Below are positions 1-34,777 of a DNA stretch of 34,777 bases, one piece after another. The stretch comes from Candidatus Heimdallarchaeota archaeon. GTDB lineage: Archaea; Asgardarchaeota; Heimdallarchaeia; Heimdallarchaeales; Heimdallarchaeaceae. Location of the stretch: assembly GCA_021399345.1 (NCBI GenBank), contig JAAFKI010000091.1, positions 1-34,777 of the forward strand, in the 5' to 3' direction. Under the pieces are notes generated by a model, which did not search any database, was not told the DNA's origin, and saw only the letters and a program-made list of their open reading frames with translations. Each line of letters starts with the position of its first letter. Position 1 is the first letter of the stretch. Made by a program: the position numbers and the translations under genes.

Positions 1-2
1 GT

Positions 3-365
3 TTACTTGAAGAAATAAGTACAAGACTGAAGAATATAGAGGGTAAACTAAACATAGAAGAAACAGCAGTAAAAACTGGTGTATCTGCATTAGACATACT
101 TTCAAAATCTGCTTATGATCCTGAAATAAGAATAAATAAGTCTCATATTAAAACCTATTTTACAGTTCAAAAACTAGGAAAAGCTACTTGTAAAGAAGTA
201 GCAGCTGTTACAGGAAGAGCTTTCAATCTTGAATCTAGATATTTAGTAGCTCTGCACAAAGAAGGGTTCCTAGATAGAGAGAGAAGTGCTATTGATAAAC
301 CAAGTAAAGATAATCCTGAAAGCCGTGGTACAGAAGTGAGATATTTCATTAAGGAGATAAAATAA
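3..365 (+). CDS. Winged helix-turn-helix DNA-binding protein (5'-partial, not in the ORF track)
   Basis: Frame 3 is open from the window edge to TAA at 363-365: LLEEISTRLKNIEGKL...KTYFTVQKLGKATCKEVAAVTGRAFNLESRYLVALHKEGFLDRERS...TEVRYFIKEIK. This is an HTH-plus-wing pattern as in TrmB/ArsR-like archaeal regulators. The stop abuts the next ATG (TAAATG). Confidence 0.8.
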   Translation, partial: LLEEISTRLKNIEGKLNIEETAVKTGVSALDILSKSAYDPEIRINKSHIKTYFTVQKLGKATCKEVAAVTGRAFNLESRYLVALHKEGFLDRERSAIDKPSKDNPESRGTEVRYFIKEIK

Positions 366-1124
366 ATGAAAACAATAAGTGTACATAGTTACAAAGGTGG
401 TACAGGAAAAACCACTCTCTTGTTAAATATAGCCGGGTCTTTAGCTAAGGAAGGAAAAAAAGCTTTGGCATTAGATTATGATCTTAGAGCTCCATCATTT
501 CAATCATACTTTAAAGTAGAAAATCCTTTATTTTTATCTGATTATCTACTCGAAGGTGCTTCACTTTCTAAAATTATTTTTCCATGTACTGCAGATAATG
601 GAACAAAGCTTGATTTGATTTTCTCCTCAATGGAGTTTCTCAAACAGCACTCAAAGCAGAGAGATAAACTCTCTAGAGATGATTCTAAATATCTTTCAAA
701 ATTATATCAGTTGCAACATACAATCTCAGAAAAATATGATTATTTGCTGATCGATACAATTCCTGGATTTTTTTACAGGTCTATTGATTCAATGATGGTT
801 TCAGATGTAATAATTGTTATAGCAACTCCTAGCACATCAAATGTTCTTGGGCTGAAGGAGTTAACAGACAATATCTATGCTATGTTAAAAGAAGATACTA
901 GAATGATTTTACTAATAAACAAAATTGATGAAGAGGGAATTAAAGCTGATAAAGAAGATTTCGAGAAAAACTTATCAGAGCTTAAGAGAATAGGTGAAGA
1001 GAAATTCTCATCTGTGCTGGAAGTTCCATATTTCAACATCTTGAGTGAAAAGATATACGCATTTGAGGAAGAAGTACCAAAGGAATTTATGAAGTCAATA
1101 AAAGAGATAATGAAACTAGTATAG
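366..1124 (+). CDS. ParA/MinD family P-loop ATPase
   Basis: Deviant Walker A KGGTGKTT at the N-terminus, DYDLRAP, YDYLLIDTIPG and INKID motifs. AAGGAG at 351-356 upstream. Confidence 0.9.
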   Translation: MKTISVHSYKGGTGKTTLLLNIAGSLAKEGKKALALDYDLRAPSFQSYFKVENPLFLSDYLLEGASLSKIIFPCTADNGTKLDLIFSSMEFLKQHSKQRDKLSRDDSKYLSKLYQLQHTISEKYDYLLIDTIPGFFYRSIDSMMVSDVIIVIATPSTSNVLGLKELTDNIYAMLKEDTRMILLINKIDEEGIKADKEDFEKNLSELKRIGEEKFSSVLEVPYFNILSEKIYAFEEEVPKEFMKSIKEIMKLV

Positions 1125-1131
1125 GATTAAA

Positions 1132-2493
1132 ATGACTAATAGCAAAGAAGCAAAGACAGAAGGAGAAAAGGACAAAGTTCGTGATTATCTTATAGATTCT
1201 AAAAAGAACATAGAACGTTTAAAAAAAGGTAAAAAACCGAGAAGAAAACTTCGGTTCTTAATATCAGAACACAAATTCCTTTTCACAGTAATTTCTATTC
1301 TTGTAATAGTATCGCCTTTCATCCCTCTTATGCTCCCTGGTAGACCCCCTATCATTAAACCTCCTAACTTTGAATCAGTAGAAGTAACTGTAAATCTGAT
1401 TGAAGATAATTTTACTGATCAGAATGGATACCCTGTCCATGAAAAAACTGTATCTAACACATCTTCTGAATTAATCATTCTTTCCTCTTTAACAAATTCT
1501 TTGCTTCTTCAAGCAGGATATTTACCCAGTTCTGAAGAGGTACTTGATAAAATTTCTATAATTCTTGAAATACTTAGTAACGGATCATTTCGAAAAATAG
1601 AGAATCTTCAAGAAAATCTAACTCTAACATCGCAGATAATTGGCATCTATGCATTAATTCAGTCATATTATGCCCTTGAAGATACAAATAGAACCTTTAA
1701 TTTTAATGTCATCGAAGAAGTTTATTCAAATTTAATCTACCATTATTATTCTGTTCAACACCAAATGTTCATTCAACCTTATAGTAACAGCAGTTATCTA
1801 ATAGATCAAGCATTAGGATTATGGTTACTTACAACTTATCAACTTCTCTTTCAACAAGATTATTGTTATTATATGTGTGCTTCTGATTATGTACAGCCCA
1901 TTTTAAGTTCCATTAATACCCACCTGGTAAATGCATCAACAAATGAAATTTATTCTGAATATAATTTAACTTCAAGTGAGGCAAAACAAACTGCTAGCGC
2001 TTTGGATTTAATGTATCTAGCAGTTGGACTTTCAAGAGCTGAAAAACTTAGATATGATCACTACTACTTCTATTATAGCAGTTATTATATACATCAAAGG
2101 GTGATTTCAAATTTTATAGATGAAGAATGGCTAGTACATGAAACAGATAGAACTGATGATCTTCTTATTCTAAAGAATCAAGCATATTTCTCATTAATTT
2201 CGTATTTAATGAACCTAGAAAATGTTGGCTCAGAAGTGGTAAATGCAACTTCATTGAATTACCTCTTTGGAAATGGGTTTTATGAGAATTTGACAGACAA
2301 GGAAATAACAATAGAATCATGTCTATATGGTTTGATTATATTTTCGAGTCAAGAGTGGGCACCTATTGAAAATTTGCGTGAATATGTTGAAGAACCTATA
2401 CAATCTTCATTTGCTGGACTTATATGGAGCATACTGGCAACAATTTTCATGGTATATACAGTAAATCGTAGAACCAAAAGGAAAAAAATATAA
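1132..2493 (+). CDS. Hypothetical membrane-anchored extracellular protein
   Basis: Basic N-terminus, TM helix FLFTVISILVIVSPFIPLML, many N-x-S/T sequons, C-terminal TM plus basic tail (SSFAGLIWSILATIFMVYTVNRRTKRKKI). Confidence 0.7.
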   Translation: MTNSKEAKTEGEKDKVRDYLIDSKKNIERLKKGKKPRRKLRFLISEHKFLFTVISILVIVSPFIPLMLPGRPPIIKPPNFESVEVTVNLIEDNFTDQNGYPVHEKTVSNTSSELIILSSLTNSLLLQAGYLPSSEEVLDKISIILEILSNGSFRKIENLQENLTLTSQIIGIYALIQSYYALEDTNRTFNFNVIEEVYSNLIYHYYSVQHQMFIQPYSNSSYLIDQALGLWLLTTYQLLFQQDYCYYMCASDYVQPILSSINTHLVNASTNEIYSEYNLTSSEAKQTASALDLMYLAVGLSRAEKLRYDHYYFYYSSYYIHQRVISNFIDEEWLVHETDRTDDLLILKNQAYFSLISYLMNLENVGSEVVNATSLNYLFGNGFYENLTDKEITIESCLYGLIIFSSQEWAPIENLREYVEEPIQSSFAGLIWSILATIFMVYTVNRRTKRKKI

Positions 2494-2532
2494 TGGTGAC
2501 CAGGAGGGGATTTGAACCCCCGATCACGTCCA

Positions 2533-2562
2533 TGATAGCTTGAGGGAAACATCCTTTCAAGT
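2533..2562 (-). other. tRNA intron at canonical position 37/38 (30 nt)
   Basis: ACTTGAAAGGATGTTTCCCTCAAGCTATCA. Outer helix CTTGA/TCAAG, bulges GG|A and CA|T, central helix TTGG/CTAT with one mismatch (relaxed BHB). Confidence 0.85.
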
Positions 2563-2580
2563 CCCCAAGGACGTATCATA

Positions 2581-2611
2581 TTTCTCTGAGTTCACTCGCA
2601 GTGTTACTCAT
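2581..2611 (-). other. tRNA intron in the D-loop, position 19/20 (31 nt)
   Basis: ATGAGTAACACTGCGAGTGAACTCAGAGAAA. Hairpin TGAGT/ACTCA plus CACT/AGTG, bulges GG|A and AA|T, central helix GCTT/GAGA with one mismatch. Excision restores the D-loop AGCTTGGTA. Confidence 0.8.
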
Positions 2612-2666
2612 CCAAGCTTGACTACCTGGTCGTGTTTATCTGTTACATTTTGTTTCTAACGAATTG

Positions 2667-2683
2667 AATTTTAAGCTTTTCTA
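2667..2683 (-). promoter_or_regulatory. Putative BRE/TATA promoter of the tRNA
   Basis: Minus strand reads TAGAAAAGCTTAAAATT about 36-52 nt upstream of tRNA position 1. Confidence 0.45.
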
Positions 2684-2713
2684 TCTAAAAACAAAAACCT
2701 ATTTCGATTGTTC

Positions 2714-3241
2714 TTAATGTTTTACAGTTATCAAACAAGCCACAATTTTAAGGGCTTTTAAATCTTCATTATTCCAAATTTTTTCCTTTTTAATTGTCTC
2801 ATATCCAATAAAACCTATTGTATTTGTTTCTTTGATGATTGGAACAGCAAGTATGCTTTTTAATCCTTGAAAACTCATTAATTCAATCATTGATTGAACA
2901 TCATCTGTAAGGTCATTAATACTGTTAATTCTAGCAATTTCTTTGTTCTCATAGAGCACTTTTTTGAAATATGGGAACAGATCTATTGGTATATTTTGTT
3001 GTTCATCCTTCATAGAACGGATTTTTTTTCCGCACCATTCATGAGTATTATTTGCAATTACATAGTCATTTGCATCCTTTTCGAAGAAATAAATGTAGAC
3101 TCTGTCAGGAGCACTAAAATTTCCAAGATGATCAATCCAGAGAACTATTTTTTGATTCAAACTTAGTTTCATTAAGTTTACATCTTGAAGTTTATTGGAC
3201 AGATTGTCAAACTTCCTTGTATTTTTTGAGGACACATTCAT
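2714..3241 (-). CDS. Stand-alone GAF domain protein
   Basis: DRVYIYFF...NTHEWC...SILAVPI...IGFIGYE...WNNEDLKALKIVA is the typical GAF pattern of sensor kinases and cyclases. No output domain is attached. Confidence 0.8.
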   Translation of the reverse strand: MNVSSKNTRKFDNLSNKLQDVNLMKLSLNQKIVLWIDHLGNFSAPDRVYIYFFEKDANDYVIANNTHEWCGKKIRSMKDEQQNIPIDLFPYFKKVLYENKEIARINSINDLTDDVQSMIELMSFQGLKSILAVPIIKETNTIGFIGYETIKKEKIWNNEDLKALKIVACLITVKH

Positions 3242-3270
3242 TAGTACTCAAAAATACAATGTGCTAATCA

Positions 3271-3390
3271 AATTTTTAAATCTTTAGTGCTGGAAATTCC
3301 ATATTTCAGCTATAATTGTGTTAAAAGATTTTTAAATTAGAAACTTCTTTAGAAAAAGGACAAAAACTGCTGGAAACAGCTGTTTCAGTA
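3271..3390. promoter_or_regulatory. Divergent BRE/TATA pair with two related palindromic operator-like sites
   Basis: AATTTTTAAATCTTT (3271-3285) and AAAGATTTTTAAATT (3324-3338) form a 13/15 inverted repeat. TGCTGGAAA-N7-TTTCAG starts at 3288 and TGCTGGAAA-N6-TTTCAG starts at 3368. Confidence 0.5.
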
Positions 3391-3498
3391 CTAAAACAAT
3401 CAATTGAGGAGATTTTAGCTTATCCAAGTATAGAGTAATAAAATTAACTCGGCAGAGAAAATATTATAAACACCTAAACTATGAGGTGATTGTTAATC

Positions 3499-5193
3499 AT
3501 GTCAAATTCAGATTCAGCTAAAGATAACCTTATTTTACAAAGGCAAAGATATGTAGCTTTGGGAACCTCTTTAAATAAATCTTCAAGCATGAAAAGTGTG
3601 TTTAAGGTTTTTTTTGCAACAACACTTATTTTCGGTCTTCCTACAATAATACTTCTCTCTAATCCTTTGAAAGACAACGTTACTGTTGTATATCAAATGG
3701 TAATTTTTGGCTTTAGAATTCTTATTATCGCAATGTGCCTTCTGCTTTTTTCACGCATTACATCTGAAATTTACACTGCAAAAAATGATTCTGATAAGAA
3801 GCTAGCAGAATTAGGTTATAAAGATGCAAAGACAAATACTAAGGAAGAAAGAGTTTTATTAACCAGAACTACAGTTTATTCTATTCTAAAACTACTTATA
3901 TTTATTGCAACATTTTTCGGTCTATTTTTGTTTAGTTCAAAAGATAATTATGGGTACATAATTGGACAACAAGTAATCTATGTACTTGTTCTGTTTTTGC
4001 TATTATTGAGTGCATCCTTCTGGACAACAAGAAAGCCTGATTATTCTCCCAGGCTTGGAGGAAGATTGTTAATATTGGTATTTGTACCAGCACTATTCTT
4101 CTGGGGCCTGGAAGTTATTCTAGGATTCTTCAGTGTTATCAGTGATTCAAGATTTCACTATAATACTCTACAAGTTTCTTATGGGTTGATTTATCCCTTT
4201 GCTTTCATCTTTTTATTGGTAGCTGTAATCTACACATCAAGGAAGACAATAAGAGAAAAAAGAGCTATTCAAGAAGCTAGAGTTGCAGATTTTGACAGAA
4301 GATCTGGATTCATCGGGGAAAAGAACGCTATTAGTCAAATGATATATCATATTCAATTGTTTTTTAATAAAATGGGAAGATCTATTACAGGAAAAGAAAG
4401 AAGAGAGAAAAATATCGATAAAAAACCCAACAAACTTATCGTTAACAGTATTTGGATATCAATTTTTATCACTTTCTTTGCATTTGCATTTATACTTCCA
4501 TGGAACATGTTTCCACATGATGGGATACTATTAGCAGGTGCAGCAATAATATCTTATCAGTATTCAATGATTAAATATGAGAGAGATGAAATAAGTGTTA
4601 TAGCAGTACCTGATAAGGATGAATCAATTGAACCACCTGCAATAAGAACTAAAGAGTTGCTAGAATCAACTGTAAGATTTATTATGTTACCCACTCTGAT
4701 TTTTATTATTGTTCAATTTATCTTAAATGGGGTTATAACAGATGGAGTATTTACTACTGCAAATATCCAGCTTATCTTAAGCTTTACTTGGGTCATAGCA
4801 TTGATTGTAATACCGTTGTCTATTCACATTGTTTACAAACTAGTTCAGAATCTCAAAGAAGAAAGAACAATGGACAATGTTAGGATGTACTTCAATGGGT
4901 TATTCTTTGTTTTACTATTTGAGGTAGTACTTTATATTATGACTGTGGTAGCACTTTTTGGAGCCTTTTATGGATTTGGATTTGAATTGATTCATCTTGT
5001 AACATTAGGATTACAAGCTACATTTGTAGTAGTGCTTGTTATATTACCAATAGTATTTCAAGTTATAGCAGTTAAAGTTAAAGAGAAAGGATTTAAAATA
5101 CTAAAAATATCAGCCTATATTCTAGTAGGTCTTATTAGCGTAGGAATCTTCACTGCGTTTATTTTTCATATCCTGGCTCTATTCTTCGGATAG
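3499..5193 (+). CDS. Hypothetical polytopic membrane protein
   Basis: About 13 hydrophobic segments. ATG at 3499 is preferred over TTG at 3490 because of GAGGTGA at 3483-3489. Confidence 0.75.
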   Translation: MSNSDSAKDNLILQRQRYVALGTSLNKSSSMKSVFKVFFATTLIFGLPTIILLSNPLKDNVTVVYQMVIFGFRILIIAMCLLLFSRITSEIYTAKNDSDKKLAELGYKDAKTNTKEERVLLTRTTVYSILKLLIFIATFFGLFLFSSKDNYGYIIGQQVIYVLVLFLLLLSASFWTTRKPDYSPRLGGRLLILVFVPALFFWGLEVILGFFSVISDSRFHYNTLQVSYGLIYPFAFIFLLVAVIYTSRKTIREKRAIQEARVADFDRRSGFIGEKNAISQMIYHIQLFFNKMGRSITGKERREKNIDKKPNKLIVNSIWISIFITFFAFAFILPWNMFPHDGILLAGAAIISYQYSMIKYERDEISVIAVPDKDESIEPPAIRTKELLESTVRFIMLPTLIFIIVQFILNGVITDGVFTTANIQLILSFTWVIALIVIPLSIHIVYKLVQNLKEERTMDNVRMYFNGLFFVLLFEVVLYIMTVVALFGAFYGFGFELIHLVTLGLQATFVVVLVILPIVFQVIAVKVKEKGFKILKISAYILVGLISVGIFTAFIFHILALFFG

Positions 5194-5220
5194 ATTCTCT
5201 TCTATCTTTTTTCTTCTTTA
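5189..5220 (+). terminator. Short hairpin plus T-tract terminator
   Basis: GATAGA-TTCTCT-TCTATC followed by TTTTTT, between convergent genes. Confidence 0.45.
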
Positions 5221-6189
5221 TTAAATTTTCAGAAAAACGCTTTGTCTTTTTTCAGGATCTTCCATAGATGAATCTGCATAATAATGGTATAAGCCATCCT
5301 TATTGGTAAATGCTGCACATTGACCAGATTTATCCATAGATATAATGTGTAAGACTCCTTCTTCTTTGAGCTGTTTGAGTTCCGAAATTCCCATCTCTGT
5401 AGCCTTATCAATAGCTATATTTCGATGAACCCTATCAACAACCAAACGAGTAGTTGACAATCGAATTGCTAATTCACCTGTTCCAGTACATGCAGAACCT
5501 GCTTTGTCAGAACAATAAATTCCTGCACCAAAAATAGGTGAATCTCCAACTCTGCCTGGAAATTTCATTGCTAACCCTGAAGTTGAAACACCCACTGCAA
5601 GATTACCTTCATTATCTAAAGCAATTACATTTGTTGTTCCATGCTTGTCAAAACTTAATTTTCTGTACCATTCCTTGATTGAGTAATTTTCCATAACTTC
5701 CTTGAGATGAACATCAAATCTCATAAAAAGCTCTCTGACCAATTCTTGGGCTTCAAGTGGCATTTCAAGACTTTTTCCATCCATTATGTTGTGATAGTTT
5801 TGAATACCTAGTTCATCAATGATTTCTTCTTCCTGATACCCCAATGCTTTTGCGAACCTTTCTGCGCCTTCCCCAACTAGCATCACATGAGGGCTGATCT
5901 CCATGACCTTTCTAGCGATTGAGATTGGATGACGAAAATTCTTCACAGCTGCAACAGCACCAGCGTTTCGTGTCTTACCTTCCATAATAGACGCATCGAG
6001 CTCAACAATTCCAAGAAGATTGGGAAAACCATTGAACCCAACAGTAATATCGTAAGGATTGTTTTCGATTAATTTGATGCTTTCTTCAACAGCATCTAAA
6101 GCGTTACCACCTTCTCTAAGAATTTTCAAACCAGTAGGTAAACCTATGTTAGAATTACGAGTACCGCAAATGGCATAATCAAGAGTCAT
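5221..6189 (-). CDS. Asparaginase_2 family Ntn hydrolase (isoaspartyl peptidase / glycosylasparaginase-like)
   Basis: ALDAVE, ELDASIMEG, HPISIARKVME, HGTTNVIALD (autocleavage Thr), STSG and PGRVGDSPIFGAG motifs. Confidence 0.92.
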   Translation of the reverse strand: MTLDYAICGTRNSNIGLPTGLKILREGGNALDAVEESIKLIENNPYDITVGFNGFPNLLGIVELDASIMEGKTRNAGAVAAVKNFRHPISIARKVMEISPHVMLVGEGAERFAKALGYQEEEIIDELGIQNYHNIMDGKSLEMPLEAQELVRELFMRFDVHLKEVMENYSIKEWYRKLSFDKHGTTNVIALDNEGNLAVGVSTSGLAMKFPGRVGDSPIFGAGIYCSDKAGSACTGTGELAIRLSTTRLVVDRVHRNIAIDKATEMGISELKQLKEEGVLHIISMDKSGQCAAFTNKDGLYHYYADSSMEDPEKRQSVFLKI

Positions 6190-6290
6190 TGTGATATGAA
6201 AATTGGAGAGTTTAAAAAATATACTCTTTACTGTTGATGAAAAATTAAGATAGAAATAGTTTTAAAAATACGGTGGGTTTATTCATTCTA

Positions 6291-7070
6291 ATGTCAGATT
6301 TAATGGTTGAAACGGAACAACTATCTAAACAATTCAAATTGCTACTAGCGGTAGATGGAGTGAATCTAAAGATACCAAAAGGGAAAATATATGCGCTTCT
6401 CGGGCCAAACGGGGCCGGTAAGACCACTTCAATTAGAATGTTGCTGGGGTTACTAAAACCAACTTTCGGAAGAGTTATTGTTAACGATATCGATGTAACA
6501 TTGAACCCTAAAGCTATTAGAGGAAAAGTTGGTTTGTTACCACAAGTTTCTGCAGCATATTATGATCTGACTCCTATGCAAAATATCAAATTTATTCTGG
6601 AATTGAATGAAGTTTCTTATGAGGAAGTTAATCAAACTTTAGCTAATTATTTTAAAACCTTGGAAATAACTCATGAGATGTTGAACAAACCATTTTCGAA
6701 ACTTTCTGGGGGAGAACAAAGATCAATAAGTTTTATTATGGCTGTAATAACAAACAAAGAATTTCTTGTGCTAGACGAGCCCACATCGGGTTTGGATATA
6801 GCTAGGGCTAAATATATTAGATCAATCATTAAGAACTTGGTTGAAGAAGAAGGAAGAACCATTTTGCTTTCTTCTCACATTGTTTCAGATTTAGAGGAAT
6901 TAGCTGACTATTGTGGGATTCTTAAGCAAGGAAAATTGGTTTTTCAAGGAAAAAAAGAGGAAATAATCAATACTTATGCTCCCGATACACAAGAATTTGA
7001 AGATGCAATTATTGCAGCTTTTGAAACACCGATAAGGAGTTCAATTCCTAGAAAGGAGGGTTCACTTTGA
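6291..7070 (+). CDS. ABC transporter ATP-binding subunit
   Basis: GPNGAGKTT, LSGGEQR, LVLDEPTSGLD and SSH motifs. ATG at 6291 is the likely start (the track extends to GTG at 6273). Confidence 0.95.
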   Translation: MSDLMVETEQLSKQFKLLLAVDGVNLKIPKGKIYALLGPNGAGKTTSIRMLLGLLKPTFGRVIVNDIDVTLNPKAIRGKVGLLPQVSAAYYDLTPMQNIKFILELNEVSYEEVNQTLANYFKTLEITHEMLNKPFSKLSGGEQRSISFIMAVITNKEFLVLDEPTSGLDIARAKYIRSIIKNLVEEEGRTILLSSHIVSDLEELADYCGILKQGKLVFQGKKEEIINTYAPDTQEFEDAIIAAFETPIRSSIPRKEGSL

Positions 7071-8266
7071 GTAAAAAGAAAAGAGTAAGTCAGCTCAAGA
7101 CTTTACTGAAAAAAGATTTGAGACTCTTATTCAGAAAGAGAGTTGCTATCTTTGTGTTTGGTGGTCCTTTTATTATGATGTTTTTACTTATTGGTCTGCC
7201 TTCTTTATTTAGCTCACAACAAACATCTTCATTATTAATTTGCTCTGATGATTTGGGTTACACTGGTGCAAACATAGGCGATTCTATTCTTGGAAATCTC
7301 ACATATTATTTCTTGAGTGATTCCACTATTGAAGTAGAGGTAGTAGCAAATTTATCCGCTGTAACTTATACAACTGAATTTGGTTTGTATATCCCATCTA
7401 ACTTCTCTGAACTAGCATTTCTAGGAGTGCCAACTTATTATATAGTAGATGCCACTCAATCACTTTTCTCTGAAAGCGTTTTTGCAACTGTTAGAAGTAT
7501 TGCAAACAGCGTAATTGCGACAACTCTAGCAAATAGGACAATTCCTCCAGTTAATCAAGATGAAGTTGCCCCTGCATCTATACCAGAAGAATTACTTTTA
7601 GGACCTAAAGCAGCTGCTCTGGCTATGCCTTTAAGTTATATGATTTTTCTACTTATAGCCCTTAACTCCGGCTCTTATTCCAGTATCGGTTTTGCTAGAG
7701 AGAAAAGAATGAGAACAATGGAAATTCTTTTAGCTTATACTCATCGTCACAGGGATCTCGTAATCTCAAAAGCAATAACTGGTTTAGTTGCTTCCTTGGG
7801 TTCGACACTATCATATGTTTTAGGAATTATAGCTGCAACTCAAATTTCTGGAGCAAGCTTTAGTAGTATTTTTGAAATCTTTGGTTTGAATCTAGGAGTT
7901 CTAAATGCTGGAGACATCATTGTTACGATTTTATTCGCAGTTCTAGCGTTACTTATATCACTACTCCTCACTATGGCAATAGATAGTAACTTAGCTAGAG
8001 AAGCATCAGAAAGGATTTCTCCACTGGTTTCTATTGGATTAGCTATGTTTTTCTATTTCGGAGCTGTATCAAATCCACTCAGTTCATCAACAGCATCTAT
8101 GATTAATCCTTTTTACTGGTGTTATAGAGTGAGTTTGTTGTTGGTATCTGGAAAATTCAGCATTGAAATTGTAGTTTATATTTCCTTGATAATTGCACTG
8201 TTAGGACTGTTAATCTTCTTTTCTACACGAGGAATACAAAAGGAGAAAACCCTTTATCTAGAATAG
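7067..8266 (+). CDS. ABC-2 type exporter permease (NatB-like)
   Basis: 4-bp overlap with the ATPase. N-terminal TM, extracellular domain, REKRMRTMEILL...LVISKAI motif and further TMs. Confidence 0.88.
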   Translation: MSKKKRVSQLKTLLKKDLRLLFRKRVAIFVFGGPFIMMFLLIGLPSLFSSQQTSSLLICSDDLGYTGANIGDSILGNLTYYFLSDSTIEVEVVANLSAVTYTTEFGLYIPSNFSELAFLGVPTYYIVDATQSLFSESVFATVRSIANSVIATTLANRTIPPVNQDEVAPASIPEELLLGPKAAALAMPLSYMIFLLIALNSGSYSSIGFAREKRMRTMEILLAYTHRHRDLVISKAITGLVASLGSTLSYVLGIIAATQISGASFSSIFEIFGLNLGVLNAGDIIVTILFAVLALLISLLLTMAIDSNLAREASERISPLVSIGLAMFFYFGAVSNPLSSSTASMINPFYWCYRVSLLLVSGKFSIEIVVYISLIIALLGLLIFFSTRGIQKEKTLYLE

Positions 8267-8311
8267 AGTAAACTATCATCTTTTCAATTTTTTTTACGAA
8301 CTCTATAGTAC

Positions 8312-8794
8312 CTATGTTATTTTTTCTATGCCTAACCAAACAAGGACTATAAGTATATCTAGAGTGATTGCTATCACAAAACCACACAAAGTATAAAGAA
8401 AAGCATACAGTGTTTGTTTTCTAAATGATTTCAACATTTCTAGAGAATTATCATTGGTTTGAGGAATTACTTTTAGTTTACTATACCGTATCCCATAAAC
8501 TGTGAAAACTGCAGTCATTATAACATTGAAAATAATTACAAATATATCTACAGGTCTTATTTGATCTAAAGTGGATGTCCAAAAACCATAAATTGCAGAC
8601 ATAGCAAAAAAAGGCATACCTACAAAATATGGTAAAATATATTTATTATTTAATTCCTCCCAAAATGAAACTACGTCAGTACCACATCTAGGACACTCTT
8701 TGTTTTGTTCTATCGTTTTTCTGTTTACCAACTGAGGATAAGATGCTTTTTTGTTGCACTTATTACAATAATTAGTCCTATGAACGAATTTCAT
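8312..8794 (-). CDS. Zinc-ribbon membrane protein
   Basis: CNKC...CPRCG at the N-terminus followed by three TM helices. Confidence 0.7.
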   Translation of the reverse strand: MKFVHRTNYCNKCNKKASYPQLVNRKTIEQNKECPRCGTDVVSFWEELNNKYILPYFVGMPFFAMSAIYGFWTSTLDQIRPVDIFVIIFNVIMTAVFTVYGIRYSKLKVIPQTNDNSLEMLKSFRKQTLYAFLYTLCGFVIAITLDILIVLVWLGIEKIT

Positions 8795-8836
8795 AATTTT
8801 AATTTTGTGAGAGGATTTTAACTGTTTCGCAGAGGA

Positions 8837-10165
8837 TTATAATTTAGACTTTTTTCTTTCTTTTAAAGCCAGAACAAGTATAGGAATAGTAGCTAATAGT
8901 CTTAAGCAAGTAATAATGATAAGGAAGTTTCTGAGAAAGAGTCCAAAACTATCTAAAGAGGAATCTAAAAACTTTGAAAAAAAGCCTGCTGAAAAATCTA
9001 ACCAAACTGATTTAGAAATTAAAGAGAAACTGGATCTTGTAAAGAATTCAAAAATTAATCCTGAAATAAAAGAACCTGTAAAAGTTAGTATACCCAGAAA
9101 GACATTATATGTTCCACTATATGTTCCTTTGATTTTTGGATCAGCAAGATTGAGAATTTCTGTACTAACTGATACATTAACTAAACCATTTCCTAATCCA
9201 CCAAAGAAATTAGTAATAATAATTAGAGCCCAGTGAGTACTAAAAGCCAAAGTTATAGGTACTAAACAAAGTGAAAGGAACCCAATAAATATCATGAATT
9301 TTCTGCTGATTCTATCACCTATTTTAAATGTAATCATGAAACCAAGGGCCATGCTTGCTGAAAAAGCAGCTGAAAGAATAGCTACTGCAGATGTACTAGG
9401 TTCCAGTCTACTAAGAACAAAGGGCGATAAAGGCCATAATAAACTCATCATCAGCCACCATATCATAGTAGTTCCGCTGAATATTACAAATGATTTATTC
9501 TTCAGGAGAGTCTTAATTGGAACAGCTTTCCTTACTGATTTTGCTCTGTTGGTTTCTGATAGGGTTAAGATTACGATAGTTGCTAGTGCAAAGAACATAG
9601 CTCCCACTAAAACCATAACTCTGTATTTTGTTTCTAATTCTGTATTCTTGAATGGTATTAAATCGATGAAAAAGCCTAATAGAAGTAGCAAAACTGAAGA
9701 TGTGAGAGTTCCAACCATACTGAGTTGACTTATTACTTTTATTCGAGTTTTTTCTGTGGTAATGTCTCCCATTAAGGCATTCCAGGAGGGAATAACCATG
9801 CTTATTCCTAAAGAGTAGATTCCGATAATTACCATGAAAATAACAGGTGATGTAAGAAAGGCTAGATTAACTGTAGTTATAGTAGCAATGATGAACCCAA
9901 ACAATAAGACTAACTTTCTACCTATTCTATCTGATAAGCGACCAAAAAAACCTTGTAGAAGAGACGACCCTAAATTCTGAATAGCTGTAATGAACGACAT
10001 CTGTAAGGGAGTCGCTCCTATGCCAACAGCAATCAAAGTAGCATAGTTAAAGTAAAACTGCTGACCACCACTATTAGCTGCGGCAATTGCATAAGTTTTA
10101 ATTTTATCTTTCTTGATTGCTTTTTCTTGAGGTATTTCTTCTTCAGTATGAATCAAGTTAGTCAA
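8837..10165 (-). CDS. MFS transporter
   Basis: Motif A GRLSDRIGRK, repeated as KIGDRISRK, and about 12 TMs. Confidence 0.92.
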   Translation of the reverse strand: MTNLIHTEEEIPQEKAIKKDKIKTYAIAAANSGGQQFYFNYATLIAVGIGATPLQMSFITAIQNLGSSLLQGFFGRLSDRIGRKLVLLFGFIIATITTVNLAFLTSPVIFMVIIGIYSLGISMVIPSWNALMGDITTEKTRIKVISQLSMVGTLTSSVLLLLLGFFIDLIPFKNTELETKYRVMVLVGAMFFALATIVILTLSETNRAKSVRKAVPIKTLLKNKSFVIFSGTTMIWWLMMSLLWPLSPFVLSRLEPSTSAVAILSAAFSASMALGFMITFKIGDRISRKFMIFIGFLSLCLVPITLAFSTHWALIIITNFFGGLGNGLVNVSVSTEILNLADPKIKGTYSGTYNVFLGILTFTGSFISGLIFEFFTRSSFSLISKSVWLDFSAGFFSKFLDSSLDSFGLFLRNFLIIITCLRLLATIPILVLALKERKKSKL

Positions 10166-10282
10166 GTATCTGCTATCAGTCGTTTAAAAAATATTTTTAT
10201 GAAGCACTAATGGACGAAATATATTTAACAAAGCATTCTTTTCATTAGTGAGAACCTATTTCTATCTGAAGATGTGATATAA

Positions 10283-11212
10283 ATGCCAAGAAGACCAGAT
10301 GCAGAGTTAGTAAAAACTACAAAATTTCATGAATTTGAATTTCTGATAATGCGCAAGAAAACAGATAGTGAAATTCATTTTAAAACTCAGATAGATCTCA
10401 CTCATACGTTCAAGTTTCTGGAAGAGTATAATAAAAATCGAGATGATAAAGACAAACTAACATTATTCCAAATTTATTTGGCAGCAGCAGTTAGAGCTAT
10501 AGCTTTACGTCCTAAGATTAACAGATTTGTTTCTGGGCGAAGATTATGGCAACGAAATCAGATTATCCTTTCATTTGTAGTTAAGAAGGACAAAATTGAA
10601 GGCGGAGAAGAAATCAATGCAATGATTGAATTTGATCCATTTGATAATTTGGAAACAGTTCAAAAAATAGTTGCTAGCAAACTATATGAAGCTCGATATG
10701 GAGAAAACCAAAACGAAAAGGATGTCAAATTTTGGGGTGCTTTTCCTAGATTTTTAATTAATTTCATTTTTTGGTTATTACGTTGGACTGATGAACATAA
10801 TATGCCAATTTATTCCCTCACAAAAGATATACCTATGTGGTCCACAGCATTTCTTGCTCATCTAGGATCAATAAATATAGATGCAGTTTATCATCATCTC
10901 TTTGGGCTTGGGACAACTGGAGTGTTAATAACAATTGGTAAAATTCACAAGGCTCAAGTAATCAATGAAGAAACTGAAAAAGTAGATATCCGTGATGTGA
11001 TGGAACTTAAAATCTGTATTGATGATCGAATCACACCTGGAAGTTACAGCGGACCAACTATTGATTTGTTAAAAGAGCTAATTGAACATCCTGAACCTTT
11101 GATAAATCCTCCAAAATTGACAGATGAACAATTGGATAAATTGATGCTGAAGAAATATAAGAAAGAAAGAAAAGAAAGAGAAAAAATAAGGCGTAAGGAA
11201 AAAAAATCCTGA
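10283..11212 (+). CDS. 2-oxoacid dehydrogenase E2-like acyltransferase, catalytic domain only
   Basis: IDLT, RPKINRF, HLGSI, ITIGKI and IDDRITPG...LKELIEHP align with the E2/CAT fold. No lipoyl or E3-binding domain. Confidence 0.8.
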   Translation: MPRRPDAELVKTTKFHEFEFLIMRKKTDSEIHFKTQIDLTHTFKFLEEYNKNRDDKDKLTLFQIYLAAAVRAIALRPKINRFVSGRRLWQRNQIILSFVVKKDKIEGGEEINAMIEFDPFDNLETVQKIVASKLYEARYGENQNEKDVKFWGAFPRFLINFIFWLLRWTDEHNMPIYSLTKDIPMWSTAFLAHLGSINIDAVYHHLFGLGTTGVLITIGKIHKAQVINEETEKVDIRDVMELKICIDDRITPGSYSGPTIDLLKELIEHPEPLINPPKLTDEQLDKLMLKKYKKERKEREKIRRKEKKS

Positions 11213-11420
11213 TCAAATAAAAAGTAGATTGCAATGATTAATTCCTTTTGATTTTCAATGGGATTTTATCTTCTTTATCCTCTAAAAAAATCCAATTGTG
11301 AGTTCAGAGAATTAACTTCTTTTCATGCTAGTATTTTAGAAATCACAGTTCTTACAGAAACTTTAAAAATGTGCATTCGTCCGATTGATTAAATTAAGAC
11401 TAATAGTCGAGGTTAATTAG

Positions 11421-14108
11421 ATGAAGGTTTCTAAGAAAATATTAACTCTATTCACAGTTACACTTATTATCGGGTTGTTAACTGTTGGCACAGTCTCTAA
11501 AGCAACTAACAGTTTTATCAAATTACAACCTCCAACAGAAGGAGTTTGGATTATATCAGGATTGGAAACAATAACTGACGATGTAATTATTAATGGTTCT
11601 ATACTTATTGAAGAAGGTGGAGAGTTGAGAATTATTAACTCAACCGTGGATTTTCTAGCAAATCAAACTTTTTCATGTACAATTGGAATGATGGATGGAT
11701 CCAAACTTTATGTCGAAAACAGTATTCTACAACCAACAGATAGTATGTATAATTTTACTATTATAGCGACACATCTTAGCAGCAATCTTAGTGTAGTATC
11801 ATCTGTAACTTTCAAAGATAGTTTTGTATCGTTTGCATTAATTGATGTTAGGAATGTTGCTGATTTCACCATAGATACAACAGATTTTACTGGTTGTTCT
11901 TTTTCTATCCGTAATAGTCAAAATATATTGATTGAAAATAGTGAATTCATTGCTGCTGAAATTGGGTTGGAACTAGTTGATAGTGGATATATTGAAATCA
12001 ACTATTGTGTATTTGATGCTGTTAACTACGGGCTTTTAATTGATGATGCAGATGCCCTTGTCCTTGATAACAATGAATTTGACACTACATTTGAAGTTGG
12101 TTTGCAAATAGATGATATCAATCCTGTGGAAATCACAAATAATTATTTCCATCATGCTAAAGTTGCTGCATACCTTGAAGATTCAAGAATAACAATGACT
12201 GATAACTTTTTCAGGAATCTTGAAACTGGTATCGTACTAGATAATGCGGATTTATCAACTATCAGCAACAATAACTTCACAGATGTTTCAGATGTTTGTA
12301 TAGAGGCAGAAGGCACAAGAGCATCTTTAATAAATGAAAATAGATTCATTGATAGTAATCAAGCTTTTGATTTTTACATATCACCAAACTGGATTATAAA
12401 CAATTTCTTTGATAATCTTGAGAATGGTGTAGTTGTACTAGATTCTGACGGAATTGAAGTGTCAAGTAACGAATTCTATAACATAACAGAAAAAGCTGTT
12501 GACATAGTAGATTCAAGAGATGCCGTGATATCTTTTAATGTATTTTATAATGCTACAACAGGAATCAATCTTATAGGTGGAAGAAATAATGAAATTGAAT
12601 CTAATATTTTAACCTTTGTAGGGGAAGGAATCGCTGTAATCTCCTCAAGAGAAGTATTAATTCTTGGTAATATTATTAACAATACAATAACTGGTATCTA
12701 TGTTGAACAAACTAAAGAAGTAGTTATAACAGCTAACGGAGCTATTAATGCAGAATACGGTATAACACTCTGGTCAACTAGTTTTGGTATTTTAGCTAGT
12801 AACGGTGTTTTTGACTCTGTTTATGGGGTCAGTATCTGGTTCTCAGACAATATCCGACTTTTAGGGAATGACGTAAACACTTCAGACATTGGAATTGTTG
12901 CCAGAAATACACTGTATTTGCAAATTCGTGATGGAACCTATAAGGCGTTAAATACAGGCATACAAATTATTGGTTGTACATCTCCTATTATAACTGGAAA
13001 TTCATTTGATTCAATCGTTGGAGTAGCAATAACCTTCATTGATAGTAACGGTTTCTCTGTATACAATAACAATTTTGGAACTGTTGGACAATATGGTTCA
13101 GTAATTGATTGTTTAGGTCTTTTCTATAAACAACTTGATAACGTTACTTTTGCTGGTAATTATTATGAAAATGAACCTTTGGCAACAGAGATTTTAATTG
13201 ATCTTGTTACAATTGATTCTGTTGTTTATGAAATTAAAGATCTCCATCCTCTCGACAATAGTTATACAGTTATCCCTTCAATTGAATATGTAACAAGAGA
13301 CATCCTTAATCCACAAGACATTAATGAAGTGTTTATTGAATCTCAAATATTTGTACCTACAGATACAGAAGATGTTGAGGTCTATCTTCAATATCTTCTT
13401 AACAATGGCCCTACTTGGACTAATATTGATGTAACCTCTTCAGGAACTCCTATAGGTTCAATTGGTGCAATTAACTCATATTCAGGAACTCTTCCTGCAT
13501 TTGACTATGATAATCTAATAATCTACAGAATTATGGTGGAATATACTGACGAATTAGTTACAAAGCAAGTCTTTTCTGAAAATGATAGTTATGTTGTACT
13601 TGAATCTGATTCTACACCTGTCTACATCTCAACTCCTGAAATCTACATTTTAACTACTGATGAAGATGGTGAAGACGTTACTTTACCAACCACTCTCTTC
13701 TATGAAGACGAAAAATATATGATTATTGTTGAGATTACTAACAGAACTGAGCTTGAGACCAGATCAGGAAGGAATCATGTAAACATCACATGGTCAGAAT
13801 TTGATCCAAGCAATAATGTCACAACAGGATTTACAGCTCTAATGAAATACAATGGAACTGCTTATGTCCCATTTTACTACTTCGAATTTGGAAAAGGATT
13901 TGATGTAAATGCAATTATTGAATTCTTTATTAGTGTTGTTGATATTAATGGTACATTCTATAGAACAGTAAATAATTATACAATATACATTGAACCTCCT
14001 GTTGAAAAAACAGGTTTCGATGCACTAACTTTGCTTTCTATTGGAGCAACTTTGTTGATAATTCAAGCTATGGTTATATATCGAAGAAGAAGAAAACAAG
14101 AAGAATAG
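11421..14108 (+). CDS. Surface protein with right-handed parallel beta-helix (NosD/pectin lyase-like) repeats
   Basis: Signal peptide, many approximately 22-aa repeats (GI.L..S....I..N.F), beta-rich C-terminal domains and the sorting signal EKTGF-TM-RRRRK. GAGGT at 11409-11413. Confidence 0.88.
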   Translation: MKVSKKILTLFTVTLIIGLLTVGTVSKATNSFIKLQPPTEGVWIISGLETITDDVIINGSILIEEGGELRIINSTVDFLANQTFSCTIGMMDGSKLYVENSILQPTDSMYNFTIIATHLSSNLSVVSSVTFKDSFVSFALIDVRNVADFTIDTTDFTGCSFSIRNSQNILIENSEFIAAEIGLELVDSGYIEINYCVFDAVNYGLLIDDADALVLDNNEFDTTFEVGLQIDDINPVEITNNYFHHAKVAAYLEDSRITMTDNFFRNLETGIVLDNADLSTISNNNFTDVSDVCIEAEGTRASLINENRFIDSNQAFDFYISPNWIINNFFDNLENGVVVLDSDGIEVSSNEFYNITEKAVDIVDSRDAVISFNVFYNATTGINLIGGRNNEIESNILTFVGEGIAVISSREVLILGNIINNTITGIYVEQTKEVVITANGAINAEYGITLWSTSFGILASNGVFDSVYGVSIWFSDNIRLLGNDVNTSDIGIVARNTLYLQIRDGTYKALNTGIQIIGCTSPIITGNSFDSIVGVAITFIDSNGFSVYNNNFGTVGQYGSVIDCLGLFYKQLDNVTFAGNYYENEPLATEILIDLVTIDSVVYEIKDLHPLDNSYTVIPSIEYVTRDILNPQDINEVFIESQIFVPTDTEDVEVYLQYLLNNGPTWTNIDVTSSGTPIGSIGAINSYSGTLPAFDYDNLIIYRIMVEYTDELVTKQVFSENDSYVVLESDSTPVYISTPEIYILTTDEDGEDVTLPTTLFYEDEKYMIIVEITNRTELETRSGRNHVNITWSEFDPSNNVTTGFTALMKYNGTAYVPFYYFEFGKGFDVNAIIEFFISVVDINGTFYRTVNNYTIYIEPPVEKTGFDALTLLSIGATLLIIQAMVIYRRRRKQEE

Positions 14109-14146
14109 AACTCTTCTCTATCTTTTTTATTTTTTATTTAATTTTT
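14105..14146 (+). terminator. Short hairpin plus T-tract terminator
   Basis: ATAGA-ACTCTTC-TCTAT followed by CTTTTTTATTTTTT directly after the stop codon. Confidence 0.5.
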
Positions 14147-14197
14147 GGTTCTATTGCACAAATAGTAAAATACATAAGTATATGATTTCCATTTGAG

Positions 14198-14941
14198 ATG
14201 ACATCTATGCATGGATTACCAAAGGGAAAACGTAAAGTTTTCAAGAAAGAAAATGTTATGCAGCAAGCCATTCTTGCAGGTGTTATAGTAGCTTGTGTTG
14301 CTTATTCATTTATTTTAGATATCAAACTTCTTAAGGTTTTATCAATTCTAGCAATTTGTATTGTTGGAACTATGCTCATTACTTATTATATTATAGAGTT
14401 CTTCTCTGGGGCGGGTTATAGTGTAGCAAGTACTATGAATGAACTTGTTTATTTAGTTCTTGGACTGCCAATGCTAGTTATTTCTGCAGGATTTCTGCCA
14501 GTGAGTATACTACTTGCATTCTTCCAGCCCCCTGGAGAAACAGTTAAAATTATTATCTATGTTATTTTAGGTGTTCTTGAAATTGGAGCTATTATGTTCT
14601 TAATCAACCGTCATCTGAAAGATAGAAAAATGAATGTATTTATTTACATTAAGTATGTTTTCAATTTTGAAGCTAGAGCCAATGAAGCTAGGAAATTCAG
14701 GGAAAGAACTGATGAAATAGACGGATTTTATGATGATCTTCACAAAGTTGAAGAAAAAATTGCACAAAGAATGGAAGAAAAATCTACTGGTTTTGATCAA
14801 TTTGACTGGAAAGAAAAAGCAGGTAGTTTATCTGGGGGAAAAAGTTCAACTACTGTAAAATGTTGGAATTGTGATACTAGAAATGAAATGGATGCTTATT
14901 TCTGTACAAGTTGCAGTGCACCTTTGAAAAAGGAAGAATAG
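14198..14941 (+). CDS. Membrane protein with C-terminal zinc ribbon
   Basis: Four TMs, a coiled charged linker, then CWNC...FCTSC. Confidence 0.75.
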   Translation: MTSMHGLPKGKRKVFKKENVMQQAILAGVIVACVAYSFILDIKLLKVLSILAICIVGTMLITYYIIEFFSGAGYSVASTMNELVYLVLGLPMLVISAGFLPVSILLAFFQPPGETVKIIIYVILGVLEIGAIMFLINRHLKDRKMNVFIYIKYVFNFEARANEARKFRERTDEIDGFYDDLHKVEEKIAQRMEEKSTGFDQFDWKEKAGSLSGGKSSTTVKCWNCDTRNEMDAYFCTSCSAPLKKEE

Positions 14942-14984
14942 TCTCATCCCAAACTATTTATTTTGATTCTTTTCCTACGGTGTA

Positions 14985-15680
14985 ATGGGCTTAAGAAATC
15001 AAGAAAAGTGTTGTTTGATCATTTTTGATTTTGATGGAGTATTAGCTGATTCCAAAGAAGCATATGCTATGCAGATGCAAGAAACTGTAGAACACTTCTC
15101 AGGTAAGAAATTATCTGATAAGGTTTTCAAAGAAAGGGTGGGAAATACTGATCAGAAACAGGATTTCATTGAATTTCTGGAAAATGATAATCCTGAATTA
15201 TTAGATTTAGCTCTCCAATATTATGTTAACATTACAGATAAATATTCATTTTTACGAAGTCTCTATTCCGGAGTAAGAGAAACACTTGAAGAACTTAAAA
15301 AAACAAATTATATTGGGTTAGTGTCTAGAAAATCTCAAGAAAGGATGGAAAAATGGTTGCAGCACTTTAAAATATCTCATCTATTCGATAAACCAATAGG
15401 TACTCTTGATAAAACAAAGTCGAAAGCTATTATTCAAATCATGAATGATTTCAGTATCCCAAATAGTCGTACATTCATGATAGGCGATACAGAGTTTGAT
15501 ATACAAAGTGCAAAACAAGCAAAAGTTAACTCTGTTTTAGCATATTATGGAGCTTCTTCTCCTGAAAAAGTGATGAAATTAGAACCAGATTATAAAATAG
15601 ATGATATTTCTGAACTTATTTCTTTGGTTGATACCTTCAAGAAATCAGTAAACCTCTCTGCCACAGATTTAAATAGATGA
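14985..15680 (+). CDS. HAD family hydrolase (phosphoglycolate phosphatase-like)
   Basis: FDFDGVLADS, VSRK and MIGDTEFDIQSAKQA motifs. Confidence 0.9.
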   Translation: MGLRNQEKCCLIIFDFDGVLADSKEAYAMQMQETVEHFSGKKLSDKVFKERVGNTDQKQDFIEFLENDNPELLDLALQYYVNITDKYSFLRSLYSGVRETLEELKKTNYIGLVSRKSQERMEKWLQHFKISHLFDKPIGTLDKTKSKAIIQIMNDFSIPNSRTFMIGDTEFDIQSAKQAKVNSVLAYYGASSPEKVMKLEPDYKIDDISELISLVDTFKKSVNLSATDLNR

Positions 15681-16510
15681 ATATCAAACGAAAAATGATG
15701 AAAGTAGGTTTTCTACAGTTCCAGCCAATTTTAAAAGATGTTGAGACAAATATTGATTCAATTTCTAAACTCATTGATGAAACAAGATCTTTTGATTTAT
15801 TGGTTATTCCGGAATTAGCCAATTCTGGGTATGTTTTTGTTGAGAAGAACGAACTTGCTAAAGTTTCTGAAGAAATTCCTTCAGGATATTTTGTTGAGAA
15901 ATTAACTGAATTGGCTAAACAAAAAAATGGGTATATAGTCTGTGGAGTCTGCGAAAAAAGTGGAAGTAAATACTTTAATTCTTCAGTATTGGTGGGTCCT
16001 GAAGGTTTTGTAGCTAAATATAGGAAGGTACATCTGTTTGATAGGGAAAAGCTGTTCTTTGAACCTGGAGATGGCCCTTTCAAATTGTATAATGTCCGGG
16101 GGATGAATCTAGGGATTTTAGTATGTTGGGACTGGATTTTTCCAGAGGCAACTAGAAGCCTTGCTCTCCAAGGTATGGATGTATTAGCTCATTCAACAAA
16201 TCTTGTTCTTTCCTTTTGTCAAACTGCAATGATTACAAGATCCATTGAAAATCAGATATTTACAATCACCTCTAATCGAATTGGAATTGAAACAAATGGA
16301 GAAATTAGCCTTCACTTTAAAGGTCATAGTCAAGTGACGACTCCAGATGCGAAAAGACTTGTACAAGCTAGTACTGATAAGGAAGAAGTACACTTTGTTG
16401 AAATAGATATCACAAAAGCAAGAAACAAGTGGCTAAGTGACAACAATCACATCTTCAAAGATAGAAGACCTGAGATGTATAACACTCTGGTTGAAAAAAA
16501 AGAGTTTTAA
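15677..16510 (+). CDS. Nitrilase / carbon-nitrogen hydrolase family amidase
   Basis: Glu-Lys-Cys triad in PELANSGY, YRKVHLF and VCWDWIFPE. Confidence 0.92.
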   Translation: MNIKRKMMKVGFLQFQPILKDVETNIDSISKLIDETRSFDLLVIPELANSGYVFVEKNELAKVSEEIPSGYFVEKLTELAKQKNGYIVCGVCEKSGSKYFNSSVLVGPEGFVAKYRKVHLFDREKLFFEPGDGPFKLYNVRGMNLGILVCWDWIFPEATRSLALQGMDVLAHSTNLVLSFCQTAMITRSIENQIFTITSNRIGIETNGEISLHFKGHSQVTTPDAKRLVQASTDKEEVHFVEIDITKARNKWLSDNNHIFKDRRPEMYNTLVEKKEF

Positions 16511-16538
16511 GCTATGAAAAACAGCTAGTAGTGAGCTT

Positions 16539-17441
16539 ATGAAAACTTCACAAACTAAAGGTAGTAAAAGAACATATGTACCTCATAAAGCTGCTGCTGA
16601 ATTCAAGCCAACATTTGATTGGACAGAAGCTGAAGCATTGAGTTTGTTTAATGATAGATTATTTACCTTTGAAGTTGATAAGATTCATTTTAAAGATTGT
16701 ATTAAAGGAATGAGGGATCTACCAACAGAAAGCGTTGACCTGATTATAGCAGATCCCCCCTTTGGTTTAAATTTCGGTAATATGGAACCGCTCTATAATA
16801 GAGACAGTAATTATGTTGCAGAAGGATACCAAGATATTCATATTGAGAACTATATGGATTTCACTGACAAATGGATAAGTGAACTACCTCGTCTTATGAA
16901 AGATGATGCGGGTGTTTGGATCTTTAGCGGCTGGACAAATCTTGTAGATATTTTAAATGCATTAAAAGATAATAATTTAACGCTGATTAACCATATTATC
17001 TGGAAATATCAATTTGGAGTTTTTACCAAAAGGAAATTTGTTACTAGCCATTATCATGTTCTATTTGCTGTTAAAAACGAAAAAAGTTATTTTTTCAATA
17101 AAGTTGAGCACTATCCTGAAGATGTTTGGAATTTCAAAAGAGAGTATGAAAGAGGAACAAGGAAGAACGCTACTAAACTCCCTCTAGAGGTTGTTTTAAG
17201 ATGTATAGATTTTGGAAGCAAACCTGGTGATTTGGTACTAGATCCGTTTATGGGGAATGGAACAACAGCTGTTGCTGCAAAAGGTTCTTTCAGACACTTC
17301 CTTGGTTTTGAAGTTAATCAAACTCTAAGTGATATAATTGAAAAAAGTATAAAGCAAACATCATTAGGGGAACTCTACATACCTTACAGTGAAAAACCCG
17401 ATGAATTGGTAAGAAAAGCTAGAAAGAAGTTTAGTAAATAA
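16539..17441 (+). CDS. Orphan DNA methyltransferase, N4-C/N6-A beta class
   Basis: Motif IV IADPPF lies before motif I LDPFMGNGTT. No restriction endonuclease is adjacent. Confidence 0.92.
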   Translation: MKTSQTKGSKRTYVPHKAAAEFKPTFDWTEAEALSLFNDRLFTFEVDKIHFKDCIKGMRDLPTESVDLIIADPPFGLNFGNMEPLYNRDSNYVAEGYQDIHIENYMDFTDKWISELPRLMKDDAGVWIFSGWTNLVDILNALKDNNLTLINHIIWKYQFGVFTKRKFVTSHYHVLFAVKNEKSYFFNKVEHYPEDVWNFKREYERGTRKNATKLPLEVVLRCIDFGSKPGDLVLDPFMGNGTTAVAAKGSFRHFLGFEVNQTLSDIIEKSIKQTSLGELYIPYSEKPDELVRKARKKFSK

Positions 17442-17483
17442 CCTATTCTTAATTACTTCTTCCCATATCATTCTTTTTGATAT

Positions 17484-17642
17484 TTGAAACTTAACTTGAC
17501 CTTTGCTCTATATGCAGTTATCATACCATCATTTATTCTGGCAACTTTGTTCTGGATTTTTACAAATCTAAGACATGCAGCGGATACGACTGATGAAGAT
17601 GTAATAAATAATTCAGAAAATCTAAAGGAAGAAGATGAATAA
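17484..17642 (+). CDS. Possible 52-aa single-TM protein or gene remnant
   Basis: TTG-started frame LKLNLTFALYAVIIPSFILATLFWIFTNLRHAADTTDEDVINNSENLKEEDE*: one TM plus acidic tail, filling part of a 351-bp gap. Confidence 0.35.
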   Translation: MKLNLTFALYAVIIPSFILATLFWIFTNLRHAADTTDEDVINNSENLKEEDE

Positions 17643-17792
17643 ATTTTCATCTTTATTTTAGTTGTCTTGCTATTCAAGAAATTCTTAGAAAGGTTATAAT
17701 ATGCTTTAAGTGATAGATCAACTGTTTTCAATCCTATCATTTTACTTTGTTAAAAGGTAAAGTTAAAATTCTATTCTTTTTTTCTATTCAAG

Positions 17793-18548
17793 GTGAAAAA
17801 AATCCCATTTACGGAAAAAGATGTCAATGACATTGTCCAAATAATCAATGAATCTAAATACGTAGTAGCTTTTACTGGTGCTGGAATAAGTACTGAATCT
17901 GGTTTAGCTGATTTCAGAGGTAAAGATGGTATCTGGACAAGAAAAGAAAAGGGACTACCACCTAAAAGAGGAAAACATTTTGATGAAGTTAAACCGAATG
18001 CTGGACATCTTGCTCTAGTTGCTTTGCAGGAAATGGGAGTGCTCAGATTCTTAATTTCTCAAAATGTAGATAATCTTCATATTAAATCTGGCATTAAACC
18101 TGAATTGATAGCCGAACTTCACGGGAACTATATGTTTATGAAATGTATAGAATGTGATACTCGATATAAGCGGGAAGAAGTTGGTTGGGATCGAGAAATT
18201 CATGGAAGAGGTTTTAGAGCAGAGAAACAACTTGATCATCAACCAGTATGTCCAAATTGCAATGGTAGAATAATTTCTTCTGTTATTAACTTTAATGATC
18301 CCATGCCTGAAAAAGAAATGGTAATATCAAAGAAACACACTCTGAAGTGTGATTTAATGTTGGTTGTAGGATCAAGTTTATCAGTTTTTCCAGCTGCTGG
18401 GTTGCCTAGAAAAGCACAAAAGAATGGAGTCAAGTTAATTATTATTAATATAGACCCAACACCTTTGGATGAAAAAGCTGATATCAAGCTTGAGGTTAGT
18501 GCTGGTGAAATTTTATCAGAAGTAGTAGCAAAACTAATAGAAAACTAG
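17793..18548 (+). CDS. Sirtuin (NAD-dependent protein deacylase), class IV / SIRT6-like
   Basis: GAGISTESGLADFRG, SQNVDNLH, ELHGN, CIEC...CPNC, VGSSLSVFPA and IIN motifs. Confidence 0.93.
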   Translation: MKKIPFTEKDVNDIVQIINESKYVVAFTGAGISTESGLADFRGKDGIWTRKEKGLPPKRGKHFDEVKPNAGHLALVALQEMGVLRFLISQNVDNLHIKSGIKPELIAELHGNYMFMKCIECDTRYKREEVGWDREIHGRGFRAEKQLDHQPVCPNCNGRIISSVINFNDPMPEKEMVISKKHTLKCDLMLVVGSSLSVFPAAGLPRKAQKNGVKLIIINIDPTPLDEKADIKLEVSAGEILSEVVAKLIEN

Positions 18549-18607
18549 CAATATAGAACTATTAAGACTGATTAATTTTTTAAACTAGCTAAAAGAAGTA
18601 AATCTTT

Positions 18608-20626
18608 ATGACAAATATTAGAGATACTATCAAGAAATTCTATTCCGAGTTAATAATGTTTGCAATTTTGTTCTTATTCTTCTTTCAAGCGCTTTCTGAT
18701 TTACTTGAAACAATTTATGGTTTTGCTCTCTTAAACCAAGAACCTGATGAAAACATTCTTGGATTGGTGTTTCTTGTTACTCCTGTTGTGCTTTTATTCT
18801 TCCGTAAAAGGCTTTCAGATATGATTTTAGTTATACTTGGAGAACTGATGATTTTATCAAGATTACTAGATCCCTTACTAAAAAGACAAGGAATATTAGT
18901 TACTTCAGGTTTAGCAGTTGGATGTTTCTTAGTTTTCTTTCCAATTTATTTAACAAGGATGAAAAATGAAGAGAAAAGAACGAGTACCACTCTCGGATTA
19001 TCGCTAGCAATTGCTGTTACACTATCCATTTTGCTTAGATCTTTAAATTCCTCTATTGACATCTCGATGTATAGCTGGTATCAAGTGATTGGCTGGATTT
19101 TCGGCATTATTGCAGGAATTATGCTATTTGGGATGAAATTCAAAAGTGAAGGACAGAAGGAAACTCAAGAAGAAATAAAAGAGTCTTCAAAAGGAAGCGG
19201 TTTTGGTAAAATCCTTGCACTGACTTCTGGACTTGTGAGCGTTTTCATCATTATTTGGTTTACTTTTGCAAGTCCTACGGTCATTTCTAGATGGACCGAG
19301 GGGAATTATATTGGAATAACTCTAGGCATTCTCGGAGTCTTATCTTTGTTTGTAATAGGACAAATGCTTAAACCAGATCTGTTAAGCAAATTGAGAACAT
19401 GGATGCTTTGGGTTTGGAATGGTGTATTCGCTATGTCTCTTTTCCTAACGGTTCTTGTTCATCAACTGAGCTTTCCTGATGAATCAGCTTTATATCCTAT
19501 AGTTGCTCCACAAACTGCTTGGTACCATCATATACCACTAGCTATAATGATTCTTCTATCACCAATAATCTATGTTGATTTTATGCTCCTAACAAGAGAA
19601 ATAATCAAGATAAAACCCTCCACTAGAAAAATGGGTGGTAGTTTCGCATTAGCTGGTAGTCTCTATATCATTGTAATGATCTTTGTTCAAATATTACCCA
19701 ATATTTGGGGTTACCTTGAACCGATAAGTACAGGATTTAGAGATAAGTATTGGCTAGCTTTCTTCTTACCCGGGCTAGTATTGACTTTATCCATATTACT
19801 AGTTAAGAAAAGTTCGTTTGATTTAGGTAAACTATATACAAATAAAAGAAGAAATATAAGCGTAATAGTACTGCTCAGTACAATTTTCCTAGGAACATTA
19901 GTAGGTACTCTTGTAACTAAACCTTATCCAAACTATACACCAGATGGAGAGCTGGTTATAATGACATTCAATATTCAACAAGGAAGAAATGTTTCAGGAG
20001 ATAGGAATTTTGATGGCCAAATTGCGCTAATAAAACAAGTTGATCCTGATATACTTGGATTAATAGAATGTGACCCTACAAGAATTTCTGGAGGAAATCT
20101 AGATGTCGTTAGGTATTTCGCAGAAAAACTAAATATGTATTCATATTATGGTCCAAATACTGTTACTAACACGTATGGCTGTGCAATTCTTTCTAAATTC
20201 CCCATATCAAATGCAATGTCATTCTTCATGTTCAGTGATGAAGAACAAATAGGTTCAGCTCAAGCTGAAGTAACTTTAGATTCAATCATTTACAATGTTT
20301 TTGTTAATCATCCCTCTGGCGATGCAACAAGTACAACAATTCTCCAACAAGAAGAAATGTTGACAAGAGTAAATGGATTAAGCAACGTTATTTTTATGGG
20401 TGATTTTAATTTCAGAAAAGATTCTGTACAATATAGCTTAACTACAGCAGTACTCAATGACAGCTGGTATCTTAAATGGCCTTCTGGATTGGATGATAAT
20501 TCATTCAATAGTTCAGATAGAATTGACCATATTTTTGTTAGCTCAGGAACAACTGTTTTAGATGCGAGATATATCTTAACAGAACAATCTGACCATCCTG
20601 CATATTGGATTAGAATCTCACTCTAA
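18608..20626 (+). CDS. Polytopic membrane protein with C-terminal EEP domain (CWH43/PGAP2IP-like)
   Basis: About 12 TMs followed by MTFNIQQG, DILGLIE, GCAILSKFPI, MGDFN, RIDHIF and SDHP. Confidence 0.88.
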   Translation: MTNIRDTIKKFYSELIMFAILFLFFFQALSDLLETIYGFALLNQEPDENILGLVFLVTPVVLLFFRKRLSDMILVILGELMILSRLLDPLLKRQGILVTSGLAVGCFLVFFPIYLTRMKNEEKRTSTTLGLSLAIAVTLSILLRSLNSSIDISMYSWYQVIGWIFGIIAGIMLFGMKFKSEGQKETQEEIKESSKGSGFGKILALTSGLVSVFIIIWFTFASPTVISRWTEGNYIGITLGILGVLSLFVIGQMLKPDLLSKLRTWMLWVWNGVFAMSLFLTVLVHQLSFPDESALYPIVAPQTAWYHHIPLAIMILLSPIIYVDFMLLTREIIKIKPSTRKMGGSFALAGSLYIIVMIFVQILPNIWGYLEPISTGFRDKYWLAFFLPGLVLTLSILLVKKSSFDLGKLYTNKRRNISVIVLLSTIFLGTLVGTLVTKPYPNYTPDGELVIMTFNIQQGRNVSGDRNFDGQIALIKQVDPDILGLIECDPTRISGGNLDVVRYFAEKLNMYSYYGPNTVTNTYGCAILSKFPISNAMSFFMFSDEEQIGSAQAEVTLDSIIYNVFVNHPSGDATSTTILQQEEMLTRVNGLSNVIFMGDFNFRKDSVQYSLTTAVLNDSWYLKWPSGLDDNSFNSSDRIDHIFVSSGTTVLDARYILTEQSDHPAYWIRISL

Positions 20627-20703
20627 TCATCTTCTTCCTTCTTTTTTCTTTTACTAGGAATATATAAATAATATAGTGAGCTGTTTACTTCTTGGGGTTC
20701 AAA

Positions 20704-21669
20704 ATGAAATCCAAGTCTAAAAGTAGAAGTTTTATTGTTATAATTTTAATAACTACTATTTTCTTATTATCATCATTTTCAAGCATTAATGGATATGATT
20801 TATCTGCACCTATTATAGCTGATCATTCAATTGCGAACATGGTTAGGTTAGATGAAATGCCTGATTCAGCAATTATTACCGCTAAAAACACTTTGCATAT
20901 AGCTTATCAACATACAAGTCATGGATCTCAGATAATAGATGGGATGAATGCATTACCAGCATTCAAAGAAAGTAATGGTGGAACAACAGATCTTTATGAT
21001 TATAATAGTTCATTTCTTCACGATGGAGCAATGTCTTCAGTTCCAGATGTGGGGTATCCTGGATGGGATAATGCAACTAGAGATTACTTAGATAATCCTG
21101 CTAATAGTGATTGTAATGTGATAATGTGGAGCTGGTGTGGACAAGCTAGTTCTCAAACAGAACAGACCATGATAGATCATTATTTAGATCCAATGAATCA
21201 ATTGGAAATAGAGTATCCTGATGTAATGTTTGTCTACATGACTGGTCATACTGATGGTACAGGATTAGATGGAAATTTACATCTAAGAAATGAGCAAATT
21301 AGAGATTTTTGTATCTCAAATAATAAGATTCTTTTTGATTTTGCTGATATTGAATCTTATGATCCTGATTGTAATTATTTTGGAGATAAAAATGTTAATG
21401 ACAATTGTGATTGGAATAATGGCACCCATTCCGGAAACTGGGCTTTAGATTGGCAAGCAACTCATACAGAAGGTGTTGATTGGTTTAGTTGTAATTGTGC
21501 TCATAGTCAGGCACTGAATGGAAATATGAAGGCTTATGCAATCTGGTGGTTATGGGCAAAATTAGCTGGTTGGGAGTTCACAGTTTCAGAAAGTTTTGTA
21601 GCTCTTCCAATAATTTTTCTCACAGTTTGTTCATTTTCCATAGTAATTGTCTCTAGAAGAAGGAGATAA
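20704..21669 (+). CDS. Secreted, C-terminally anchored protein (possible SGNH-like fold)
   Basis: Signal peptide from ATG at 20704. HTSHGSQI, WSWCGQ, RNEQIRDFC, LFDFADIES and CAHS segments. Ends VSESF-TM-RRRR. Confidence 0.8.
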   Translation: MKSKSKSRSFIVIILITTIFLLSSFSSINGYDLSAPIIADHSIANMVRLDEMPDSAIITAKNTLHIAYQHTSHGSQIIDGMNALPAFKESNGGTTDLYDYNSSFLHDGAMSSVPDVGYPGWDNATRDYLDNPANSDCNVIMWSWCGQASSQTEQTMIDHYLDPMNQLEIEYPDVMFVYMTGHTDGTGLDGNLHLRNEQIRDFCISNNKILFDFADIESYDPDCNYFGDKNVNDNCDWNNGTHSGNWALDWQATHTEGVDWFSCNCAHSQALNGNMKAYAIWWLWAKLAGWEFTVSESFVALPIIFLTVCSFSIVIVSRRRR

Positions 21670-21759
21670 GCTTTTTTCTACTCAAACCATCAATCTTTTT
21701 TATTCTAGTTAATTTAGGTTAGAAAAATTGTTTCTAGTTAAGGATTTGAATTAGAAAGA

Positions 21760-22116
21760 TTAGTATTCTTCCCCAATATCATCAGTAATTTTGTCATTTT
21801 CATAATCTTCAATATCTAGATGATTAACACCCAATTTCCTCATTGCTTGAATAAGTTCTGCTTCAGTTAGATCTTCAGCTGGTCTACCATAATAGTCTTC
21901 AATACGAGCTACATCCTCTTGATGAAACTTGTAATTATGTCTGCTATTTGCAAGAGCAAAAATTATCATAGAGCCAAAAATGAATCTTCTTGATTTTCTA
22001 ATCATTCTTCTTTGTCGTCGAAATATTCTTCTTTGACGTCGAACCATCCCTCTTCTAAGTGGTCTTCTCAATGGACCCCTTAATGGTCTACGCATAGGTC
22101 TTCTTCTTCGAGCCAT
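21760..22116 (-). CDS. Hypothetical protein with arginine-rich N-terminus
   Basis: 22 Arg in the first 44 aa, a short hydrophobic stretch and an acidic helical C-terminal half. Occupies a clean gap with an upstream TTTTTATATA box. Confidence 0.75.
   Translation of the reverse strand: MARRRRPMRRPLRGPLRRPLRRGMVRRQRRIFRRQRRMIRKSRRFIFGSMIIFALANSRHNYKFHQEDVARIEDYYGRPAEDLTEAELIQAMRKLGVNHLDIEDYENDKITDDIGEEY
22004..22043 (+). repeat. Tandem 19-bp direct repeat with 21-bp period inside the Arg-rich gene
   Basis: ATTCTTCTTTGTCGTCGAA (22004-22022) and ATTCTTCTTTGACGTCGAA (22025-22043) are 18/19 identical and encode the two RRQRR units. Confidence 0.7.
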
Positions 22117-22223
22117 AGTATTTTCACAAAGAAAGATAGCAATTTCTTATATAAAAACACTGGGAAATCAAAATCATATTTAGTTGGAAATTTATTTAAT
22201 ACTCCCAACAAAACTTTTTATGA

Positions 22224-23813
22224 ATGATTCAATATGATAATTTGATGATTCCAATACCTGCAAATCTGAAACTCAAAGATGGTAAATTTGTTCTCAGCAA
22301 AAATACCAAAATTCACTCAACTAAATCAGTTGCGAATCTAAAAAACTATTTCATATCATATTTCTCAGAGAATTTTGGAGTAACAATAGAATCATCCAAA
22401 GAGTATTTAATAGAGAATTCAATAAACCTTAAGCTTGATGACTCTCTCTCTAAGCTAGGATTAGAAGGATATGAACTCATAATAACTGATAAACACATAG
22501 ATGTTCGTTCATCTGGAGAAGCAGGTATTTTTTATGGAATTCAAACAATAAAACAATTGCTACCTCGAGATGGGGATAAATCTGCTTTAAATCAAGAATA
22601 TAATGGGGCAATTCCATGTTTAATCATCGAGGATTTTCCGCGCTTTAATTGGCGAGGTTTCATGTTTGATGTTGGAAGACATTTTCACAGCTTAGACACA
22701 ATTAAACGGGTCTTAGATTTAATTTCCCTTTTGAAAATGAATGTGTTTCATTGGCATTTAACAGAAGATCAAGGATGGAGAATTGAAATCAAGAAATACC
22801 CCCAACTTACAGAAATAGGTTCAAAAAGAAAAGATTCAAAAGTTGGTGGTTGGACAAGTAAGAAATACCGTGGAAAACCACATGAAGGATTCTATTCTCA
22901 AGAACAAGTTAAAGAGATAGTTCAATACGCAAAAGAGAGATTCATAACAATTGTTCCAGAAATAGAAATGCCTGGCCATTCTTCAGCTGCAATCGCTTCC
23001 TATCCTGAAGTAAGTTGCAAAAACAAGAATATTGATGTACCAATAAAGTTTGGAATTTTTTCAGATGTGTTTTGTCCAGGAAAAGAGATTACATTTGAGT
23101 TTTTAATAAATATTCTAGATGAAATACTAGATTTGTTTCCTTCAGAGATTATACACATCGGCGGAGATGAGGTTCCAAAGAAAAACTGGAAGAGTTGTAT
23201 CGATTGTAAAAGGCGAATGGAAGAAGAAGGTTTGGAAAAGCACAAAGAGCTACATTCCTATTTTACAGAAAGAATAAGTGATTATCTAAAATCTAGAGGA
23301 AGGAGAACAATTGGGTGGAATGAGATTTTGGATGAAAAAACAGATGTTGGTGTAATCGGACAATTTTGGGCTCCAACAGGTAAGAAACAAGTACTTAAAC
23401 ATATCAGAAAAGGTGGAGAAATTGTTGTCTCGAGTTTCTTTCATTATTATCTCGATTATAATTACTTCGTAACACCTCTTAGAAAAACATACAACTTTGA
23501 TCCTATTCCTAAAGGATTGAAAAAGGAGCATTATGATCGAATTATGGGGGTGGAAGCACCTATCTGGACCGAGTGGGTTCCTAATACAGATAGACTCTAT
23601 TGGCAGGTTTTTCCAAGACTAGCAGCCGTAGCTGAAACAGCTTGGACTTTAGATCAGAATAAGAATTATCGCTCTTTTGTCAATAGATTAGGTAAATTCA
23701 ATCAAATTCTAGATTCTATGGATGTCAAATATGCTTCACTAGATGAAGTAAACCCAAAAAGTGTAAAGCGGTTCATTAACCTCAGAAGAGCTCTTAAGTG
23801 GCCTGAAGTTTAG
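22224..23813 (+). CDS. Beta-N-acetylhexosaminidase, GH20
   Basis: RGFMFDVGRHF, FHWHLTEDQGWR, PEIEMPGH, HIGGDE, YYLDY, IWTEW and FPRLAAVAE. No signal peptide. Confidence 0.95.
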   Translation: MIQYDNLMIPIPANLKLKDGKFVLSKNTKIHSTKSVANLKNYFISYFSENFGVTIESSKEYLIENSINLKLDDSLSKLGLEGYELIITDKHIDVRSSGEAGIFYGIQTIKQLLPRDGDKSALNQEYNGAIPCLIIEDFPRFNWRGFMFDVGRHFHSLDTIKRVLDLISLLKMNVFHWHLTEDQGWRIEIKKYPQLTEIGSKRKDSKVGGWTSKKYRGKPHEGFYSQEQVKEIVQYAKERFITIVPEIEMPGHSSAAIASYPEVSCKNKNIDVPIKFGIFSDVFCPGKEITFEFLINILDEILDLFPSEIIHIGGDEVPKKNWKSCIDCKRRMEEEGLEKHKELHSYFTERISDYLKSRGRRTIGWNEILDEKTDVGVIGQFWAPTGKKQVLKHIRKGGEIVVSSFFHYYLDYNYFVTPLRKTYNFDPIPKGLKKEHYDRIMGVEAPIWTEWVPNTDRLYWQVFPRLAAVAETAWTLDQNKNYRSFVNRLGKFNQILDSMDVKYASLDEVNPKSVKRFINLRRALKWPEV

Positions 23814-24382
23814 ATATATTTATTCTTATTCTCATTCCACCAATCTAGCCATCCTTGCCGTAATTCATCTCTTTGAGCCACTGAAACTCCTCCCACAAAT
23901 TCCCAAAAAGGATTGTTAAACATTCTTCTTAATAGAACGATTTGGCCTGTATGCCCCATTAGATGTAAGGAAATTCTGTGAATCAAATCTGATAACTTCT
24001 CACTAGCATCCTCATGTGGTTTATTGTCAAACTCTTTGACTGAAAGTTTCTCAAGTATTTGAAAATAATTTGAAGATATTTCTATGTAGTTATCTAACAA
24101 TTTCTGAAATGAAAAAGGATATTCTACAATTTGCTCTTTTGATACTCCATATGCATAGTACTCTCTTTCTTCCAGAGACAGAATTCTTTCACCAGTATGA
24201 TATGCTAAATAGTAGTCCATGTGCGTAACACAATGTCCTACAATCCATGCTATATGATTTACATCCTTTTGTATTTGCTTGATAATAATACTTGCTTCTA
24301 CATTTTTTAGTGACATCAGAAAATTTATGTCAACAATTTTTAATTCTTTTATTAGAGAATCTATAGGTTTCACATATATCAA
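23810..24382 (-). CDS. DinB family protein
   Basis: NHIAWIVGHC and HLMGHTGQI metal-binding His pattern. Confidence 0.82.
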   Translation of the reverse strand: MIYVKPIDSLIKELKIVDINFLMSLKNVEASIIIKQIQKDVNHIAWIVGHCVTHMDYYLAYHTGERILSLEEREYYAYGVSKEQIVEYPFSFQKLLDNYIEISSNYFQILEKLSVKEFDNKPHEDASEKLSDLIHRISLHLMGHTGQIVLLRRMFNNPFWEFVGGVSVAQRDELRQGWLDWWNENKNKYI

Positions 24383-24482
24383 TCCTAAGAAAACAAGAAT
24401 CTTAATTAATTTTTTTGTTTGTTTCTCCTAATGTCCTTTACTATCTCAATCTGTGCAAATCTTCAGGAATTAATTAGTTTAA

Positions 24483-25583
24483 TTATCTCCAATCAAAATA
24501 GAATGATTCAATTTCTTCAGGAATTGGTACATTTTTCAAATTGAAGAGATCTAAGTTGATTTTCTTACTGAAGAAGAAGAATTTTGCTTTTTTCAAAGGC
24601 TTCATATCAAAATAGGGTATATATGGAGTTTGTAAACCGTACCATCCACGTTCTTTGGATGTTTGACACAAATAATTTGCTAAATTACTAGCTTCTTCAT
24701 TGTTCAGCCGATGTATATGAATCATATCTAACCAACCAAAAAGAATTTTATTTCTGAAACCAGCAAGATAAAATTCCCAGGCTAGCATAAATCCTTTGGT
24801 TTTGCCCTCATTATCTTCATGAACAACGCAATTAACATTAGGATTCTTGAGTATCCATTTGAAATCCTCCAGCTCTGGAACTATTGCTAATTGATTTCGT
24901 TTCACTTGCTCTTGAATGATTTCAAACATATCCAATATATCTTTCTCCTGATATTGTCTGATTTGGTCGGATTTGATAGTTTTGATTTTTTCATAGAATT
25001 TGAACACTAGCTTTTCGTACCATCTTAGTTTAACCACAGTAGCAACTTTATCTACATCAAAAGCTTTGATTACAAATTTAGTTAGAGTAACTACTCTTTG
25101 AAAGGGAATGTTATTCTCTCTGGATACTGAATTAGAAACATCTATTCCATGTTGCTCAGGTTCATGAAGAGAAAATCCCCCGTCATAATCATTGGCTATG
25201 CCAATTTCAAATAACTTCTTCCCCATACCTTTAGCTAAACCTTTTTTCTGATGTTGAGAATGAACACATAACCATGAAGGTATTGCAAATTTGTAAACTT
25301 TACCCATAATAGAAAGATTTCGAGGAATAGAGCCTAAGAAACCTACAAATTGTCCTGTGGGTTTGTGGATAGCTCTAACGAAAAGGTCCTTATCAATGGA
25401 AGGAGCTCCATACACTATGTTAAACGTTTCCTTTGAAAATGCAATAGATGCCCCTTCTACTAATGCATTTTCATCATTTATGAAGACTTGAGTGATTAGC
25501 TTCGAAAACTCATCAAATCTTTCTCTTTCAATTGAGAATTGTTCAATTAAGTATTCTCCATGATCTGTATTTTTCAAAAGCAT
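24483..25583 (-). CDS. Tandem-GNAT acyltransferase (N-myristoyltransferase-like)
   Basis: GNAT motif A WLCVHSQHQKKGLA. A second GNAT-like half starts at IRQYQEKDI. Confidence 0.8.
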   Translation of the reverse strand: MLLKNTDHGEYLIEQFSIERERFDEFSKLITQVFINDENALVEGASIAFSKETFNIVYGAPSIDKDLFVRAIHKPTGQFVGFLGSIPRNLSIMGKVYKFAIPSWLCVHSQHQKKGLAKGMGKKLFEIGIANDYDGGFSLHEPEQHGIDVSNSVSRENNIPFQRVVTLTKFVIKAFDVDKVATVVKLRWYEKLVFKFYEKIKTIKSDQIRQYQEKDILDMFEIIQEQVKRNQLAIVPELEDFKWILKNPNVNCVVHEDNEGKTKGFMLAWEFYLAGFRNKILFGWLDMIHIHRLNNEEASNLANYLCQTSKERGWYGLQTPYIPYFDMKPLKKAKFFFFSKKINLDLFNLKNVPIPEEIESFYFDWR

Positions 25584-25810
25584 AGCTCCATTTTGTGATA
25601 TTTAATATTCTTCCCAGAACCTATAGCCATATATAAAGATTTCATCGAAAAAACAATCTAGGAAGCAAAAAAAATGACCTTTTTGTTAATTATACTGGCC
25701 AAGCGTATTGTTTAGCAAAAGCATAAAAAAAATCTTTATGTAAATGCTTTCAAAGAAACTGGAATTTATTTTATCCTTTACAAAAGTTAATAATTTGTTA
25801 TTCTTCTTTA

Positions 25811-26971
25811 TTGATTGTGAAACCTAAATCCAAAAAGATTCTTAGAGTTCTGTTTATTTTAATTGTTTTTCTTGGATTGAATGTAGAGGGTTTCATTTCA
25901 CAATCTAATTATGAATTTAGTGGTAACGAAAGCTGGTTTGGAACTTCTGCTGCAAGAACACTTTTCTTTAACGAAACGACTGCTTACAATTTTATTGAAA
26001 CACAATTAAGTTTTGGTCCCAGAGTTCCAGGAACTCTCTCACACATTGAGTGTGCTGATTGGATAAGAGAAGAGCTTGTTGACATTACAGACAATATAAT
26101 GACTCACAACTTCACAATACAAAAATACAGCGAACCAAGTTATCATTGCCAAAACATATTGGGAAAAATTAATCCTGCAAAAGAGAATATTGTTATTTTT
26201 GGGGCTCATTGGGATTCAAGAAATGTTGCAGAGAAGGATACTGAAAATCAAAGTTCACCAATTCCTGGAGCAAATGATGGTGGGTCAGGTGTAGCAGTAT
26301 TGTTGGAATTAGCTAGAGTGTTATATGCTTACAAAGATGAATTAGACTGTCAGGTCTGGTTTCTTTTTATTGATGCAGAAGATCAAGGTTATTCGAGAGG
26401 AATGTACGGTCTGGAGGGGTGGTATTGGGCAGAAGGTTCGTTAGCTTTTGTTAATGAAATAGACAATTATTATAATTCATCAGTAGAAATATTTGAATGT
26501 TTCATACTTCTAGACATGGTCGGTGGAAGCAACCTTCAATTCATCAAAGAGTCTCGATCAGATGAAGCATTACATGATAGTATCTTTGATGAAGGTGTGA
26601 AACTGGGATATTATGAGGCATTCCCAAGCAGACCTAAGGTGATGGCTATCACAGATGATCACGTGGCTTTTGATGCTTTTGGAATATCTGTAATTGATTT
26701 GATTATCGATTTTGTAGAAGGTGATTGGACTTACCATCACACTCATTCTGATGACTTGAGCAACATCGATATAGAAAGTTTGTTGATAACTGGTCTAACA
26801 ATGGAATCTTTTATGAAAACCTATTACACTCTTAATCAAAATAAAGACTGGAGAAACACTGATTTACCTACATCAGTTTATCTCTCTATTGCTGTTAGTT
26901 CTTTATTTTTAGTTGGTTTACTTGTTTATCTTATTTTGAAAAAGAAACTGAAACCAAAGAGTACAAGCTAG
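25811..26971 (+). CDS. M28 family metalloenzyme (glutaminyl cyclase / aminopeptidase-like), membrane anchored
   Basis: GPRVPG, AHWDSR, GANDGGSG, DAEDQG, LLDMVG, TDDH and HHTHSDD motifs. N-terminal signal and C-terminal TM plus KKK. Confidence 0.9.
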   Translation: MIVKPKSKKILRVLFILIVFLGLNVEGFISQSNYEFSGNESWFGTSAARTLFFNETTAYNFIETQLSFGPRVPGTLSHIECADWIREELVDITDNIMTHNFTIQKYSEPSYHCQNILGKINPAKENIVIFGAHWDSRNVAEKDTENQSSPIPGANDGGSGVAVLLELARVLYAYKDELDCQVWFLFIDAEDQGYSRGMYGLEGWYWAEGSLAFVNEIDNYYNSSVEIFECFILLDMVGGSNLQFIKESRSDEALHDSIFDEGVKLGYYEAFPSRPKVMAITDDHVAFDAFGISVIDLIIDFVEGDWTYHHTHSDDLSNIDIESLLITGLTMESFMKTYYTLNQNKDWRNTDLPTSVYLSIAVSSLFLVGLLVYLILKKKLKPKSTS

Positions 26972-28437
26972 GAATTTAAGTATCTATAGGCTATGAGTAA
27001 ATACAATTTGGTTACATCTTTTAAAGTACTCAAATCAGCATATTCATTGGCATTATGGGCATTTCTTCCTCCAGGACCAAATACAAAAATATCTTTCATT
27101 CCAGCTTCCCTCATATTACCTCCATCAGAAAAACCTGTGTTAAAATGAAACAAAGGACTTGTCGCATAAACAGCTTCATATGAGTTCTGAATTATTTTTC
27201 CAAACTCTGTATTAGGATCTGTAGCAGAACCTTCACCAACAGTTATTATTGAAAGAGTCACATCAGTTGGTTCATCTTTGAACTTAGGATTTTCATGTTG
27301 AAGATTATTGTAGCCCTCTGGTAATTCTATACGATATTTTAATTTGGAACAGAATTTAACTATAGCATCAAACAGTTCTTGGGTTGTTAAACCAGGCATA
27401 GCCCTGAAATCAGCAGAAAGTTCACAAGTATCTGGAATAACATTTGTTTTAATTCCTGCATTAATCTCAGTGAAACTGAATGTTGTTCGGTAGAGAATAC
27501 TTGAATCCCTTTTATCCTTATCCAAAGGATTTTTTTCTCCTGTATAGGCTCTAATCTTCTTTAAATCAGAATAATTAACACGCTTTAACATGTACTTTAA
27601 CTGTTGAATTTTTGTAATCGGAGGTTTTCGTTTTGGAATTTTCAGCTTTCTTTCAGCTTCATAGATGAATCTTGTAGCTTTATTTATGGCATTTGATTTT
27701 GGTTTAGGCCAGCTTCCATGACCAGCTACGCCATGAAAAGTGAATTTTACCCAATTTGGACCCTTCTCCCCCAAACCTATTGATGGACTGCTCATAGGTT
27801 TTCTAATGCTTGGTTCTCCAACAATTGTAGCATCTGCATTTATTACTTCGAAATTATTTTTAGTCATATATGCTGAACCATAGGCACCATGAGTTTCTTC
27901 ATCAGGAGTGAGCCAAAGCTTTAGTTTACCTTTGAATTTTAGTCCTGATTCCTTTAGTATCTTCATTGCGATCATTTGACATGCTATACCAGCTTTCATG
28001 TCTATTGAACCCCTTCCATACAGTTTATTCTCCTTAATGACTCCTCCTAAGGGAGGCGTTTCTTCATCCCAATTATCTGGGTTAAATGGAACAATATCTA
28101 AATGACCATTGAACTGGAGAGTTTTTCCCTTCTTTCCTCCTTCAAAAGACGATATTAAATTATAATAACTCTCATTCTTCTTCTTACCAAGAAAAGGGAC
28201 TTTGAATAATTCTGTTTTAAAGCCCTCTTTTTCCATTAAATCTTTGGTAAATTCAAAAATTTTATCGATGTTGTGATATTGAAATTCAGAGAAATTTAGT
28301 GATTCAATTTGAACTAATTTTTGTAATAAATCAGTAATTTTCTGTTCATTTTTGTCTACGAAAGATAACAGTATTTTCTCGTTCTTCTTTAAAGGGACTC
28401 TTGGTATAATCTTTTTCTCTGTTATATCCTCTGACAT
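26968..28437 (-). CDS. M20 family metallo-deacylase (ArgE/DapE-like)
   Basis: FNGHLDIVP, YGRGSIDMKAG, DEETHG, GEPS, GHGSWP and AHNANEY motifs. Confidence 0.93.
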   Translation of the reverse strand: MSEDITEKKIIPRVPLKKNEKILLSFVDKNEQKITDLLQKLVQIESLNFSEFQYHNIDKIFEFTKDLMEKEGFKTELFKVPFLGKKKNESYYNLISSFEGGKKGKTLQFNGHLDIVPFNPDNWDEETPPLGGVIKENKLYGRGSIDMKAGIACQMIAMKILKESGLKFKGKLKLWLTPDEETHGAYGSAYMTKNNFEVINADATIVGEPSIRKPMSSPSIGLGEKGPNWVKFTFHGVAGHGSWPKPKSNAINKATRFIYEAERKLKIPKRKPPITKIQQLKYMLKRVNYSDLKKIRAYTGEKNPLDKDKRDSSILYRTTFSFTEINAGIKTNVIPDTCELSADFRAMPGLTTQELFDAIVKFCSKLKYRIELPEGYNNLQHENPKFKDEPTDVTLSIITVGEGSATDPNTEFGKIIQNSYEAVYATSPLFHFNTGFSDGGNMREAGMKDIFVFGPGGRNAHNANEYADLSTLKDVTKLYLLIAYRYLNS

Positions 28438-28535
28438 GGCGTTCGAAAGATGTTTTAAGTGTTTATTTATCTTTCTTAAAGACTTGAAGACAATTCTTAA
28501 ATGTTGGATATAAATCGAACCAAGTAGGATTTACA

Positions 28536-29135
28536 ATGAAAAAGGAAGAAATGGTAAGAAATGGGTACAATGAGATAGCTCCCAAGTTCAAAGAATTCAG
28601 AAGTATTTTTGACAATCTTCCAGAGCTAGAGTATCTTATAACTCTTCTTCCTAAAAAGGCTAAAGTTCTAGATGTTGGATGTGGAATAGGAATTCCAGTT
28701 TCAAGATTTTTTGTTGATCATGGCTTCTCAGTTACAGGGATTGATATTTCAGAAAGAATGGTAGAATTAGCAGAACAAAATGTTCCTGAAGCTGAATTCT
28801 ATCAATACGATATGAATGAGTTGGATTTTCCTGATAATACTTTTCATTGTATAACAGCTGTTTATTCCCTTTTTCATGTTCCAAAAGAGAAACATTTCTC
28901 TATTCTGAAGAAATTCCATCGAATACTTAAAAAAAATGGTATTCTTTTCTTTTGTGTAGGACACTTAGGGGGTGATGATACCAATGAATTCTTAGGAAAA
29001 GAAATGTTCTGGAGTAATTATCCTCCTGAAAAAACTCTTTCTTTAGTTAAAGAAGCAGAATTTGAGATTATTTTTGATGAAATTCTAGATAGGGGAGATG
29101 AATTGCAATATTGGGTTTTTGCAAAGAAGAAATAA
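28536..29135 (+). CDS. Class I SAM-dependent methyltransferase
   Basis: VLDVGCGIG, GIDISERM, SLFHVP and RILKKNG motifs. Confidence 0.92.
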   Translation: MKKEEMVRNGYNEIAPKFKEFRSIFDNLPELEYLITLLPKKAKVLDVGCGIGIPVSRFFVDHGFSVTGIDISERMVELAEQNVPEAEFYQYDMNELDFPDNTFHCITAVYSLFHVPKEKHFSILKKFHRILKKNGILFFCVGHLGGDDTNEFLGKEMFWSNYPPEKTLSLVKEAEFEIIFDEILDRGDELQYWVFAKKK

Positions 29136-29200
29136 GAAAGAATATTTCCTTTTTTACTGTTAACAGTAATTTTTATAATTGCATGAAATCGGTTTAAGAT

Positions 29201-30127
29201 ATGAAAATAGATTTCAAATCATATGATCACGATAAAGATTTTTCTAGAATTAAAGATTTTCTTCAACAAACATATGTTGATGATGGGGATTTAATAAACT
29301 GGACAATAGAGAGATGGAATTATGCTGCATTCTTTATCAGAGATATGTTTGAATTTACTATTGAAAAATGGAGTGAAACAATAGGGATATGGGAGAATGA
29401 AGAAGGAGAGATAGTCAGTTTAGTTTTGAATGAAGCCGTAGGAAGAGGAGAGACATTCTTCCAGATTAATCCTTCTTATAAGGATTCTATCCCATTTGAG
29501 GAAATGTTTGATTTTGCTGAAAAAAATCTTCAAACCGAACATGAGGGATATATGATTTTAAGACCTAGAATCAGGGAAGGTGATCGTCAGTTGGAAGAAA
29601 TTGCTAGAGACAAAGGATATGTCAAAAGAGAGGATGCTAAAGAGACAACTTCTATAATCACCCTTGATAGAGATTTTTCCTATCCTGATCTTCTAGAAGG
29701 TTATGTGATTAAGAGTATGGCAGATGATGATAAAGTTGTAAAAAGGACTAAAGCATTTGCTAGAGCTTTTGGAAATTGGGGAACAAAAGACGAGGTTCAA
29801 CCTTCATCATATCTAGCTCTTCAAAAAGCTCCAGATTATCGAAAGGATTTGGATATTTATATTGAAGCTCCTGATGGAGAAATAGTTTCTTTCTGCTTGA
29901 TTTGGTATGATGATAAGAACAAAATTGGAATTTTAGAACCCGTAGGAACAGATCCTGATCATAGACGAAAAGGATTAGCAAAAGCAACTAATTATGAAGC
30001 AATCAACCGAGCTAAAAAATTAGGTGCAAAGAAAGTCTATGTTGGAGATGGTCAACAGTTCTATCTCTCAATAGGTTTTCAACACAAGCAATGTTATGTA
30101 ATGTGGGAAAAGAAAGTTGAGAAGTAA
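29201..30127 (+). CDS. GNAT family N-acetyltransferase (two-domain)
   Basis: LEPVGTDPDHRRKGLAKA and FYLSIGF motifs. Confidence 0.9.
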   Translation: MKIDFKSYDHDKDFSRIKDFLQQTYVDDGDLINWTIERWNYAAFFIRDMFEFTIEKWSETIGIWENEEGEIVSLVLNEAVGRGETFFQINPSYKDSIPFEEMFDFAEKNLQTEHEGYMILRPRIREGDRQLEEIARDKGYVKREDAKETTSIITLDRDFSYPDLLEGYVIKSMADDDKVVKRTKAFARAFGNWGTKDEVQPSSYLALQKAPDYRKDLDIYIEAPDGEIVSFCLIWYDDKNKIGILEPVGTDPDHRRKGLAKATNYEAINRAKKLGAKKVYVGDGQQFYLSIGFQHKQCYVMWEKKVEK

Positions 30128-30178
30128 AGAAATTTCTTCTTCTTACTCGGATTGTGAAAAATCTTGGCTAATTCTACT

Positions 30179-31072
30179 CTAAAGTGACTTAGTCAAGCAA
30201 GTAGCAATTTCATTTATTTTATTTATACACACTGAAATATGACCTTCTTCAGGGAAAAATTTAGCCTTGCAATTGGGAATTATTTTTGACATATATTTTC
30301 CTATTGAAACAGGTACAGTTTTATCAAAGTACCCTTGCCACAAATATACATTAACTTTTTTAGAAATTTCTTCAAGTTTGAATCCCCAGTTTCTGAAAAT
30401 CAATTTTCGATCACACATTGTACCTTTAGTGCTTATTCTACCTATGTCTCTCATTCTTTCACAAAGAATGTCCATAATTTTTGGTCTATTCAGTAATTTT
30501 TTGTCTGGTTTGGAGAAATTTTTAGTTACATGTGTTAACATTTTTTTCCTGATTCTTGATTCATCTTCTGATCTAGCATGTCTAGCCATTTTCATCCAGA
30601 AAAATGTTCTGAAAAGAAAAGGAAGTTTCTTGTTTACAAAAACCATTCTCTTACTAACTCCCTCTAAACTCATGGTTTGTTTATTAATGGGTGATATGCC
30701 AGCGATTATTCCAACAGATTGACATCTGTGAGGGATTTTGTATGCACAACCTAAAACATAAGGTGACCCTCCACTAATTCCAAGAATAGAGAATTTCTTA
30801 TACCCTAATGAGTCTGCTAATTCCTCAACATCATCTGACCAGTCTAGAATGGTTCTATCGCCCTTATAATCAGATAGTCCAAAACCAGGTCGATCTATTG
30901 AAATTATTCTAGCGGTCTTTTCAGATAAAGTTAACGCAGACATTTTAGCTTCAGTTCTAGTACCAGGATTTCCATGAAAGTAAAAGAGAGGTTTTCCTTC
31001 AGTATCTCCATATTCAGCATAACCTAGTTTTCTTCCATCTCGGAGTTTTATTATCTGAGATAACTTATTCAT
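30179..31072 (-). CDS. Alpha/beta hydrolase
   Basis: FHGNPG, DRPGFGLSD, GISGG nucleophile elbow, DKTVP and EGH motifs. Confidence 0.92.
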   Translation of the reverse strand: MNKLSQIIKLRDGRKLGYAEYGDTEGKPLFYFHGNPGTRTEAKMSALTLSEKTARIISIDRPGFGLSDYKGDRTILDWSDDVEELADSLGYKKFSILGISGGSPYVLGCAYKIPHRCQSVGIIAGISPINKQTMSLEGVSKRMVFVNKKLPFLFRTFFWMKMARHARSEDESRIRKKMLTHVTKNFSKPDKKLLNRPKIMDILCERMRDIGRISTKGTMCDRKLIFRNWGFKLEEISKKVNVYLWQGYFDKTVPVSIGKYMSKIIPNCKAKFFPEEGHISVCINKINEIATCLTKSL

Positions 31073-31213
31073 TCTTTTTCCCTCAGCCTATTTTAAGGAG
31101 GAAATTAATAAACTTTTTTTATGTAGCTCTCTATTTAATTTTTATAGGATTACAGAAGTCGTAACGTCTACTATTAATAGAAACTTTTTTTATTCGTTGA
31201 TAAATTCAAGCGT

Positions 31214-32080
31214 ATGGTTAGACGTCCAAAGAGTGAATATGCTCTCGAAAACGAAACAGAAAAGATATTCATAGATTTACCAAACGAAGCTAAACTTCGA
31301 GTACTTATTCTTAAAGCAGATGAAGAAACTGATGAAACAAGGGATATTGTTTTTTACTCTGGATATATTTCTTACATCTTTCTCTGGAGAGAATCTGTGA
31401 AACTCTTAAGGAAAAACCATAACATAATTTTCATAGAAACTAGAGAAAAGGAATTTTCTTCCTTTCCACCAGATGATGTTGTTTATGACGTAGACACTTT
31501 AGGAGAGGATTTTGTACAATCTTTAAAAGAACTCAAACTTAAGCCAGAAGATTGTGTTGTGACTGGATCTTCGATAGCTTCTGTAGGTGTCCTTGAAGCG
31601 ATGAGTAAATATGGTGTTGAACCTTTTCTATCAGTTCACTCATCTCCACAGAAGACATACAAAGAAAATAACATGATTAAGATTTTGCCAAAATTGTTTC
31701 CTCATTGGTTCGTCTCATTAGTTAAGCCTTTCGTATATCTGAGTTATAAGATCAAATTTAGAAGAGATAAGGAATCAGGTATAAGCAGAATTCATACTTT
31801 AAGAAGAATGTTGCAGAAAAGTAGTTTGCGATGGATGAGGAAAATAAAATCGTTTATGCCTGAATATGAAATGACCAGGGAATCTGTAAAAAATATTAAT
31901 TCTCCTGTAATCATTGTTGGAGCTCAAGATGATCCCGAACATGATACAGGTTCAATAGAAGAAATAGTTGAATTAATCCCCGGAGCGAAGTTTAGACCTG
32001 TGCCCTTTAAGAATGATACTCATAGTGAAGCTTATGCAAAAATAATTTTAGAAGAAATAAGTGAACTTACCAGACTTTAA
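31214..32080 (+). CDS. Divergent alpha/beta hydrolase
   Basis: GSSIA elbow, SPVIIVGAQDD and IPGAKF...DTHS. Confidence 0.7.
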   Translation: MVRRPKSEYALENETEKIFIDLPNEAKLRVLILKADEETDETRDIVFYSGYISYIFLWRESVKLLRKNHNIIFIETREKEFSSFPPDDVVYDVDTLGEDFVQSLKELKLKPEDCVVTGSSIASVGVLEAMSKYGVEPFLSVHSSPQKTYKENNMIKILPKLFPHWFVSLVKPFVYLSYKIKFRRDKESGISRIHTLRRMLQKSSLRWMRKIKSFMPEYEMTRESVKNINSPVIIVGAQDDPEHDTGSIEEIVELIPGAKFRPVPFKNDTHSEAYAKIILEEISELTRL

Positions 32081-32151
32081 AGTAAAATTTGAACTATAGA
32101 GATAGATAAAAAGATTTTTTATTCTGATGGTGTTTCAGCTATTGTGGTAAA

Positions 32152-32535
32152 ATGACTGAAGAGAATAAAACTACAGATTTAGCACAAACCATTTTTGAAG
32201 AAGTAATGGATGAAATTGAAGAAGAAATATTTGATGGACTAGGAGAGTTGATCTTTGAAGAGAGACTTAAATCTATTGTAAAGCAAATTCAAGTTGCTGT
32301 TTGGGATCAAGTTGCAGAAATCATTCCTGAAGATATCTCTGAAGATACGACTGAAGTTCAGAAGTTCATAATAGGTGAAAAAATAGCTAGAATAGTAACT
32401 AAAGATGCCAAAACAAAACTAGCTGATTTAGTATCTGAAATAGTTGAGAAAACCTACGAAGTTCTATACGAACTAAGAAATGAAATTATTGAAGAAATTT
32501 ACGAAGAGACTGAAATAGAGGAAGAAGAGGATTAG
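32152..32535 (+). CDS. Highly acidic helical hypothetical protein
   Basis: 127-aa ATG ORF, very Glu-rich at both ends, with upstream AAAAGATTTTTAT BRE/TATA-like box. Confidence 0.75.
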   Translation: MTEENKTTDLAQTIFEEVMDEIEEEIFDGLGELIFEERLKSIVKQIQVAVWDQVAEIIPEDISEDTTEVQKFIIGEKIARIVTKDAKTKLADLVSEIVEKTYEVLYELRNEIIEEIYEETEIEEEED

Positions 32536-32745
32536 AAGAAAGGAATGAAAGAAATCTGAATCCATATACTATTTCTGTTGTTTTTTATAAATTTTAACTA
32601 AATATTTACACGTTTATCTTCCTGATAATCTATGGTTACGGCTTAATCCAGTTGAAGTAAAATCTAGATGGTTTCTAGTTTATGATAAGAAAGAAGTGGA
32701 GAAAATAGATTTTGATGCTTATTGGAATGATGAATAGATGCGCAC

Positions 32746-33555
32746 CTAAAATTCACCTATTAATCTGGATTTCTCTTCAATAACAAGATAAAATGCCTCT
32801 ATGGTCATTTTAAGCCATCTCTCATTAGCCTCTTTTGTAAAATCAGGTAATTGCTTAGAATTCAACATTTCCTCTTTTGATAGCCTTTGCTTGTATGAAG
32901 TCTCAATAAAATTTATCATTTCTGAAATCATTTTTTGGCCATCTATTAAATTTTTAGTTGATCCAATATGACCATGACCTGGAATTACGATATTTGGATT
33001 TACATCAATCATCTTCTGAAAAGCATCAACCCAGAGATAAGGATTAACTGTTTCATCTCCAGCAAAAGGAAACATATCAGCAAATAATAAATCACCTGTT
33101 AAAATAACATTTTCTTGGGGAATATGGATAAAGGCACTCCCTTGAGTATGTCCGTGAGTTTCTATGATTTTTACTGTTTTGAACTCGTCCTTTATTTCAT
33201 ACTGACCATCAAAGGTGATGTTAGGGAGAACTATTTCTTTATCTTTATAATCTCCCTTAATTTTTTGTTCAAGAATTTTTTTAGTGCTTCTTGTTGAAAT
33301 AATATCACAATCTTTGAACACATTTGTTCCAAAAGTGTGATCTCCATGATAATGAGTAATGATTACATACTTAAATTTCAAACCAGTTTCTGATTCAGCA
33401 AACTCTCTTATTTTCTTAGTTGTAGAGGGATCCATTCCAGTATCTACCATTATAAGGTATTTATCCATTTTAATGAAAGAAGTGTGAGAAGAAGTTTCAC
33501 TTGGAGTATAATCCCATACTGATTCTGTAAATTTAATGATGTTCTTCTTCTTCAT
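32746..33555 (-). CDS. MBL-fold metallo-hydrolase (cyclase-like)
   Basis: VDTG, THYHGDH, GHTQG, TGDL and IPGHG motifs. Confidence 0.92.
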   Translation of the reverse strand: MKKKNIIKFTESVWDYTPSETSSHTSFIKMDKYLIMVDTGMDPSTTKKIREFAESETGLKFKYVIITHYHGDHTFGTNVFKDCDIISTRSTKKILEQKIKGDYKDKEIVLPNITFDGQYEIKDEFKTVKIIETHGHTQGSAFIHIPQENVILTGDLLFADMFPFAGDETVNPYLWVDAFQKMIDVNPNIVIPGHGHIGSTKNLIDGQKMISEMINFIETSYKQRLSKEEMLNSKQLPDFTKEANERWLKMTIEAFYLVIEEKSRLIGEF

Positions 33556-33686
33556 AACTTTTTTTGAGAAAAGAGACTATTAAAATTTATTGATTTTATG
33601 TAGGTTATCATGGAATAATTATTTATAATGTGTTTACATAACTTCCTACATCCTAAATTCACATCACTAAAAAGGAGATTGTAAAA

Positions 33687-34571
33687 GTGAAGAATAAACA
33701 GACAATACTGATTGCTGGAGCAACTGGAAACATTGGGGGAGGTGCTGCAGTTGCTTTAGCAAAACGTGGTGCTAGAGTTGTTTTGCTTGGGCGTTATCCT
33801 GACACATTAAAAGCCAAGGTGGATCGTATCCGTATTGCTTTATCTGAAGCACAGATCGATTATCAGGATACAGACATTACCATACTGGTGGTCGATTTCT
33901 CTGATATGGAATCTGTGAAACACGCTGCAGCTGAGGCTTTGAACCGATTCCCGATAATAGATGGTCTGATACTCTCTGTTGGAGCCCTTATCCAAAATGG
34001 TCCGAACATCCTGCCCAGCGGTCATGAGATGATGTTTGCTTTAAACGTGATGGGGCCGTTTTTGTTCACCCATCTGTTGTTAAAGAGGATGCAGCAATCA
34101 AACGGATTGGTCCTTCATGTGGTTGCACCATTCTATAAAGAAATCGACTGGGATGATCTTGAAAGCATCAGAATTCACAAGACAGAAATTGCATACCACA
34201 GGACCAAGACATGCAACCGGGTAATCGCTGCGGAGTTGACTCGACGATATGCTGGAAAGATCTCCTCTGTAGCATTCAAACCTACGTTCATCATCGATAA
34301 ATCAGATCCGGAGTTGGCAAAAAGGTGGCCATCCGGACTTTTGGGTCTTTTCTGGCGGATAATGACAGTACTCCTTGCAAAGCCACCTACAGTCGCGGGT
34401 GAACCTATTGCTGATCTGATGCTTTCGTATCGAGATCGTAGTACAATCAATGGAGCCTTGTTCAAACTGGATAAACGCGTTAAAAAACCTGATAAGGCAA
34501 TGAATGACGAGGTATTAGGAAAAAGGTTGTGGGATGAGTTGGTTCTACTAACAGGACTAAAGGCTGAATGA
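33687..34571 (+). CDS. Short-chain dehydrogenase/reductase (retinol dehydrogenase-like)
   Basis: GATGNIGG, VDFSDMESVK, FALNVMGPF and YHRTK (YxxxK). AAGGAG upstream of the GTG start. Confidence 0.9.
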   Translation: MKNKQTILIAGATGNIGGGAAVALAKRGARVVLLGRYPDTLKAKVDRIRIALSEAQIDYQDTDITILVVDFSDMESVKHAAAEALNRFPIIDGLILSVGALIQNGPNILPSGHEMMFALNVMGPFLFTHLLLKRMQQSNGLVLHVVAPFYKEIDWDDLESIRIHKTEIAYHRTKTCNRVIAAELTRRYAGKISSVAFKPTFIIDKSDPELAKRWPSGLLGLFWRIMTVLLAKPPTVAGEPIADLMLSYRDRSTINGALFKLDKRVKKPDKAMNDEVLGKRLWDELVLLTGLKAE

Positions 34572-34777
34572 ATCCTGAGCACTTGTCTTCAACCTCATAT
34601 TTCATTTTCAGCTGACATCTCCGTCATCGTTCTTAAGCCATACGTGGTGCATGTGTTAAGTTACTTCGAATTTCTTTTTCTCCTTTTTACATATTATCTG
34701 AGCTACAGTCTTACGTAGAATAGATTGGGAATCAGAAATTTATGCATTACATATCTATTATTTGCTAGAATCATTGA

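Follow-up and report, generated by a model that had tools for sequence, protein, structure and literature searches.

A short-linker, class IV-like sirtuin encoded in a Heimdallarchaeial genome and its relationship to eukaryotic SIRT6 and SIRT7

Introduction

In eukaryotes, SIRT6 and SIRT7 have central roles in chromatin and in genome stability, and their prokaryotic roots bear on the origin of eukaryotic chromatin regulation. In SIRT6, a short single-helix linker takes the place of the helix bundle and the flexible cofactor loop (PMC8389836). Class IV enzymes are poor peptide deacetylases in vitro (JBC 2023). A previous study reported that SIRT7 and a clade of Heimdall and Loki sirtuins are well-supported sisters (Grau-Bove et al. 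2022, bioRxiv 10.1101/2021.11.30.470311). More recently, a 2026 preprint reported three SIR2 paralogues in Loki-B35 and showed NAD-dependent deacetylation of Loki histone-tail peptides by LoSIR2b (bioRxiv 10.64898/2026.07.02.735847). In the same preprint, SIR2 catalytic domains of Loki and Hod joined to the yeast Sir2 targeting domain rescued silencing in a yeast sir2 deletion, and a MAG of Kariarchaeaceae (Heimdallarchaeia) was found to be without nucleosomal histones. Thus, the link between the short-linker Asgard sirtuin and SIRT6/7 is already published, and what we recover of it here repeats known work.

In this study, we analysed a stretch of 34,777 nucleotides from a Candidatus Heimdallarchaeota archaeon (contig JAAFKI010000091.1 of assembly GCA_021399345.1), which we call the window. 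It encodes one more Heimdallarchaeial member of the clade that was described in 2022 and partly characterised in 2026. Two points are added here. First, bacteria carry the short form at least as commonly as Asgard archaea. Second, the enzyme is retained in the genus of the window though canonical histones are undetectable there.

The sirtuin gene and its short linker

The initial annotation had placed a class IV (SIRT6/SIRT7-like) sirtuin at positions 17793-18548 of the forward strand. We found an uninterrupted ORF of 251 codons at exactly this place, and the strings that had been quoted from it (GIWT, RKEKGLPPKRGKHFDEVKP and HLALVALQEMGVLRFLISQNVDNLHIKSG...IAELHGN) are all there. The reverse strand opposite the ORF contains many stops. 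The protein matches the SIR2 family of Pfam (PF02146) with an E value of 4.8e-31 and 108.5 bits, the cut-off being 24. In addition, database homologues of 250-252 aa align with 100% of the protein at up to 93% identity; because these homologues span its whole length, the GTG start is credible. The features of the locus are as follows:

17763..17769, forward strand: candidate TATA-box-like element TTAAAAT, its centre lying about 27 nt before the GTG; read from the sequence
17793..18548, forward strand: sirtuin gene (short-linker, class IV-like), ORF of 251 aa with GTG start
17877..17891, forward strand: NAD-binding motif GAGIS at residues 29-33, with F41-R42-G43 after it; aligns to GAGIS...FRG of SIRT6
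17940..17996, forward strand: linker of 19 residues (50-68) that replaces the helical module and the cofactor-binding loop; ungapped against SIRT6 73-91
18060..18122, forward strand: catalytic core, Q90-N91-V92-D93 and His110 (ELHGN); N, D and H kept in 165 of 165 relatives
18144..18260, forward strand: zinc module, C118-x2-C121, 31 residues, C153-x2-C156; the four Cys present in 163 of 165 relatives

At this spacing, TTAAAAT would be compatible with an archaeal transcript that has a short leader or none. A scan for sigma-70 promoters and terminators stayed at chance level, and it is irrelevant for an archaeon.

GIWT (residues 46-49) is followed by RKEKGLPPKRGKHFDEVKP, which runs from R50 to P68, and then by HLALVALQEMGVLRFLISQNVDNLHIKSG...IAELHGN. 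In the phmmer alignment, the corresponding segment of human SIRT6, MEERGLAPKFDTTFESARP, has the same length. Furthermore, residues 8-245 align to human SIRT6 31-266 in a single stretch (E = 5.5e-51, phmmer against PDB sequences), and there are zero gaps between GAGIS and ELHGN. The claim of a 19-residue segment that lacks the helical module and equals that of SIRT6 in length is therefore upheld by an ungapped alignment. Among 165 aligned relatives, the linker measures 17-24 residues in the SIRT6-like set vs 35-59 in the others. Judged from these alignments, the SIRT6-like short linker is far beyond chance.

Comparison of sequence and fold

The ten best PDB sequence matches are all human SIRT6 (E = 5.5e-51 to 1e-50), and each of them is one stretch over residues 8-245. 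The class U and class III proteins Sir2Af2, Sir2Tm and CobB match in two stretches each, broken at the linker. The E values are 1.9e-39 for Sir2Af2, 3.1e-27 for SIRT7 and 1e-18 to 1e-25 for SIRT3/4/5; in bits, SIRT6 reaches 176, human SIRT7 98.6 and SIRT3/4/5 69-92. Fish SIRT6 shares 36% identity with the window sirtuin (185 bits, 8 gap positions), and the remaining two sirtuins of the window's genome, which we label L001 and L002, share 31-32% (105-112 bits, 32-34 gap positions). By these sequence measures, the window sirtuin is nearer to vertebrate SIRT6 than to its own two paralogues.

From an alignment of 45 homologues, AlphaFold2 gave a model with a pLDDT of 92.3. In this model, the only helix of the linker region is a short one (47-52), which comes after the first Rossmann strand-helix and before helix 70-80; a short single-helix linker, with neither helix bundle nor flexible cofactor-binding loop, is a feature of class IV. 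In Foldseek searches against PDB, the 33 best matches are all SIRT6 (TM 0.81-0.83), and the class U structures of Sir2Tm and Sir2Af2 reach 0.70-0.74. With VIA-align, SIRT6 gave Z 28.8 and an rmsd of 2.2 Å over 236 residues, and Sir2Af2 gave Z 27.1 and 4.5 Å over 228 residues. The gap in Z is small because the fold is common to all sirtuins: many sirtuin structures show Z of 24-29 to the model, which has the Rossmann and zinc-module fold. Both rmsd and coverage favour SIRT6.

The comparison with human SIRT6 (PDB 3K35, 3PKI and 3ZG6) also reveals clear differences. Both proteins share the same core architecture, the 19-residue linker and a spacing of 19 between the catalytic N and H, with 35-36% identity over the whole core and an rmsd of 2.1-2.5 Å over 235-239 residues. 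However, the N-terminal lid (residues 1-23) and the C-terminal nuclear extension of SIRT6 are both missing. N- and C-terminal extensions for chromatin or nuclear targeting were not found in the 251-aa protein, a core that corresponds to about residues 24 to 270 of SIRT6; in eukaryotic relatives, such extensions range from tens to hundreds of residues. In addition, the insert between the two Cys pairs is 31 residues long in the window sirtuin vs 21 in SIRT6, and the SIRT6-specific second zinc knuckle, Cx10C with an extended loop, is absent from the window sirtuin, which has CxxC (C153-P-N-C156). Animal SIRT6-type relatives have 11-13 residues in this stretch. In SIRT6, the Cx10C loop carries the arginine that anchors the enzyme to the acidic patch of the nucleosome.

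Eukaryotic SIRT7-type proteins with QNCD (for example P0185, which is annotated as sirtuin-7 of Xylaria, and human SIRT7, PDB 9gmk) share the short linker and the CxxC...CxxC zinc site with the window sirtuin. The class U and class III sirtuins (Sir2Af2, Sir2Tm, CobB, L002 and L001) have the fold, the catalytic residues and a similar length in common with the window sirtuin, but unlike it they have a helical module of 35-59 residues and an N-to-H spacing of 17.

One characterised relative is LoSIR2b of Lokiarchaeum strain Loki-B35. We located it in a single-contig Loki genome (G137, locus L005) by its residue numbers, QNVD at 94-97 and ELHG at 112-115. The preprint prints its first motif as QNID, and the G137 protein has QNVD; another locus of this genome (L011) has N106 and H123, the residues that were mutated in LoSIR2a. 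LoSIR2b shows 50% identity to the window sirtuin over 244 residues with 2 gap positions, shares the short linker and the 31-residue zinc-module insert, and is the sole short-linker sirtuin among the three of its genome, as is the window sirtuin in its own.

Phylogenetic analysis

The phylogenetic data set comprised 114 sirtuin domains, namely 42 eukaryotic, 19 Asgard, 20 named bacterial and 14 short metagenomic sequences and 19 long-linker outgroups, which included the two paralogues of the window's genome. The 150 best representatives reach down to 149 bits. The eukaryotes included fish and amphioxus SIRT6, plant SRT1, a fungal protein annotated as sirtuin-7, and proteins of Balamuthia, Willaertia, Hemimastix and chytrids. 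The alignment had 244 columns, from which the linker columns drop out. Besides a quick tree, a careful one was computed with IQ-TREE (LG+C20+F+G4, PMSF). The tree holds no metazoan SIRT7, class I or class II sequences, and fungal and protist QNCD-type proteins stand for SIRT7.

In the careful tree, all short-linker sirtuins formed one clade apart from the class U-like and class III-like outgroups (100/99). Thus, the window sirtuin groups with class IV and outside class U and III in a maximum-likelihood tree from which classes I and II are absent. The class IV (SIRT6/7) architecture proposed in the initial annotation is borne out, with SIRT6 and not class U or III as the best counterpart in sequence, structure and tree. 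The description of the SIRT6/7 model of CDD (cd01410) already covers prokaryotic members.

An ordinary sirtuin of the CobB type (class III or U), with a superficial likeness to SIRT6, is an extremely improbable reading of the protein. Although its best NCBIfam models bear CobB-type names, and the VIA Z of Sir2Af2 and Sir2Tm is merely about 1.5 under that of SIRT6, the CobB equivalog models of NCBIfam all score far under their cut-offs (the best, 204 vs 320 bits) and match in two pieces. The helical module with the class III Y-x-x-R, which L001 has, is missing from the window sirtuin, and separate class III-like and class U-like genes exist in the same genome. Furthermore, the tree splits the short-linker sirtuins from the class U-like and class III-like ones. 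CobB identity was rejected on the sub-cut-off NCBIfam scores, the SIRT6 alignment and the tree.

Within the short-linker clade, the eukaryotes, both SIRT6-type and "sirtuin-7"-type, formed one subclade (100/99). The window sirtuin fell into an Asgard clade of 15 (98/81), that is, into a prokaryotic clade outside the eukaryotic SIRT6/SIRT7 crown group. Because the eukaryotes form their own clade without it, the window sirtuin is, on these sequences, best named class IV-like, or class IV sensu lato, and not an orthologue of SIRT6 or of SIRT7. An adjoining clade of 33 (98/92) contained all bacterial forms, LoSIR2b and proteins of Hermod, Thor and Prometh. LoSIR2b therefore belongs to a neighbouring subclade together with bacteria, not to the Asgard subclade of the window sirtuin, and its kinship in sequence may fall short of strict orthology. 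The joining of the clade of 15 with the clade of 33 is weak (81/24). From these trees, we place the window sirtuin in a prokaryotic group that is sister to the class IV proteins of eukaryotes.

An AU test did not reject the grouping of the eukaryotes with the Asgard clade of the window sirtuin (delta lnL 7.3, p = 0.418). The trees do not tell which members, those of Asgard archaea or those of bacteria, stand closer to the eukaryotes (AU p 0.42), and they cannot name the donor of the eukaryotic genes. Meanwhile, the fungal and protist SIRT7-type proteins fell inside the eukaryotic clade, not beside the Asgard sequences, in the careful tree.

A long-branched group of short-linker proteins (P0139, P0140, P0143 and P0146, the last from a Heimdall MAG) was also observed. 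It stood, with weak support, beside eukaryotic class IV in the careful tree (89/89, 80/66) and elsewhere in the quick tree. Among Asgard sirtuins, the P0146 group might stand nearer to SIRT6/7 than the clade of the window sirtuin does; the two trees disagree on it, and therefore its placement carries no conclusion.

Distribution in archaea and bacteria

The assembly of the window is 3.27 Mb in size and 88.6% complete, and it encodes three sirtuins: the window protein, L001 (class III-like, with Y-x-x-R) and L002 (class U-like). The closest database entries of the window sirtuin are proteins of Heimdallarchaeota MAGs (91-93% identity), and homologues from Thor-, Loki/Prometh-, Hod-, Borr-, Jord- and Freyarchaeia show 53-72% identity. 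At E <= 1e-40, a match was present in 189 of 400 Asgard species genomes, and in 21 of 24 of the same genus.

To estimate the distribution outside Asgard archaea, an alignment of non-Asgard short forms was used as the query against GTDB, with one genome per species, and at least 587 relatives were found. Among the 80 best of these loci, 62 were bacterial (Thermodesulfobacteriota 23, unplaced "Deltaproteobacteria" 12, Chloroflexota 12, Planctomycetota 6, Myxococcota 5, Pseudomonadota 2, Spirochaetota 1 and an unclassified bacterium 1) and 18 were Asgard. All 80 have a short GAG-to-QNxD spacing of 60-62 residues. In addition, the three nearest clusters in the ESM Atlas are bacterial. Therefore, as judged from these sequences, the short form is no signature of Asgard archaea plus eukaryotes, and the proposal that the protein is a eukaryotic-signature protein, confined to these two, does not hold. 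The opposite concern, that it belongs to a widespread bacterial clade not sister to class IV, was right in its first part, since the clade is widespread and includes many bacteria; the second part failed, as this clade is the nearest relative of class IV.

A true eukaryotic-signature protein could still be argued for if SIRT6/7 descended vertically from an Asgard sirtuin and the bacterial copies were later transfers. We consider this somewhat unlikely. The Asgard clade was reported as sister to SIRT7 by Grau-Bove et al. (2022), our AU test does not reject eukaryotes and the window's Asgard clade as one group, and the second small group, with P0146 of the Heimdall MAG, lies beside the eukaryotes (89/89). 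However, in the best tree the window's Asgard clade joins the bacterial forms and not the eukaryotes, the bacterial loci among the best 80 come from at least six phyla, the nearest ESM Atlas clusters are bacterial, and the deep branches are weakly supported (81/24, 80/66).

The bacterial short-linker sirtuins of Thermodesulfobacteriota, Chloroflexota, Planctomycetota and Myxococcota share the linker and the clade with the window sirtuin. The forms of Myxococcota and Planctomycetota also have the long zinc-module insert. Unlike the window sirtuin, most bacterial forms are about 230 aa long and have 12 residues between the Cys pairs.

Several side observations were made in these searches. Some 250-aa forms from bacterial MAGs (L021, L023, L024, L025, L041 [Archangium MAGs], L040, L075 and L089) score 345-373 bits against the Asgard profile, equal to Asgard proteins; such scores point to a recent exchange of the gene between the two domains, or to errors in binning. 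In one Loki-type family (f20), several genomes carry tandem duplicates of short-linker sirtuin genes (G174:C323:18487-20039, G193:C9:32860-34438 and G216:C18:76598-78172). Furthermore, short or near-short sirtuin domains occur in fusions (P0122, P0123, P0145, P0157, P0125, P0127 and P0131), with an uncharacterised N-terminal extension of 250-290 aa, with zf-UBP (zf-UBP + SIR2, probably eukaryotic) or with a urea transporter (in a Planctomycete).

Catalytic core, function and substrate

In 45 Asgard homologues, GAGIS, F41-R42-G43, Q90-N91-x-D93, His110 and Cys 118, 121, 153 and 156 are invariant. The N-to-H spacing of the window sirtuin is 19, as for N114 and H133 of SIRT6, and it is 17 in its own class III-like and class U-like paralogues. 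Inside the zinc module lies an insert with conserved W132, G138, G140 and R142. The spacing of 31 between the Cys pairs is typical of the form found in Asgard archaea, Myxococcota and Planctomycetota; in the bacterial form of 230 aa, 12 residues separate the pairs, and eukaryotes have 21-27.

Because the active site is intact and LoSIR2b, 50% identical, is active, deacylation chemistry can be inferred. With high confidence, sequence and analogy point to a stand-alone, catalytically intact NAD+-dependent lysine deacylase of the short-linker family of SIRT6/SIRT7, and by analogy it is most likely a deacetylase. In this enzyme, NAD+ would be bound by the Rossmann domain through GAGIS, FRG, QNVD and GSS, and the cleft that separates the Rossmann from the zinc module would admit the acyl-lysine. 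His110 would serve as the general base, and nicotinamide, O-acyl-ADP-ribose and free lysine would be the products. One short helix would stand in place of the flexible cofactor loop and helix bundle, as in SIRT6.

Removal of long-chain fatty acyl groups, as by SIRT6 in vitro, seems unlikely to be the main activity. Pocket residues of 3ZG6 are kept in the window sirtuin (V115 as V92, L132 as L109, L186 as I165 and I219 as V198). Of the acyl-channel residues of SIRT6 (PMC8389836), most are kept or conservatively replaced, namely I61 (L38), F64 (F41), W71 (W48), F86 (F63), I185 (V164) and W188 (F167), but P62, F82, M136 and M157 are changed to A39, R59, Y113 and R134. In addition, the N-terminal segment of SIRT6, which becomes ordered over the myristoyl chain (PMC8389836), has no counterpart in the window sirtuin, whose first residue corresponds to about residue 24 of SIRT6. 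Class I and class U sirtuins, too, remove long acyl chains (4twj; PMC4253809), 4twj being Sir2Af2 with a myristoyl peptide. The pocket is thus not diagnostic of a defatty-acylase. Furthermore, LoSIR2b acts as a deacetylase, the activity that we prefer for the window sirtuin.

The other question is the substrate. LoSIR2b, with its 50% identity and shared architecture, and the preprint data on Loki and Hod enzymes would suggest a histone-tail deacetylase acting on chromatin. The substrates tested for LoSIR2b were Loki histone tails, and such histones were not found in the genus of the window. PF00808 and PF00125 gave zero matches in the window's 88.6%-complete genome; among the family genomes, 3 of 31 had a match above the cut-off, with both closed genomes among those that had none. 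With an Asgard histone as the query, one of the 25 species genomes in the genus gave a match, which lay on contigs of 2-3 kb. In sum, PF00808, PF00125 and the Asgard histone query detected no canonical histone gene in the window's genome, nor in 24 of 25 species genomes of the genus, though such searches could miss divergent or alpha3-truncated histones. The Kariarchaeaceae MAG of the 2026 preprint, without nucleosomal histones, is in line with this. Because a canonical histone gene is undetected in this genome and in 24 of 25 genomes of the genus, the published histone-tail substrate may not apply here. We therefore regard a histone-tail deacetylase like LoSIR2b as distinctly unlikely, and the chromatin idea for the window sirtuin appears weakened by the genome sequences.

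In this genus, the substrate of the proposed deacylase is probably not a canonical histone tail, and Alba or metabolic enzymes are candidates. There are two Alba genes in the window's genome (L094:1480-1767, forward strand, and L095), and one of them has the IGKK motif (K14/K15). This motif corresponds to the Sir2-regulated K16 of Sulfolobus Alba. That the sirtuin is retained without detectable histones argues against the family as a simple histone eraser. One tentative scenario, which we think doubtful, is that the Asgard short-linker sirtuin was the direct vertical ancestor of SIRT6/7, that the bacterial copies are secondary transfers, and that its ancestral job was non-histone deacylation. 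If this were true, a genus that keeps the sirtuin without canonical histones would mean that Alba or metabolic enzymes came first and histones were recruited later.

Gene neighbourhood

The neighbours of the sirtuin gene differ in every Asgard lineage examined (for instance, ArsR, DUF429, Big_7, an RM methylase, an aldo-keto reductase and a ZIP transporter), and they offered no clue to an operon or a substrate.

Three other ORFs of the window, all on the forward strand, were recorded. Directly upstream of the sirtuin, 16539-17441 encodes a stand-alone N6/N4 DNA methyltransferase (PF01555, 9.8e-35), which is flanked by a CN hydrolase and the sirtuin, with no restriction enzyme. Downstream, 20692-21669 is an ORF of 325 aa that is hydrophobic in a segment near its N-terminus and in its C-terminal tail, and that has no Pfam match. 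Between the sirtuin and this ORF, 18608-20626 encodes 672 aa; many membrane helices are predicted in its first part, an endonuclease/exonuclease/phosphatase domain comes after them, and this domain also matches the C-terminal nuclease-like domain of PGAP2IP (CWH43-like) at 6e-20.

Follow-up and report, generated by a model that had tools for sequence, protein, structure and literature searches.

Protein myristoylation is treated as a marker of eukaryogenesis. Its enzyme, N-myristoyltransferase (NMT; EC 2.3.1.97), carries the Pfam domains PF01233 and PF02799, and is represented here by the yeast (2p6e) and human NMT1 (5o9s) structures. In NMT the CoA site is wrapped by a stretch of the N-terminal core that lies ahead of the first GNAT helix. 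Tyr180, Tyr192, Asn246 and Thr282 are the strictly conserved residues of Gly2 recognition (PMC7048800). NMT is treated as a eukaryotic invention by Meinnel et al. (2020), as that work is cited in PMC12219266; the latter, a 2025 paper on HisAT/NAT16, speaks of archaeal and bacterial "NMT-type structures". Among the papers searched none dealt with N-myristoyltransferase and Asgard together, and NMT-type folds in archaea or bacteria came up only in PMC12219266.

Two fused GNAT lobes, of which only the first binds CoA, are also present in Eis, MAB_4324, MshD, a clavulanate-pathway GNAT and HisAT/NAT16. The Eis-type architecture is PF13527 + PF17668 + the SCP2-like PF13530. A third group, defined in the present analysis as prokaryotic NMT-like double GNATs, comprises uncharacterised proteins of about 350 aa from Aminicenantes, Myxococcota, Acidobacteriota, Pseudomonadota and others. 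Its defining features, numbered as in the protein described below (P0001), are two acidic positions, one following strand 5 of the first lobe (E141) and the other three residues from the chain end (D364); an Asp in the second lobe (D286); Arg or Lys as the last residue; and a tail of constant length.

The gene and its kinship with NMT

The window is a 34,777-nucleotide stretch (contig JAAFKI010000091.1) of a Candidatus Heimdallarchaeota archaeon. The ORF map and translation gave a 366-aa open reading frame, ATG to TAA, at 24483–25583 on the minus strand (stop codon 24483–24485), specifying the NMT-type double-GNAT protein P0001; all features of this gene and its upstream region given below lie on that strand. 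The gene is present in one copy in the genome, is intact and is under purifying selection (dN/dS 0.07–0.24 against seven orthologues). Among the NMT-like genes fetched from Asgard genomes 39 of 40 are intact, and 37 of these 39 end in WR. Sequence reading and the ORF map define a 227-bp upstream intergenic region (25584–25810) in which a TTTATATA box, a putative promoter element, lies approximately 50 nt ahead of the ATG. An M28 peptidase gene is divergent from the NMT-like gene, which from its sequence context looks monocistronic. The 366-aa protein had zero matches in an NCBIfam search, and no fused forms were found among the 150 best matches of an exhaustive search, the sole long protein among these (1127 aa) having matched through a 16-residue repeat.

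The AF2 model of the protein (pLDDT 90.6, pTM 0.89) contains the same strand/helix order twice, at residues ~6–175 and ~205–349, and thus bears out, with the open reading frame, the two-GNAT protein of 366 aa described in an earlier note on this DNA. Foldseek returned NMT for all of its top 50 matches (E-values from 3e-21, TM 0.71–0.78), as did the family profile for its 36 best PDB matches, with both lobes collinear. Using hhalign against a profile of 13 eukaryotic NMTs, the probability was 99.6% (E-value=1e-24) over 309 columns and both lobes, which as a profile match is far above chance. The six segments that the earlier note had placed beside NMT all occur in the same order in this profile–profile alignment: GF(L/I)G/SxIP; xWLCVH (NFLCVH in NMT); FDVDK (INVKK); (I/V)RxYxxxD (FRxxxExD); the EDFKW segment; and VVHEDxxGK (YVxExxxxITDF). 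The same motifs are present in the 13-NMT consensus and in the PDB alignments. Both GNAT lobes are collinear over the full length with NMTs of eukaryotes and giant viruses, and the alignment shows P0001 to be a full-length homologue of eukaryotic N-myristoyltransferase. Judged by profile and modelled fold together, eukaryotic NMT is the closest characterised relative of the protein.

The N-terminal GNAT lobe (residues ~6–175; 25059–25568), delimited by Pfam, yeast NMT alignment and secondary structure, is the predicted acyl-CoA-binding lobe. The family profile aligns it with residues 89–194 of yeast NMT, and PF01233, the Pfam NMT N-domain, matches residues 20–120 (33.3 bits, cut-off 25) and is found in 25 of 26 relatives at E ≤ 0.01. 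The beta-bulge strand P102-S-W-L-C-V-H108 (25260–25280) aligns to E/I-N-F-L-C-V-H of NMT; residues 77–118 run without gaps along 220–261 of the full-length human NMT1 chain 1rxt, with S103-W104-L105-C106-V107-H108 at human 246–251 and, also ungapped, yeast 169–174 (N169-F170-L171 in yeast). W104 and L105 occupy the oxyanion-hole positions of Phe247 and Leu248, and S103 that of Asn246; in this alignment SWLCVH has the oxyanion-hole beta-bulge strand of NMT, which uses the backbone amides of Phe247/Leu248. P102 is invariant in the homologue alignment. The pyrophosphate-binding motif Q112-K-K-G-L-A117 (25233–25250), read directly from the sequence, is a canonical GNAT Q/RxxGxG/A, with Q/R/K, G and A in the respective columns of nearly all family members, whereas hhalign places R-S-K-R-L-A of NMT opposite to it.

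The C-terminal GNAT lobe (residues ~205–349; 24537–24971) contains the invariant motifs GWLD (283–286) and GWxGLQTPYIPYF (313–325). Pfam NMT_C (PF02799) scored 13.6 bits, under its cut-off of 27.9, and reached E < 0.01 in just two of 26 family members; both the family profile and hhalign nonetheless align the lobe with that of NMT. The Pfam check suggested in the earlier note was therefore positive for the NMT domain and negative for NMT_C.

The C-terminal tail (residues 350–366; 24486–24536) was delimited by VIA alignment and tail-length counts and ends D364-W365-R366-COOH. An abrupt end in a hydrophobic strand had been proposed; the chain does end ...SFYFDWR, but the last three residues, Asp-Trp-Arg, are not purely hydrophobic. 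VIA pairs model residue 366 with the chain ends of two NMTs, residue 455 of the yeast enzyme and residue 466 of that of C. parvum; so aligned, the modelled chain would end at the position of the catalytic C-terminal carboxylate of NMT. As in NMT, the tail of P0001 is predicted to fold back into the active site between the lobes. All 26 homologues carry W365 and R366. Beyond the F335 column the Asgard core has 31 ± 1.0 residues, NMT 29 ± 0.6 and the other prokaryotic members 31 ± 2.3, and across 107 superfamily members the tail is constant within 1–2 residues while the N-termini have standard deviations of 5–36. NMT shares with the archaeal protein a tail of fixed length that, as aligned, ends at the same place.

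An ordinary tandem-GNAT acetyltransferase, modelled on Eis, MshD and the glucosamine N-acetyltransferases, would transfer acetyl or another short chain from CoA to a small molecule or a protein lysine, its NMT likeness being shared ancestry only. Archaea have abundant acetyl-CoA and few fatty acyl-CoAs, and the retained canonical QxxGxA would suit such an enzyme too, as would the equally good matches to PF13527, the Eis-type GNAT domain (28.2 bits in P0001, cut-off 25; 26 of 26 family members, best E-value 4e-11). VIA found tandem-GNAT acetyltransferases at Z 17–22. The NMTs, however, stand 9 Z units over the best of these, with Z 31.0 for yeast NMT (336 residues) and 29.7 for a second NMT; the match covers the whole chain with an rmsd of 2.8 Å, against 3.6–6.0 Å. 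The next tandem GNAT, MAB_4324, has Z 22.1, followed by Eis (19.8, rmsd 6.0 Å), the clavulanate-pathway GNAT (18.3), MshD (14.8) and HisAT (13.9), and then by Fem (13) and generic GNATs (about 11). Eis, Fem and generic GNATs, had they been as near as NMT, would have spoken against the earlier note, and its prokaryotic relative of NMT is upheld by sequence, profile and fold. The alignments to MAB_4324, MshD, the clavulanate GNAT and HisAT end near residue 350, so these proteins lack the NMT-type tail. Among the Eis-type Pfam domains P0001 matches PF13527 alone, and, since the two lobes fill all 366 aa, the SCP2-like third domain of Eis is absent. A bacterial sister clade found within a fatty-acyl/ACP gene cluster (see below) also argues against a short-chain enzyme, which we regard as unlikely though still a serious contender. 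Against a fatty-acyl donor, on the other side, stands the scarcity of fatty acids in archaea (PMC4917890).

Glycine recognition and candidate substrates

The segment equivalent to the Ab loop, F34...F49 (25437–25484), was located by aligning the protein with yeast chain 2p6e (455 residues). Human Tyr180 (yeast Tyr103) is replaced by F34, and Tyr192 (yeast Tyr115) by F49, which is Phe in 25 of 26 relatives; the two columns read F18/Y2 and F19/L1 in the Asgard core and Y13 and Y9/F3/H1 in NMT. Asn246 corresponds to S103 (S/A/G in the family), and Thr282 to a hydrophobic residue (~L139) followed by an insert of 15 residues. This insert, whose core is H140-E-P-E-Q-H-G146 (25146–25166), is a 15-column gap in NMT by hhalign and sits right after the strand bearing NMT's Thr282 platform. 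Within it G146 does not vary, and E141, P142 and H145 hardly do; bacterial homologues, too, have an acidic residue at the E141 position and a His close by.

Conversely, NMT has about 34 N-terminal core residues that the archaeal protein is missing: VIA aligns the model to yeast NMT only from residue 73 on, and the median number of residues ahead of the F82 column is 77 as against 111 in NMTs. NMT also lacks the conserved E141, D286, D364 and terminal Arg, which the archaeal protein has in common with its bacterial homologues. As aligned, all four residues of the Gly2 network are replaced, and P0001 appears to be no orthodox glycyl-peptide myristoyltransferase. The different acceptor suspected in the earlier note is thereby better supported than by the Asn-to-Ser change alone.

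A true N-myristoyltransferase would transfer myristate or a different fatty acid from acyl-CoA to the N-terminal Gly of Asgard proteins after Met removal, in which case protein N-lipidation would be older than eukaryotes. In its favour are that no characterised protein is nearer in sequence and fold than NMT, that both have the C-terminal ruler, and that the host, an Asgard archaeon, encodes 29 Arf/Ras-type small GTPases. In addition to the four replaced hydrogen-bond residues of Gly2 recognition (PMC7048800) and the missing N-terminal core, the potential substrates argue against it. Neither of the genome's two best Arf-like proteins has Gly2, their starts reading MSFLANLF... and MSMFGSF... 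(or MFGSF...), and a possible MG start was found in only one of 27 small GTPases. In Lokiarchaeum ossiferum the small GTPase directly upstream of the NMT-like gene starts MTASK, again without Gly2. Published Asgard Arfs have no myristoylation signal and bind membranes without the modification, and most Asgard genera do not have the family. A true NMT is thus improbable, and proteins with a Gly start are not the likeliest substrates.

The prokaryotic family and its gene neighbourhoods

Within the Asgard archaea the clade is patchy, being found in 22 of 85 genera; it occurs in archaea of the Heimdall and Loki groups, among them Lokiarchaeum ossiferum, which can be grown in culture. By sequence comparison the family is wider than Asgard and mostly bacterial. 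Every defining feature of the prokaryotic NMT-like double GNATs is present in P0001, which has the same length, tail ruler, conserved acids and C-terminal Arg/Lys. Among 74 non-Asgard members, D/E occupies the E141 column in 51, the D286 column in 62 and the D364 column in 39, and the terminal residue is R/K in 45. Hhalign to the Aminicenantes clade gave 99.8% (E-value=7e-30), and the Atlas structural TM was 0.81–0.87 to prokaryotic members against 0.80 to NMT. The Asgard clade nevertheless forms a separate branch with 100% support and has invariant motifs of its own (GWLD, GWxGLQTPYIPYF and the DWR end), while the NMT-like segment RFDYSxEFLRW, kept by some bacterial clades, has been lost from it.

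An unrooted tree of 110 rows did not resolve how NMT, the Asgard core, the P0150 clade and the remaining prokaryotic clades branch from one another. Because the family is mostly bacterial and the Asgard clade is about matched in its closeness to NMT by one bacterial clade, the special link between archaea and eukaryotes that the earlier note implied finds no support. Nor can the Asgard clade be shown to be ancestral to NMT.

The neighbourhoods of nine Asgard homologues and of the fetched Asgard loci differ, with no common functional partner among them. In the window, genes for a SIR2 protein (17793–18548) and a PGAP2IP-like phosphatase (18608–20626) lie 4–7 kb from the NMT-like gene. This proximity raises the possibility of an acyl writer/eraser/remodeller toolkit, extending over 17793–26971, in which the NMT-type protein would act with the sirtuin and the PGAP2IP/CWH43-like phosphatase. 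SIR2 was indeed found 1–10 kb from the NMT-like gene in nine of 23 fetched loci of the window's own Asgard family, including loci whose NMT-like copies are just 51–56% identical. However, neither SIR2 nor the phosphatase occurred within ±10 kb in any of 17 fetched loci of the other four Asgard families (f7, f19, f21 and f31), and in the window the genes are on different strands with unrelated genes (GH20, DinB) between them. The SIR2/PGAP2IP/DinB/M28 synteny is restricted to the window's own family; the proximity looks lineage-specific, and a toolkit is very improbable.

Among the bacteria, the Aminicenantes clade showed no informative conserved neighbour (PEPCK, a PEP-mutase-like gene, lactate permease and peptidases were found), and the P0150 clade adjoins PmbA/TldD. 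In three of three loci of the bacterial sister clade the NMT-like gene and one for a CE4 deacetylase are translationally coupled, and in one of these loci the pair is preceded by genes for KS, ACP, 3-hydroxyacyl-CoA dehydrogenase, enoyl-CoA hydratase and an aminotransferase. This coupling suggests fatty N-acylation of a small amine, in a clade only ~20–25% identical to the archaeal protein. No deacetylase was present beside the Asgard copies in the neighbourhoods fetched.

Predicted function and comparison with known acylation systems

The protein is probably a stand-alone, functional NMT-type double-GNAT, an acyl-CoA-dependent N-acyltransferase with an amine acceptor other than Gly. It would not be an orthodox glycyl-peptide enzyme, since the Gly2-recognition residues are all replaced and its active-site signature is common to bacterial homologues and not to NMT. 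In the proposed mechanism the acyl-CoA would be held by the first lobe, and an amine lying between the lobes would attack the thioester, with the proton taken up by the R366 carboxylate at the chain end, by the conserved acids E141/D286/D364, or by both. The amine of a small molecule or glycan is slightly favoured as the acceptor, and that of a protein is possible but rather less so. An acyl chain longer than acetyl is an even call as the donor.

With a protein acceptor, some Asgard archaea, including Lokiarchaeum ossiferum, might fatty-acylate proteins at a non-glycine N-terminus or at lysines using an NMT-type enzyme. This is quite unlikely; if true, both enzymatic protein N-lipidation and the scaffold ancestral to NMT would already have been present in prokaryotes before eukaryogenesis. 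Since Asgard archaea carry an intact, selected NMT-type enzyme and it has bacterial cousins with the same chain-end ruler, the origin of NMT is directly testable: what acceptor the ancestral scaffold had, and by which changes it became a glycine-specific protein myristoyltransferase. Candidate changes toward NMT are the Tyr/Asn/Thr network, the disappearance of the HEPEQHG insert and the addition of the N-terminal wrap.

For the favoured reading, an N-acyltransferase acting on a non-Gly amine, two known systems offer a parallel. In NodB/NodA and LpxC/LpxD an amino sugar is de-N-acetylated and then fatty N-acylated. The archaeal protein is not a sequence member of either NodA or LpxD, and P0171 has a weak match to the NodA Pfam family (E-value=4e-4, under the cut-off). 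It is in the gene order that the likeness lies, one bacterial clade of the family having a NodB-type CE4 deacetylase coupled to it beside fatty-acyl/ACP genes. By analogy, this likeness to NodB/NodA and LpxC/LpxD suggests a class of acceptor, and the acceptor class only.

Relation to N-myristoyltransferase

The NMT-like gene (window 24483–25583, minus strand) is an ATG-to-TAA ORF of 366 codons' worth of amino acids, specifying a two-lobed tandem-GNAT protein. It is preceded on the same strand by a 227-bp spacer with a TTTATATA box approximately 50 nt 5' of the start codon and, since no same-strand gene abuts it upstream, looks monocistronic. The G+C content of the window is 32%. The gene is single-copy in the 3.27-Mb, 88.6%-complete assembly, and its dN/dS against seven orthologues (0.07–0.24) indicates purifying selection.

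The relationship of this Heimdall-group protein to eukaryotic N-myristoyltransferase (NMT) is real. Among Pfam domains, the NMT N-domain (PF01233) scored 33.3 bits, above its 25-bit cut-off, and the Eis-type GNAT PF13527 28.2 bits; NMT_C reached 13.6 bits, under its cut-off of 27.9. With phmmer against all PDB sequences the first 31 matches were NMT chains. A search among 5.8 billion proteins yielded 126 relatives, mostly of about 363 amino acids and with no annotation beyond "GNAT family N-acetyltransferase" or hypothetical; most of the named ones derive from Asgard MAGs (Heimdall, Thor, Loki, Gerd, Sigyn) and Candidatus Lokiarchaeum ossiferum. A profile of 26 of these relatives (A1) retrieved NMT chains as its top 36 PDB matches (best E-value=5e-12), with both lobes in order. 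The reference profile for hhalign was built from 13 bona fide NMTs, the eight of these scanned with Pfam carrying both domains at 71–217 bits. Against it the Asgard core aligned over 309 columns (probability 99.6%, E-value=1e-24), and all six segments noticed earlier as co-linear with human NMT1 were aligned in unchanged order.

An AF2 model built on A1 (pLDDT 90.6, pTM 0.89) was compared with the PDB using Foldseek; the first 50 matches were all NMT (E-values down to 3e-21, TM 0.71–0.78). In an exhaustive structural comparison using one chain per PDB cluster, the model matched yeast NMT with Z=31.0 (336 residues, rmsd 2.8 Å) and C. parvum NMT with Z=29.7, as against 22.1 for the tandem GNAT MAB_4324, 19.8 for Eis (rmsd 6.0 Å), 13.9 for HisAT and about 13 for FemX. 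The alternative, that Eis, Fem or generic GNATs are as close as NMT, is thus contradicted by the predicted fold (31.0 and 29.7 versus at most 22.1). Pfam N-domain, PDB and profile searches, hhalign and model all bear out the proposal of a prokaryotic relative of NMT. Prior knowledge of NMT-type proteins in archaea consists of one 2025 paper, which mentioned "NMT-type structures" for both archaea and bacteria, listing a Thorarchaeota protein (PMC12219266).

Distribution and phylogeny

Matches were found in 63 of 400 genomes of the Asgard phylum, representing 22 of 85 genera. Strong matches occur in the window's own family (26/30), another family from its class (12/12), a Loki-type family (11/14, including 4.4-Mb and 6.0-Mb single-contig genomes) and two smaller families; families f4, f5 and f12 gave no match (0/12, 0/22 and 0/19 genomes). 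In the core tree, Loki-type and Heimdall-class families split apart (98%), and the Heimdall-class part contains several paralogue lineages. Some genomes carry 2–4 copies, tandem pairs among them (L011:6001–8911, plus strand; G080:C78:12629–14934). At L011 a small GNAT comes after the pair (365 and 376 AA), and an acyl-CoA dehydrogenase gene lies a further 1.6 kb along. In two closed 3.1–3.3-Mb genomes of the window's family, decayed copies occur: three in-frame stops interrupt the first, and the second is split into two parts (G015:C1:1011617–1012702 and G016:C1:1138304–1141232, respectively L092 and L093), which indicates that the gene is dispensable in some lineages.

When 1.84 billion representatives were searched exhaustively with an HMM, 228 proteins were recovered in three tiers: the Asgard core (E-value below about 1e-98), proteins of about 350 amino acids (1e-28 to 1e-10) and true NMTs (about 1e-8). 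One second-tier clade could be followed to 72 genomes at species level, almost all of them from Candidatus Aminicenantes bacteria, closed chromosomes included. The nearest clusters in Atlas searches belong to Aminicenantota, Myxococcota, Acidobacteriota and Pseudomonadota, the nearest bacterial-phylum clusters giving a structural TM of 0.81–0.87 versus 0.80 for NMT. A 110-row maximum-likelihood tree revealed four groups: the NMTs as one clade, the Asgard core (supported at 100%), one small clade and a further 70 sequences from prokaryotes; it is unrooted, and their branching order is without support either way. The hhalign scores against the NMT profile were 182.7 for the Asgard core, 168.7 for a bacterial clade, A6, and 128.2 for the Aminicenantes clade; the Asgard core scored 216 when compared with the Aminicenantes clade. 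The NMT-like "RFDYSxEFLRW" segment is better kept in A6 than in the Asgard clade, and neither the tree nor the profile comparisons gave anything to show direct NMT ancestry of the Asgard clade.

Active site and chain end

In NMT the acceptor glycine (Gly2) is held by Tyr180, Tyr192, Asn246, Thr282, Leu495 and the Gln496 carboxylate, in hydrogen-bond networks called strictly conserved (PMC7048800). Residues were mapped via the full-length yeast and human chains and hhalign. Human Tyr180 corresponds to F34 (18 Phe and 2 Tyr in a 20-sequence core sample; Tyr in 13/13 sampled NMTs), Tyr192 to F49 (Phe in 25 of 26 relatives), Asn246 to S103 (S/A/G in the family) and Thr282 to about L139 (F/L/I). 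A different acceptor, suggested earlier from the Asn-to-Ser change, is thus made more probable at the sequence level by replacement of the three further positions. Directly after the Thr282-equivalent strand the Asgard family possesses a 15-residue insert, absent from NMT, with the core H-E-P-E-Q-H-G (G146 invariant; E141, P142 and H145 nearly so). The protein also differs from NMT in its canonical Q-x-x-G-x-A CoA motif and in missing some 34 residues of the NMT N-terminal core. NMT lacks E141, D286, D364 and the terminal Arg, all of which are conserved among the Asgard proteins; in bacterial relatives the three acid columns hold D/E in 51, 62 and 39 of 74 sequences and the terminal column R/K in 45. 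This active-site signature is therefore that of a prokaryotic family, not of NMT.

The model aligned through its last residue, 366, to yeast NMT 455 and C. parvum NMT 466, both chain ends, whereas alignments to MAB_4324, MshD, the clavulanate GNAT and HisAT end near residue 350. All A1 sequences have W365 and R366, and WR is the C-terminus of 37 of the 39 intact copies retrieved from Asgard genomes. Tail length, counted from the conserved last-strand Phe (F335) in an alignment of 107 sequences, is 31 ± 1.0 residues for the Asgard clade, 29 ± 0.6 for NMTs and 31 ± 2.3 for the 74 remaining relatives from prokaryotes; the N-terminus is variable in length (sd 5–36). Such a fixed tail would be expected if the terminal carboxylate had a positional role, as in NMT (PMC7048800). 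The most plausible reading is an NMT-type acyl-CoA N-acyltransferase that belongs to a prokaryotic family, its active site predicted to depend on the chain end and its acceptor probably something other than Gly-start proteins.

Gene neighbourhoods and possible acceptors

The genome of the window contains 29 Arf/Ras-type GTPase matches, and a possible MG start was found in only one of 27 GTPases. The two best Arf-like proteins (G000:C187:5490–6011 and G000:C147:6352–6861) start MSFLANLF... and MSMFGSF... (or MFGSF...) and are without Gly2, in agreement with two published studies of Asgard Arfs. Both have an Arf-style N-terminal amphipathic helix, with Ser or Phe at the position of Arf's myristoylated Gly2. 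In Lokiarchaeum ossiferum a small GTPase with the N-terminus MTASK lies just upstream of the NMT-like gene.

Neighbours in the window include DinB_2, a GH20 hexosaminidase, M28 and M20 peptidases, a methyltransferase and a GNAT. At a distance of 4–7 kb (17793–20626, plus strand) lie a 251-AA SIR2-family gene and, 59 bp on, a 672-AA protein with a PGAP2IP/CWH43-type exo-endo-phosphatase domain. Among 40 loci (±10 kb) this synteny is limited to the window's own family, being found at 0 of 17 loci from the other four Asgard families, and nine annotated loci of homologues had no common partner gene. The divergent M28 peptidase (25811–26971, plus strand) has hydrophobic N- and C-terminal segments, and in 8 of the 72 Aminicenantes loci the homologue has an M28+M19 fusion peptidase as a neighbour, a shared adjacency that may be coincidence. 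Two nearby ORFs have no Pfam match. The first (118 AA; 21760–22116, minus strand) has some 45 extremely Arg-rich residues (MARRRRPMRRPLRGPLRRPLRR...) followed by a hydrophobic stretch, and is 87–90% conserved in two sister genomes (L084, L085). A 75%-identical copy of the second (325 AA; 20692–21669, plus strand) sits close to the NMT-like gene of a sister genome (L087).

At 3/3 distinct loci of clade A6 (L124:924–9098, plus strand; L125:7103–9134; L127:5499–7474), a CE4 "polysaccharide deacetylase" gene precedes the NMT-like gene, whose products are 44–77% identical to the A6 reference protein P0178. With overlaps of 4 or 8 nt, or a 30-nt gap, the two genes are translationally coupled. Upstream of the pair at L124, on the same strand, are genes for a ketoacyl synthase, 3-hydroxyacyl-CoA dehydrogenase, enoyl-CoA hydratase, ACP and an 852-AA dehydrogenase-aminotransferase fusion; the locus may be a gene cluster for an N-acyl amine or a glycolipid. 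Another A6 locus carries MMPL, DUF1302 and DUF1329 genes. What the pairing implies for small amines is drawn from this distant bacterial clade, the pairing not being seen around the Asgard genes. In the NodB/NodA or LpxC/LpxD logic an N-acetyl group is removed and the freed amine is then given a fatty acyl chain; by analogy, the coupling in A6 suggests that at least part of the NMT-like family may fatty-acylate small amines such as amino sugars.
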